NCBI GenBank assembly: GCA_949293175.1
Contig: CASFCI010000005.1
Span: 69,005-133,004, forward strand
Reading direction: 5' to 3'
DNA length: 64,000 nucleotides
Origin: an uncultured bacterium
Lineage (GTDB): Bacteria; Bacillota_I; Bacilli_A; RFN20; CAG-826
Shown here: positions 1-64,000 of the stretch, one piece after another
Numbering within the stretch: position 1 is the stretch's first letter
How the letters are laid out: every line of letters starts with the position of its first letter
Position numbers and translations under genes: made by a program
Notes under the pieces: model-generated
Told to the model about the DNA's origin: nothing
Seen by the model: only the letters and a program-made list of their open reading frames with translations
The model's database searches: none

Positions 1-75
1 ATCGACCAGAGCAAGTGCATCAAGTGCGGCTCATGCATGTCTGGCTGCCGCTTCCACGCCATAATCAAGGAATAA
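1..75 (+). CDS. 3' end of an Fe-S protein with a 4Fe-4S ferredoxin-type tail. Probably the NuoF/HydB-like hydrogenase subunit. The 5' part lies outside the window.
   Basis: Frame 1 reads IDQSKCIKCGSCMSGCRFHAIIKE-stop (TAA 73-75). It has a CxxCxxCxxxC motif and sits directly upstream of hydA. Confidence 0.5.
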   Translation: MDQSKCIKCGSCMSGCRFHAIIKE

Positions 76-88
76 GGGGAGGATAACA

Positions 89-1897
89 ATGGACAACATC
101 AAGATAAACATCGAAGGCCATCTCTACGAGGTGCCTTCCGACCTCACCATCCTAGAGGCGGCGAGGAAAGTCGGATACAACATCCCCTCGCTATGCTACT
201 GGAACAAAGGCCACAACTCGCTGGCCTCCTGCCGCGTCTGCTTGGTCGAGCTTGCATCCAGCCGCGGGTCGCGCCTCGTCGCGAGCTGCGTCTACCCGGT
301 ATCGGAATGCGCCGCCGACAAGGGGTTCGTGATCAAGATCAGCTCGCCGATGGCCATCGACGCCCGCCGCACCTCGGTCGAGCTATTGCTATCCAACCAC
401 TCCAAGGACTGCCAGACCTGCGTCAAGAACGGGCAGTGCGAATTGCTCCACGTCGCCTCGCTCACCGGGGCTAGGAGCGGCCAGTTCCTAGGCGAGGTCA
501 CCCCCTCTACCTACGATGACGTCGCCCCCGGCTTGGTCAGGGACACCAGCAAGTGCATCCTCTGCGGCCGCTGCATCGAAAGGTGCAAGGAGGCCCAGGG
601 CATCGGCATCCTCGGGTTCGAGAAGCGCGGGTTCAACACGATAGTGGGGCCGGCCGAGAACCGGTCGTTCGCCTCCGTCCCCTGCATCCAGTGCGGCCAG
701 TGCATCGAGGTCTGCCCGACCGGTGCGCTATCAGAAAAGCGCGAGATCGACAAGGTCGACCAGGCCATGCACCAGGGCAAGTACGTCATCGTGCAGACCG
801 CCCCGGCCATCCGGGCCGCCATCGCCGAGGAATTCGGCCACAAGATCGGCGAGCAGAACGGGACCGGCAAGATGGTCGCCGCCCTCCACCGCCTTGGCTT
901 CTACCGCGTCTTCGACACCAACTTCGGGGCCGATCTGACCATCATGGAGGAAGCCCATGAGCTGCTCAACCGCATCAAGACCGGCGGCACCCTCCCTCAG
1001 ATAACATCCTGCTCGCCTGGCTGGATCAACTACATGGAGTATTTCTACTCCGACCTCATTCCCAACGTCAGCACCTGCAAGTCGCCCCACGAGATGGAAG
1101 GGGCCATCATCAAGAGCTACTTCGCCAGCAAACACGGCCTCAAGCCGGAGGACATATTCGTCGTCTCCATCATGCCCTGCACCGCGAAGAAGTATGAGGC
1201 CAAGCGGCCGCAGAACGCCGCGGTCAATGGGTTGCCCGACGTCGACGCCGTGCTCACCACCCGCGAGCTCGCGGTCATGATAAAGCGCGCCGGATTGCTC
1301 TGGGATGAGCTGCCAGAGGAGGAGTTCGACGACGATTTGATCGGCGAGTACACCGGGGCGGCCGCCATCTTCGGCGTCACCGGCGGGGTCATGGAGGCCG
1401 CGCTGCGCACCGCCTACCACACGCTGACCGGCAAGGAGTACGACAAGATCGAATTCCTCGAGGTCCGCGGGCAGAAGTCGCTTAAGGAAGCCGAGATCGA
1501 CATCGCCGGCACCAAGATCAAGGTCGCCATCGCCAGCGGCATGAAAGCCGCCAAGCCGCTGCTCGACCAGATAAGGGAGGGCAAGTCGCCTTATGCCTTC
1601 ATTGAGATCATGGGCTGCCCCGGCGGATGCATCAACGGCGGCGGACAGCCGTTCGTCAAGCCGAACCTCATCCCCAACCAGGGGGCCGACATCCTCGACC
1701 GCTACCGGCAGCTGCGCGCCAACGTCCTTTACTCCATCGACGAGAAGAAGACCATCCGCCAGTCGCACAACAACCCCGACATCATAAGGCTGTACAAGGA
1801 TTACCTTGGATCGCCTTGCGGCGGGGTCGCCGAGGAACTGCTCCACACCAGCTACAACGCTTCGCGCGAGGCATTCCCTTCCGTCAAAGCCAAGTAG
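89..1897 (+). CDS. hydA: [FeFe]-hydrogenase catalytic subunit (HydA/HndD type) with an N-terminal 2Fe-2S domain and 4Fe-4S domains
   Basis: GGAGG SD upstream. H-cluster motifs MPCTAKKYEA (L2) and EIMGCPGGCINGGGQP (L3) are present. L1 reads TSCSPGW. N-terminal ferredoxin-like Cys clusters are present. Confidence 0.9.
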   Translation: MDNIKINIEGHLYEVPSDLTILEAARKVGYNIPSLCYWNKGHNSLASCRVCLVELASSRGSRLVASCVYPVSECAADKGFVIKISSPMAIDARRTSVELLLSNHSKDCQTCVKNGQCELLHVASLTGARSGQFLGEVTPSTYDDVAPGLVRDTSKCILCGRCIERCKEAQGIGILGFEKRGFNTIVGPAENRSFASVPCIQCGQCIEVCPTGALSEKREIDKVDQAMHQGKYVIVQTAPAIRAAIAEEFGHKIGEQNGTGKMVAALHRLGFYRVFDTNFGADLTIMEEAHELLNRIKTGGTLPQITSCSPGWINYMEYFYSDLIPNVSTCKSPHEMEGAIIKSYFASKHGLKPEDIFVVSIMPCTAKKYEAKRPQNAAVNGLPDVDAVLTTRELAVMIKRAGLLWDELPEEEFDDDLIGEYTGAAAIFGVTGGVMEAALRTAYHTLTGKEYDKIEFLEVRGQKSLKEAEIDIAGTKIKVAIASGMKAAKPLLDQIREGKSPYAFIEIMGCPGGCINGGGQPFVKPNLIPNQGADILDRYRQLRANVLYSIDEKKTIRQSHNNPDIIRLYKDYLGSPCGGVAEELLHTSYNASREAFPSVKAK

Positions 1898-1911
1898 GCA
1901 TTGTATAATAG

Positions 1912-1936
1912 GGCCGGCCGCAAGGTCGGCCTTTTA
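1912..1936 (+). terminator. Rho-independent terminator after hydA
   Basis: Stem GGCCGGC/GTCGGCC (one G:U pair), loop CGCAAG, then TTTT. Confidence 0.5.
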
Positions 1937-1940
1937 CTCT

Positions 1941-2603
1941 ATGTACAAATCCATCATCTTCGATCTCGACGGGACGCTGCTAAACACCCTTATCGACATC
2001 AGGTCCGCGATCAATGCCGCATTGAAGCAGTGCGGGTACGACTATTCGTATTCGCTTAAGGAGTCAAAGACGCTGATCGGCAATGGGACCGACATGCTCG
2101 TTAAGCGGGCTTTGCGCGAAATTGGGGACGACTATGCCGCGTTTGCGCAGCTTAAGTCCGCCTATTTGCCGTTTTACGAATCGATGCAGAACCTCCATAC
2201 CAAGCCCTATAACGGATTGCCCGAGGTTTTGCGCTTCCTAAAGGACAAAGGGGTGGCCCTCATGGTCGCCACCAACAAGCCGGATAAGCTCGCAAAGCAG
2301 CTGCTTGATGCGCAATTCGGGCATGGTTTCTTCCTCGATGTCGGGGGGTCGACCCCGAACTCGCCGGTCAAGCCCGACCCCATCATCGTGAACCGCTTCG
2401 TCGACGCCCATAACCTGGACAAGGGGACCACCCTCTTCGTCGGGGATTCCTACGTCGATGTCGACACCGCGCACAACGCCAATATAAAATGCTGCCTCGT
2501 GAAGTGGGGGTATGGCTTCTACAAGAAGGCCCTGCTTGAAAAGGCGGACTACGTGATATCCAAGCCCAAGGAGCTCGTCCGCGTGGCTTTGGGGAAGGAG
2601 TGA
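1941..2603 (+). CDS. HAD-superfamily hydrolase, phosphoglycolate phosphatase-like
   Basis: Internal ATG of the 1806 ORF gives MYKSIIFDLDGTLLNT (DxDGT motif I). A later GDSYVDVDTA motif is present. The upstream part of the ORF overlaps the hydA 3' end and terminator. Confidence 0.75.
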   Translation: MYKSIIFDLDGTLLNTLIDIRSAINAALKQCGYDYSYSLKESKTLIGNGTDMLVKRALREIGDDYAAFAQLKSAYLPFYESMQNLHTKPYNGLPEVLRFLKDKGVALMVATNKPDKLAKQLLDAQFGHGFFLDVGGSTPNSPVKPDPIIVNRFVDAHNLDKGTTLFVGDSYVDVDTAHNANIKCCLVKWGYGFYKKALLEKADYVISKPKELVRVALGKE

Positions 2604-2606
2604 GCA

Positions 2607-3962
2607 ATGAAGGAACTCAGACTATTCAATTCGCTGGGGCAGAAGATGGAGACCTTCGTCCCCGAGATCCCGGGCGAGGTCGCCGTCTACGTCTGCGGCC
2701 CGACCGTCTACAACCACCCGCACATCGGGAATTTCCGGCCAGCCATCGTCTTCGATCTCCTCCGGCGAGTATTGCTCGCCCTCGGCTACAAGGTGACATA
2801 TGTCTCCAACTACACCGATGTCGACGACAAGATCATCAACCGGGCGATGGAGCTAGGCATCTCCGAGAAGGAGCTGACCGAATCGGTCATCAAGGAATAC
2901 CGCGGCCTCATCGATGAGCTCGGCTGCCTGCAGCCCGACATCACCCCGACCCCGACCGCCTATATGGACAAGATCATCGCCTACGTCAAGGATCTGGTCG
3001 ATTCCGGCCATGCCTACGTCGTCGGCGGGGACGTCTATTTCCGGGTCTCGTCGGTCCCCCATTACGGCGAGCTAAGCGGCAACTCGGTCGATTCCTTGCT
3101 CTCCGGGGCCCGCATCGAGGTCAATTCCAAGAAGGAGAGCCCCCTCGACTTCGCCCTTTGGAAGGCGACCGAGGTCGGCATCCGCTTCGATTCCCCATGG
3201 GGGAAGGGGAGGCCTGGCTGGCATACCGAGTGCTGCGTCATGATCGACTCGATCTTCAAGTCGCGCGACGGGCACATCGACATCCACGGCGGCGGATTCG
3301 ACCTGAAGTTCCCACACCATGAGAACGAGATCGCCCAAAGCTATGCCCATAACGGCAACGGCCTTGCGACCTATTGGCTGCACAACGGCTTCATCAACAT
3401 CGACAACGAGAAGATGAGCAAGTCGCTCGGCAATGTGCTATTGGCCAAGGACGTGATCGCCGAATACGGGGCGATGGCCTTCAGGATGATGGTCCTCTCC
3501 GCCCATTACCGGGCGCCGCTAAACTTCACGCCCGACACCATCGCCGAGGCCAAGAAGGGCTATGAGAGGCTGCAGGCCGCCTACCGGAGCCTCGGCATCT
3601 ATCTTCAAGCCAACGGGGTCGACGACCCGAGCAGCCTGCCTTCGTCTTCCCTTGACGAATTCCTCACCCCGCTTTGCGAGGACCTCAACACCCCGAACGC
3701 CTTGACCGTCCTTTACGCGAAAATCAAACAATCCAACGCCGATTTGCGCGCTTGCAAAGGAAATATCGAGCCTTTGAAGGCGGATTTCGCAGCTTTGCGG
3801 GACTATTCAAAAATACTCGGCCTGAATGTAAAATATCCTTGCATCCAAAATATCGGAAAGCAGCTATACCGCGAGTATTTCGACGCCAAGGCGAACAAGG
3901 ACTTCGCCAAGGCCGACGAGCTGCGCGGGAAGCTAACCGAGATGGGCATCTGGATGAATTGA
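2607..3962 (+). CDS. cysS: Cysteine--tRNA ligase
   Basis: HIGN and KMSKS class-I signatures, AAGGAG SD, typical length. Confidence 0.95.
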   Translation: MKELRLFNSLGQKMETFVPEIPGEVAVYVCGPTVYNHPHIGNFRPAIVFDLLRRVLLALGYKVTYVSNYTDVDDKIINRAMELGISEKELTESVIKEYRGLIDELGCLQPDITPTPTAYMDKIIAYVKDLVDSGHAYVVGGDVYFRVSSVPHYGELSGNSVDSLLSGARIEVNSKKESPLDFALWKATEVGIRFDSPWGKGRPGWHTECCVMIDSIFKSRDGHIDIHGGGFDLKFPHHENEIAQSYAHNGNGLATYWLHNGFINIDNEKMSKSLGNVLLAKDVIAEYGAMAFRMMVLSAHYRAPLNFTPDTIAEAKKGYERLQAAYRSLGIYLQANGVDDPSSLPSSSLDEFLTPLCEDLNTPNALTVLYAKIKQSNADLRACKGNIEPLKADFAALRDYSKILGLNVKYPCIQNIGKQLYREYFDAKANKDFAKADELRGKLTEMGIWMN

Positions 3963-3971
3963 CGGAACATC

Positions 3972-4724
3972 ATGCACACGGTAGACGACATCATCATAAG
4001 CTGGTTCAATTCCGACTTCGGGACGATGTTCTCCGGCGGGATCGTCGGTAACCTCTGCCTGGTTTTGCTGTCCCTGGTCGCCACCGTGCTTTTCTCCGGC
4101 ATCATCGGCTTCGAGCGCGAGTACTACGGGCACGCCGCTGGGCTTAGGACCCACCTGCTCATCGCACTTGGCTCCTGCATCATCATGATCATTTCCATCT
4201 ACGGCTTCACCTATTGGGACGACGTGACCAACTACACCCGCGACCCCGCCCGACTCGCCGCCCAGGTCATCCCGGGCATCGGCTTCCTCGGCGCCGGGAC
4301 CATCGTCAAGAACGGCATCTCCGTCAGGGGGCTCACCACCGCGACCACCCTTTGGGTCTCGATGGCCATCGGCATCGCCTGCGGCACCGGCAGCTTCGTC
4401 ATCGCCGCCATCTCGACCGCGGTCTGCCTATTGGCTTTGGTGGCCCTGCGCCGCTTCGAGACCTTCGCCAGCCGCAAGAACCCGATCGTCATCATGGTGG
4501 TGCCTAGCGACCGCCCGGTCATGAAAGACGTGCTGCTCATCGCCAGCCGGTACGGCATCTCCATCCGCGACAACTCCTCCGAGCTAATCACCTATCAGGA
4601 GAACTCCGCCATCAGGATGGTGATGCGCCTAACCTATGCCAGCCGAAACTCAGTCACGGCCTTCGCCGATGAGCTGCGCATGTCCATCAAACCGCTCGAG
4701 CTCAAGGTCTCGACGGAGTTCTGA
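3972..4724 (+). CDS. MgtC/SapB family membrane protein
   Basis: GIIGFEREYYGHAAGLRTHLLIALGS motif and multi-TM N-terminal half. Confidence 0.8.
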   Translation: MHTVDDIIISWFNSDFGTMFSGGIVGNLCLVLLSLVATVLFSGIIGFEREYYGHAAGLRTHLLIALGSCIIMIISIYGFTYWDDVTNYTRDPARLAAQVIPGIGFLGAGTIVKNGISVRGLTTATTLWVSMAIGIACGTGSFVIAAISTAVCLLALVALRRFETFASRKNPIVIMVVPSDRPVMKDVLLIASRYGISIRDNSSELITYQENSAIRMVMRLTYASRNSVTAFADELRMSIKPLELKVSTEF

Positions 4725-4745
4725 TTACCTTGCAAGGGGCGAAAC

Positions 4746-5468
4746 ATGAGTATAATTATTTATGGCAAGAACGCCGTCCGCGAATCGGTGAGGTCTGGCA
4801 AGGCCAAGCAGGTCAAGACGCTTGCGAGGCTAGAAAAGGACAGCATCGTCACCGAGGCAAGGAAAAGATCTATCCCAGTCGAATTCGCCCAGGAAGGCGA
4901 ATTGACTCGGATGGCCAGAAACCCCTCGCATCAGGGCTTTGTGGCCATCTGCGATGACTTCGCGACCCTCACGCTTGAGGAGTTGCTTTCCTCGATCAGC
5001 TCGCCCGAGCCGCTGCTTTTGATGCTCGACGGCATCGAGGACCCACATAACCTTGGGGCGATTTTGCGCTCCGCCGATGCCTTCGGGGTCGACGGGGTCA
5101 TCATCAAGAGCCGCGGGGGAGTGGGGCTCAACGGCACCGTGGCCAAGGTCTCGACCGGGGCCATCTCCTACGTCAAGGTCGCCGAAGTCAACAACCTGAC
5201 CAAAGCCGCGCTCAAGCTTAAAGACGCCGGCTATTGGATCGTCGAGAGCGACGGCTCCGCGAGCCTGTCCTACGATGAGGTGGACTACCATTGCCCGATA
5301 TGCCTCGTCGTCGGCTCGGAGGGCTTTGGCATCTCGAGGCTGCTTCTTTCGAAGGCCGACTTCGTGGTCAAGATACCGATGAAGGGGCACGTCAACAGCC
5401 TCAACGCCTCCGTCGCAACCGGGATATTACTTTCCTTGATCTCACTTAAGCGGACCACCCTTGCCTAA
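4746..5468 (+). CDS. rlmB: SpoU/TrmH-family 23S rRNA 2'-O-methyltransferase (RlmB/YacO-like)
   Basis: DGIEDPHNLGAILRSA and GSEGFGIS...LNASVA motifs. Occupies the conserved position after cysS. Confidence 0.85.
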   Translation: MSIIIYGKNAVRESVRSGKAKQVKTLARLEKDSIVTEARKRSIPVEFAQEGELTRMARNPSHQGFVAICDDFATLTLEELLSSISSPEPLLLMLDGIEDPHNLGAILRSADAFGVDGVIIKSRGGVGLNGTVAKVSTGAISYVKVAEVNNLTKAALKLKDAGYWIVESDGSASLSYDEVDYHCPICLVVGSEGFGISRLLLSKADFVVKIPMKGHVNSLNASVATGILLSLISLKRTTLA

Positions 5469-5480
5469 AGGAGCCCGCTT

Positions 5481-6143
5481 ATGGACGAAAACAGCTACGG
5501 CGATTGCCGCGACGAGGAGCTTTTGCTTCTTTTCCGAATGGGCGACCCGAAGGCCCGAGACGAGCTTTCGGTTCGCTATTTCCGGTATCGGAAGAGCCAC
5601 CTCCGCCGCGCCTGCCCGGAGTATTACGACGTGCTAGACGACATAGCCTTCAACGAGGTGTTCTTCCGCTGCTACCTATCAGCCGAGAGGAGCTTCCAGC
5701 TCGGCAACGGGCGGTTCTTCGCCTTCTTCGAGCTGATATTGGGCCGGGAGGTGCGCCGCGAGGCCAGGAAGGTGTTCGCGAGCCGGGCCGAGATGGCCAT
5801 CACCTCGCTAGACGCCACCCGCGATGGCGAGCAGGGGTATTTCCTCCACGACATAATCCCAAGTGGGGAGACCATGTCCGACCCCAAGGCCTTCCTCTGC
5901 TTCGCCGAGACGCTAAGCGAGCTCGGCAAGCTGCCGAAAGGCATGAAGAAGGAATCCGTCAGCATCGTGAGGATGCTATTCGACGGCTATTCGCTTTCCG
6001 AGGCCAGCAAGCGTCTCGGCATAAAGCAAAGCAACGCCAAGATGATGGCCTACCGGTTCCGCAAATGGGCCAAGAAGACCATGGAGTCGCTTTATGGCGA
6101 GCCCAAATCGCTTAGGCTATTGGCCACAGCCGAGGGCGAATGA
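5481..6143 (+). CDS. Sigma-70 family sigma factor, SigH-like by position
   Basis: Sits between rlmB and rpmG-secE-nusG, as sigH does in Bacillus. C-terminal HTH-like segment [25 protein letters not shown]. The sequence is divergent. Confidence 0.6.
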
Positions 6144-6204
6144 GGCCAAACATTTGACAACGCGCCGTAGGCGACTTATGATTTGCCATGCTGAGGATAA
6201 CAAG

Positions 6205-6354
6205 ATGGCGAGGTTGAAAGTTTTTTTGGTTTGCAGCGAATGCCTAAGCCGCAACTACACCGTCAGCAAGCGCAAAGACGATCCGACCCGGCTCGCTTTG
6301 TCTAAGTATTGTCCCCATTGCAACAAGCACACGCTCCACAAGGAGAGCAAGTGA
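6205..6354 (+). CDS. rpmG: 50S ribosomal protein L33
   Basis: Internal ATG preceded by GAGGA. Product [24 protein letters not shown]...[14 protein letters not shown] has the CxxC...CxxC zinc ribbon. Confidence 0.9.
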
Positions 6355-6364
6355 AGGAGGTAAC

Positions 6365-6559
6365 ATGGACCCCATCAAGTACACCAAAGAAGTGGTAAAG
6401 GAAGGCAAGCGCATCCGCTGGCCGAAGCGCGACGTGCTGGTCCCGACCCTGGTGGTCGTGATCTGCATCGCGGTGTTCGCCGCGGTATTCCTTTCGCTGG
6501 AGGACCTGACCGCCGGCTCGCTCATCCAGCAGCTCAAGGACGCGTTTGGAGGTAAGTAA
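6365..6559 (+). CDS. secE: Preprotein translocase subunit SecE
   Basis: 64 aa with a single TM, a KRIRWP motif, and the position between rpmG and nusG. Confidence 0.85.
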   Translation: MDPIKYTKEVVKEGKRIRWPKRDVLVPTLVVVICIAVFAAVFLSLEDLTAGSLIQQLKDAFGGK

Positions 6560-6561
6560 AG

Positions 6562-7128
6562 ATGGCTAAAGAGAAAGCCGCCCAGATAGGCGAGAAGAAC
6601 TGGTACATCGTCACCGCCTATGCCAATGGCGAGGACAGGGTCGCGGAGAACATCCGCCGCCGCATCGTGACGATGGGGATGCAGAATTACATTTTCCGCG
6701 TCATCGTCTGCAACCAGGAGGTCCCCGAGCTCAAGGACGGGCTCCCGACCGGCAAGACCAAGATCAAGAACCTCTATCCCGGCTACGTCTTCGTCGAGAT
6801 GGTCATGAACGACACCTCGTGGTACATCGTCCGCAACACCCCGGGCGTCACCGGAATCGTCGGTTCCTCCGGCGGCGGACAGAAGCCGACCCCGGTCCCC
6901 GATGAGGAGATGGAGTCGGTGCTCAAGAGGATGGGCATCGTCGACTCCTCGATGTACGACAAGTACGCCATCGGCGACATGGTCCGCATCATCCACGGAC
7001 CGATGGAAGGGACCGAGGGCAAGATCACCGACATCAACAAGGAGACCGGCCTGGTCAAGGTGGACACCATCTTCTTCGGCCGCGTCACCCCGCTAGAAGT
7101 CGACTTCTCCGAGATCGACAAGCTATAA
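6562..7128 (+). CDS. nusG: Transcription termination/antitermination factor NusG
   Basis: NGN start WYIVTAYANGE, C-terminal KOW domain (GDMVRIIHGPMEG), and synteny. Confidence 0.95.
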   Translation: MAKEKAAQIGEKNWYIVTAYANGEDRVAENIRRRIVTMGMQNYIFRVIVCNQEVPELKDGLPTGKTKIKNLYPGYVFVEMVMNDTSWYIVRNTPGVTGIVGSSGGGQKPTPVPDEEMESVLKRMGIVDSSMYDKYAIGDMVRIIHGPMEGTEGKITDINKETGLVKVDTIFFGRVTPLEVDFSEIDKL

Positions 7129-7132
7129 AAAG

Positions 7133-7153
7133 ACCGCCCGGCTGGGCGGTTTT
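7133..7153. terminator. Bidirectional terminator shared by nusG and the convergent hypothetical gene
   Basis: Stem ACCGCCC/GGGCGGT with loop GGCT, flanked by an A-run upstream and a T-run downstream. Confidence 0.6.
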
Positions 7154-7746
7154 CAGTCGACGTTCTCCTTCCTTATCCTCTCCATGGCCTCCTCGACCCC
7201 AAGGAAGTAGGGCGAGCTCGCCAAGGCTATGAAGGCCTCGTGGAGGGTCTCTCGGAACAGCCTCCCGAACTCCTCGGTCGAGGTTAGGAATATCAGCTCG
7301 GCGATCCGCATCGGGTGGACCTCGCCATGCTCCTCGACGACCAGGTTGGTCAGCATGTCGGAATACACGTAGACGAGTTTGCCGGCGTTGTCGAGGTGGA
7401 TGTAGCGGCAGCTCTCCTCGGTCTGCTCGACGAATTTGACGTAGTCGCGTAATGGGCTCTTCCCGCGGCTGAAGTCGTCCCCGGACATGAACACCCTCAT
7501 GTCGGTGGCTATCTCCATCAGCTTCTTCGGGTCGAAGCGCTTGCCAAGGTCCTCGGCGACGGCCTTGGTGAGGTCCTTGCCGGCGTCTTCCTTGGCGTAG
7601 AGGTTATCGAACAGGAAGCAGGCGGCCCCGATTATCTCCCTCGACTCGTCGCGCCCTTTCCGGGTGAGATCGAGGCGCAGCCAGCTGCGGAGGGTGTAAT
7701 CGAAGGCGTCCTTCAGTTGCTCATAGGCGTTGATTGCTTGTTTCAT
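7153..7746 (-). CDS. Hypothetical protein (197 aa, soluble, no recognisable motif)
   Basis: Clean ORF with local codon usage, convergent on nusG. Predicted leaderless start. Confidence 0.55.
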   Translation of the reverse strand: MKQAINAYEQLKDAFDYTLRSWLRLDLTRKGRDESREIIGAACFLFDNLYAKEDAGKDLTKAVAEDLGKRFDPKKLMEIATDMRVFMSGDDFSRGKSPLRDYVKFVEQTEESCRYIHLDNAGKLVYVYSDMLTNLVVEEHGEVHPMRIAELIFLTSTEEFGRLFRETLHEAFIALASSPYFLGVEEAMERIRKENVD

Positions 7747-7755
7747 GGCGAGGTA

Positions 7756-7778
7756 ACTATAGCAATTTTTGCTATATT
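7756..7778. promoter_or_regulatory. Back-to-back divergent extended -10 promoters
   Basis: Plus strand TGcTATATT at 7770-7778. Minus strand TGcTATAGT at 7764-7756. The start codons lie 6 nt and 9 nt beyond the hexamers, and no SD is present. Confidence 0.4.
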
Positions 7779-7784
7779 ATGGTC

Positions 7785-8285
7785 ATGCTTTTTCTCGTTT
7801 TCTCGGATCTGCACGGCTCGCTGTCGGGGCTTGATAGGCTAAAACGGGCGATCGAGGCCTTCTCCCCCGATGCCTTGATCGACCTCGGGGATTCCTTTCG
7901 CGGGGCCTTCGATTCGGATTCCTCCTCGGTGGCGGAGTTCCTTTCCTCCTCTGCCGCGCCGACTATCTTCATCAAGGGCAACTGCGACTTCGACTCCGAC
8001 GGTTACCGGGTCGGGGCTTTGCTGCAGGAAGGCCTCGACATAACGCTGTTTGGGAAAGCTTTCCACCTATCCCACAAGCCGCCCACCAGGCTCGGCTACC
8101 AGGGATACCTATTCGGCCATACCCACCATAAGACCCTATATCAAGATGGCGGGGCGATCTACTGCAACCCCGGATCGATCGCCTTGCCTAGGGACGGGAA
8201 GGAATCGTTCGCCTTGATGGACGAGTCCGGGATAAGGCTCGTCGACGCCTCTTCCCTGCAGGTTATCGAGCGGCTTGGATTCTAG
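7785..8285 (+). CDS. YfcE/MJ0936-type metallophosphoesterase
   Basis: MLFLVFSDLHG start, then GDSF, GNCD and GHTH motifs. ATG 7785 fits the -10 spacing; 7779 and 7734 are alternatives. Confidence 0.75.
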   Translation: MLFLVFSDLHGSLSGLDRLKRAIEAFSPDALIDLGDSFRGAFDSDSSSVAEFLSSSAAPTIFIKGNCDFDSDGYRVGALLQEGLDITLFGKAFHLSHKPPTRLGYQGYLFGHTHHKTLYQDGGAIYCNPGSIALPRDGKESFALMDESGIRLVDASSLQVIERLGF

Positions 8286-8295
8286 TCGAAAATAA

Positions 8296-8382
8296 ATATG
8301 AACGATTTTTCATATTGGCTATTGAAAGTATGAATATTCGTTCATATAATAGCCACGTTGAATATGAAGCAATGTTCATATT
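8296..8382. promoter_or_regulatory. Array of three ArsR/SmtB-type operator palindromes (ATATGAA-N6-TTCATAT)
   Basis: IR1 8296-8315 ATATGAAcgatttTTCATAT. IR2 8329-8346 TATGAAtattcgTTCATA. IR3 8361-8382 AATATGAAgcaatgTTCATATT. Confidence 0.6.
8322..8350 (+). promoter_or_regulatory. Predicted arsR-ATPase promoter
   Basis: TTGAAA (8322-8327), 17-nt spacer, TATAAT (8345-8350). IR2 fills the spacer. Confidence 0.5.
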
Positions 8383-8396
8383 TTAGGAGGTAGCCT

Positions 8397-8693
8397 ATGC
8401 CGAACATGCCATCGGAGAAGATACTCGACAAGATGGAGAACATGCTAAACATCGCCAGCGACTCCACCCGGCTCAAGATCATGTATTCCCTCTCTTTGGG
8501 GGAGAAGAGCGTGGGGGAGATCGTGAGGGAAGTGGGGGCGAGCCAGTCGCTGGTGTCGCATCAGCTCCAGGTCCTGCGCAAAGCAAACCTCGTGAGCACC
8601 AGGAAGGAGAAGACCTCGGTCTACTACTCGCTTTCCGATGAGCACGTCGTGAAACTGCTCAACCTCGTCGAGGAGCACGTCAAGGAGAAGTGA
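8397..8693 (+). CDS. ArsR/SmtB family metal-responsive repressor
   Basis: 98 aa with wHTH segment SVGEIVREVGASQSLVSHQLQVLRKANLV. AGGAGG SD. Sits upstream of the metal ATPase. Confidence 0.85.
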   Translation: MPNMPSEKILDKMENMLNIASDSTRLKIMYSLSLGEKSVGEIVREVGASQSLVSHQLQVLRKANLVSTRKEKTSVYYSLSDEHVVKLLNLVEEHVKEK

Positions 8694-8695
8694 AG

Positions 8696-10594
8696 ATGGA
8701 AGAGAAAGAGAACCGCAAGAAAGAAGCCACCATACTTTTCACTAGGGTTGGCCTTTCCGTCGCATTATTGCTGCTGGGCACGCTTTACCTAAACGAGGAC
8801 AACTTCCCCTGGTACGCCAACCTGATCGTGATGCTTTCTAGCTACCTGATCATCGCCTACGACGTCATTTTCAAGGCCTTCCGGCTGACTTTTGCGGAGA
8901 AAGACCCCTTCAATGAGTGCACCTTGATGGTGCTGGCCTCCTTCGGGGCGTTCGCCCTGCGGGCCTTCGGCAAGGACGAGAACGAGTACCTCGAAGGCGT
9001 GCTGGTCATATTGCTGTATCAGATCGGCGAATTCTTCCAAGACCTCGCCGAGGACAAGTCGAAGGATGCGATAACCAAAGCCATCGACCTCCGCGAGGAG
9101 AAGGCCAAGGTTCGACTTGATGGCAAGCTCATCGAGAAGGACGCCGAGGACATCCTCCCCGGGGACGTGCTGCTCATCTCCAGCGGGTCGAAGGTGCTTT
9201 GCGACGGCAAGGTCGCCTCAGGCGAAGCGATGGTCGACGAGTCCTCGCTTACCGGCGAGTTCGTGCCGGTTAGCAAGAAGGAAGGCGACGAGGTCACCTC
9301 GGGCACCATGGTATCGGAAGGCTACCTCGAGGTCGTGGCCTCGAAAGCCTATTCGGACTCGACCGTCGCCAAATTGCTGGAGCTCGTCACCTCCTCGGCG
9401 GAGAAGAAATCCAAGGCCACCCGCTTCATCTCGAGATTCTCGCGCTACTACACCCCGATCGTCATGGCCTTGGCGGTCATGGTGGCGGCATTGCCGCCGC
9501 TATTCCTGGGCGTCTCCGATGGGCAGGTCTGGGCGAGGTGGATCTACGCCGCGCTAAGCTTCCTCATCGTCTCCTGCCCCTGCGCGGTGGTCATCTCGGT
9601 GCCATTAGCCTATTTCTCCGGCCTAGGACTGGCCTCAAGAAGCGGCGTCCTGGTCAAGGGCGCGGCCTACTTCGATCAGCTCAACTCGCTTTACGCGGTG
9701 GCTTTCGACAAGACCGGCACCCTGACCGAGGGGCGATTCAAGCTGCTATCCTGCCATCCGCAAGGCATATCGGAAGCGGAGTTCCTCGAATACGCCGCCG
9801 CCTCTGAGGCGATATCAAACCACCCGATCGCCGCCTGTTTGAAGTCGCTTTCATCCTTCGACCAGTCGCAGGTGTCCTCCGCCGTAGATCTGGCGGGCGA
9901 GGGTGTCAAGGCCGTCTACAAGGGCCATGAGGTGTTCGCCGGCAAGGCCAAGGAAGGCGACTCGCCAAAACAGGAAGGCACGGCCATCTCGCTATATATC
10001 GATGGCGAATACCGCGGCTACTGCCTGCTTGGCGACGAAGCCAAGCCCAATGCCAAGATGACCATCGCCGAGCTAAACCGCCGCGGCATACTGACCTGCA
10101 TGTTCTCCGGCGATAGGAAGGAGAATGCCGAGCGCATGGCTTATAGCCTTGGGCTTAAAGAAGTCAAAGCAGGGCTCACCCCCGAGCAGAAGACCGAGGC
10201 CCTCAAGGAGCTCATCGCCAAGAAGAAGGGCGCCGTGGCCTTCGTCGGCGATGGCATAAACGACGCGCCCTCCATCGCCTTGTCCGACGTCGGCATCGCC
10301 ATGGGCGGATTGGGGTCGGACGCCGCGGTGGCCAATGCCGACTGCGTCATCCTCAACGACGACCCCAAGAAGATAATCACCTTGCTTCGCGTCGCCAGGA
10401 AAACCAATAACCGGGCCCTGTTCAACATCCTCGCCTCGCTAGGCGTTAAGGGCGTCGTCATGGCCTTATCGATCGCCGCCTCGGCCACCGGGGCCTTCTC
10501 GATGCCGATCTTCGTCTCGGTGTTCGCCGATTCGGGGCTGGCGTTATTGATGACCCTCAGTTCTTTGCTCTTAGGATTTGAGAAGGTGAAGTAG
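8696..10594 (+). CDS. Heavy-metal translocating P1B-type ATPase (CadA/ZntA-like)
   Basis: CPC motif in TM6 (SCPCAVVISVP), plus DKTGTLT and GDGINDAP. ATG 8696 lies 8 nt after AAGGAG. GTG 8690 is an alternative start. Confidence 0.9.
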   Translation: MEEKENRKKEATILFTRVGLSVALLLLGTLYLNEDNFPWYANLIVMLSSYLIIAYDVIFKAFRLTFAEKDPFNECTLMVLASFGAFALRAFGKDENEYLEGVLVILLYQIGEFFQDLAEDKSKDAITKAIDLREEKAKVRLDGKLIEKDAEDILPGDVLLISSGSKVLCDGKVASGEAMVDESSLTGEFVPVSKKEGDEVTSGTMVSEGYLEVVASKAYSDSTVAKLLELVTSSAEKKSKATRFISRFSRYYTPIVMALAVMVAALPPLFLGVSDGQVWARWIYAALSFLIVSCPCAVVISVPLAYFSGLGLASRSGVLVKGAAYFDQLNSLYAVAFDKTGTLTEGRFKLLSCHPQGISEAEFLEYAAASEAISNHPIAACLKSLSSFDQSQVSSAVDLAGEGVKAVYKGHEVFAGKAKEGDSPKQEGTAISLYIDGEYRGYCLLGDEAKPNAKMTIAELNRRGILTCMFSGDRKENAERMAYSLGLKEVKAGLTPEQKTEALKELIAKKKGAVAFVGDGINDAPSIALSDVGIAMGGLGSDAAVANADCVILNDDPKKIITLLRVARKTNNRALFNILASLGVKGVVMALSIAASATGAFSMPIFVSVFADSGLALLMTLSSLLLGFEKVK

Positions 10595-10603
10595 GGCGAA
10601 TAG

Positions 10604-10647
10604 ACCCGTCAACCCAAGCATTGATTGGGCTGGCGGGTTTTCTTTTT
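10604..10647 (+). terminator. Rho-independent terminator after the ATPase
   Basis: Imperfect hairpin ACCCGTCAACCCA...TGGGCTGGCGGGT followed by TTTTCTTTTT. Confidence 0.55.
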
Positions 10648-10794
10648 ATCCGCAAAGTTATCCGATATTTGCCAAAGTCAGTCGCGATTTGCGTGGTATT
10701 TCCTCGATATTATTGTTTCGTAAAACAAGAATATATAAACGTCAATAGAAACTAGGAGTCCGGCGCTTGGCGGCGGCCTAATCCAAAAAAGCTC

Positions 10795-10824
10795 TTTACT
10801 TTCACACTTGCCTACGCGTATCAT
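10795..10824 (+). promoter_or_regulatory. Predicted rplK-rplA promoter
   Basis: TTTACT, 18-nt spacer, TATCAT. A roughly 90-nt leader follows, containing hairpin AAGCGCA/TGCGCTT (10829-10849). Confidence 0.35.
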
Positions 10825-10916
10825 ACACAAGCGCATTATCCGTGCGCTTTATGCGTGGGAGGGCATGACGAAGCCCGCTAACCACTGCATGCAACCATCC
10901 AAACAAGGAGGAAAAC

Positions 10917-11327
10917 ATGAGCAAGAAAATCGTCAAAGTCGTCAAGATGGAGCTCCCCGGCGGAGAGGCCCATCCCGGACCGAAGCTCGCTTCTGCCGGA
11001 GTCGTGATGAACAAGTTCTGCACCGACTTCAACGCCAAGACCGGCGACAGGCGCGGCGAGACCGTCCCCGTCATCATCACCGCCTACGAAGACAAGTCCT
11101 ACGACTTCGTCATCAAGACCAGCCCGGTCGCTGAGAGGATCCTCAAGGCCGCTGGCATCAAGAAGGGATCCGGCAACGCCAAGACCATCGTCGGGCACAT
11201 CAGCCAGGCCCAGCTCGAGGAGATCGCCAAGTACAAGCTCCCCGACTTCAACACTGAGGACGTAGAGGCCGCGAAGAAGATCGTCGCCGGCACCTGCCGT
11301 CAGATGGGCATCGCCATCGACAAGTAA
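10917..11327 (+). CDS. rplK: 50S ribosomal protein L11
   Basis: FCTDFNAKT and TSPVAERILKAAGIKKGSG motifs, a strong SD, and the position before rplA. Confidence 0.9.
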   Translation: MSKKIVKVVKMELPGGEAHPGPKLASAGVVMNKFCTDFNAKTGDRRGETVPVIITAYEDKSYDFVIKTSPVAERILKAAGIKKGSGNAKTIVGHISQAQLEEIAKYKLPDFNTEDVEAAKKIVAGTCRQMGIAIDK

Positions 11328-11338
11328 GGAGAGCAGCA

Positions 11339-12031
11339 ATGAAGAAGCACAGCAAGAAATACACCGCAGCCCTCGCCAAGGTCGATGCCAAGAAGATCTA
11401 CGACCTCGCCGAGGCCGTGAAGCTCGTCAAGGAGACCAGCGTCACCAAGTTCGACGCCTCGGTCGACGTCAGCTTCAACCTCAACGTCAACCCGACCCTC
11501 GCCGATCAGCTGATCAGGGGCACCATCACCCTCCCGCACGGCAACGGCAAGACCAAGAAGGTCCTCGTCGTCACCAACACCAAGATCGAGGAAGCCAAGG
11601 AAGCCGGAGCCGACTTCGTTGGCGGCAAGGACATCCTCGAGAAGATCCAGCGCGAGAACTGGTTCGGATTCGACATCATCGTCGCCACCCCGGACATGAT
11701 GGGCGAACTCGGGAAGATGGGCCGTCTGCTCGGCCCCAAGGGCTTGATGCCTAACCCGAAGACCGGCACCGTCACCATGGACGTCAAAGGCGCCGTCATC
11801 GACATCAAGAAGGGCAAGATCGCCTACCGCGTCGACCGCGATGGCAACCTCTCCATGCCGATCGCCAAGGTCTCCTTCTCCGATGCGGACCTCCTCGACA
11901 ACCTGACCGCCGTCTGCGATCACATCGCCAAGAGCCGCCCGTCCACCGTCAAGGGCACCTTCATCATCACCGCCGCCATCTCCACCACCATGGGCCCGGC
12001 GGTCCAGATCAGCTTCCCTGGTCGCAACTAA
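11339..12031 (+). CDS. rplA: 50S ribosomal protein L1
   Basis: Typical L1 sequence (GTITLPHGNGK, LGPKGLMPNPKTGTVT). Confidence 0.95.
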   Translation: MKKHSKKYTAALAKVDAKKIYDLAEAVKLVKETSVTKFDASVDVSFNLNVNPTLADQLIRGTITLPHGNGKTKKVLVVTNTKIEEAKEAGADFVGGKDILEKIQRENWFGFDIIVATPDMMGELGKMGRLLGPKGLMPNPKTGTVTMDVKGAVIDIKKGKIAYRVDRDGNLSMPIAKVSFSDADLLDNLTAVCDHIAKSRPSTVKGTFIITAAISTTMGPAVQISFPGRN

Positions 12032-12170
12032 TTCCTAGGTGAATCGCTTCGTATACCTAAGATAGCCGGGGGCAAGTGCCTTAAAAGTCCACCCTGCTGA
12101 GGTAGCATTCACAAATACCCACTAGTTATATTGAAGCTTCACATATACAACAAGGAAAGGAGGTAGAAAC
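12032..12170 (+). promoter_or_regulatory. Possible L10 leader (autoregulatory 5' UTR of rplJ-rplL)
   Basis: A 139-nt untranslated gap at the position where Bacillota carry the L10(L12)4-binding leader. The structure was not verified. Confidence 0.3.
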
Positions 12171-12683
12171 ATGAATCAGCAAGCGCTGCAGCAAAAGAAA
12201 GACGCGGTCAAAGCCATCAAGGAATCCTTTGACAAGTCCGCGTCCTTGACGGTCGTCTCCTATCAGGGGCTAACCGTCGCCGAATTGCAGGAGCTACGCC
12301 GCAAACTCGAAGAAGTCGGAGCCACCCTCACCGTTTACAAGAACACGATGGTGCGCCGCGCCCTCTCTGAGGAAGGCGCCCCCGACCTTGGCGATCTGCT
12401 AAACGGCCCGAATGGATTCGTCTTCTCCGAAGATCTGTCCAAAGGCCCGAAGGCCCTCACCAAGTTTGCCCGCTACCACGAGAAACTCGTCATCAAAGGC
12501 GGGGTCGCCGAGGGACAGGTCCTCGATGCCGACAAGGTCAAAGAGATCTCCAAGCTCCCCGACAAGAACGGCCTACTCGCCATGTTCCTATCGTGCTTGA
12601 ATGCACCCGTCACCAGCTTCGCCGCCACCGTCAAGGCGATCGCGGACAAAGCTTCACCGGCCACCGAGGCCAGCTCTAATTAG
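12171..12683 (+). CDS. rplJ: 50S ribosomal protein L10
   Basis: Sequence and synteny, with an AGGAGG SD. Confidence 0.95.
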   Translation: MNQQALQQKKDAVKAIKESFDKSASLTVVSYQGLTVAELQELRRKLEEVGATLTVYKNTMVRRALSEEGAPDLGDLLNGPNGFVFSEDLSKGPKALTKFARYHEKLVIKGGVAEGQVLDADKVKEISKLPDKNGLLAMFLSCLNAPVTSFAATVKAIADKASPATEASSN

Positions 12684-12695
12684 GAGGAAAAATCA

Positions 12696-13076
12696 ATGGC
12701 TAAGCTAACCAAAGAAGAAATCATCGCCTCTTTGAAGGAATACACCGTCCTCGAGCTCAACGAGCTCGTCAAGGCCGTCGAAGAGGAATTCGGCGTCACC
12801 GCCGCGGCCCCCGTCGCCGCTGCCGCCCCCGCCGAGGAAGAGGGCCCGGTCGCCAAAGGACCGGCCGAGGTCTCCCTCATCCTCAAGGGCCTTGGATCTG
12901 GTTCCAAGGTTGCCATCATCAAAGCCGTCCAGGCCATCACCGGCCTCGGCCTGATGGATGCCAAGAAGCTCGTCGATGCCATCCCGGCTCCGGTCAAGGA
13001 GCACATCTCGCCCGTCGAGGCCGAGGAGCACAAGAAGGCCCTCGTCGCCGCCGGCGCCGAAGTCGAGATCAAGTAA
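12696..13076 (+). CDS. rplL: 50S ribosomal protein L7/L12
   Basis: Ala/Pro hinge and C-terminal [24 protein letters not shown]. Confidence 0.95.
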
Positions 13077-13155
13077 TCTCAACCCACAACAACCATGCCC
13101 GCCCTGGGAGGGAAACCCCCTGGGGTGGGTTATTGCGCATTAATCAAGGTAACCA

Positions 13156-13755
13156 ATGTCACGCTACTTCGACAACGATCCGAGCCTTCCCCACGAGGAC
13201 TGCTCCTATAGCTTCGAGATAGCGTCTCGGCGGTTCACCATCTCATCCGATTCAGGGGTCTTCTCCAAAGGTGGCCTTGATGATGGTAGCAGATTGCTGC
13301 TTGAAACCATCGTCAAGACCGATCTTGGGACGAACATACTCGACCTCGGATGCGGGATCGGCCCGATAGGGCTGGTCCTCGCCTGCTTCGACCCGAGAAG
13401 GCACGTCGTATTGGCCGACGTAAACCTGCGGGCGCTGCAGAAGGCGAAGGAGAACGCCATCGCCCTTGGTGTACAAAGCCAAGTGGAAGTGGTGGAATCC
13501 GACGTCTATTCGTCGTTGCAGAAGCAGACCTTCTCCACCATTGTGACCAACCCGCCCATCCGGGCCGGGAAGAAGGTCACATACGCGATGTACGCGGGCG
13601 CGCTCAGCCATCTTAATGAAGGTGGCCGATTGATCCTAGTCATCCGTAAGCAGCAAGGCGCCTCGTCTTGCAAAGCCTACCTGGAAAGCCTCTACTCCAA
13701 AGTGGAGCTGGCCGCCCAGAAGAAGGGATATCGCATCCTCATCGCGACAAAGTAA
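13156..13755 (+). CDS. Class I SAM-dependent rRNA methyltransferase (RsmC/YbxB-like)
   Basis: ILDLGCGIGPIG SAM motif and TNPPIRAGK catalytic motif. Same position as B. subtilis ybxB, between rplL and rpoB. Confidence 0.75.
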   Translation: MSRYFDNDPSLPHEDCSYSFEIASRRFTISSDSGVFSKGGLDDGSRLLLETIVKTDLGTNILDLGCGIGPIGLVLACFDPRRHVVLADVNLRALQKAKENAIALGVQSQVEVVESDVYSSLQKQTFSTIVTNPPIRAGKKVTYAMYAGALSHLNEGGRLILVIRKQQGASSCKAYLESLYSKVELAAQKKGYRILIATK

Positions 13756-13765
13756 GGAGTAAAAA

Positions 13766-16700
13766 ATGCCCGAACAAGACAACATCATCCCCAACACCCA
13801 TTACGTCTCACCCGACGGCAAGGAATACCCCGTTGGGCTAAACGGCCGCATCGACTTCTCCAAGATCAGCGGCCATCTCGACCTGCCCAACCTCGTCGAG
13901 ATACAGACCAATTCCTACGCGGACTTCGTCAACAAGGGAATCGACGAGGTCTTCAAGGAGGTTTTCCCGATCGTCAACAACGCCGGGAACATCTCCGTCG
14001 AATACGTATCGAGCCGCCTCGAGGACCCGACCTCGACCCCGGCCCAATGCAGGGAGCACTCCAGCGATTATTCAAGCAAGCTGAAGGTGACCCTCCGCCT
14101 GCGCTTCACCGACACCGACGAGATGAAGGAGAAGGAGCTCTACATGGGCGACCTCCCGAAGATGACCGAATCCGGCACCTTCATCATCAACGGGGCCGTG
14201 CGCGCCGTCATCTCGCAGATCGTCCGTTCGCCGGGCGCCTATTTCAAGGACACCTACGACAAGTCCATCGACGCCCACATCTATAACGGCGAGATCACCC
14301 CCAACCGCGGCACCTGGCTGCAGTTTGAGACCGACTCGAAGGGCGTCCCCTTCGTCCGCATCGACCGCCAGCGCAAGCTCATCGCCACCGAGTTCTTCAA
14401 GGCCCTTGGCTATGACACCGAGGATGCCCTAATCAAGATTTTCGGCAACTCCGATGCCCTCAAGCTCGCCATCGACAAGGATCAGACCAAGAACCAGATC
14501 GAGGCCTTGACCGACATCTTCACCAAGCTCAAGCCCGGCGAGCCGTACACCACCGATGGGCTTTTCGGCTTCATCGCCAGCAAGTTCTTCAACGACAAGC
14601 AGTACGACCTCGGCAGGGCGGGGCGCTTCAAATACACCCAGAAGCTCGGCCTCTACGAGAGGATGGTCGGCGTCACCTTGGCCGAGACCCTCGACGACGA
14701 GGCCACCGGCGAGATCGTCTTCCCCGAAGGCCATAAGCTCACCAAGGAAGACGTCGAGCACCTACGCGACATAGAATACTTCGAAAACGGCAACAAGGCC
14801 GTCACTTTGAAGTCCAACCCGAAGCTCGACGAGCACACCACCGTGAACATCGTCCGGGTCTACACCACCTCGAAGTCCGGCGAGAAGGTCGTCCGCAATC
14901 TGGTCGGCACCGACACCAACCTCACCATCGACCGCGTCACCGTTTCCGACATGGTCGCTTGCTTCTCCTACTTCCTCAATGTCATGGATGGCATCGGAAA
15001 CACCGATGACATCGACCATTTGGGCAACCGCCGCGTCCGCTGCGTCGGGGAGCTTCTCCAGAACCAGTTCCGCGTCGGCCTCGCCAAGATGGCCAAGACG
15101 ATCCAGCAGAAGCTGACCGTCTCCGATTCGAGCCTGACCGTCCAGCAGGTGGTCAACGTCCGCCCGCTGCGCACCGCGATCAGGGAGTTCTTCTCCACCT
15201 CGAACCTCTCCCAGTTCATGGACCAGGTCAACCCGCTGGCCGAGCTGACCAACAAGCGCCGCATCTCGGCCCTCGGCCCTGGCGGACTTACCCGCGACCG
15301 CGCCTCCATCGAGGTCCGCGACGTCCACTACACCCATTACGGCCGCCTCTGCCCGATCGAATCGCCTGAAGGCCAGAACATCGGCCTCATCAACTACCTC
15401 TGCTGCTACGCCAAGGTCAACGACCGCGGCTTCATCATGACTCCGTACCGCGCCGTCTACCACGTCGGCGAGAAGGCCTACGTCTCCGATTCCGCCTCCG
15501 GCTGCCAGTACAAGACCGCCGACGATGAGCGCGGCCTGTTCATCGCCGAGTCCAACATCAACCTCGGCGAGCCGGTGCTCGGCAAGTCCGTCGGCATCAC
15601 CGACTGCGAGGACGACGAGTACGTCAAGGAGATCCTCGACGACGAGGTCACCGTGAGGTTCGACGAGGACAACACGATGGTCAGCAAGCAGAAGGTCGAC
15701 TTTGTCGACGTCAGCCCGAAGCAGATCGTCTCGATCGGCGCGGCCTGCATTCCTTTCCTTGCCCACGACGATGCCACCCGTGCCCTCATGGGCGCGAACA
15801 TGCAGCGCCAGGCCATCCCGCTGCTCCGCCCCTCGATCCCCTACGTCGGGACCGGCATGGAGGCGGTCATCGCCAAAGACTCCGGCGAGGGCGTCGTCGC
15901 CTACGAAGACGGCGTCGTCACCTACGTCGACTCCTCTTCCATCAAGGTCAACGAGGGGGCTTCCATCCGCACCTACGAGCTCGAGAAGTTCCAGAGCTCG
16001 AACCAGGACACCTGCATCAACCAGCTGCCGATCGTCAAGGTCGGCGACTCGATAAAGAAGGGCCAAGTCATCGCCGATGGCCCAGCCATGCGCGGCGGCG
16101 AGCTCGCGCTAGGCCAGAACGTCCTCGTCGCCTACATGACCTGGAACGGCTTCAACTACGAAGACGCCGTCATCATGAGCGAGAGGATGGTCAAAGACGA
16201 CACCTTCACCTCGATCCACATCTCCCATTACGACTGCGAGTGCCACGTCGGCAAGCTCGGGTCGGATGAGATCACCCGCGACATCCCCAACGTCGGCGAG
16301 GAGGCCAAGGCCTTCCTCGACGAGCGGGGCATCATCATCCCGGGCGCCGAGGTCAAGGAAGGCGACATCCTAGTCGGCAAAGTGGCCCCGAAGGGCCAGA
16401 CCGAGCCGACCCCCGAGGAGAAGCTGCTCATGGCCATCTTCGCCGAGAAGACGAAGGAGGGCAAGGATGAGTCCAAGCGCGTGCCCCACGGCGGCGCCGG
16501 CATCGTCCATGCCGTCAAGATCTTCTCCCGCAAGAACGGCGACACCCTCCCCAACGGCGTCTCCGAGATGGTCCGCGTCTACATCGTGCAGAAGCGCAAG
16601 ATCTCCGAGGGCGACAAGATGTCCGGCCGCCACGGCAACAAAGGCGTCATCTCCAAGATCCTCCCGGTCGAGGACATGCCGTTCCTTTCCGATGGCACCC

Positions 16701-17503
16701 CGATCGACATCCTGCTCTCGCCAATGGGCGTCCCGTCCCGTATGAACATCGGGCAGATATTGGAAGTCCACCTCGGCCTCGCCTGCCGCAAGCTCGGCAT
16801 GCGCGTCGCCACCCCGGCCTTCGACGGCGTCTCCAACGAGGAGCTGTTCGACATAATGAGGAAAGCGGGGCTAAGCGAGGATGGCAAGACCGTCCTTTAC
16901 GACGGCCGCACCGGCGAGCCGTTCGCTGAGCGCATCTCCGTCGGCGTCCAGTACATGATCAAGCTCAACCACATGGTCATCGACAAGCTGCACGCCCGCG
17001 CCACCGGCCCATACGCCTTGGTCACCCAGCAGCCGCTAGGCGGCAAAGCCCAAAACGGCGGCCAGCGCTTCGGCGAGATGGAAGTCTGGGCCCTCGAGGC
17101 CTACGGCGCCGCCCACACCTTGCAGGAGATGCTCACCCTGAAGTCCGACGACCGCGTCGGCCGCAGGCGCACCTACGAGGCCATCATCAAGCAGAACCCG
17201 ATCCCGACCCCGGGCATGCCCGAGGCGTTCCGCGTCCTCACCAAAGAGCTCATGGGACTTGGGCTGAGCGTCACCTTGTTCGACAAGAACAACCAGCCCA
17301 TCGACATGGACGAGCTCGTCAGGCGCAACCTCGACGCCGAGCGTCAGGCGTCCCGCGGCATCCGCGAGGCGATGAGCCCGCGCGAGGAGGAGATCGACCC
17401 GACCGCCACCGTGGCCAAGGAAGACGATCCCCTGCCGAGCTTCGACGAGGAATCCTTAGCTGAGGAGGGACTTTCCATAAAGAACTCCTCGGATGAGGAA
17501 TAA
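13766..17503 (+). CDS. rpoB: DNA-directed RNA polymerase subunit beta
   Basis: 1245 aa with canonical beta motifs ([37 protein letters not shown]). Confidence 0.98.
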
Positions 17504-17517
17504 AGGAGGCAATGAAA

Positions 17518-21594
<4,077 letters not shown>

Positions 21595-21600
21595 AAAGAA

Positions 21601-21626
21601 GGCGAGCTTCGCGGCTCGCCTTTTTC
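21601..21626 (+). terminator. Rho-independent terminator after rpoC
   Basis: Stem GGCGAGC/GCTCGCC followed by TTTTT. Confidence 0.7.
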
Positions 21627-21632
21627 CTTGCC

Positions 21633-22154
21633 TCACCTTCCCGGGTCGAAGCTCAGGAAGCAGGTTATCATGCGGAGGTCCGGCCGACCCGACTGCCTCC
21701 CGGAGAGGACGTAATAGACGGCGTAGGCCTCCTCGCCATCATCGGGCCAGTGCGGCGTGAACGTCTCGTCGAACACCTTGCCTTCGGCCTGCGTTTCGTT
21801 GACCGGCAAGAAGATATCCTCCGGGAAGACGAATTCCGGGATGTCGGAGCAGGGGACAGGGGAGAAGACCCCTTTTCCGACGCTCAGCGGCTCGACCACG
21901 ACGTGGTGGAGCTTCCCGCTTGCGTCGAAGTAGGCGTTGGCCGTCTCCCCTGGGAGGATGTAGTCCGTCCTCTTCCCGCCTTCCTTCCCGATGTAGGCCG
22001 GCACCTCGGACAGGTCGAATGGCTGGTAGATGGAGAAGGAGTAGTCCTCGTTCTGGACTATCTCTATCCGATACGGCACCTTGGTGAGCCCATTCGACGA
22101 GCAGGAGGCGGCCATGGGCAGCAAGGCCATCAAAAGCAATCCAGATTTTTTCAT
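21633..22154 (-). CDS. Hypothetical lipoprotein
   Basis: MKKSGLLLMALLPMAASC lipobox. GGAGG lies 9 nt upstream of this ATG. The ORF-track start at 22163 abuts the SD directly. Confidence 0.6.
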   Translation of the reverse strand: MKKSGLLLMALLPMAASCSSNGLTKVPYRIEIVQNEDYSFSIYQPFDLSEVPAYIGKEGGKRTDYILPGETANAYFDASGKLHHVVVEPLSVGKGVFSPVPCSDIPEFVFPEDIFLPVNETQAEGKVFDETFTPHWPDDGEEAYAVYYVLSGRQSGRPDLRMITCFLSFDPGR

Positions 22155-22338
22155 AAAGCGCATCCTCCTTTGTTCGGCGAAAATGTGTTTCCGCCCCTTT
22201 ATATTTAAACTATATGTCCAGATTGCTTTTTTGCAATCCGCCCATTCCTTGGCCGCGGCAAAGCGCCTGGAGGTGGGGCGACCCGCCTTTTCTCGTCCTC
22301 TTTTACTTAAGGCGAAAAGCAGGATAGACTACTTCCTA

Positions 22339-23820
22339 ATGAAGAGAAGGTCGCTGCTAATCCCATTGTGCCTGCTGCTATGCGGCTGCGGAGAGTCTCT
22401 ATTTTCGCAATCTCCGATCGACCCGTCGTTTGAGATGGTGCAGGGGGATGGGTATTATCGGCCATCCTCTTTCCTACGCATCGACACCGCCTCGGGCGAG
22501 ATAGACGTCTCCTCTAGGCAGAAGGCCGTAGAGCTGTCCTCGACTTCCACCGATAAGAAGTACGCCATCCCCTCGACCGGGAAGGTGCCGTTGCTGGTGA
22601 TCCCGGTTGGATTCGAAGGCTCGGGCGAGGTCGACGTGAAGGCGATAGAAGACGCTTTCTTCGGGGGCGAGGGGTCGACTTCCTATTACTCGGTCGCCGA
22701 ATACTACTACCTATCATCCGGGAAGCGGCTCTCGCTATATGGGTACGTGTGCGATGAGTTCTACCCGTGCCGTTATGATCTAGAGCATCTAAGCGGCCTA
22801 AACGGGGGGACCGCCTGCAAGAACGCCCTCTCCGCCATCTACGAAGACGCGATCGGCTGGGTGCGGGAGAACTACCCCGACTATTACGAGGCCTTGGGCG
22901 AGTTCTACGGCGATGACCCGATCCCGGCCTATTTCCTTTACGACGCCCCCTATTCGGGGATGGGCGGCACAATGGCGGACCGCTCATCGATGCTTTGGGC
23001 CTTCTCGATCAACTCGCCCGCCCCGATAAGCTGGTCCTCGCTATACATGATGGGCGATTCGATAGACCCCCATACCTACATCCACGAGACCGGGCACCTT
23101 CTGGGGCTATCCGACTACTACGACACCGTCGACTCCTCCTTCCTGCATAGCCCCCTGGGCCGGATGGACATGATGGATTGCTCGCTTGGCGACCACAACG
23201 CCTTCTCGAAATTGCTCCTAGGATGGGGGATGCCATTCGTGGCGACGGAAAGCTGCGAGATAACCATCCATCAGGCAGAGCTCAACAACGAGATGATCCT
23301 GCTCTCCCCTTCTTGGAACCTCACCCCATACGACGAGTACGTCCTATTGGAGCTATACACCCCGAGCCTATTGAACGCCGAAGACGCCTATTCGGGCCGA
23401 AGCGATGGGGCGAGGCTGTTCGGCAGGCCTGGCATCAAGGCGTACCGGGTCGACGCGAGGCTTGGGGCATACGAGAACAACAAGCTGCTGGGCGAGGTCG
23501 GCCCCAATATGGCGGTTGACGGCAAGTCAGTGGACTACCTAAACGACAACTCGCTCTCTTCGCCTTACCTGATCCAGCTGCTAGACAAGGAGTCCGGCAG
23601 CGCTACATTGCCAAGCTACTATGTAGCCGGCGATTCTCCAAAGGACTTCGAGGAGGGCGGTAGGGCGATGCATCAGTCCGAATCGCTTTTCTACGAGGGC
23701 GATGGGATCGGTGGATCCGCGTTTTCCGACCTATCCTTCAGCTATGGCGAGTTCCCGATAAGCTTCGAGGTGACGAGCCTCACCTCGACAGCCGCGACCA
23801 TCCGGATCGAGTTCAATTAA
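22339..23820 (+). CDS. Lipoprotein zinc metalloprotease, M6 (InhA)-like
   Basis: MKRRSLLIPLCLLLCGC lipobox at an internal ATG. HETGHLLGLSDYYD matches the HExxHxxGxxD zincin signature. Confidence 0.7.
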   Translation: MKRRSLLIPLCLLLCGCGESLFSQSPIDPSFEMVQGDGYYRPSSFLRIDTASGEIDVSSRQKAVELSSTSTDKKYAIPSTGKVPLLVIPVGFEGSGEVDVKAIEDAFFGGEGSTSYYSVAEYYYLSSGKRLSLYGYVCDEFYPCRYDLEHLSGLNGGTACKNALSAIYEDAIGWVRENYPDYYEALGEFYGDDPIPAYFLYDAPYSGMGGTMADRSSMLWAFSINSPAPISWSSLYMMGDSIDPHTYIHETGHLLGLSDYYDTVDSSFLHSPLGRMDMMDCSLGDHNAFSKLLLGWGMPFVATESCEITIHQAELNNEMILLSPSWNLTPYDEYVLLELYTPSLLNAEDAYSGRSDGARLFGRPGIKAYRVDARLGAYENNKLLGEVGPNMAVDGKSVDYLNDNSLSSPYLIQLLDKESGSATLPSYYVAGDSPKDFEEGGRAMHQSESLFYEGDGIGGSAFSDLSFSYGEFPISFEVTSLTSTAATIRIEFN

Positions 23821-23827
23821 AAAACAA

Positions 23828-23857
23828 TTGACTTGGGGCCCTCCCCTTGACTATACT
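23828..23857 (+). promoter_or_regulatory. Predicted str-operon promoter
   Basis: TTGACT, 18-nt spacer, TATACT. The leader contains hairpins at about 23869-23898 and CCCGGCG/CGCCGGG at about 23901-23921. Confidence 0.45.
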
Positions 23858-23960
23858 TTCGCCCGGACGTGAATAGAGGGCTTTGTGCCCTTCTATTTAC
23901 CCCGGCGGTTGATACGCCGGGAAATGTGTGCTTAGAAAGAACAAGGAGAATCAAGCCAAA

Positions 23961-24380
23961 ATGCCAACAATCAACCAACTAGTTAGGCAAGGTCGCGCCT
24001 CCGTGGTCAAGAAGTCCAAGAGCCCTGCGCTCGGCAAAAGGTGGAACTCGTTGACCAAGAGGGCCTCCAATCAGCCTTCCGCCCAGAAGCGGGGCGTCTG
24101 CACCCGTGTGGGCACCATGACCCCGAAGAAGCCGAACTCGGCTCTTAGGAAGTACGCCCGTGTGCGCCTTTCCAACGGTTACGAAGTCACCGCCTACATC
24201 GGCGGCGAGGGACATAACCTCCAGGAGCACTCGACCGTCATGATCCGCGGCGGCCGCGTCAAGGACCTCCCTGGCGTCCGTTACCACATCATCCGCGGAT
24301 GCCTTGACTGCGCCGGGATCGAAGCCCGCCGCCAGGGCCGCTCCCTCTACGGCACCAAGAAGCCGAAGGAATCTAAGTAA
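23961..24380 (+). CDS. rpsL: 30S ribosomal protein S12
   Basis: [12 protein letters not shown] start after an [18 protein letters not shown] motif. Confidence 0.97.
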
Positions 24381-24391
24381 GGAGAACAACC

Positions 24392-24862
24392 ATGCCAAGG
24401 AAAGGTTCAGTCGAGAAGCGGGACGTCCTGCCAGACCCCGTTTACAATTCCAAGCTGGTCACCCGCCTCATCAACCGCGTCATGTACGACGGCAAGAGGG
24501 GAACTGCCCAGACCATCATCTACAAGGCCTTCAAGCAGATCGAGGAGAAGACCGGCAAGCCGGCGATCGACGTGTTCGCCACCGCCGTCAACAACATCAT
24601 GCCTGAGGTCGAGCTCAAGGTCCGCCGCATCGGCGCCGCCAACTACCAGGTCCCGGTCGAGGTCAGCCCCGAGAGGAAGCAGACCCTAGGGCTGCGCTGG
24701 CTGGTCACCTATGCCCGCCTCCGTGGCGAGAAGACCATGGAGAACAAGCTGGCCGCCGAGATCATCGACGCCGCCAACGGAACCGGCGCCTCTGTCAAGA
24801 AGAAGGAAGACGTCCACAAGATGGCCGAGGCCAACAAGGCCTATGCCCACTATCGCTGGTAA
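24392..24862 (+). CDS. rpsG: 30S ribosomal protein S7
   Basis: Canonical S7 sequence and synteny. Confidence 0.97.
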
Positions 24863-24886
24863 TTAGGGGAAAGAGAGGAGTCCTTT

Positions 24887-26983
24887 ATGGCTGAAAACGA
24901 AAACGTCATCGCCGAGACCGCTAACTACGATCTCCCCCATACCCGCAACATCGGCATCATGGCCCACATCGACGCCGGAAAGACCACCACGACCGAGCGC
25001 ATCCTCTACTACACCGGACGCACCCACAAGATCGGCGAGGTCCACGAAGGCACCGCGACGATGGACTGGATGGAAGAGGAGCAGGAGAGGGGCATCACCA
25101 TCACCTCCTCCGCCACCACCTGCTTCTGGAAGGGCAACCGCTTCAACATCATCGACACCCCGGGGCACGTCGACTTCACCGTCGAGGTCGAGCGTTCCCT
25201 CCGCGTCCTTGACGGCGCGGTCACCGTCCTCGACTCCAAAAACGGCGTCGAGCCGCAGACCGAGACCGTCTGGCGCCAGGGCACCAAGTACAATGTCCCG
25301 CGCATAGTCTTCTGCAACAAGATGGACGCCACCGGCGCCGACTTCGACATGTGCGTCGCCTCCCTCCACGAGAGGCTCGCCGCCAACGCCGCCGCCATCC
25401 AGTGCCCGATCGGCAAGGAGAGCAACTTCAAGGGCTGCATCGACGTCATCGAGCGCAAGTCCTACATCTATGGCGACGACAAGAACGACGCCCCGGTCGA
25501 GGGGCCCGTCCCCGAGGAATACAAGGCCAAGGTCGAGGAGTACCGTTCGATCCTCCTCGAGAAGCTGGCCGCCTTCGACGATGACCTCATGATGATGGTC
25601 CTCGAAGGCGAGGATGTCCCGTCCGACCTCATCAAGAAGACCATCCGCAAAGCCGTCTTGACCGGCGAGTTCTTCCCGGTCCTCTGCGGTTCCGCCTACA
25701 AGAACAAGTGCATCCAGCCGCTTCTTGACGCGGTCGTCGAATACCTGCCGTCCCCGCTCGACATCCCGGGCGAGAAGGGCGAGCTCAACGGCGAACCCTA
25801 CGTCTGCGAAGCCACCGACAGCAAACCGTTCGTCGGACTTGCCTTCAAGATCGCCACCGATCCGTTCATCGGCCGCCTTGCCTACGTCCGCGTCTACCAA
25901 GGCGTCCTCAAGTCCGGCTCCTACGTCTACAACTCCAGCCGCGGCAACAAGGAGCGCATCGCCCGCTTGGTGCTAATGCACGCCAACCACCGCCAGGAAG
26001 TGGAGATGCTCCACGCCGGCGAGATCGGCGCCATCGTCGGCTTGAAGTCGACCACCACCGGCGACACCCTCACCGACGAGAGCGAGCCGGTCGTGCTTGA
26101 GAACCTCGTCTTCCCCGAGCCAGTCCTCGAGGAGGCCGTCGAGCCCAAGACCAAAGGCGACCAGGAGAAGATGTCGATCGCCCTCACCAAGCTGGCTGAG
26201 GAAGACCCGACCTTCCGCGTCCACACCGACCCCGATTCCGGACAGACCATCATCGCCGGCGTCGGCGAGCTGCAGCTAGACGTCCTCGTCGAGCGCATGC
26301 GCCGCGAATTCAAGGTCGAGGTCAACGTCGGCGCCCCGCAGGTCAACTACCGCGAGACCATCCGCAAGACCGGTGAGGCCGAAGGCCGCTACATCAAGCA
26401 GACCGGCGGACACGGCCAATACGGCGACGTCTGGGTCCGCTTCGAGCCCAACCCGGGCAAGGGATTCGAGTTCGTCGACGCCATCGTCGGCGGCGCGGTC
26501 CCGAAGGAATTCATCAAGCCGACCCAGCAGGGGCTTGAGGATGCCCTCTCCCGCGGCGTCATCGCCGGCTACCCGATGATCGATGTCAAGGCGACCCTAT
26601 TCGACGGGTCCTACCACGACGTCGACTCCTCCGAAGCCGCCTACAAAGTCGCCGCCTCGATGGCCCTTAAGGCCGCTGCGCCGAAGTGCGATCCGGTCCT
26701 TCTCGAGCCCATCATGAAGGTTGAGATCACCGTCCCCGACCAGTACTACGGCGACGTCATCGGCGACATCGCCCGCCGCCGCGGCAACATGACCGGCGAG
26801 ACCCAGCGCGGCAACGCCAAGCAGATCGACGCCGAGATCCCGCTATCCGAGATGTTCGGCTACGTCACCGACCTTCGCTCCCTCACCCAGGGCCGCGGCA
26901 ACTTCACGATGTCCTTCGACCACTACGGCGAATGCCCGCGCTTCATCCAGGACGCCGTCGTCAAGAAGGCTTCCGGGAAGTAA
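24887..26983 (+). CDS. fusA: Elongation factor G
   Basis: [14 protein letters not shown] and NKMD GTPase motifs. 698 aa. Confidence 0.98.
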
Positions 26984-27000
26984 GCCAATACTAGTAAGTA

Positions 27001-27029
27001 TTGTCAAAGAATTTCGCTTGATTTATCAT
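27001..27029 (+). promoter_or_regulatory. Predicted internal promoter for tuf
   Basis: TTGTCA, 17-nt spacer, TATCAT in the 90-nt fusA-tuf gap. Confidence 0.4.
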
Positions 27030-27073
27030 TATCGAGCCAACGAAATCTGAACCATTTTTGGAGGAAATAGCAA

Positions 27074-28267
<1,194 letters not shown>

Positions 28268-28284
28268 TAGGATTTAGCCAAATT

Positions 28285-28315
28285 AGCCTCTAAGCCTTGC
28301 TTAGGGGCTTTTTTG
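28285..28315 (+). terminator. Rho-independent terminator after tuf
   Basis: Stem AGCCTCTAAG/CTTAGGGGCT followed by TTTTTT. Confidence 0.7.
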
Positions 28316-28343
28316 CTGCCCTTATGGTAGAATCCCGTTTGCC

Positions 28344-29438
28344 ATGAACCCAGATTATTCACATAAGCCCGGATACGGGAAACGCGCGCTTAGCTTCCTA
28401 ATCGATGCCGTAATCTGCATATTGCTGATGGTGGCGGTCTACTTCACCATAGGCGAATACGCCATATCCCGGCCGCTTGGCTACCAATCCAGGATGGATG
28501 AGCTTTCCTCCCTGGTAGACGAGTCTGGCCTCGCCGATGAGGCGGGCATGGCCTATGTCTTCCCCGCCTTTGAGGACGGGGAGCTAGGGGCCTCGAGGTA
28601 TGGGGAGATCGTCTGGGACTACTATTTCAACGTCATACCGTCTTCCTCCTCGCTGCAGTTTTATGGCGAGAACGCCTATGAGGGCGATAAGGCGGACAAG
28701 CAGGCGGTGGGGGAATGGATATACAGGGAAGTGTATGGCTACGACGGGGAGAAGATCGACCCGCGGTTTGCCTTGCCCTCTAGCTTCCTGCAGATGCCTT
28801 CCTACTCGGAGGAATATTTGTCCAAGCTTGGGGGCGACGGCGCTGAGGAGGCCGCCAAGGAGCTGCTTGCCTTCTACTACGATTACGGCGAGGACGGGTA
28901 CTCTGGTGCCTACGTCGATGCTTTCGTCAACTTCCAGGGGCAGGAGGCCTATTCTTCGCTATATTCCTACTGCTCGAAGGTCATCTACTACAAGGGGCTG
29001 CCCTCTTATTTGGGGGCGCCACTGCTCTGCTTCGTTTTGCTGCCGCTTTGCCTAAGGGGGAGAAGCGTTGGCAAGCTCATATTCAGGCTGCAGGTCGTGG
29101 ATGAGGGAGGTGGCAAGGCTAGGTGGTACCAGCTGCTAGGCCATTATGGCTACATCGCCGTCTGCTTCATGCTGATGGGGCTGCCGATCGGCTCCTTCAT
29201 GGGGTTCGTGCTGACCTGCATTGCGCTATTGGTCGACTTCATCGTATTGCTGCTATCGAAGAAGCGGCGTAGCCTCCACGACATGATCGCCCATACCGAG
29301 GTGCTGTCGCTGCAAGAGGAGGAAAAAGGCGAAGATGGCCTCTCCGATGGGCTTTCCTCCAACCTGATGCAAGCCAAGGAAGAGCTCTCGGGGGAGCCAC
29401 CGGAAGAGGGAGAGGTTCCCTTAAGGGAAAAAGATTGA
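28344..29438 (+). CDS. RDD-family membrane protein with a large insert and an acidic C-terminal tail
   Basis: N-terminal KRALSFLIDAVICILLM and C-terminal SLHDMIAHTEV give the R...D...D pattern. Several TM segments. Confidence 0.65.
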   Translation: MNPDYSHKPGYGKRALSFLIDAVICILLMVAVYFTIGEYAISRPLGYQSRMDELSSLVDESGLADEAGMAYVFPAFEDGELGASRYGEIVWDYYFNVIPSSSSLQFYGENAYEGDKADKQAVGEWIYREVYGYDGEKIDPRFALPSSFLQMPSYSEEYLSKLGGDGAEEAAKELLAFYYDYGEDGYSGAYVDAFVNFQGQEAYSSLYSYCSKVIYYKGLPSYLGAPLLCFVLLPLCLRGRSVGKLIFRLQVVDEGGGKARWYQLLGHYGYIAVCFMLMGLPIGSFMGFVLTCIALLVDFIVLLLSKKRRSLHDMIAHTEVLSLQEEEKGEDGLSDGLSSNLMQAKEELSGEPPEEGEVPLREKD

Positions 29439-29504
29439 AAAATGTGTTGTGCCCCGCAAAGTGGGGTAGTACAATACACAAGCGCACCAAATCGGAGCGC
29501 CTTT

Positions 29505-29580
<76 letters not shown>

Positions 29581-29591
29581 TGTTCGAAGAA

Positions 29592-29627
29592 AACCTATAA
29601 TGCTTCGGCGTTATAGGTTATTTTTTT
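29592..29627 (+). terminator. Rho-independent terminator after tRNA-Lys
   Basis: Stem AACCTATAA/TTATAGGTT followed by A + TTTTTTT. Confidence 0.75.
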
Positions 29628-31330
29628 ACAAAATCACTTATTTGCGCTATTCGTGCCGTTAGCAAAAATTTTGCCATCCTAAAATTAGGCTTTATCGGAA
29701 ATTATGGTACGGGCTTGATCGGGATAATGGAGGCATATTCCGAGGAGAAATTACAACCTGCATTTAAGATCATCGATAGGTCCTTCTTTGGGCCCTTCCT
29801 AAACTTACCTATAACGTAAATGAGGCAAGGAAAACCGATGTCGGAGGAATGTCAGATTACTGTTTCAACCCTTAAATACATTCGTCGGGAAAAATGCCGT
29901 TGAACTTAAATATTCATCCTGAAAAGCGCTAAATAACTCTGATATTCGTAGGAAAAAGCGCCATAGCGTATTGCTTAATTTTAAGAAAGAGGTAAAATAT
30001 CATTGAAATAAATGAAATATGCTGAAAAGGGAAATAGAAAACAGTCTCAATGAATGGAAAGCCAATCCTGACAAAAAGTGCCTAATCATTAGCGGCGCTA
30101 GGCAGGTTGGGAAAACTTTTATTGTCGAAAAATTCGCGAAAGAGAATTATGAATGTTTTATTGAAATAAACTTCGTGGAAAACCCTACCGCGAAAAGAAT
30201 ATTCGATGGGGATTTGGATATTGCAACCATTCTTTCCAATATTTCATTGTACTTGCCGGAAAAGCCGCGGCCGATTCCCAATAAAACCTTAATCTTTCTA
30301 GATGAAATACAAGCATGTCCGAACGCGAGGACCGCTTTAAAGTTTTTTGCATTAGACAAAAGATTCGATGTCGTTGGATCCGGCTCTCTTCTAGGGCTGA
30401 ATTACGAAGAAGTGTCATCCTATCCGACTGGGTATGTCGATTTTCTAGAAATGTACCCCCTTTCATTCAAAGAGTTTCTTATTGCCAATGGCGTTGACGA
30501 AAACGTATTTGCAACTTTAAAAAGATGTTTTGACAATAAAGAGCCGGTAAATGACGCGACAAACTCAAAATTACTCGACTATTTTAAACGGTATATCGTT
30601 GTCGGCGGTATGCCTAATGTCGTCAATGCGTTTATCAAAAACCATGATTTCAACGAGGTTTTGAAACTGCAAAGCTATATTTTAATAGACTATAAAAACG
30701 ATATAGCAAAGTACGCGGCTTCCAGCGAAAAAGTCAAGGCAAAAGCCTGTTTCGAAAGCATTCCAGGCCAGCTTGCGAAAGAGAACAAAAAATTTATCTA
30801 TAAATCTTTTGATAAGAATGGCAAAAGCCAAAAGTATTCAGGCAGCATCAATTGGCTTATTGATGCCGGCATTGTGAACATTTGCAATAACGTGAAGGCT
30901 TTTGATCTGCCTTTGATTGCGTATAAAGAAGAAAATAATTTTAAGCTTTATATGGCGGATACCGGCCTTCTTGTCTCTATGTTAGATGAGGGGACGAATG
31001 TTCAGATAATGGAAGGCAATCTTGGCGTTTACAAAGGCGCGGTATTTGAGAATGTCATTGCCCAAATACTGCACACCAATGGACATAAGCTTTACTTCTA
31101 TAACCGAAACAACTCATTGGAAATAGATTTTCTGCTGTCAAAAAAAGGAAAATTGATCCCAATAGAAGTGAAGGCTAACAATAACAAGGCAAAATCTTTG
31201 GCTACGATATTGAAAGAACATCCTGATATTCAAGGCATTAAACTTATTTCCGGCAACGTTGGAACGATTCGCAATACGCTGACATTACCATTATATATGG
31301 CTATGTTTTTGTAACTCGAACGCCGTTTAT
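29628..31330. other. AT-rich islet downstream of tRNA-Lys, putatively horizontally acquired. No recombinase gene.
   Basis: Base composition is visibly AT-rich compared with the GC-rich flanks (by eye, not computed). It starts at the tRNA terminator and contains one gene. Confidence 0.5.
30019..31314 (+). CDS. AAA ATPase of the AAA_14 + DUF4143 family (COG1373-like)
   Basis: Walker A GARQVGKT and Walker B-like LIFLDEIQ. The C-terminal EIDFLL...IPIEVK resembles a PD-(D/E)xK nuclease-fold motif. Confidence 0.7.
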   Translation: MLKREIENSLNEWKANPDKKCLIISGARQVGKTFIVEKFAKENYECFIEINFVENPTAKRIFDGDLDIATILSNISLYLPEKPRPIPNKTLIFLDEIQACPNARTALKFFALDKRFDVVGSGSLLGLNYEEVSSYPTGYVDFLEMYPLSFKEFLIANGVDENVFATLKRCFDNKEPVNDATNSKLLDYFKRYIVVGGMPNVVNAFIKNHDFNEVLKLQSYILIDYKNDIAKYAASSEKVKAKACFESIPGQLAKENKKFIYKSFDKNGKSQKYSGSINWLIDAGIVNICNNVKAFDLPLIAYKEENNFKLYMADTGLLVSMLDEGTNVQIMEGNLGVYKGAVFENVIAQILHTNGHKLYFYNRNNSLEIDFLLSKKGKLIPIEVKANNNKAKSLATILKEHPDIQGIKLISGNVGTIRNTLTLPLYMAMFL

Positions 31331-31333
31331 TTG

Positions 31334-31756
31334 CTAGCCTCTTTTCTTTAGAAGCAGGAACGTGGCTAGCCCGGCGACCTCGAATAGCAAGGCGGCCATC
31401 ACGACTATCAAAACCACCATCATGTCCGCATTGGCGCGCTCAAGCGAAGAGGACAGCAGCATGCCGATCGTGAGCGAGGCCGCGTTGCCCATCACCCCGG
31501 CGAATATCCCCTCGGCCGATCTGCCGTCTAGCAGGAATAGGGCCGATGGCTCGATTATGAAGACCAATAGCTCCGCCAATAGGAGAAAGGTGCCAGAATA
31601 GTGGAACGCATAGGAGTATAGAAGGTTCATCGTGACGTTGGTGAAGACGTTCAATAGCGCCCATCCTATGAGCTCGGAGGCGCTTTTTCTTTTTAAAAGC
31701 AGGAAAAACGGCAGCTCCAGCAGCTGCGTCAACGACAACCCGAGCAATATTCCCAT
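31334..31756 (-). CDS. Hypothetical small multi-pass membrane protein
   Basis: Hydrophobic ORF. ATG (MGILLG...) is preferred over the TTG at 31771. Confidence 0.45.
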   Translation of the reverse strand: MGILLGLSLTQLLELPFFLLLKRKSASELIGWALLNVFTNVTMNLLYSYAFHYSGTFLLLAELLVFIIEPSALFLLDGRSAEGIFAGVMGNAASLTIGMLLSSSLERANADMMVVLIVVMAALLFEVAGLATFLLLKKRG

Positions 31757-31814
31757 CCCGTTTCCCTGCAAATCCTACGTCTTATATAATAGGACGTGAA
31801 TTGAGGGGGCTCAT

Positions 31815-32471
31815 ATGAGAAGAAGAAAGAAAATGCTGGCGGTCATGCTGATATCGCTGCTGTTTTTGCGCGGGAATGCCCCGATGCCGGGGCCATATTT
31901 CTTTTCATCCGACGATTTCGAACTGTCCCCGGACGGCACGCAGATAAAGAACAACTCCGCCGAGCCGCTGCTATATTTCGACCCAAGCCCCTACCAGGAT
32001 TGCTCTGGCATGCTCATCGCGCCTTCTCAGCAGGTCGAGGCGCCGAAGAATTTCGTTCGCGGGTCGCGCTTATACATCTATGACGAGGAATGCATCTACA
32101 TCGGCGAAAGCATCGACGTCAGCTATGATGAAGACGGCACGTTCCGCTTCGAGTTCCAAAACCCGGAGGAAGGCAAATACCTCTTCTCGCTCGGCCTTGC
32201 CTACGTCGATGAGCAGGGGGTTACGAGGTTCGCTCTTATCCATGAATACGTCGACCCGGGGAAGAAAGAGGCGGTGACGGCGAAATTGCCATTGCCAGCG
32301 AATCAGGAATATATGCCGGTCGCTTTGTTCAACAACGACTACTACAACTCGCGCTACCCTGGCGATCCCCATGGCCCTTTGGCGATCGCCGTTTACGCAG
32401 TGGGGGGATTTCTCGCCGCCTCGCTTGTCGCGGGGACCATCGTCTTGATAATCAAGCGGAAGCGCCGTTAA
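31815..32471 (+). CDS. Hypothetical secreted protein with a C-terminal membrane anchor
   Basis: Signal-like MRRRKKMLAVMLISLLFL, a C-terminal TM, and a KRKRR stop-transfer. TATAAT plus SD upstream. Confidence 0.5.
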   Translation: MRRRKKMLAVMLISLLFLRGNAPMPGPYFFSSDDFELSPDGTQIKNNSAEPLLYFDPSPYQDCSGMLIAPSQQVEAPKNFVRGSRLYIYDEECIYIGESIDVSYDEDGTFRFEFQNPEEGKYLFSLGLAYVDEQGVTRFALIHEYVDPGKKEAVTAKLPLPANQEYMPVALFNNDYYNSRYPGDPHGPLAIAVYAVGGFLAASLVAGTIVLIIKRKRR

Positions 32472-32898
32472 GGGCGTCGTCTTCCTCGCCTTTTAGCCGG
32501 TATACGGCGTAGATGGCGATCAAGGCGATATCCAATATGGAGCTAACGATGGCTAGCGAGCACACCAATGCGCCGTTGCTCGGCTGGCCGAGCAAAAAGA
32601 CCAGCACGATGTAGGCCGCTAGAGGCGAGATCAAAGAAAGCAGGGCGGCGACCGCCGACCTCTGCCACAATGAATAGATGAGGATATCGGCTATCCAGAC
32701 GATGGCGACGACTATCCCGTTGACGAATAAGCCCGCCCAGGAGCCAATTACGTAGAAGTAGGCCATCACGAACCCCGCCGCCCCGTTTAGGCAGGCGAGC
32801 AGGAAATACCCTATCGGCGAAAACCGCGACCCCTTGATGAAGAACAGCGGGATGGTCACTAGTAGCGACACCGCCATCCCGAAGAAGCAGAAAGCCAT
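32452..32898 (-). CDS. Hypothetical multi-pass membrane protein
   Basis: Start MAFCFFGM at 32898 is preceded by AGGAGG. The longer 33009 start would overlap the divergent gene. Confidence 0.5.
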   Translation of the reverse strand: MAFCFFGMAVSLLVTIPLFFIKGSRFSPIGYFLLACLNGAAGFVMAYFYVIGSWAGLFVNGIVVAIVWIADILIYSLWQRSAVAALLSLISPLAAYIVLVFLLGQPSNGALVCSLAIVSSILDIALIAIYAVYRLKGEEDDALNGASA

Positions 32899-32985
32899 AC
32901 GCACCCCTCCTATTTGCCTAAATTCTATATTTAAATGGGGCATTTGTTCAATCGACGCCGCGGCGAATGTATAATTTAGAAAAAG

Positions 32986-33447
32986 ATGGGCAAACCGGTC
33001 AAAACGCACATAAAGCGCATCGAAGTGGCGCTCAACAAGAGCAAGAAGAAGTTCGTCTCGCTTGCCGACCTGTCGAAGATGGTCGGGGTCTATCAGGACG
33101 CCCTGGGGGAGGAGCTTTCCTATTTCTGCCCCCTCATCCGGATCGACTATTCGATAAACTGCCGCGACCTATTGCCCGATCTAAAGAAATTCCTGCTGGA
33201 GAAGCAAGAGCCGGCGAAGAAGAAGCGCGAGTACCACCGCAAGGACGCGGTCCGGGCCGAGGAGCTGCAGCAATACAGCTCCACCATGGACTACATCTAC
33301 AAGCGCCTCACCTCGGTGTCGGGGCTCATCGACCCCTCGACCGCGCTCTCCGACCACGACCTGAGGCTATTGGCCAAGCTCATCGTCAAGGACCGGAAGA
33401 AGCTGCGGGCCAAGAAGAAGGCCAAGGAGAAGCAGGCCGCTAAGTAA
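32986..33447 (+). CDS. Small basic protein with a possible Rex-N-like winged-helix at the N terminus
   Basis: FVSLADLSKMVGVYQDALGEELSYF resembles the Rex N-terminal DNA-binding domain, from memory. Lys-rich tail. Confidence 0.35.
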   Translation: MGKPVKTHIKRIEVALNKSKKKFVSLADLSKMVGVYQDALGEELSYFCPLIRIDYSINCRDLLPDLKKFLLEKQEPAKKKREYHRKDAVRAEELQQYSSTMDYIYKRLTSVSGLIDPSTALSDHDLRLLAKLIVKDRKKLRAKKKAKEKQAAK

Positions 33448-33470
33448 AAAAGTTAATCTAATTTAATAAG

Positions 33471-33491
33471 AGCCCCTTTAGGGGCTTTTTG
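33471..33491 (+). terminator. Rho-independent terminator
   Basis: AGCCCC-TTTA-GGGGCT followed by TTTTT. Confidence 0.7.
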
Positions 33492-33560
33492 CTTCTTTTC
33501 GTTGTCGGGGGGAACCAAAACACCTATACTAAGGCCGCAAGGAGATTTCACTTCTAGAAA

Positions 33561-36500
33561 ATGGCAGAAATCAAAAAAACCATGAAATCCGTCGACGGCA
33601 ACACCGCTGCCGCGATGGAGAGCTACTACTTCACCGAAGTGGCGGCTATTTACCCGATCACCCCGTCATCCCCGATGGCGGAGCTCGTCGACGCCAAGTC
33701 GGCCAAGGGCGACAAGAACTTCTTCGGCGCCCCGGTCAAGGTCGTGGAGATGCAGTCCGAGGCCGGTGCCTCCGGCGCCGTCCACGGCGCGCTGCAGGGC
33801 GGGTCGCTGGCGACCACCTTCACCGCCTCCCAGGGATTGCTATTGATGATCCCGAACATCTACAAGTGGGTCGGCGAATTGCTCCCGGCGGTCCTTCACG
33901 TCGCCGCTAGGTCGCTTGCCACCCGCGCTTTGTCCATCTTCGGCGACCATCAGGACATCTACGCCGTCAGGCAGTCCGGCATCACCATGATCTGCTCTAG
34001 CTCGGTTCAGGAGATCGCCGACCTTACCCCGATCGCCCACCTGGTTGCCCTCGAGTCCAGCGTGCCGGTCCTCCATTTCTTCGATGGGTTCCGCACCTCG
34101 CACGAGGTCCAGAACGTCGAGTTCGTCGATGAGGAGGAGTGGAAGAAGCTGCTCCCGATGGACAAGGTCGAGGAATTCCGCGCCCGTGCCCTCAACCCGC
34201 ACACCCACGCCGTCACCCGCGGCGGGGCCGAGAACGACGATATCTACTTCCAGGCCCGCGAGGCCCAGAACTCCCACTTCGACCACGTCATCGAAGTCGT
34301 CGAGAAGTACTTCAAGGAAGCCACCCGCCTCACCGGCAGGACCTATGCCCCGTTCGTCTACTACGGCGACCCCGAGGCCACCAAGGTCATCATCGCCATG
34401 GGCTCGGTCACCGAGACCGCGATGGAAGTGGTGGATGAGCTCAACAAGCGCGGCGAGAAGGTCGGCTTGGTGAAGGTCCACCTCTACCGCCCGTTCTCCG
34501 CGAAGCACCTCGCCTCGGCCATCCCGGCCACGGTCAAGAAGATCGCGGTCCTCGACAGGACCAAGGAGACCGGCGCCACCGGCGAGCCGCTTTACCTCGA
34601 CGTGCTCTCCGCCTTGACCGCCGAAGGCCGCAAGTTCGACACCATCATCGGCGGCCGCTATGGCCTCTCCTCCAAGGACACCCAGCCCAAGGACGTCAAG
34701 TCGGTCTATGACTTCCTCGACGCCGAGAAGAACTGGAACGGGTTCACCGTCGGCATCAAAGACGACGTCACCCACCTCTCCATCCCGGTCGATGAGGATT
34801 TCGTCATCCCGCACAACTACACCTCCTGCCTATTCTACGGCCTAGGATCCGACGGCACCGTCTCGGCCAACAAGAGCTCGGTCAAGATCATCGGCGACGC
34901 CACCCATCAGTACGCCCAGGCCTACTTCCAATACGACTCCCGCAAAGCCGGCGGCACCACCAGGAGCCACCTCCGCTTCGGCAAGGAGCCGATCCACAGC
35001 GAGTACTACGTCAAGAACGCCGACTTCATCTCCTGCTCGCTGGACACCTACATCTTCAAGTTCGACATCATCTCGAACCTGAAGGACGGCGGCACCTTCC
35101 TGCTCAACACCAACATGGACGACGAGACCCTCGTCAAGAGCATGCCCAACCGCATGAAGCACCTGCTGGCCAAGAAGCACGCCAAGTTCTACGTCATCGA
35201 CGCCAACAAGCTGGCCGCCGAGTGCCACATGGGCCGCCACACCAATACCACCCTGCAGGCCGCCTTCTTCAAGCTCTCCCCCTCGATCATGGATTACTCC
35301 GAGGCCGAGAAGTGGATGAAGAAGTTCGCCGAGAAGTCCTACGCCAAGAAGGGCATGGACATCGTCAAGAACAACTGGGATGCCATCGACGCCGGCCCGA
35401 AGGGTCTTCGCGAGATAAAGGTCGACCCCGAGTGGATCAACCTCCCCTATGCCAAAGTCGCGACCGCCGACACCGGCGATACCTACTACGACGAGTACGT
35501 CGAGGTCATCGACCGCCTAGACGGCGACGAGCTGCCGACCAGCGCCTTTACCAAGCATGAGCTGCTCGACGGCACCATGAACGAGAACATCACCTTCCGC
35601 CAGAAGCGCGCCATCGCCGACCGCGTGCCGGTGTGGAACCCGGCTTACTGCATCGAGTGCAACCAGTGCTCGTTCGTCTGCCCCCACGCCACCATCCGCC
35701 CCTACCTCCTCAACGAGGAAGAGGTCGAGAAGGCCCCCGCGATCGTCAAGGAGGGCCTCAAGCCCGCGATCGGGACCAAGGACAAGACCCTCAAGTTCCG
35801 CATCCAGGTCTCGACCGAGAACTGCATCGGATGCGGCCTCTGCGTGAGCGAGTGCATGGCCAATGCCGCCGCCACTAGGGCCGGCAACGACCACTTCGCC
35901 CTCAAGATGGTCGATGCCCACACCCAGTCCGCTCAGCAGGAAGGCGCCGATTACCTCTACTACCACTGCACCGAGAAGAAGGACCAGTTCCCCGCCGCCG
36001 TCGATAATGGCGTCAAGGGGCTCGGCTTCAAGAAGCCCTACATGGAAGTCTCGGGCGCTTGCGCCGGCTGCGGCGAGGCCCCGTACTACCGCATCGTCAG
36101 CCAGCTGTTCGGCAAGGACATGCTGGTCGCCAACGCCACCGGCTGCTCCTCCATCTACTGCGGCTCGACCCCGCTTACCCCCTTCGTCAACAAGGAGGGC
36201 AAGGACGGGCCGGCTTGGGCCAACTCCCTATTCGAGGACAACGCCGAGTACGGCTTCGGCATGAGGATCGCCACCGATCAGAAGCTGTCCCGCATCGCCT
36301 CCATACTCACCGCCGCCAAGTCCTCCGATAAGGTTTCCGATGAGTTGAAGGCCGTCATCGACGACTACCTCGCCCACGTCAAGGACCGCGACTACGTCAA
36401 GACCATCGTCCCGACCCTCATCAAATTGGTCGATGAGTCCGAGGATGAAGAGGTCAAGGAGGTCAAGCACTATGAGCGCGACCTCGTCGACAAGTCGGTC

Positions 36501-37139
36501 TGGATCGTCGGCGGCGACGGATGGAGCTACGACATCGGCTACGGCGGACTCGACCACGTGCTGGCCAACGAAGCCGACGTCAACGTCCTGGTCCTCGACA
36601 CCGAGGTCTATTCCAACACCGGCGGGCAGGCTTCCAAGTCCTCCCAGACCGGCTCGATCAACAAGTTCACCGCCTCTGGCAAGAAGGAAGCCAAGAAGAA
36701 CCTCGCCCTCATGGCCATGGCCTATGGACACGTCTACGTCGCCCAGATCGCCCTCGGAGCCAACCCGGCGAAGGCCATCCAGGCCCTGAAGGAAGCCGAG
36801 TCCTACGACGGACCCTCGCTCGTCATCTGCTACTGCCCGTGCGCCGAGCAGCACATCAAGGGCGGCTTGGTCAACTCCATCAAGGAGGAAAAGAAGGCCG
36901 TCGAATGCGGCTACTTCACCACCTTCCGCTTCGACCCGAGGCTGAAGGAGCAGGGGAAGAGCCCGCTCACCTTCGATTGCCCCGAGCCCGACTTCACCAA
37001 GCTCCGCGACTTCATCATGCAGGAGACCCGCTTCAGCCAGCTCCCGGTCGTCAACCCCGAGCACGCCGAAGAGCTCCTCACCAAGTGCGAGACCTACGCC
37101 AAGCAGCGCTACCTCGACATCAAGAAGTTCGGCGAATAA
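33561..37139 (+). CDS. nifJ: Pyruvate:ferredoxin (flavodoxin) oxidoreductase
   Basis: 1192 aa single-chain PFOR. Two CxxCxxCxxxCP clusters (CIECNQCSFVCPHA, CIGCGLCVSEC) and TPP motif GGDGWSYDIGYGGLDHV. Confidence 0.95.
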   Translation: MAEIKKTMKSVDGNTAAAMESYYFTEVAAIYPITPSSPMAELVDAKSAKGDKNFFGAPVKVVEMQSEAGASGAVHGALQGGSLATTFTASQGLLLMIPNIYKWVGELLPAVLHVAARSLATRALSIFGDHQDIYAVRQSGITMICSSSVQEIADLTPIAHLVALESSVPVLHFFDGFRTSHEVQNVEFVDEEEWKKLLPMDKVEEFRARALNPHTHAVTRGGAENDDIYFQAREAQNSHFDHVIEVVEKYFKEATRLTGRTYAPFVYYGDPEATKVIIAMGSVTETAMEVVDELNKRGEKVGLVKVHLYRPFSAKHLASAIPATVKKIAVLDRTKETGATGEPLYLDVLSALTAEGRKFDTIIGGRYGLSSKDTQPKDVKSVYDFLDAEKNWNGFTVGIKDDVTHLSIPVDEDFVIPHNYTSCLFYGLGSDGTVSANKSSVKIIGDATHQYAQAYFQYDSRKAGGTTRSHLRFGKEPIHSEYYVKNADFISCSLDTYIFKFDIISNLKDGGTFLLNTNMDDETLVKSMPNRMKHLLAKKHAKFYVIDANKLAAECHMGRHTNTTLQAAFFKLSPSIMDYSEAEKWMKKFAEKSYAKKGMDIVKNNWDAIDAGPKGLREIKVDPEWINLPYAKVATADTGDTYYDEYVEVIDRLDGDELPTSAFTKHELLDGTMNENITFRQKRAIADRVPVWNPAYCIECNQCSFVCPHATIRPYLLNEEEVEKAPAIVKEGLKPAIGTKDKTLKFRIQVSTENCIGCGLCVSECMANAAATRAGNDHFALKMVDAHTQSAQQEGADYLYYHCTEKKDQFPAAVDNGVKGLGFKKPYMEVSGACAGCGEAPYYRIVSQLFGKDMLVANATGCSSIYCGSTPLTPFVNKEGKDGPAWANSLFEDNAEYGFGMRIATDQKLSRIASILTAAKSSDKVSDELKAVIDDYLAHVKDRDYVKTIVPTLIKLVDESEDEEVKEVKHYERDLVDKSVWIVGGDGWSYDIGYGGLDHVLANEADVNVLVLDTEVYSNTGGQASKSSQTGSINKFTASGKKEAKKNLALMAMAYGHVYVAQIALGANPAKAIQALKEAESYDGPSLVICYCPCAEQHIKGGLVNSIKEEKKAVECGYFTTFRFDPRLKEQGKSPLTFDCPEPDFTKLRDFIMQETRFSQLPVVNPEHAEELLTKCETYAKQRYLDIKKFGE

Positions 37140-37143
37140 AGCC

Positions 37144-37181
37144 AAAAGCCCGCAAGAGTTCATCCCCTTGCGGGCTTTTTC
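37144..37181. terminator. Strong bidirectional terminator after nifJ
   Basis: AAAAGCCCGCAAG...CTTGCGGGCTTTTT. Confidence 0.8.
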
Positions 37182-37208
37182 TATCGATTTGCGGCCATTT
37201 ATAGGCGC

Positions 37209-37363
37209 AGTGAAGTTAGTGAAGAAAACTACACTGCTACTTCACTGGCTGTGTAGTTCATGCCGTTTTTTGGCGTGAAAACATAGTCTCAAAGGGCTTG
37301 TTTTTGGATTTGGAGTGGTGATTGCAGTGAAGTTAGTGAAGAAAACTACACTGCAACTTCACT
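37209..37363. repeat. 155-bp direct repeat, left copy (motif-spacer-motif)
   Basis: Gap-free match to 39088-39242 with 4 mismatches (37308, 37321, 37324, 37325). The 38-nt motif AGTGAAGTTAGTGAAGAAAACTACACTGC[T/A]ACTTCACT lies at 37209-37246 and 37326-37363. Confidence 0.95.
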
Positions 37364-37435
37364 CCTCGGCGAAATCGGAGGTTCAATCGGCTTTTTCTAA
37401 GCCTGGCCGCATCGATATTTGGATATAAAATTCAA

Positions 37436-38908
37436 TTAGAAGTAAGCCAAATGGACTCTTTCCCGATTTGTTGAATATTGGGTCGTGGGCCCTTTTTCGA
37501 TTTTGATTAGGTGCTGGGATTGGCAAAGGCGTTCTAGGACTTTTTGCCTGAAGTACGACGAGGGCGTGATGCCGAGCTGCTTGGCTATTTCCGCGGCGCT
37601 TCTTGGCTTTGGATAGCAATAAGAGAGAATGGCTAGGTCCTTTTTGCCGCTTAGCTCCACGTCGGGATAGATTGCCGGCGACTGATTTTTGGATATTAGG
37701 CCTTCCTTAAAGGCCAAATCAGGCAAAGTCAGGGCGAAAAAGTCGGATGAGGAGCTGGCCATTGGGGCGAATTTTTCTCCATAGGGGGCGTAGTCTTCCT
37801 CGATCTTATCGAAACCGCTGCCACGCTTTTCCATTAGCTTTAGCAGACTGAAAGCGGCGCAGATAACCTCATTTCGCCTTATGGGCGGTATGGATGAAAG
37901 GTTCGTTTCCTCATTCAATTGCCTAAGCCCGGGCAATGATCCCGGCGATACTATCTCGAGGCGATCGGCGAAGCGGTTGATTTCAATCTGCGAGCCGTCC
38001 ATGAAGTAATTGCGGTGCGCGAGCGCGTTAATAATCGCTTCCTGCAGCGAGCGAGGCGGGAAGCTGATGAGCTTTTCCTGCCCTCCGAAGACCTTGATGT
38101 AACCATCGGCCGATCTCTCGCCGATGAAATCGATAATATCCTCGTATTCCCGCAGGAGGTTTGCCTTGATGCTTTTTGTCGCATAGGTGGCGTTGTCGCC
38201 TTTGCTTATCCCTTTGTATTCGCTGCAGACGACTAAGGTCTTGTCGCTTTCGAAGCCATCTTGGAAAAGCATGGCCCCTTTGCTGAGCTTCCCATCCTCG
38301 GAAATAAAGCCGATTGAAAACAGCTCTTTTTCGCTTATCTCCCTTCCGTTGGCTTTTTTGAAATAAGCTTCAAACAAAGAGAAATCCTGCTTGCGGTATT
38401 GATTTTGGGTGAAGGCGGCATCGAAGTGGATGTTCTCGCTGTCGAGGACCAAGTTGCGTATTTCCTCGCTGGTCGCGACGCCGGTCAAGCCAAACTTCCG
38501 AACGTAGATTGTGCCGGTGTCTTTGAACTTGACCGTTATAGGGGCATAGGAGCTTCTTTTCACGTCGATTCGCATGACATATCTCGCCGGAGTGTATCCC
38601 GGAACGGCAATTGGCGTTATGCGATATGGTATTTCCGGTTCGACGTGCTGTTTCGTCTGACGGTTAATCAGCTGGACTGTCTTGTCGAAAGCCTCGTGAT
38701 CAAGCGGGTTTACTTCATGGGTGTCGTTTTTGACCCCAACGAACATGGCGCCGCCGGTGGTGTTGGCAAAAGCCGCCAACTCCTTAAGCCACCCGATCTC
38801 GAAATAACCTCCGCTCTCGCCGGGCTTTTTCCCTTCTTTGAGAATTTCTTTGAATTCAATGTTGCCGGTTTCTAAATTTACTCCCGGAATCAGCTCTTCG
38901 ATATACAT
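37436..38908 (-). CDS. AlbA_2 (Schlafen-type 'divergent AAA') + HATPase_c_4-like + C-terminal wHTH protein. This family is often annotated as a RecG-like or putative transcriptional regulator.
   Basis: N-terminal GNIEFKEILKE...WLKELAAFANTTGGAMFVGV. Mid-region LQEAIINALAHRNY...IEIVSPGSLPG. C-terminal AAEIAKQLGITPSSYFRQKVLERL. GC content is lower than in neighbouring genes. Confidence 0.7.
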   Translation of the reverse strand: MYIEELIPGVNLETGNIEFKEILKEGKKPGESGGYFEIGWLKELAAFANTTGGAMFVGVKNDTHEVNPLDHEAFDKTVQLINRQTKQHVEPEIPYRITPIAVPGYTPARYVMRIDVKRSSYAPITVKFKDTGTIYVRKFGLTGVATSEEIRNLVLDSENIHFDAAFTQNQYRKQDFSLFEAYFKKANGREISEKELFSIGFISEDGKLSKGAMLFQDGFESDKTLVVCSEYKGISKGDNATYATKSIKANLLREYEDIIDFIGERSADGYIKVFGGQEKLISFPPRSLQEAIINALAHRNYFMDGSQIEINRFADRLEIVSPGSLPGLRQLNEETNLSSIPPIRRNEVICAAFSLLKLMEKRGSGFDKIEEDYAPYGEKFAPMASSSSDFFALTLPDLAFKEGLISKNQSPAIYPDVELSGKKDLAILSYCYPKPRSAAEIAKQLGITPSSYFRQKVLERLCQSQHLIKIEKGPTTQYSTNRERVHLAYF

Positions 38909-38952
38909 GCAAATCCGCCTTTCGCATCAATTTTAAACATTTAAATGCCTGT

Positions 38953-38993
38953 AGTGAAGTAGGACTGAAGTAAAACTACACTGTAACTTCACT
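38953..38993. repeat. Diverged fifth copy of the palindrome-ended motif, candidate operator
   Basis: AGTGAAGTaggactgaagtaaaactacactgtaACTTCACT, 45-85 nt upstream of the AlbA_2 gene start. Confidence 0.8.
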
Positions 38994-39087
38994 GTAAACT
39001 TCGCTTTCTCCTATTTTGGCCAGAGAAGGAAAACGTTAGACCCAATCGAAGCTTTTTAGGTAAACAAGACTTGATTTGGCGCTGCGG

Positions 39088-39242
39088 AGTGAAGTTAGTG
39101 AAGAAAACTACACTGCTACTTCACTGGCTGTGTAGTTCATGCCGTTTTTTGGCGTGAAAACATAGTCTCAAAGGGCTTGTTTTTGGCTTTGGAGTGGTGG
39201 TTATAGTGAAGTTAGTGAAGAAAACTACACTGCAACTTCACT
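39088..39242. repeat. 155-bp direct repeat, right copy
   Basis: See the left copy. Motif copies lie at 39088-39125 and 39205-39242. Confidence 0.95.
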
Positions 39243-39310
39243 GGCTTCGGCTTTTCATGTTTTCTACTTTAAAGTGAACCATCGAATAGGATGCGAATCA
39301 TCTGTTTTGC

Positions 39311-39351
39311 AACTAAATAAAACAAAAATCCTGATGCTTATGCACCAGGAT
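39311..39351 (-). terminator. Rho-independent terminator of tRNA-Pro
   Basis: Stem ATCCTGATGC/GCACCAGGAT with one mismatch. On the minus strand it is followed by TTTTTGTTTTATTT. Confidence 0.7.
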
Positions 39352-39363
39352 CATTGTTTTGCC

Positions 39364-39440
39364 TGGTCGGAACGACGGGATTCGAACCCGTGACCCCTAC
39401 CACCCCAAGGTAGTGCACTACCAAGCTGTGCTACGTCCCG
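39364..39440 (-). tRNA. tRNA-Pro (anticodon GGG), CCA encoded
   Basis: Manual fold of the reverse complement: CGGGACG-TA-GCAC-AGCTTGGTA-GTGC-A-CTACC-TTGGGGT-GGTAG-GGGTC-ACGGG-TTCGAAT-CCCGT-CGTTCCG-A-CCA. Confidence 0.9.
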
Positions 39441-39610
39441 GCAACGTGTATTATACTCATCAAGGCTCTCATTTCTATAAATTTTTCCCCTTATGGAGGG
39501 TTTTGCGGTTTCCGGCTTTGCCTGCAAAACGGATGTTCTCGTCCGATGGCTTGATGAGGATCTGGCTTAGAGGCGTTTTGATAATGGCGAATGCGCGTTA
39601 ACCAGAAGCG

Positions 39611-39628
39611 AGGAAACCATGGTTTCCT
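39611..39628. promoter_or_regulatory. Perfect 18-bp palindrome upstream of the DUF362 gene
   Basis: AGGAAACCATGGTTTCCT, about 24 nt upstream of the predicted -35. Confidence 0.4.
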
Positions 39629-39651
39629 TCCATTTGGATACGTGTCCACCC

Positions 39652-39680
39652 TTGAAAGCTAATGTATGCGAGGGTAGATT
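39652..39680 (+). promoter_or_regulatory. Predicted promoter of the DUF362 gene
   Basis: TTGAAA, 17-nt spacer, TAGATT. SD GGTGAGGA precedes ATG 39699. Confidence 0.45.
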
Positions 39681-39698
39681 TCCGGTGAGGATACAACA

Positions 39699-40814
39699 AT
39701 GAAAAGCAAAGTCTACTTCACTACCTTCCGCGTGAGAGTGGGGGAATCGCAGACCCACAAGCTCCAGCGCCTAATGGACAAGGCCGGGTTCAAGGACATG
39801 AACCTCGAGGGCAAGTTCGTCGCCATAAAGATGCATTTCGGGGAATGGGGCAACCTGACCTTCCTCCGCCCCAACTGGGCCCGGGCCGTGGCCGATAAGG
39901 TCAAGGAGCAGGGCGGCCGCCCGTTCCTGACCGACTGCAACACCCTCTACCCGGGGTATCGCAAGAACGCCCTCGACCACCTCACCTGCGCCGAGATGAA
40001 CGGCTTCTCCACCGCCTCGACTGGCTGCCACATCATCATCGGCGACGGGCTGAAGGGCACCGATGAGGTCGACGTCCCCGTCAAGGGCGGCGAGCTTTGC
40101 CATGAGGCCCACATCGGGCGCGCCATAATGGACGCCGACGCCTTCATCTCGCTCACCCACTTCAAGGGACACGAGGAGACCGGCTTCGGCGGGGCGCTCA
40201 AGAACATCGGCATGGGCTGCGGGTCCAGGGCTGGCAAGATGGCTCAGCATAACGATGGCAAGCCCATCGTCGACGAGAATAAGTGCCGCGATTGCCATGC
40301 CTGCGCCAGGGAGTGCGGCTCCGACGCCATTAGCTACGCCTCGGGCAAGGCCCACATCGACCAAGACCTTTGCAAGGGCTGCGGACGCTGCATCGGCGCC
40401 TGCCCATTCGACGCCATCTCGCCTCAGGACAGCTCGTCCAACACCAAGCTCGGCATGAAGATCGCCGAATACGCGAAGGCGGTGGTGGATGGCCGCCCCT
40501 GCTTCCACATCACCCTCATCCAGGACGTCTCCCCCAACTGCGACTGCCATGTCGAGAACGACGGGCCGATCCTGCCCGACATCGGGATGCTCTGCTCCTT
40601 CGATCCGGTCGCCCTCGACCAGGCCTGCGTCGACCTCTGCAACAAGGCCAGCCCGATCGAGGACAGCCAGCTAGGCGAGGCCATAAAGGAGCACGGGGAG
40701 ACCGGAAACCACTTCCACGACTCCAACCCGCGCACCGATTCCGAATCCGCCCTCGCCCACGCCGAGAAGATCGGGCTCGGAAGCCGCGAATACGAACTTA
40801 TCAAGATGAACTGA
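39699..40814 (+). CDS. DUF362-domain Fe-S protein with two 4Fe-4S ferredoxin motifs (COG2768-like)
   Basis: N-terminal KVYFT...FVAIKMHFGE...PFLTDCNTLY. CRDCHACARECG and CKGCGRCIGACP clusters. Confidence 0.75.
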   Translation: MKSKVYFTTFRVRVGESQTHKLQRLMDKAGFKDMNLEGKFVAIKMHFGEWGNLTFLRPNWARAVADKVKEQGGRPFLTDCNTLYPGYRKNALDHLTCAEMNGFSTASTGCHIIIGDGLKGTDEVDVPVKGGELCHEAHIGRAIMDADAFISLTHFKGHEETGFGGALKNIGMGCGSRAGKMAQHNDGKPIVDENKCRDCHACARECGSDAISYASGKAHIDQDLCKGCGRCIGACPFDAISPQDSSSNTKLGMKIAEYAKAVVDGRPCFHITLIQDVSPNCDCHVENDGPILPDIGMLCSFDPVALDQACVDLCNKASPIEDSQLGEAIKEHGETGNHFHDSNPRTDSESALAHAEKIGLGSREYELIKMN

Positions 40815-40816
40815 GA

Positions 40817-41383
40817 TTAGCCGAGGGATTCGATTGTGCGGTCGAAGACCTCGGTTTTTATTTCCTCGAAATTCTCGTCTGATTGCGCGTCGATTCTCAC
40901 GAAAACCGTTTTTCCGCTTTTGAGGTCGCGCCCATCCCACCTAAATTCCGCATTTTCCCATTTCTCGTCTTCTACCGGGAAGAAGATGATCGCGAGTTGG
41001 CAGCCGTCCTCGTCTGATAATATGGCGTGCCACGCCGTATGCTCATAGCCACCATTTTTGTTTTCGTCGAAAAGCGGGAAGCCCCATTTGGCCTCGTCTT
41101 CGTATAGGGACGATAGAAATGGCCCGGGACTTTTGGATTTGATTTGAAAGAAGAACGTATATTCGTCCAACGAATACCCGAAAAGCCCTTCATCGAAGTT
41201 CAGGTGAGGGGTCTTTGTACCGGGGTATGTTGCTTCTTGGCGCACCAGCAGGTCTTCTAGCTGGGAGTAATCACGGCATGTGATCGCTCCTTTGCAAGTG
41301 TAGGTGCAAGAAGAAAGCGCCTGGGCAGCAAGAAGCAGAAGCGGCCAGATGGCCCTTTTCTTAATTATTTCAATAATTGTCAT
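40817..41383 (-). CDS. Hypothetical lipoprotein
   Basis: MTIIEIIKKRAIWPLLLLAAQALSSC lipobox. GGGGAGAGG SD lies 7 nt upstream. Confidence 0.5.
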   Translation of the reverse strand: MTIIEIIKKRAIWPLLLLAAQALSSCTYTCKGAITCRDYSQLEDLLVRQEATYPGTKTPHLNFDEGLFGYSLDEYTFFFQIKSKSPGPFLSSLYEDEAKWGFPLFDENKNGGYEHTAWHAILSDEDGCQLAIIFFPVEDEKWENAEFRWDGRDLKSGKTVFVRIDAQSDENFEEIKTEVFDRTIESLG

Positions 41384-41762
41384 AAAGCAGCCTCTCCCCG
41401 TATGTGTCGGCAAAGACGAATTGATCGATGGACAGTCTATTTAGGTTTCTATCTCCAATAGCTTCGGAATTATTCGTTATTCTTATTCCGAACATTCCGT
41501 TTTGATTGGTGAATTGTTTTCTTGAGAAACCATTAATTTTTGCTTTTAGCTGCCCAGATTGTATTTCCGATATAAGATTACAGACTTTCTTCCAACCGGC
41601 CGAATTGTCTTGCACTTCGATATACGCCTCTGATTCATCAGTTATAAAATATTCGTTATTCCACAGCGCTATGCCCAATTGAGCGGCAGCGCCTAAACAC
41701 GGCTTTGCGTTGTTCACGCTTAAAGCCGAGACGACAATAGCTAAAAACAAGGAAATTGTCAT
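41370..41762 (-). CDS. Hypothetical secreted protein (AT-rich gene)
   Basis: Signal-like MTISLFLAIVVSALSVNNA at an internal ATG preceded by AAAGGGG. Overlaps the downstream gene by 14 nt. Confidence 0.45.
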   Translation of the reverse strand: MTISLFLAIVVSALSVNNAKPCLGAAAQLGIALWNNEYFITDESEAYIEVQDNSAGWKKVCNLISEIQSGQLKAKINGFSRKQFTNQNGMFGIRITNNSEAIGDRNLNRLSIDQFVFADTYGERLLYDNY

Positions 41763-41911
41763 ATATAACCCCTTTTGTTTTGACAAATTCATTATCCAAA
41801 ACGTTTCGATTTTTGTCAAGGCGGTGCAAAATCGTCATTTCCGGCGATTGCTTAAGTTACCATGGCATCCGCAAACGAAGTTTGCCGTTCCTAGTGTATA
41901 ATCTTGCCGCT

Positions 41912-44764
41912 ATGGAAAAGAACAATGTCAGCTCCAAGGATTGGATAATCGTCAAAGGCGCGAGGGAGAACAACCTCAAGAACGTCGACGTCGCCATACC
42001 CAAGGGATCGCTCACGGTATTCACCGGGGTGTCCGGGTCGGGCAAATCGACTTTGGCCTTCGACACCATCTTCTCGGAGGGCCAGCGCCGCTACGTGGAA
42101 TCGCTGTCTAGCTATGCCAGGCAGTTTTTGGGCGGCTTCGAGAAGCCGGACGTCGACTCGATAGAAGGCCTCTCCCCGGCCATCTCGATCGACCAGAAGT
42201 CGACCTCGCACAACCCGCGTTCCACCGTCGGGACCGTCACCGAGATCTACGACTACCTCCGCTTGCTTTACGCCAGGGTCGGCGTCCCTTATTGCCCCAA
42301 CCACCACACGCCGATAAAGTCCTTCTCCCCGGTGGCGATGGCCAACGCCATCCTCGCCTACCCGCAGGGCACGAAGATACAGATACTCTCCCCGGTCGTC
42401 AGGGACGAGAAGGGCACCCACGCCGACACGATCGACAAGCTCAAGAAGCAGGGCTTCTCCCGCATCAGGATAGACGGGAACAGCTACGTGCTGCCGGTGG
42501 TGTCGGAGCTGGAGAAGAACAAGCGCCACAGCATCGACATCGTCATCGACCGCCTCATCTGCAAGGAAGGCATCCGCGAGAGGGTGCTCGAGGACGTCGA
42601 GCTCGCCTTGGACTGGGGGCATGGGTATCTGACCATCCTCACCGACGAGGGCGAGCGGCTATTAAGCTCCAAGCACTGCTGCAGCGAATGCGGGTTCTCC
42701 ATCCCCTCGCTCGAGCCGCGCCTATTCTCGTTCAACGCGCCTTTGGGGTATTGCCCCGACTGCAAGGGCCTCGGCATCAAGCGCGAGGTGTCCATCGATC
42801 TGCTAGTCCCAGATCAAAGCAAGACCATCGCCGGCGGGGCGATCCGCTACCTGAGCGGCATCGTCAACACCCCCAACATCGAGTGGAAGGAGTTCGAATA
42901 CCTGTGCAATACCTACTCCATCCCGCTGGATGTGCCTTTCGCCTCCCTCAGCAAGAAGCAGAAGGACATCATCCTCTATGGCTCCCCGGATAGGCTGGAC
43001 TACGTATTGACCTCCTCAAGCGGCAACAAGATGAACCGGCATGGCAAGATCGAGGGCATCAAGACGAGGATCGAGCGGCTCTACCGCGAGACCAGCTCGG
43101 ATTGGATGAGGCAGTACTACGAGTCCTTCATGAGGGACTCCATCTGCACGACCTGCCATGGGGCGAGGCTCAACCAGGCCGCCCTCTCCGTCAAGGTCAA
43201 CGGGCTCAACATCTACGAGGCCACCTGCCTGTCGCTGGAGAGGTTCCTCTGCTGGATAGACGAGGTGCCGTCGATCTTGGACGAGGAGGGCAAGCAGATC
43301 GCCTCCCTCATAATCAAGGAGCTCCGCAACCGGGCCCAGTTCCTGGTCGACGTGGGGCTTGAGTACCTCACCCTTTCCCGGTACGCCATGACCCTTTCCG
43401 GCGGGGAGAGCCAGCGCATCCGCCTCGCCACCCAGATCGGGTCGCGGCTCTCTGGCGTGCTCTATGTCCTCGATGAGCCCTCGATCGGTCTGCATCAGCG
43501 CGACAACGACAAGCTCATCGCGACGCTTAAGGAGATGCGCGACCTCGGCAACACCCTGATCGTGGTCGAGCACGACGAGGACACCATGCGCTCGGCCGAT
43601 TACCTGGTCGACGTCGGTCCCGGGGCGGGGGTCCATGGCGGCGAGGTCGTCGCCAGCGGGTCGCTAAGCGACATCGAGTCCTGCCCCCGCTCGGTCACCG
43701 GCGACTACCTTTCCGGAAAGAAGAGGATCGAGGTGCCTTCAAATAGGAGGAAGGGCAACGGCAAGAAGCTCACCATCCTCGGCGCGAGCTGCCACAACCT
43801 CAAGGGCATCGACGTGAGTTTCCCGCTAGGGACGCTCATCCTCGTAACCGGGGTCTCCGGCTCGGGCAAGAGCTCGCTGGTCAACGAGACGCTGGTCCGC
43901 GCCTTGGACAAGTACCTGAACAAGAAAAACGACCCCGAGCCGATTCTGGCCAAGAAGATCAAGGGCATCGAGAACATCGACAAGCTGGTCTCGATCACCC
44001 AGGAGCCGATCGGGAGGACCCCGCGGTCGAACCCCGCCACCTACACCGGGGTCTTCGACGACATCCGCGCCCTTTTCGCCGAGACCGACGAGGCAAGGGC
44101 GAAGGGCTTCGACAAAGGCCGCTTCTCCTTCAACGTCCCCGGCGGGCGGTGCGAGAAGTGCCAGGGGGCCGGGGTCACCCGGATCCCGATGTCCTTCCTC
44201 CCCGACGTCTACGTCAAATGCGACGAATGCGAGGGGAAGCGCTACAACGAGGAGACCCTCCGCTGCTACTACAAGGGCAAGAACATCCACGACGTCCTCG
44301 AGATGCGGATCGAGGAGGCGGTCGACTTCTTCGCCAACCGCCCGAAGATACTCAACAAGATCAAGACCCTCTGCGACGTCGGGCTAGGCTACATCAAGCT
44401 GGGCCAGCCGGCCACCGAGCTATCAGGCGGCGAGGCGCAGCGGGTCAAGCTCGCCACCGAGCTGCAGAAGAAGATGACCGGCAAGACGGTCTACGTCCTC
44501 GACGAGCCGACGACCGGGCTGCATTCCGACGACGTCAACAAGCTCATCGCCGTGCTGCAGCGCATCGTCGACCACGGCGACACCGTGATCGTCATCGAGC
44601 ACAACCTCGACGTCATCAAGGTCGCCGACTACATCATCGACCTAGGCCCGCTAGGCGGGGACAAGGGCGGGACGGTGGTCGCCACCGGGACCCCGGAGGA
44701 GGTGGCCGATAACCCCAACAGCTTCACCGGCCAATACCTCCGCAAGGCCCTCAATATGGATTAA
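41912..44764 (+). CDS. uvrA: Excinuclease ABC subunit A
   Basis: Two ABC modules (GVSGSGKST twice, LSGGE signatures) and zinc fingers. The start MEKNNVSSKDWIIVKGARENNLKN follows a TGTATAAT box. Confidence 0.97.
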   Translation: MEKNNVSSKDWIIVKGARENNLKNVDVAIPKGSLTVFTGVSGSGKSTLAFDTIFSEGQRRYVESLSSYARQFLGGFEKPDVDSIEGLSPAISIDQKSTSHNPRSTVGTVTEIYDYLRLLYARVGVPYCPNHHTPIKSFSPVAMANAILAYPQGTKIQILSPVVRDEKGTHADTIDKLKKQGFSRIRIDGNSYVLPVVSELEKNKRHSIDIVIDRLICKEGIRERVLEDVELALDWGHGYLTILTDEGERLLSSKHCCSECGFSIPSLEPRLFSFNAPLGYCPDCKGLGIKREVSIDLLVPDQSKTIAGGAIRYLSGIVNTPNIEWKEFEYLCNTYSIPLDVPFASLSKKQKDIILYGSPDRLDYVLTSSSGNKMNRHGKIEGIKTRIERLYRETSSDWMRQYYESFMRDSICTTCHGARLNQAALSVKVNGLNIYEATCLSLERFLCWIDEVPSILDEEGKQIASLIIKELRNRAQFLVDVGLEYLTLSRYAMTLSGGESQRIRLATQIGSRLSGVLYVLDEPSIGLHQRDNDKLIATLKEMRDLGNTLIVVEHDEDTMRSADYLVDVGPGAGVHGGEVVASGSLSDIESCPRSVTGDYLSGKKRIEVPSNRRKGNGKKLTILGASCHNLKGIDVSFPLGTLILVTGVSGSGKSSLVNETLVRALDKYLNKKNDPEPILAKKIKGIENIDKLVSITQEPIGRTPRSNPATYTGVFDDIRALFAETDEARAKGFDKGRFSFNVPGGRCEKCQGAGVTRIPMSFLPDVYVKCDECEGKRYNEETLRCYYKGKNIHDVLEMRIEEAVDFFANRPKILNKIKTLCDVGLGYIKLGQPATELSGGEAQRVKLATELQKKMTGKTVYVLDEPTTGLHSDDVNKLIAVLQRIVDHGDTVIVIEHNLDVIKVADYIIDLGPLGGDKGGTVVATGTPEEVADNPNSFTGQYLRKALNMD

Positions 44765-44794
44765 GGAAGGCGAAAGGTTGATACTTATATAACC

Positions 44795-46192
44795 ATGAAC
44801 ATCGCGTTGTTAGTCATCGGGGCGCTGCTGCTAGTCCCCGCCGTGGCCTTAGCCGTACTCTCGCTTAGGCCATTCGTTAAGCGGGTGCGCTATGAGCGCT
44901 TCTCGGCCAAGGAGCTCTATTTCCTATTGGGCTCGGCCATAAGCTTCCTGTTTTCCGGGGGGCTGCTAGGGGCCGGGATAATCTATTCGCTTAGCCCCTC
45001 CGCCTTAGGCGGGGACGTCGCGATGGCGGTGTCCGGGCTCTCGCTTTTCTTCCTCTTCTTCGCCGCGCTTTGGTGCGCCTTCTACCTCAGGTGGTGGCGC
45101 AAAGACGCCGACAAGGCCACGATGAAGCTGGTCAAGATCGCCCTCTATGGGTCGATACCGTTCGCGGTTCTGACGTTCTTGCTATTCACCGAGGGCATCG
45201 CCCCCTACCTCGAATACCCGTTGGCTTCCGGCTTCGTGATCTCCTCTTCGGGGCTGCAGCTGGTCAGGGCCGGCGAATCCATCCCTAGCGGCCTCCACAT
45301 CTCCTGGTATGGCATCATCATCATCGGCGGGGCGATGGTCAGCTACTTCGTCTCCGACCACCGGTTCTATGGCAAATACGGCAAGCACGGGATGCTCGAC
45401 GGCACCTTGGTCGTCGGCTTCATCTGCGGGGTCATCGGGGCCCGCGTCTGGTACGTCGTCGGCAACTGGAACGGCGATGGGGCGGGCGGCCCGAACTTCT
45501 CTGAGGCCATAGCCGATGGCCGCTGGTACGAGATGTTCCAGATCTGGAACGGCGGCCTCACCATCATCGGCGGGGCGGTCGCCGGCATCATCGCCGGGAC
45601 CCTCTTCGTCTTTTTCACCAAGAAGGAAGTCGACATACGTTGGGGGCTAGACGCCATCGTCCCGACCATCCTGCTGGCCCAGGCCATCGGGAGGTGGGGC
45701 AACTTCTTCAACTGCGAGGTCTACGGGGCCGAGGTGAGCGCGGGCTCGCTTTCCTTCTTGCCGAGTGTCATCGTCAACCAGCTGGGATACAACAACGCCG
45801 GCTTAGCGCTTGACCCGGGCAGGGCCTTCGTGCCGTTATTCCTGATCGAGTCGGTCATCAACATCGCCGGCTACTTCATAATCGCCTACTTCGTCCCCTT
45901 TGTGTGGCGCAAATACCGCCCCAAGGGAGCGCTATGCGGCCTATACATGGTCTGGTACGGCATCGTCAGGATGATCATGGAGCCGCTCCGCGACCCGAGC
46001 TTCAACATGGGCGCGGATGGCAACTGGTCTTTCTGGAATTCGCTTGGCTACATCCTGATCGGGCTCGCCTTCATCGGCATCATGTACCTGCTCGATTACC
46101 TAGGAAAAAGGAAGAAGAAGGAAGAGGTTAAGCCGCAGATCGAGGGCGAAACCGCGCAAAAGCAGGCCGAAGGCCAGAAGGAAGGGGAATGA
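44795..46192 (+). CDS. lgt: Prolipoprotein diacylglyceryl transferase with a long N-terminal membrane extension
   Basis: The Lgt core starts at about residue 170 (WYGIIIIGGAMVSY). GRWGNFFNCEVYG motif. 465 aa. Confidence 0.85.
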   Translation: MNIALLVIGALLLVPAVALAVLSLRPFVKRVRYERFSAKELYFLLGSAISFLFSGGLLGAGIIYSLSPSALGGDVAMAVSGLSLFFLFFAALWCAFYLRWWRKDADKATMKLVKIALYGSIPFAVLTFLLFTEGIAPYLEYPLASGFVISSSGLQLVRAGESIPSGLHISWYGIIIIGGAMVSYFVSDHRFYGKYGKHGMLDGTLVVGFICGVIGARVWYVVGNWNGDGAGGPNFSEAIADGRWYEMFQIWNGGLTIIGGAVAGIIAGTLFVFFTKKEVDIRWGLDAIVPTILLAQAIGRWGNFFNCEVYGAEVSAGSLSFLPSVIVNQLGYNNAGLALDPGRAFVPLFLIESVINIAGYFIIAYFVPFVWRKYRPKGALCGLYMVWYGIVRMIMEPLRDPSFNMGADGNWSFWNSLGYILIGLAFIGIMYLLDYLGKRKKKEEVKPQIEGETAQKQAEGQKEGE

Positions 46193-46193
46193 C

Positions 46194-47096
46194 ATGCATT
46201 ACGACGTCGCGATAATCGGGGCGGGCCCTGCGGGGATATCCGCCGCCATATATCTGTTGCGGAGCTCGGTGAGCTTCGTCTTGCTCGACCGGGGCGCGCC
46301 CGGAGGCAAGCTAAACAACATCCACCGCATCGACAACTACCCCGGCTGCCCGAATATCCCCGGGCCCGAGCTCGCCATGAGCCTGCTCAAGCAGCTGCAG
46401 GGGCTAGGCGGCAAGGTTGAGTATGGCAACGCCGTCGAGGTCAGGCCCGACGAAGAGGGGTATCTGATCCGCCTCGAGGACGGGCATAGCCTAACCGCCA
46501 AGTCCATCATCGCCTGCTCCGGCTCCTCGGCCAGGCGGCTTGGGGTGCCAGGCGAGAAGCAGCTTTTCGGCAGGGGCGTCAGCTACTGCGCCACCTGCGA
46601 CGGGGCCTTCTTCCGCAACAAGGACGTCATGGTCTACGGCTATAAGGACTTCGCGGTCGAGGATGGCATCTACCTTGCCTCGATCTGCTCCCGCGTCTAT
46701 TTCGTCTACCCCCATCCCTTAGAGGCCACCGAGCGCCACCTAGAGGAGCTTCGCTCTTGCAGCAACGTCGAGCTCATCGAAGGGGAGGTTTCCTCATTCT
46801 ATGGCGAGCAGCGTCTGCAGGGAGCGGCCATCAAGACGAAGGATGGCGAGCGCCGCATCGAGGTGTCCGGGGCCTTCCCGCTGTCGGAGCAGCTTTCCGG
46901 GGCGAGCTACCTCGCGCCGTTAGAGCCCAAGCAGGAGAACGGCTTCCTGGTGGTCGGCAAAGACCATGAGACGTCGCTAAAAGGCATCTACGCCGCCGGC
47001 GACGTGGTGGCCAAGAAGCTCCGCCAGATAGTCAACGCCGCCTCCGAGGGCGCCGAATGCGCCATAGAGGCCAACAACTACGTTAGGGGAAGATGA
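46194..47096 (+). CDS. trxB: Thioredoxin-disulfide reductase
   Basis: GAGPAG FAD motif and CATCDG redox centre. Confidence 0.9.
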   Translation: MHYDVAIIGAGPAGISAAIYLLRSSVSFVLLDRGAPGGKLNNIHRIDNYPGCPNIPGPELAMSLLKQLQGLGGKVEYGNAVEVRPDEEGYLIRLEDGHSLTAKSIIACSGSSARRLGVPGEKQLFGRGVSYCATCDGAFFRNKDVMVYGYKDFAVEDGIYLASICSRVYFVYPHPLEATERHLEELRSCSNVELIEGEVSSFYGEQRLQGAAIKTKDGERRIEVSGAFPLSEQLSGASYLAPLEPKQENGFLVVGKDHETSLKGIYAAGDVVAKKLRQIVNAASEGAECAIEANNYVRGR

Positions 47097-47956
47097 TGGA
47101 AGGGCAGCGGCACATCATATTGCTCTCCGGCGTCTCCGGGGCTGGCAAATCGACGATATCCCACGTCTTCGAGGAATTGGGATATCGACTGATAGAGAAC
47201 GTCCCCAACGTGGTTTTGCCGGCTTTGTGCGCCGAATTCGAGTCCAACCCGGCCTATGAGCTCACCGTCATCATCGTGGAAATCAGGCACGCCAAGCACG
47301 CCATAGAGATACTCCGCTCCTTCAAGGGGCTGAAGTCGCATTTCGTGCTGCTAGACTGCAATAAGTCCGAGCTGCTCACCCGCTACCGGCTCACCCGCCA
47401 CGTCCATCCGCTGCAGGCCAAGGGCTATCCGCTTGAGGAATGCCTGCAGATGGACGAGCAGAGCATGAAGGAGGTACGGCCTTTGGCCGACGTCTACGTC
47501 GACACGACCGGGCTCTCGACCAATGAGCTTAGGCACTTCGCCCTCGCCCATTTCGGGAAATCGGGCGACAAGATGGTCATCACCTTCTCCTCATTCGGAT
47601 ACAAATACGGCATCCCGCAGGACGCCGAGGTGATATTCGACTGCCGCAACGTCCCCAACCCGTTCTGGGTGAAGGAGCTCAAGACCAAGACCGGGCTCGA
47701 CCCCGAGGTCAGGCAGTGGCTCGACAACCGCCCCGAGTGCGACGTCTTGTTCACCCATATGGTCAATTACCTGGATTATTTCCTCTCCTCCGCCCACGTC
47801 GATGGCCGGAACTACGTCAACATCGACCTCGGCTGCTCGGGAGGGCAGCACCGCTCGGTCTATTTCGCCCAGCGGCTTTACGAGCATTACAAGGATCAAT
47901 ACCTTTGCTTCGTCTCCCACCGCGAGATGAGGCGCTACATGGGGGCGAAGAAGTAG
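47093..47956 (+). CDS. rapZ: RNase adapter / nucleotide-binding protein RapZ (YvcJ)
   Basis: GVSGAGKST P-loop and GCSGGQHRSV motif. ATGA overlap with trxB. Confidence 0.9.
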   Translation: MMEGQRHIILLSGVSGAGKSTISHVFEELGYRLIENVPNVVLPALCAEFESNPAYELTVIIVEIRHAKHAIEILRSFKGLKSHFVLLDCNKSELLTRYRLTRHVHPLQAKGYPLEECLQMDEQSMKEVRPLADVYVDTTGLSTNELRHFALAHFGKSGDKMVITFSSFGYKYGIPQDAEVIFDCRNVPNPFWVKELKTKTGLDPEVRQWLDNRPECDVLFTHMVNYLDYFLSSAHVDGRNYVNIDLGCSGGQHRSVYFAQRLYEHYKDQYLCFVSHREMRRYMGAKK

Positions 47957-48915
47957 TGGGGGCCTCCCCGGTTTCCTTCGCCTTGCAGGTAAAGGAGGAG
48001 ATTTCCTCGCTTAGCCTGCCCGAGGAGGCGCTGCGCCCCCTTCTTTCGGGCTACGCCAAATGCGCCGGCTCCATCAGGATGAGCAGCTCGGGGAACGAGC
48101 TTGACCTGGTAAGCGAATCCAGCAAGGTCGCCAAATTGCTCTACGGGGCGATCTCCTCGATATACGGCTCGGGGGTCAGGTTCGCCTACTCCAAGATGAT
48201 GGGCTTCCATAAGCGGACCAGGTTCCACGTGCTGGCCAAGGAGGCCGACTACATCCTCTCCGACCTCGGCGTCGATCTTCTTTCCCCCTCTTTGCCAAAG
48301 GGGCTGCTAACGGATGAGAAGGACGAGCAGAGCTACCTCGCCGGGTGCTTCCTCGCCCGCGGCTCGGTCAACGACCCCCATTCGAGCTCCTACCACCTCG
48401 AGATCGCCCTCGACAGCGAGAAACTGGCCTCTATGGTCAGCTCGCTCATCAACCATTCGAAGTCGTTCCCATTCAATAGCCGGGTCGCCAAAAGGCGGCA
48501 GCAGTGGATCGTCTACCTCAAGCGGGCCGAGCAGATATCGAGCTTTTTGACCTACATCGGGGCCACCGCCTCCTGCCTCTACTTCGAGCAGATCAGGGTC
48601 GACCGCGACTTCGCCAACCTCGGCAATCGGTTCAACAACCTCGACTCCGCCAACATGGGCAAGACACTCGGCGCCTCGAAAAGGCAACTAGACGAGATCG
48701 CCCACTTCGACGTCCACGGCACCTTCCCCAAGATAGAGAGCGAGAAGCTGCGGGCCTTGATGGCCATAAGGAAGCAGAATCCCGACGCCACGCTTGCCGA
48801 GCTTTCCGCCCTTCTTTCGGAGCAGCTCAACACCGAGGTCAGCAAGTCGAACGTCAACCACCTATTCCGGAAGCTTCATGAGCTCTACCTGCAGGACAAT
48901 GGAGACGCTGAGTAA
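47956..48915 (+). CDS. whiA: Sporulation/cell-division regulator WhiA
   Basis: GTG start overlaps the rapZ stop (TAGTG). LAGCFLARGSVNDPHSSSYHLEI LAGLIDADG-like core. C-terminal HTH. Confidence 0.85.
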   Translation: MGASPVSFALQVKEEISSLSLPEEALRPLLSGYAKCAGSIRMSSSGNELDLVSESSKVAKLLYGAISSIYGSGVRFAYSKMMGFHKRTRFHVLAKEADYILSDLGVDLLSPSLPKGLLTDEKDEQSYLAGCFLARGSVNDPHSSSYHLEIALDSEKLASMVSSLINHSKSFPFNSRVAKRRQQWIVYLKRAEQISSFLTYIGATASCLYFEQIRVDRDFANLGNRFNNLDSANMGKTLGASKRQLDEIAHFDVHGTFPKIESEKLRALMAIRKQNPDATLAELSALLSEQLNTEVSKSNVNHLFRKLHELYLQDNGDAE

Positions 48916-49153
48916 GAAGAGGAGGGCGCGTAGAGGGGAGCAAGACGAGCAGGCCCTCTATGAGCTTTCCAATAGGATAAAGAGGATCAGGCTGCAGAAG
49001 GGCCTTAGCCAGCTTGAGCTCTCATTGCGCCTAGGCTGCTCGCCGCATTATGTCTCGGATCTGGAGAACATGCGGCGCAACCCCTCGTTCCTAAGCCTAT
49101 TGCATATCGCCGAGGCGCTTGGGGTCGGCATCGAAGACCTATTGATTGGATAG
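48899..49153 (+). CDS. XRE-family helix-turn-helix protein (84 aa)
   Basis: LQKGLSQLELSLRLGCSPHYVSDLENMRRNPS HTH motif. The start overlaps the whiA 3' end by 17 nt. Confidence 0.6.
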   Translation: METLSKKRRARRGEQDEQALYELSNRIKRIRLQKGLSQLELSLRLGCSPHYVSDLENMRRNPSFLSLLHIAEALGVGIEDLLIG

Positions 49154-49196
49154 GGCCGGCGAAAATATAATCCGAGGTTAAGGAGGCTGTTTTTCA

Positions 49197-50348
49197 ATGG
49201 CCAATAGATTCTGCCTAAACCCCATCTCCTACCACGGCTATGGAGCGATCGACTCCATCGTCCCCGAAATCAAAGGGCACCACTTCAAGAAGGCTTTGGT
49301 GTGCTCCGACCCCGACCTGGTGAAGTTCAAGGTCACCGCCCACGTCACCGACCTGCTCGATGAGGCTGGGCTGCCTTATGAGCTTTACGACGGCATCAAG
49401 CCCAACCCCACCATCGAGAACGTGGTGGAAGGGGTGAAGGCCTATCGCGAGGCCGAGGCCGACTACATCATCGCCATCGGCGGGGGATCGTCGATGGACA
49501 CCGCCAAGGCCATCGGCATAATCGCCACCAACCCGGAGTTCGCTGACGTCAGGAGCCTCGAGGGCGCCTCGCCGACCAAGAACCCCTGCGCCCCGATACT
49601 GGCCGTCCCGACCACCGCCGGGACCGCGGCCGAGGTCACCATCAACTACGTCATCACCGATGAGCAGAAGCACCGCAAGTTCGTCTGCGTCGACCCCCAC
49701 GACATGCCGATACTGGCCTTCGTCGACCCGACCATGATGTCGACCATGCCCAAGAAGCTGACCGCCGCGACCGGCATGGACGCTTTGACCCACGCCATCG
49801 AGGGCCTCATCACCAAAGGGGCCTGGGAGCTCTCCGACTGCCTCCACCTCGAGGCCATCAAGCTCGTATCAAAGAACCTCCGCTCGGCCTACGCGGGGGA
49901 GAAGGAGGGCCGCGAGGGGATGGCGTTAGCCGAATACGTCGCCGGCATGGGCTTCTCCAACGTCGGGCTTGGCATCGTCCACTCGATGGCCCATCCGCTA
50001 AGCGCCCTATACGACACCCCGCACGGCGTGGCCTGCTCGATACTGCTTCCGACCGGCATGAGGTACAACGCCGACTACACCGGGGAGAAGTATAAGGAGC
50101 TCGCCAGGGCCATGGGCGTCCCCGGGGTCGACTCGATGTCGCAGGGCGAGTACCGGCAAGCCGCCATCGAGGCGGTCGCGAAGCTCTCCGAGGACGTCGG
50201 CATCCCCACCAGCCTCAAGGGCATCGTCAAGGAGGAGGACCTGAGCTTCCTCGCCGATTCCGCCTTGGCCGACGCCTGCATGCCCGGCAACCCCCGGACC
50301 CCGACCAAGGAGGAGGTCATCGCCCTCTACCGGAGCCTGATGGAATAA
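49197..50348 (+). CDS. Iron-containing alcohol dehydrogenase (FucO/lactaldehyde reductase-like)
   Basis: GGGSSMDTAKA motif, His-rich metal site (HSMAHPLS), and a strong SD. Confidence 0.85.
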   Translation: MANRFCLNPISYHGYGAIDSIVPEIKGHHFKKALVCSDPDLVKFKVTAHVTDLLDEAGLPYELYDGIKPNPTIENVVEGVKAYREAEADYIIAIGGGSSMDTAKAIGIIATNPEFADVRSLEGASPTKNPCAPILAVPTTAGTAAEVTINYVITDEQKHRKFVCVDPHDMPILAFVDPTMMSTMPKKLTAATGMDALTHAIEGLITKGAWELSDCLHLEAIKLVSKNLRSAYAGEKEGREGMALAEYVAGMGFSNVGLGIVHSMAHPLSALYDTPHGVACSILLPTGMRYNADYTGEKYKELARAMGVPGVDSMSQGEYRQAAIEAVAKLSEDVGIPTSLKGIVKEEDLSFLADSALADACMPGNPRTPTKEEVIALYRSLME

Positions 50349-50463
50349 GGCAACTCCAGGCGTTACCTATAAGGTAAATCGGTAAAAGTTTTGCCCCCTT
50401 TCCAGCGGGGCCAAGGATTTGTATAATGTTGCCGCAGTTTAATTAAGGAGGGACAAAAAAGAC

Positions 50464-51525
50464 ATGTCCATCAAACTAGCAATCAACGGGTTCGGCCGCA
50501 TCGGCCGCCTCGCTTTCCGCCGCGCCTATGAGGACGGCCGCTTCGAAGTCGTCGCCATCAACGACCTCGTCGACGCGAAGACCCTCGCCTACCTTCTGAA
50601 GTACGACACCACCCAGCACAGCTGGCACGTCGACGACATCTCCGCCGAAGTCAAGAAGGACGAGAACGGGAACGTCATCGAGAACTACCTCGTCTTCAAG
50701 GGACACAAGATCCCGGTCCTCGGCAAGAAGGATCCGCACGACCTCAAGTGGGGCGAATACGGCGTCGATATCGTCTTGGAGTGCACCGGCCGCCTCAAGA
50801 GCAAAGAGGATGGCCAGGTCCATCTAGACAACGGCGCGAAGGGCGTCATCATCTCCGCCCCGAGCTCCTCGAAGGACATCCCGACCTTCGTCTACGGCGT
50901 CAACACCGATAAGCTCACCCCGGACATGAAGATCATCTCCGGCGGCAGCTGCACCACCAACTGCCTCGCCCCCGTCATGGACGTCCTCGACAAGAAGTAC
51001 CACGTCCGCGGCGGCTTCATGACCACCGTCCACGCCTACACCAACGACCAGACCATCCTCGACCTGGCCAAGGGCAACCTCCGCCGCGGCCGCGCCGCCG
51101 CCGCCAACATCGTCCCGACCACCACCGGGGCGGCCAAGGCGATCAAGGTCGTCATCCCCGACCTCGATGGCAAGCTCATGGGCGGCGCCATCCGCGTCCC
51201 GGTACCCGATGGCTCGCTAGTCGACCTCTCCCTCGTCCTCGACGATGAGGGTCTGACCGTCGACGGCATCAACGCCTCGCTCAAGGAAGCCAGCGAGGGC
51301 TACCTCAAGGGCGTCCTCGGCTACACCACCGATGAGATCGTCTCCAGCGACATCATCGGCTCGACCTACGGCTCGATCTTCGACGCCACCCAGACCGTCG
51401 TCTTCACCGACAAGACCGGCCTCCACCACGTCAAGGTCGTCTCCTGGTACGACAACGAGAACTCCTTCACCTGCCAGTACATCCGCCTCGCCGGCGAGTA
51501 TGGCAAGGTCCTCGGCTGCAAGTAA
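50464..51525 (+). CDS. gap: Glyceraldehyde-3-phosphate dehydrogenase
   Basis: INGFGRIGR and SCTTNCLAP motifs. Confidence 0.97.
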   Translation: MSIKLAINGFGRIGRLAFRRAYEDGRFEVVAINDLVDAKTLAYLLKYDTTQHSWHVDDISAEVKKDENGNVIENYLVFKGHKIPVLGKKDPHDLKWGEYGVDIVLECTGRLKSKEDGQVHLDNGAKGVIISAPSSSKDIPTFVYGVNTDKLTPDMKIISGGSCTTNCLAPVMDVLDKKYHVRGGFMTTVHAYTNDQTILDLAKGNLRRGRAAAANIVPTTTGAAKAIKVVIPDLDGKLMGGAIRVPVPDGSLVDLSLVLDDEGLTVDGINASLKEASEGYLKGVLGYTTDEIVSSDIIGSTYGSIFDATQTVVFTDKTGLHHVKVVSWYDNENSFTCQYIRLAGEYGKVLGCK

Positions 51526-51536
51526 TCCCGACCAAC

Positions 51537-51575
51537 AAAAGCGCCTTCCCCACTGGGGGAGGTGCTTTTTGTTTT
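51537..51575 (+). terminator. Terminator/attenuator between gap and pgk
   Basis: AAAAGCGCCTTCCCC-ACTG-GGGGAGGTGCTTTTTGTTTT. Confidence 0.55.
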
Positions 51576-51622
51576 CCCTCACCCTTTAGGGTGGTAATAT
51601 TAACTCGCAAGGAGATATATAA

Positions 51623-52852
51623 ATGCTTCAAACCATCGAATCCCTAAAGGACCTTAAGGGAAAGAAGGTCCTAGTCCGCGTCGATTTCAACGTCCCGCAG
51701 AAAGACGGCGTGATCCGCGACGACAACCGCATCCGCGCCGCGCTGCCGACCATCAACTACCTCGTCGGCAAAGGAGCCCGGGTCATATTGATGTCCCACC
51801 TCGGCAAGATCAAGTGGAAGGAGCCCGATCCCGCGAAGATCGAGGCCGCCAAGAAGGCCAATGACATGGCCTGCGTCGCCAAGCGCCTAGCCGAGCTGGT
51901 CGCCCCGACCAAGGTCGAGTTCTGCCCGGTCACCCACGGCGAGGAGCTCGCCAAGGCCGCCGAGGCCCTACATGACGGCGAGATATTGCTCATGCAGAAC
52001 ACCCGCTACGAGAAGGGCGAGGAGAAGAACGACCCCGAGCTCAGCAAGGAATGGGCCGCTTTGGCCGACGTCTACGTCCTCGACGCCTTCGGCTCCGCCC
52101 ACCGCGCCCACGCCTCGACCGTCGGCATCCCGACCATCCTCAAGGAGGAGGGCAAGCCGGTCGCCGAGGGCTACCTCATGGTCAAGGAAGTCGACAACCT
52201 CACCCGCTGCGTCGAGGTCGCCGACTCCGATCGCCCCTACATCGCCATCCTCGGCGGCTTCAAGGTCTCCGACAAGATCAAGGTCATCGACTCGCTACTC
52301 AAGAAGTGCGACAAGATCATCATCGGCGGCGCCATGGCCTATACCTTCAAGAAGGCCCTCGGCGAGGAGATCGGCGATTCCCCGGTCGAGCTCGATCAGC
52401 TTGACTATGCCAAGAAGTGCCTCGAGGAGGCCAAGGGCAGGATCCTCCTCCCCGTCGACTCCGTCGTCACCGATTCCTTCGAGCCGAAGGAAGGCCGCAT
52501 CATCAAGGTCTGCGAGGGAGCCATCCCCGCTGGATTTGAGGGCGTCGACATCGGCCCGAAGACCATCAAGGCCTACAAGGATGCCATATTGACCGCCAAG
52601 ATGGTGTTCTGGAACGGCCCGATGGGCGTCTTCGAGCAGGATGAGTTCCAAGCCGGCACCAAGGCCATCTGCGAAGCCATCCGCGAGCTCGATGGCAAGG
52701 CCTTCACCGTCTGCGGCGGCGGGGATTCCGCCTCGGCCGTCAAGCAGTTCGGCTACAAGAACGACTTCTCCCACGTCTCCACCGGCGGCGGAGCGTCCCT
52801 GGAGATGATCGAGAACGACGGCCACCTCCCTGGCGTCGACGTCCTAAGGTAA
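51623..52852 (+). CDS. pgk: Phosphoglycerate kinase
   Basis: Canonical PGK sequence (RVDFNVP, GGGDSA). Confidence 0.97.
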   Translation: MLQTIESLKDLKGKKVLVRVDFNVPQKDGVIRDDNRIRAALPTINYLVGKGARVILMSHLGKIKWKEPDPAKIEAAKKANDMACVAKRLAELVAPTKVEFCPVTHGEELAKAAEALHDGEILLMQNTRYEKGEEKNDPELSKEWAALADVYVLDAFGSAHRAHASTVGIPTILKEEGKPVAEGYLMVKEVDNLTRCVEVADSDRPYIAILGGFKVSDKIKVIDSLLKKCDKIIIGGAMAYTFKKALGEEIGDSPVELDQLDYAKKCLEEAKGRILLPVDSVVTDSFEPKEGRIIKVCEGAIPAGFEGVDIGPKTIKAYKDAILTAKMVFWNGPMGVFEQDEFQAGTKAICEAIRELDGKAFTVCGGGDSASAVKQFGYKNDFSHVSTGGGASLEMIENDGHLPGVDVLR

Positions 52853-52856
52853 GAAA

Positions 52857-53615
52857 ATGCGCACCAAGCTACTATTCGGCAACTGGAAGATGAACAAGAC
52901 CCCCTCCGAGGCGAAGGAATTCGCCTTGGGGGCGGCCTCTCTAGCCAAGCTTGCCTCGGACAACGGCATTGAGGTCGGCGTCGCCCCGACGTTCGTCTGC
53001 CTCGACGCGGTTAAGAGCAACATCGACCCCTATTTCTACGTCGCGGCCCAGAACTGCTCCGAGTTCGACCACGGCGCCTACACCGGCGAGGTGTCCATCA
53101 AGATGCTACAGGAAATCGGCATCGACTGGGTGATCCTCGGCCATAGCGAGCGCCGCGGCTACTATGGCGAGACCAGCGAGCACTGCAACGCCAAGATCAA
53201 GGCTTTGCTTGCCTCCAACATGACCCCGCTTTATTGCTGTGGCGAATCGCTAGAGACCTTCGAGCAGGGCAAGACCAAGGAGTTCGTCGCGGAGCAGATC
53301 CGCACCGGGCTTGCTGGGCTTACCCCCGAGCAAGCTATCAAGCTCGTCATCGCCTATGAGCCCATCTGGGCCATCGGCACCGGCAAGAACGCCACCTCCG
53401 CGATCGCCGAGGACACCATCAAGAGCATCCGCGAGGTGCTCCGCGATATGTTCGGCGGCGTGGCCGAGGAAATCCGCATCCTCTATGGCGGATCGGTCAA
53501 GCCCAACAACATCGCCGAGTACATGAAGATGGAAGACATCGACGGCGCTTTGGTCGGCGGCGCGAGCCTCGACCTGGAATCCTACGCCGGGCTATTGAAA
53601 GGACTGTTGGCATAA
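52857..53615 (+). CDS. tpiA: Triosephosphate isomerase
   Basis: GNWKMN, GHSERR and AYEPIWAIGTG motifs. Confidence 0.97.
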   Translation: MRTKLLFGNWKMNKTPSEAKEFALGAASLAKLASDNGIEVGVAPTFVCLDAVKSNIDPYFYVAAQNCSEFDHGAYTGEVSIKMLQEIGIDWVILGHSERRGYYGETSEHCNAKIKALLASNMTPLYCCGESLETFEQGKTKEFVAEQIRTGLAGLTPEQAIKLVIAYEPIWAIGTGKNATSAIAEDTIKSIREVLRDMFGGVAEEIRILYGGSVKPNNIAEYMKMEDIDGALVGGASLDLESYAGLLKGLLA

Positions 53616-54385
53616 TGGCTTTCGATTCCTTTTCCGGATACGAGCAGCAGCCGGTTTTCGAGCAGAAGTCGCCGGTAAGCTCGGTCGGGAAGGCCCTTGG
53701 CCGCAGCTACCTCTACCTGGGGATAGCGTTGCTGGTCACCGCCTTGGTCGCCTTCGTGGTCGGCTATGGATTGACCTACTGGATGACGACTTCCTCCTCC
53801 GCCGCGCCCTTCTACGTCTTGATGGGCGCCATCATCGTCTCATTCATCGGGATGGTGATCATCTCGTTTACCATGGTGAAGCGCCTCAACTCCAGCGGCA
53901 AATCGCTTTGGCCGGGGTTCATCGCCTATTCCGTCTTGATGGGCATCTGCCTATCATCGTTCATCATCGCCGGCATCGACTTCTTAGTCGTCGGCGAGGC
54001 GTTCGGGATAAGCGCATTGGCCTTCCTATCGGTCGGCTTGATCGGCTACTTCTCCAAGAAGGACCTCAACCGCCTCTGGCTATGGGTCGGCGTGTTCTCG
54101 ATGGTGGTGCTGCTCACCGCCATCGTGGCTCCATTGATGTTCCTCTTCTACTTCAATAGCTCCGCCTATCTTATTTACGACCTCATCATGAGCGTCGTGA
54201 TATTGGCGCTGGTGCTCATCGTCTCCGCCATCGACTCCTACAACATCAAGAAGATATTGGAAGCGGGGCAGGGCGGCACGAACCTCGAGCTCTTCTGCGC
54301 CTTCTCGATGTATGGCGACTTCATCGCCATCTTCGTCAGGGTGCTCTACCTATTGCTGATACTCGGCTCCCGCCGCTCGAATTAG
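53615..54385 (+). CDS. BAX inhibitor-1/YccA family membrane protein
   Basis: Seven-TM pattern and C-terminal YGDFIAIFVRVLYLLLIL. TAATG overlap with tpiA. Confidence 0.7.
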   Translation: MAFDSFSGYEQQPVFEQKSPVSSVGKALGRSYLYLGIALLVTALVAFVVGYGLTYWMTTSSSAAPFYVLMGAIIVSFIGMVIISFTMVKRLNSSGKSLWPGFIAYSVLMGICLSSFIIAGIDFLVVGEAFGISALAFLSVGLIGYFSKKDLNRLWLWVGVFSMVVLLTAIVAPLMFLFYFNSSAYLIYDLIMSVVILALVLIVSAIDSYNIKKILEAGQGGTNLELFCAFSMYGDFIAIFVRVLYLLLILGSRRSN

Positions 54386-54434
54386 CAAACTGGCCTCCAT
54401 CGGGGGCCATTTTTGTTGGTATACTATTGTGGTT

Positions 54435-55370
54435 ATGCGGTTATCACTAGTAATCCCAGTCGCGCATACCAAGACACTTAACGAGCTCATCGCCTCATTC
54501 CCCACCGAACCGGGGTTTGAGGCGATTTTCGCGCTTGAGCCAGGCTGCGAGGAGGAGAAGTCCATACTCGAGGAAGCCTGCGCGAAAGACAACCGTCTCA
54601 AGATGGTGCTCAATCCCGAGCATCTTGGCCCGATGGGTTCTAGGATAAACGGCATAGGACATGCAAGCGGGGACGTCATCGCCTTCGCCGATGCCGACGA
54701 TGTGCTGCAGGAGGGGTACTTCGCTGCTTTGGAGCGGGAGTTCGATTCCGGGGTGGATGCCGTCTGCTTCTCCTTCTCCTACCTAAAAGGCGATAAGAAG
54801 CGCCGGACCTGGCTGCGCGTCGCCAATAGGAAGGTTGTATCCGGGGCCTCGGCGGGGAAGATGCTGCTGCGCGACCTGACCATCCGCGGGTTCCTCTGGG
54901 CCAAGGCCTTCCGCCGCGACATATTGCTCAACATGCCCTGCATCGATTTGCGCTGCCGGTTCGAGGACTCGCCTTTTGCCTTGCCGGCTCTCTGCAGCTG
55001 CGCCAAGGTGTCGCTGATACCAGATTCCCTTTATATATATAGAAAAGGCAATGGGGGGATGACATCGACGCAGGCCGCGGCCCGTCCCTATGAGCGGATC
55101 GCCTCGTTTGCCGCCATCCGCCACTACGAGGACGCCTATTGCCCCGAGCTCAAGCCGCATTCGGCTTTCGCCACGGTGAGAAACTACCTAAGCCTATTGA
55201 TGGACATCCGCCTAGCGAGGAAGGATGGTCTCAGCAAGAAGGCTATAAGGGAACTCAAGCGGGATTTCCACTTGATATGCTGCAAAGGGATGCTGCCGCT
55301 TGAGGGCAGGACCTATTCCCGCTACCTAGTCGGCGCGCTGCCCTATATGCCTATCGCTTTGATTAAATGA
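54435..55370 (+). CDS. Family 2 glycosyltransferase
   Basis: LSLVIPV start and a DADD motif. ATG 54435 lies 9 nt after TGgTATACT. GTG 54429 is an alternative start. Confidence 0.7.
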   Translation: MRLSLVIPVAHTKTLNELIASFPTEPGFEAIFALEPGCEEEKSILEEACAKDNRLKMVLNPEHLGPMGSRINGIGHASGDVIAFADADDVLQEGYFAALEREFDSGVDAVCFSFSYLKGDKKRRTWLRVANRKVVSGASAGKMLLRDLTIRGFLWAKAFRRDILLNMPCIDLRCRFEDSPFALPALCSCAKVSLIPDSLYIYRKGNGGMTSTQAAARPYERIASFAAIRHYEDAYCPELKPHSAFATVRNYLSLLMDIRLARKDGLSKKAIRELKRDFHLICCKGMLPLEGRTYSRYLVGALPYMPIALIK

Positions 55371-55411
55371 GGACGCAGGTATAATAGAGTCGCAAGGAGA
55401 TATAAAGATCT

Positions 55412-55792
55412 ATGGCAAAGTTCTACATCTGCGATGAATGCAAATCCATCGTGTTGAAGCTCAATTCCGTCGGCGCCTCGCCGGTGTGCTGTGGTAAGCC
55501 CATGCGCGAGCTGCACGCCAACTCGGTCGATGCCGCCCAGGAGAAGCACGTCCCGGCCTTCAAGGAGGAGGGCAACCTGGTCAAGGTGGTGGTGGGGTCC
55601 GTCCCGCACCCGATGGAGGATGACCACTACATCGAGTGGATCTACCTCCTCACCGACAAGGGCGCCCAGATAAAGTACCTCCATCCCCACGATGCCCCGG
55701 CGGCGGAGTTCGCCCTATCCGAGGATGAGGTGGCCATCGCCGTGTATGCTTACTGCAATAAGCACGGCCTCTGGAAAGCCGATATCGAATAA
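55412..55792 (+). CDS. dfx: Desulfoferrodoxin (2Fe superoxide reductase)
   Basis: N-terminal desulforedoxin-type CDEC...CCG. C-terminal His/Cys centre II residues (HVP, HPMEDDH, CNKHG). Confidence 0.85.
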   Translation: MAKFYICDECKSIVLKLNSVGASPVCCGKPMRELHANSVDAAQEKHVPAFKEEGNLVKVVVGSVPHPMEDDHYIEWIYLLTDKGAQIKYLHPHDAPAAEFALSEDEVAIAVYAYCNKHGLWKADIE

Positions 55793-55808
55793 GGACGTTC
55801 AAATTAAG

Positions 55809-55837
55809 GCCTTAGGAGCAATCCTAGGGCTTTTTTT
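55809..55837 (+). terminator. Rho-independent terminator after dfx
   Basis: Stem GCCTTAGGA/TCCTAGGGC followed by TTTTTTT. Confidence 0.7.
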
Positions 55838-55901
55838 GACGAAATTTATCCGATGGCATCTAGCTTTTTCGAACTTTACAAAAAATTAATGGAAAAAGGT
55901 G

Positions 55902-55929
55902 TTGACGGGTAGGCCGGAAAGAGTACAAT
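55902..55929 (+). promoter_or_regulatory. rRNA promoter P1 (predicted)
   Basis: TTGACG, 16-nt spacer, TACAAT, with an A-rich UP-like tract upstream. Confidence 0.5.
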
Positions 55930-56048
55930 TAGCAACGTTCACAACCCGAGGATACCGGGATGTGGATGAGCCAAAAAGTTCCGATGGTTGCTTGAAAAAG
56001 TACCAATCGGGGCCAGGATGGAAAAATCGAAATTCGATAAAAAAATCC

Positions 56049-56077
56049 TTGACTCGCTTCCGCAAAAAGCATAAAGT
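56049..56077 (+). promoter_or_regulatory. rRNA promoter P2 (predicted)
   Basis: TTGACT, 17-nt spacer, TAAAGT, preceded by an A-run. Confidence 0.45.
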
Positions 56078-56231
56078 ATCCAAGCACACAAACCCAACGA
56101 GAGTTGGGCGGCGAGAGCCCGGTGTGCTGCTGATCTTTGAAAACTAGACAGATAGACAACGAACACTTAACGTCGATTCTTTAAGGAATCAAGAAACCAG
56201 ATAATTCAATTTGAACTAGATCAACTTATAT

Positions 56232-57754
<1,523 letters not shown>

Positions 57755-58035
57755 TAAGGAGAAAGTTGTCTGACTCATAGCGAGTTCAGGCAGTACATTA
57801 AATTTACCTATTCGATTTAGTCGTGAAAATCTGGTTGGTGCTCCTGTAAATCTGTCTAGTTTTGAGAGATTAGCGTCTCTCTGCTCTTTGTTCTTTGAAA
57901 ACCGAATATTACATAACATGTTCTTTCTGTTGTTGTTGCGAGAGAGACCGGTTTTACCGAATATCTTGCAAGGACAAAAAGTAGATCGAAAGATCGAAAC
58001 AAGAGACAATTACTAAAAGCTGATTTAACTTACGA

Positions 58036-60895
<2,860 letters not shown>

Positions 60896-61018
60896 TCACT
60901 AATTTCTTTCTATTGAAAGATGAGTAAGCTAAGTCGGCGCATTTAGTCAATTGCAATTGTGAAGAACTGTTAGAGCTAATATTCGGTTTTCAAGGAACAT
61001 TGAGACCTCTGGAAAAAG

Positions 61019-61133
61019 TCTGGTGGCGATGGCACGGTGGGCACACCTGTTCCCATCCCGAACACAGAAGTTAAGCACCGCAGTGGCGAAGGTAGTCGGG
61101 CTCTGGCCCGGCGAGAATAGCGCGCCGCCGGGC
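61019..61133 (+). rRNA. rrf: 5S ribosomal RNA
   Basis: CCCATCCCGAACACAGAAGTTAAGC core. Helix I pairs TCTGGTGGCG with CGCCGCCGGGC. Confidence 0.9.
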
Positions 61134-61165
61134 TTTTTCTTTTATGGGGGCATATTTGATCTTTC

Positions 61166-61190
61166 GGCGGCATTCTGGCCGCCTTTTTAT
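61166..61190 (+). terminator. rRNA operon terminator
   Basis: Stem GGCGGC/GCCGCC followed by TTTTTATT. Confidence 0.6.
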
Positions 61191-61741
61191 TGCCTGGATC
61201 AACACATCAATTTTCAGATGATTCCTAGCCCTTCTGCGGGGCTTTTGCGTCGCCTGTGGTAAATTGCTCGAGCCTTGATCGTTTCGCTTTTGCAGCGACT
61301 TCTATTGATGCCGTTTTTCTTTTTGGCAAGAGTAAGATTCTTCCTTTAGATGCGGTATGGCATGCTTTGTATTCTTTGATCACGCTAGAAGCAAGCTATC
61401 TTATCCAGGCTCCTTTGAAATCACCAGGAGGCGCCTCTAAGCGCCTTCCCATTTGTTCCTGGCTGTTTATTCATTCCGATAATTTCTTACTTTTTCTATA
61501 TTTATAAAATCTAATAACTGTTATTTGCTAGGTGGTGCCTCTTATCAATGAAAGCGGTTACAACATCGATGATTTCGATGGTTTAAATCCGCTGGTAACT
61601 GCTTTTGTGGACTATCAATTTGTCTCATTGATCTGATGCGGCTTTTCATTTTTCCAATTAGGAAACCGGTTTTTCATTTCTCTGGTCTTCCAAATTATTC
61701 CGATAAATACTTAACTTTTCTTTGCCTTTGAAGCGCTGGCA

Positions 61742-61770
61742 TTTACTTGAAAGCGGTTACATTCTATAAT
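61742..61770 (+). promoter_or_regulatory. Predicted promoter of the surface-protein gene
   Basis: TTTACT, 17-nt spacer, TATAAT. SD AAAGGAG precedes ATG 61802. Confidence 0.5.
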
Positions 61771-61801
61771 GTATCGAACTAATTAAAGGAGCAAATAGCA
61801 G

Positions 61802-63151
61802 ATGAAGTTCAAAAGTTACTTGCTCGCAGCAGCTTTGCTTTTAGGCGGAGCTGGTGCGGCAGCAGTGGGAACCTCCGTCACGTTGGCTGCGGATGAACCC
61901 ACAAAAGTCGATGCCTATACCGAAGGTGATGTGTACAAGATTCAAGGCAAACTTGCGAATTATCCTACCGAGAATTGGAATGGCGCCGCAAACCTGATCC
62001 TTGATAAGGAAACAACTATTGGCGACGAGAATCCCCAGCCGGCTTTATCTATAACGCTCGACCTTGCAGCTGGCGATGTTTTCAAGGTAGTCAACTCCAC
62101 TACTAATACTTGGTGCAAGACCGCCAATTTAGGGTTAGATTTTCTAACGCTGACCCAAGACAACGACCAGAATTTCCAAGTTGTAACCGGCGGCACTTAT
62201 ACAATTACAATCAACAAGCATCTCGACACATTCAACGATAATGTTTCTAGTCGGTATTATGTGACGATGGTGACTGCTGAAGCGGTTACCGTTAATCTTG
62301 TCGGAGCAAATGGTGAGGTTGCGCGTGTTGACGAAACTACCAACAACGTCATTTATAACCCCGCTTTCTTGTTCCAAGATGGTTTTGTAAACAGGGGATG
62401 GTTCTATGACGCTGAACTGACAGATCCATATGACCCGGTTGCTTTGGATGCTGGCGAAATTACTCTATATGGTAAATGGGAAGATGCCGGTCCTGATTTG
62501 AAGATTTACTATGAGGGAAGCTATACCAAAGCTTATGTTTGGAACTCAAACGGCGGAGGGGATACGTGGCCCGGCCAGGATATGACCAAATTGGAAAGGT
62601 CGTGGGTCAGCGAGTCTGATGTTTATGTATTCATGGTGCCGGCGGAATATGAAGCCGATCGAATCATTTTCAATGGCGTCAACGGGCAAACCGATGATTT
62701 GGTTTTAGGGCCGGTGACTGCGGTTTATGGCGACGAGGGGGTTGTCGTCGATTCCGACGATAAATTGGCGGCTATTGATTTTATAACCGCCTTTGACGAG
62801 CTTCGCGACGACAACGGCGATATCTGCGGCATTCTAGAAGATTCCGCCAAATACGAGGAAGTGAAGGGCCTATATAACACCATTCAAGACAAGACTTTGG
62901 TTGATTCGCTTGAAGATCTCGGCGCTGCCATAAAAGTTGGCGATGAATACGAGCCTACCACTGTCACCATTGGCGACACCATGAATTACCTTCTTGTCAC
63001 CCGCGGTACCGATGTCGGAACCGGCGCTGGCTTGATTGGTTCTTTCCAGAAGAACGCTTCTGATTGGATCGCCATCGTTTCCATCGCTGTGGTATCGGTT
63101 GCCGCCGCTGGTCTATTCTTCTTCATCCGCAAGAGGAAATCGGCCAAGTAA
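61802..63151 (+). CDS. Surface-anchored secreted protein with a Listeria-Bacteroides (InlB B-type) repeat and a CBM-like module
   Basis: Has a signal peptide. GWFYDAELTDPYD...ITLYGKWE repeat. KAYVWNSNGGGDTWPGQDMTK starch-binding-like segment. C-terminal TM plus RKRKSAK. Confidence 0.6.
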   Translation: MKFKSYLLAAALLLGGAGAAAVGTSVTLAADEPTKVDAYTEGDVYKIQGKLANYPTENWNGAANLILDKETTIGDENPQPALSITLDLAAGDVFKVVNSTTNTWCKTANLGLDFLTLTQDNDQNFQVVTGGTYTITINKHLDTFNDNVSSRYYVTMVTAEAVTVNLVGANGEVARVDETTNNVIYNPAFLFQDGFVNRGWFYDAELTDPYDPVALDAGEITLYGKWEDAGPDLKIYYEGSYTKAYVWNSNGGGDTWPGQDMTKLERSWVSESDVYVFMVPAEYEADRIIFNGVNGQTDDLVLGPVTAVYGDEGVVVDSDDKLAAIDFITAFDELRDDNGDICGILEDSAKYEEVKGLYNTIQDKTLVDSLEDLGAAIKVGDEYEPTTVTIGDTMNYLLVTRGTDVGTGAGLIGSFQKNASDWIAIVSIAVVSVAAAGLFFFIRKRKSAK

Positions 63152-63167
63152 TAGGGCGAATATCTAA

Positions 63168-63196
63168 GGCGCGGGCGCATTCGCTCGCGCCTTTTT
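63168..63196 (+). terminator. Rho-independent terminator
   Basis: Stem GGCGCGGGC/GCTCGCGCC followed by TTTTT. Confidence 0.65.
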
Positions 63197-63227
63197 GTTT
63201 TGCTGATTTTCCCAGTATAATCAAGCC

Positions 63228-64000
63228 ATGAGCCAACACATAGGAATAATCAAGCTGCGGTCAGCCCTATCGGCCGGCGACAAGGAGCTCGTGGGCGAGG
63301 CCAACGAGTTCCTTTCATCTTTATCGCCTAATGGCGAATACGAATTCGAGAACGCCGGCAAGGGTAAGATGAACGTCTTCTTGGTCCTAACCGGCGGATC
63401 GGAGACCTCGTTTAAGGATTTCTACAAGAACTACGAGGCCCCTTACTTCATATTGCCGACTGGCAAGCGCAACTCCCTTGCCGCCAGCCTTGAGATCGTC
63501 TCCTACCTGCATGAACAGGGTGAGCCCGCCATCCTCCTATACGGCGAGGATCAGAAGAAGATGTTAGACGGGGCGGTCAGGGTTTACAACGCGCTCCATG
63601 CCCTGCGCGGCGCTAGGCTAGGCGTAATCGGAGGGTCGTCATCCTGGCTCATCGCTTCGAACATCGACCGGAAGAAGGCCAAGAAGGCGCTCGGCATCGA
63701 TATAGTCGACATCCCGATGAAGGAAGTCCTAGGGTATTACGACGAGCACCTGCTCGCCGACGACACCTTGTTCTCGAGGTTCGAGGGCAAGACCAGACGC
63801 AAGGAGGAGCTCCGCGAGGCCCTATACGTCCATGGGGCTTTGAAGAAGCTAGTCAAGACCCGCGGTCTAAGCGCGCTCACCATGAAGTGCTTCGACCTCA
63901 TCACCGCCAAGCAGGTCAGCGCCTGCCTCGCCTTCGCCTTGCTCAACGAGGAGGGCATCATCGCCGGATGCGAGGGCGACATCCCCTCGGCCCTAACCAT
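63228..64000 (+). CDS. L-fucose/L-arabinose isomerase-family protein, N-terminal 257 codons. Continues beyond the window.
   Basis: Open frame from ATG 63228 to the window edge (my own translation). MKCFD...AGCEGD segment is typical of COG2407-like isomerases. TATAAT lies 6 nt upstream and no SD is present. Confidence 0.45.
   Translation, partial: MSQHIGIIKLRSALSAGDKELVGEANEFLSSLSPNGEYEFENAGKGKMNVFLVLTGGSETSFKDFYKNYEAPYFILPTGKRNSLAASLEIVSYLHEQGEPAILLYGEDQKKMLDGAVRVYNALHALRGARLGVIGGSSSWLIASNIDRKKAKKALGIDIVDIPMKEVLGYYDEHLLADDTLFSRFEGKTRRKEELREALYVHGALKKLVKTRGLSALTMKCFDLITAKQVSACLAFALLNEEGIIAGCEGDIPSALT

Follow-up and report, generated by a model that had tools for sequence, protein, structure and literature searches.

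Predicted operator arrays on both sides of a Schlafen-GHKL-winged-helix gene in an uncultured bacterium and its relatives

Schlafen ATPases and the closest described systems

Bacterial Schlafen nucleases have recently been found to be antiviral tRNases (PMC13056530; 10.64898/2026.05.29.728809). The class named pSlfn-HisKinase-HTH, or Schlatpase-HTH, makes up 19.2% of 5,930 pSlfns (Nat Microbiol 2026, PMC13056530; bioRxiv 10.64898/2026.05.29.728809). It has been classified and is uncharacterised: the accessible portions of the two sources describe no cis elements, HTH target or flanking repeats for it, and no trigger, target or regulation of the ATPase-HTH Schlafen class (PMC13056530; 10.64898/2026.05.29.728809). 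As for SLFN-pAgo (RzAgo), ATP causes the same SLFN-GHKL module to tetramerise, after which tRNA is cleaved, and the nuclease is kept inactive in a nucleic-acid-bound filament, according to the accessible portion of the preprint (10.64898/2026.05.29.728809).

The protein analysed here is encoded in the window, that is, the whole stretch of 64,000 nt under study. It has in common with the pSlfn-HisKinase-HTH class the E(x)4(D/E)xK motif, the SAFAN-like box, a GHKL domain (PF13749) and, at the C-terminus, a short HTH. With RzAgo and Cash, prokaryotic Schlafen effectors that have been studied by experiment, it shares the SLFN nuclease module, and with RzAgo also the SLFN-GHKL supradomain. Those systems sense through an Argonaute core and its guide RNA, or through a cA4-binding domain; in contrast, the sole extra domain of the window protein is a winged helix, and the DNA flanking its own gene is the apparent ligand of that helix. 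Its only full-length structural relative is PDB 3LMM (DIP2311 of Corynebacterium diphtheriae; Foldseek E = 4e-20, ~16% identity), which is also matched by sequence profile search and is a structural genomics entry without reported function or DNA target.

ParR acting on parC of plasmid R1 represents an iteron-type autoregulatory operator in which phased 11-bp repeats surround the promoter in two sets, while lac, gal and deo are controlled by multi-operator looping repressors. The locus in the window resembles both in having short helical-turn-phased repeats over its own promoter, together with distant auxiliary sites that could bridge. However, its second array lies past the stop codon, bracketing the whole coding sequence, the two arrays of a pair are near-identical direct copies of 40-160 nt, and the product is a predicted nuclease-ATPase instead of a partition or metabolic operon.

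The enclosed gene and the repeat units of the window

The block and its boundaries consist of the following features (strand is given where one applies).

37144-37179: nifJ terminator-like hairpin, left boundary of the block, outside the module
37209-37363: nifJ-side unit, 3' of the gene (motif 1 37209-37246, spacer of 79 nt 37247-37325, motif 2 37326-37363)
37209-37257: motif 1 with the adjoining half-site GTGTAGT (37251-37257)
37436-38908, minus strand: predicted gene for a Schlafen nuclease + GHKL ATPase + C-terminal winged-helix protein, 490 aa
38930-38958, minus strand: predicted sigma-70-type promoter (-35 TTCACT 38958-38953, 17-nt spacer, -10 TAAAAT 38935-38930)
38953-38993: fifth motif copy, the promoter-proximal array, ending ~45 nt 5' of the ATG, the canonical position in the family
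39088-39242: tRNA-side unit, 5' of the gene (motif 3 39088-39125, spacer 39126-39204, motif 4 39205-39242)
39130-39136: additional half-site in the tRNA-side unit
39327-39352, minus strand: tRNA-Pro terminator-like hairpin, right boundary, outside the module
39364-39440, minus strand: tRNA-Pro(GGG), right boundary, outside the module

The initial annotation described a single lower-GC gene between repeats, the whole block filling the gap from the nifJ terminator to the tRNA-Pro terminator with no recombinase present, and this description holds throughout. The block sits between the two hairpins listed above, and its GC of 0.43-0.53 is below that of nifJ and of the DUF362 gene (0.60-0.65). None of the neighbours (UvrA, DUF362, PFOR and two small ORFs with no Pfam match) has a recombinase domain on record. 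Among all loci retrieved, the nifJ/DUF362 context is confined to the species of the window.

The single ORF between the repeats has the domains assigned to it, the first two by Pfam and the winged helix by the AlphaFold model. PF04326 (SLFN_AlbA_2) is matched with an E-value of 5e-17 and PF13749 (HATPase_c_4) with 3e-17 at residues 305-394, and the C-terminal HTH gives a weak match to HTH_20. Both the catalytic motif E12-x4-E17-x-K19 and the SAFAN-like box AAFAN48 are present; among 24 homologues E17 and N48 are invariant, E12 and K19 are kept in at least 90%, and the GHKL boxes NAxxHRNY, DRLEIxSPG and GSG are invariant as well. The predicted model (pLDDT 88.3) ends in an H-H-H-beta-beta arrangement at residues 423-479, with helices 423-429, 437-444 and 450-462 and strands 466-471 and 474-479 forming the putative winged helix (pLDDT 85-93). 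According to Foldseek, the model matches 3LMM, SLFN5/11/13/14, the SAMD9 tRNase and GHKL kinases; the winged helix matches ZitR/MarR and SmtB, and the GHKL part weakly matches PDK and histidine-kinase CA domains. As predicted from sequence and model, all three domains are present, which places the protein in the pSlfn-HisKinase-HTH (Schlatpase-HTH) class. PADLOC reported weak matches to Argonaute-associated SLFN-GHKL models and nothing else, and neither PADLOC nor NCBIfam assigned the protein to a family.

A repeat search of the window reported a direct repeat of 159 nt (37205-37363 and 39084-39242) with 97% identity and a start-to-start distance of 1879. Within the 155-nt frame proposed earlier the copies have 4 mismatches (unit positions 100, 113, 116 and 117), all 4 of them in the 79-nt spacer, and each unit carries the 38-nt motif at both ends (starts at 37209, 37326, 39088 and 39205). 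At its ends the motif reads AGTGAAGT and ACTTCACT, each the exact reverse complement of the other. It is composed of four 7-nt half-sites GTG(A/T)AGT, two direct and then two inverted, a make-up that the initial annotation had not noticed. The 64 kb contain exactly 4 occurrences of the motif, against zero expected from 100 shuffles. The fifth, diverged copy at 38953-38993 was recovered too, and a relaxed 22-nt core (38972-38993) adds that copy only.

The predicted -35 element falls within the last half-site of this fifth copy; repeated or palindromic sites that overlap the promoter of a regulator's own gene are characteristic of an autoregulatory operator, and such sites are found here. Read in gene orientation, 37209-37257 contains 1 inverted, 2 direct and 2 inverted half-sites, the canonical order of the family. 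The downstream unit, however, begins 73 nt past the stop codon and not at it, which counts against reading it as an operator.

Comparison with strain L017 demonstrates that the repeats exceed both chance and recent duplication. The four motifs are identical at 151 of 152 positions, while the genes are 98-99% and the neighbouring intergenic DNA 87-93% identical. On the nifJ side the motifs are conserved at 100% and the spacer at 78/79, and on the tRNA side the respective values are 75/76 and 65/79 (82%); the fifth copy retains 39/41. Since the motifs differ at a single position against 82% identity for the tRNA-side spacer and 87-93% for intergenic DNA, they appear to be selectively conserved. 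A separate observation concerns one MAG contig (L001), where the nifJ-side unit is 117 bp shorter, either by true recombination between adjacent motifs or by assembly collapse; its sister contig stops inside the repeat, and the shorter unit was left out of the evidence.

Half-site arrays across the protein family

The homologue set comprises 82 unique loci (36-57% identity) from Bacillota, Treponema and Coriobacteriia, i.e. three phyla. At least 3 RTGWAGT sites were required within 150 nt upstream or 123 nt downstream of the gene, and segments 1 kb away served as controls. Upstream, such sites are present at 71 of 82 loci with a spacing of 10-12 bp; downstream, at 36 of 82, where a near-identical array runs from the stop codon on. 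None of the 143 control segments has them. About 35 loci contain a direct repeat of 40-86 nt (90-100% identical) at approximately -100 to -35 and +1 to +65, and direct-repeat controls stay at or below 27 bits, except for one control match of 121 bits (L067). Around half of the homologues are without the downstream array, which counts against obligatory bracketing.

The half-sites are phased with the DNA helix: direct ones follow each other at 10-12 bp in 254 of 327 cases, and the distance is 10 bp for convergent and 11 bp for inverted-inverted ones. The last upstream half-site ends 29-50 nt before the ATG, with a TATAAT-like box within ~10 nt after it. In the reverse direction, a search for the array pattern in 185,579 genomes turned up 115 new loci, 47 of which have the gene within 200 nt. 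In a Coriobacteriaceae genome (L009) both arrays lie inside an 1846-bp insert flanked by duplicated gltD 3' ends, so that the arrays go with the gene and not with the insertion site; the gltD duplications outside both arrays follow the pattern of an integrative element with target-derived repeats. As for such an element next to the tRNA in the window (att repeats, CIME), it was rejected, the repeats sharing nothing with tRNA-Pro.

Among paralogues the repeat unit changes together with the HTH. Depending on the lineage, GTGAAGT is replaced by GCGAAGT, TTGAAGT or GCGAACT, and distant paralogues have upstream arrays of the unrelated units TTTGGGGAA, ATGATAAGATAA or ATTTATCGCTT. Locus L027 carries two tandem paralogues, each within its own repeats, with GAAAAGCGAAA for one (66 nt, 89%, spacing 1559) and GTGAAGT for the other, and their recognition helices differ. 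A residue-level recognition code linking helix and half-site is suggestive only: 2 of 3 loci combine SDS with TTGAAGT, and 3 of 5 combine YLR with GCGAA.

The layout of sites, gene and the same sites again thus recurs around this protein class in many gut bacteria and is apparently new to the literature; its spread through the family went unnoticed in the initial annotation. The window is a lineage-specific enlargement of it, with 2 + 1 + 2 motif copies in place of the family order array-promoter-gene-array.

Function and origin of the arrays

Three options had been proposed for the repeats: a cassette looping out between them, an operator array for the encoded winged-helix protein, and a pair of structured RNA genes. 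The operator is the best supported of them according to the -35 overlap, the half-sites found across phyla and the HTH-linked change of repeats. We estimate a probability of roughly 0.72 that the 38-nt motifs are cognate operator arrays for the winged helix, through which a gene for a toxic nuclease represses itself and is probably also bridged or insulated. The C-terminal winged helix would recognise the GTG(A/T)AGT half-sites in the flanking arrays, and the Schlafen-GHKL protein, by homology, would be a tRNase that depends on ATP, oligomerises and becomes toxic once active. Binding at the promoter-proximal array would cover the -35 element and repress the gene's own transcription, while the further arrays on both sides would make binding cooperative, and probably bridging (looped) or insulating, and so hold the gene silent. 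Four sites per 38-nt motif would fit one tetramer, purely by inference.

Binding selection alone, however, does not account for an array identity of 97-100% that includes linker bases, and recombination has to be added. The flanking arrays, because both are direct repeats, would also recombine and be homogenised, and now and then the gene may be deleted, leaving a solo array. A stronger version takes the arrays primarily as recombination sites of an excisable and insertable cassette. The gene with one array would leave as a circle of ~1.6-1.9 kb and re-enter at solo arrays via host homologous recombination or the encoded protein, as a small selfish mobile element; we consider this rather unlikely. 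The initial annotation had proposed looking for an empty site that carries one repeat copy, and two orthologous sites in relatives are of this kind, each with exactly one array. For L104 compared with L040/L189 the flanks are 77-79% identical on both sides and one array is left at the empty site, and L099 and L115 compared with L169 give a like result, L099 and L169 coming from one MAG. Moreover, ~12 canonical solo arrays with unrelated neighbours are found among 31 gene-less internal matches, and paired arrays share lineage-specific linker states (5-6 concerted sites versus 0-2 of orthologous type). The canonical downstream array begins at the stop codon, as would be the case for a circularly permuted unit, gene GC is below that of the flanks, gene neighbourhoods vary between lineages, and many homologues lie on contigs of 1556-1592 bp broken within the arrays. 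Occupied repeat-gene-repeat loci and empty orthologous sites with one hybrid repeat also recall solo LTRs; in contrast to LTRs, the arrays come without reverse transcriptase or integrase and are putative protein-binding arrays instead of element termini.

Against the cassette, there is no recombinase nearby and no known recombinase fold in the protein according to Pfam and Foldseek, array edges are without visible target-site duplication, and a circle with one array could not create arrays at a naive site by conservative recombination. Half of the loci keep the upstream array without the downstream one, viral contigs are almost devoid of the family, and host recombination alone is expected to delete between direct repeats of 40-160 nt. 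Of two proteins found repeatedly in identical form, one is on 14 contigs and the other on 11, from many samples, and the neighbours never change; the element is therefore not actively hopping, and active transposition was ruled out. The species of the window keeps the gene at nifJ/tRNA-Pro in 4 of 4 assemblies, and a look-up by the DUF362 neighbour returned occupied sites only, so that loop-out is supported for the family over evolutionary time (by the two orthologous empty sites) and is not seen at this locus. Solo arrays were also considered as a regulon; their neighbours are heterogeneous, and deletion scars are favoured. Carriage by phages or plasmids was rejected, the relatives found there being distant and mostly HTH-less. 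One homologue, on an IncC plasmid, is of a different subfamily and forms part of a type I restriction-modification operon, and a Lactiplantibacillus plasmid match is an unannotated fragment.

A bolder reading, which we hold to be distinctly improbable, makes the arrays a cis-acting 'DNA antitoxin' and sensor of a one-gene abortive-infection system, or lets the array-gene-array unit, as a self-contained cassette, move between solo-array 'landing pads'. In the first version, inactive Schlatpase-HTH oligomers would be parked on the flanking half-sites of their own gene, ten to twenty in number, and might draw a GHKL-driven loop across it. If chromosomal DNA were degraded, unwound or out-titrated in a phage attack, the oligomers would be released and would cleave tRNA.

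It is very unlikely that the motifs are RNA or single-strand hairpin elements independent of the protein, such as terminators or insulators, mRNA-stabilising 3' hairpins or small structured RNA genes. Each motif does fold into a hairpin, at -7 to -10 kcal/mol when modelled as DNA (z = -3 to -4.5), the downstream region of 246 nt reaches z = -4.8 as RNA, and on the sense strand two positions are commonly G-U instead of A-C. However, pairing in 32 arrays (87.9%) is barely above the column-shuffled level (85.9%) and is explained by column composition, the central pair is broken in 11 of the 32, where a conserved GTGAAGT faces ACTACAC, and most linker pairs do not form. According to a scan against Rfam 15 with E up to 10, tRNA-Pro alone passes and all else is far under the gathering scores. 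Upstream arrays precede the -10 box and are therefore absent from the transcript of the gene, no T run follows the motifs of the window, and paralogues with purely direct repeats (TTTGGGGAA x6, ATGATAAGATAA x4) allow no hairpin. The array as an intrinsic terminator was rejected as well: in a crude scan, a separate terminator was found at 4 of 40 loci with a downstream array versus 11 of 45, a weak and non-significant trend.

Finally, it is exceedingly unlikely that a REP/MITE repeat, a CRISPR-like array, an integron attC cassette or an iteron origin from an integrated mini-replicon flanks the gene by accident. Short inverted termini and units that are AT-richer than the genome would suit an interspersed repeat, named in the initial annotation as a refuting case, but the five copies in 64 kb occupy one locus, the exact motif is found among 185,579 species in one genome only (a Ca. 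Alloenteromonas pullicola MAG, at the same locus), JGI metagenome contigs give 0 matches, and the arrays follow the gene across three phyla. The repeat-spacer-repeat period of 117 nt gives a superficial likeness to CRISPR, and phased iterons with a winged-helix protein recall iteron plasmid origins; however, there are two repeats per unit with 79-nt 'spacers' that are copies of each other (95% identical), neighbouring genes include no cas genes and no integrase, the ends AGTGAAGT and ACTTCACT lack the GTTRRRY attC core, and Foldseek matches no Rep, HUH or initiator fold to the protein, whose plasmid homologues are distant.

For the pSlfn-HisKinase-HTH class, this locus and ~80 homologous loci suggest a target of the HTH, namely phased 7-nt half-sites flanking its own gene on one or both sides, with a putative specificity that differs between paralogues, and the open question of that target can now be addressed by direct experiment. 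Flanking half-site arrays also provide an annotation rule for these genes and account for short-read assemblies breaking them into contigs of ~1.56 kb. Gene loss between putatively functional direct repeats, with solo arrays left behind, has in this family a clean example from nature. If true, the 'DNA antitoxin' or landing-pad version would be an unprecedented mechanism for the second most common bacterial Schlafen class.

The repeat-bracketed locus and its product

The Schlafen gene of the window is a single minus-strand open reading frame (ORF) enclosed by 159-nt direct repeats with 97% identity, which a search for repeats in the window places 1879 bp apart from start to start. The features of the block are as follows.

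37144-37179: hairpin of the nifJ terminator, left edge of the block
37205-37363 and 39084-39242: 159-nt direct repeats, containing the 155-bp units (37209-37363 and 39088-39242)
38908 to 37436, minus strand: Schlafen gene, product of 490 aa
38953-38993: fifth, diverged motif copy (promoter-proximal array)
39327-39352: hairpin of the tRNA-Pro terminator, right edge of the block
39364-39440: tRNA-Pro(GGG)

As described in the initial annotation, the units differ at 4 of 155 positions (100, 113, 116, and 117), all within the 79-nt spacer between two 38-nt motifs, and the block, which has lower GC content than its neighbors (0.43-0.53 vs 0.60-0.65), lies between the two terminators, with no recombinase recorded among the neighbor genes. 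The motif, AGTGAAGTTAGTGAAGAAAACTACACTGC(T/A)ACTTCACT, has 4 copies in the 64-kb window and none elsewhere there (chance expectation: none); the diverged fifth copy noticed earlier is the sole extra match of the relaxed core in the window. The repeat-bracketed Schlafen locus is real, being neither a REP element nor an artifact. Another low-GC patch of the window (40800-42000, 0.39-0.50 vs ~0.63 in its surroundings) is located between a DUF362 Fe-S gene and uvrA and contains two ORFs on the minus strand (40817-41413 and 41370-41819); Pfam gives no hit for their counterparts in L017, a second strain.

According to Pfam, the product carries SLFN_AlbA_2 at residues 13-138 and HATPase_c_4 at residues 305-394, and the AlphaFold model (24 homologs, pLDDT 88.3) contains a C-terminal winged helix of three helices and two strands (423-479). 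Foldseek reports 3LMM (DIP2311, function unknown) for the full-length protein, SLFN5/11/13/14 and the SAMD9 tRNase domain for the N-terminal domain, GHKL kinases (a weak match) for the middle domain, and MarR/SmtB repressors for the C-terminal tail. The prokaryotic Schlafen nuclease motif, E(x)4(D/E)xK with a SAFAN box, is present as E12-x4-E17-x-K19 and AAFAN48 and is conserved in homologs. The architecture is pSlfn-HisKinase-HTH, which accounts for 19.2% of 5,930 bacterial Schlafens (PMC13056530) and is also named "Schlatpase" with short HTH (bioRxiv 10.64898/2026.05.29.728809); both sources list the class without characterizing it. The related SLFN-pAgo shares the GHKL module, and there ATP binding by GHKL leads to tetramerization and tRNA is cleaved by the SLFN domain. 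An SLFN-GHKL homolog without HTH is found on the K. pneumoniae IncC plasmid pNDM-KN (L233, 85194-86357); on IncC resistance plasmids its gene overlaps two others, encoding a TrlF-like ATPase and a type I restriction S subunit, a context unlike that of the stand-alone HTH class.

Half-site arrays across the family

In gene orientation, the 38-nt motif consists of four 7-nt half-sites, two direct (GTGAAGT, GTGTAGT) and, after a TTT loop, two inverted (CTTCACT, ACTTCAC), with an additional ACTACAC 4 nt ahead of the second motif in each unit. A promoter scan predicts a −35 box TTCACT (38958-38953) within the last half-site of the fifth motif copy and a −10 box TAAAAT 17 nt downstream of it.

Homologs with 36-57% identity, from 185,579 species genomes, one plasmid record, and metagenome assemblies, belong to Bacilli, Clostridia, Erysipelotrichia, Treponema, and Coriobacteriia, and nearly all have these half-sites beside the gene. 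Of the 82 unique homolog loci, 71 contain 3 or more RTGWAGT sites within 150 nt upstream and 36 contain as many within 123 nt downstream, vs 0 of the 143 control segments at a distance of 1 kb. The canonical upstream order is ACTTCAY, 5-7 nt, three direct RTGAAGT, a 3-nt loop, and two inverted sites, followed after ~10 nt by a TATAAT-like box, ribosome-binding site, and ATG. Half-sites are spaced by one helical turn; for direct sites, the distance is 10-12 bp in 254 of 327 cases. Approximately 35 loci have a 40-86-nt stretch at −100 to −35 that recurs directly past the gene with 90-100% identity, and this second copy usually starts at the stop codon (TAActtcac). Scores of the control comparisons do not exceed 27 bits, save for one control match of 121 bits (L067). 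Only the upstream array is present in half of the loci. Many homologs are located on 1556-1592-bp contigs whose ends fall inside arrays, the usual effect of flanking repeats on de Bruijn assembly. Compared with the canonical loci, the window has a diverged proximal array and two-motif units with the 79-nt spacer on either side; from homolog anatomy, it is therefore a lineage-specific enlargement of the family-wide array-gene-array layout.

The half-site varies with lineage, being GCGAAGT in L041, L046, L056, and L063, TTGAAGT in L011, L050, and Butyrivibrio pCY360, and GCGAACT in L014. Locus L027 (and L177) has two paralogous Schlatpase-HTH genes head to tail, each with its own bracketing repeats (L027:1170-4560). 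The first paralogue of L027 has 66-nt repeats, 89% identical with a spacing of 1559, made of GAAAAGCGAAA/TTTCGC (helix VSLSTHLRKDIL), and the second has GTGAAGT arrays (helix VTPSTYFRSSVL); such tandems represent a natural specificity-swap pair. Distant paralogues near family members have unrelated upstream array units (L047:119-260, L029:1449-1540, and L023:1120-1210), namely 6 copies of TTTGGGGAA plus one inverted, 4 of ATGATAAGATAA, and 3 of ATTTATCGCTT, and the "own-array" rule may extend far beyond the GTGAAGT subfamily. Between the window and L017, the four motifs are identical at 151 of 152 positions and the genes at 98-99%, vs 65 of 79 positions for the tRNA-side spacer and 87-93% for adjacent intergenic DNA. 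A reverse scan of all genomes for the array pattern yields 115 new loci, with a Schlafen gene at most 200 nt away in 47; the remainder includes 35 hits near a chunk edge, which are not judgeable, and 31 internal ones without the gene.

The arrays are conserved, phased, promoter-overlapping, specific to the adjacent gene, co-varying with its HTH, and recombining. Their conservation, promoter overlap, and HTH co-variation favor the operator array proposed in the initial annotation, to which the encoded winged helix would bind.

Array recombination and competing readings

A cassette able to loop out between the repeats had also been suggested, with an empty site carrying a single array as the check. 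The 31 gene-less hits comprise ~10 coincidences in coding sequence or GC-rich genomes and ~12 canonical solo arrays, whose neighbors have nothing in common; two of the latter can be placed at orthologous sites. At the first site, L040 and L189 have host gene A, terminator, array, Schlafen gene, and host gene B, and L104 has host gene A, terminator, a single complete array, 55 nt, and host gene B (flanks on both sides are 77-79% identical to L040); L139 retains the array and flank A beside other DNA. At the second site, L169 has flank, array, and gene, and L099 and L115 have flank, single array, and then a different gene (L099 and L169 are from the same MAG, flank 89% identical). At both sites the solo array joins the upstream array's left context to a right end without the −10 box, a hybrid structure expected from inter-array recombination. 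The check is thus positive in relatives; at the window locus, all four independent assemblies of the species keep the gene between nifJ and tRNA-Pro.

Both arrays of one locus share lineage-specific linker bases (5-6 concerted vs 0-2 orthologous-type sites in several pairs), and the orthologous pairs L028/L093 and L044/L045 show single concerted changes. The near-identity of the units in the window vs ~14 spacer differences between those of L017 implies that one of the lineages recently underwent conversion or duplication. Gene loss through arrays is real but slow, and regain possibly occurs; array recombination is a by-product of the architecture, not its purpose.

As for movement of the array-flanked gene as a unit, it is limited by invariably identical neighbors of identical proteins (two cases, seen on 14 and 11 contigs of many samples), retention of the gene in all four assemblies of the window's species, the absence of a recombinase and target-site duplication, near absence from viral contigs, and the loci with an upstream array alone. 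In a Coriobacteriaceae MAG (L009), an 1846-bp insert at an apparent integration hot spot carries the whole module, both arrays included, between duplicated 3′ ends of gltD, the gene for the small subunit of glutamate synthase; the arrays there go with the gene rather than with the mechanism of insertion. This gltD end occurs three times within 5 kb (L009:3732-3822, 5578-5668, and 8531-8592), as if inserts lacking an integrase had accumulated one after another at a single attachment hot spot, the Schlafen module being the first.

A Ca. Alloenteromonas pullicola MAG (L001:1598-1635) has one 38-nt motif on the nifJ side, 117 bp shorter than window 37209-37363, owing to either adjacent-motif recombination or assembly collapse; a sister contig ends within the other unit. 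In Ca. Weimeria bifida (VOGC01000002.1; L165:2030-2260, L121:1485), an array is followed only by the Schlafen 5′ leader and first codons, which looks like a decayed copy, and the intact gene (L052), located at another place on this contig, has lost its proximal array. In a low-GC genome, a partial array ATGAAGT-att-GTGAAGT-gta-ACTTCAC lies between two tRNA genes (L203:1700-1900), with no Schlafen gene anywhere in the 8-kb chunk.

The remaining option of the initial annotation, structured RNA genes, is not supported: the motifs fold into hairpins, as any palindrome would, but pairing across 32 arrays is 87.9% vs 85.9% for shuffled ones, 11 of the 32 have a broken central pair, linker pairs mostly fail, and Rfam reports no match for the arrays. 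Moreover, upstream arrays precede the −10 box, and paralogue arrays are purely direct repeats. For REP/MITE, CRISPR, attC, and replicon origins alike, the locus lacks a defining feature. Prevotellaceae MAGs contain another element, present several times per genome and not close to any Schlafen gene, in which ACTTCAC/GTGAAGT repeats precede tandem "aaaacaacgttttcagagg"-type iterons (L149:3830-4200, L174:3510-3900, and L198:6160-6420; also L107, L118, and L128).

Proposed regulation and its place in the family

With the arrays as operators, binding of the winged helix to the proximal array would occlude RNA polymerase, resulting in autorepression of a potentially toxic tRNase. Distal and downstream arrays would be bound cooperatively, which may form a bridge between the gene's two sides or act as an insulator against read-through. 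A GHKL-driven oligomer would provide several HTHs, and four half-sites per 38-nt motif would fit a tetramer. The locus would belong to a known kind, autoregulated toxin/defense genes with iteron-like operators. Notably, its candidate operators lie on both sides of the coding sequence as direct repeats that are almost identical. In canonical loci the second array is located exactly at the stop codon, and between-array identity is very high. The searchable literature, outside which most subscription journals lie, contains no prior description of an array-gene-array Schlafen layout. The pattern is general for a large, uncharacterized bacterial Schlafen class, and the arrays are the first candidate ligand for Schlatpase-HTH proteins.
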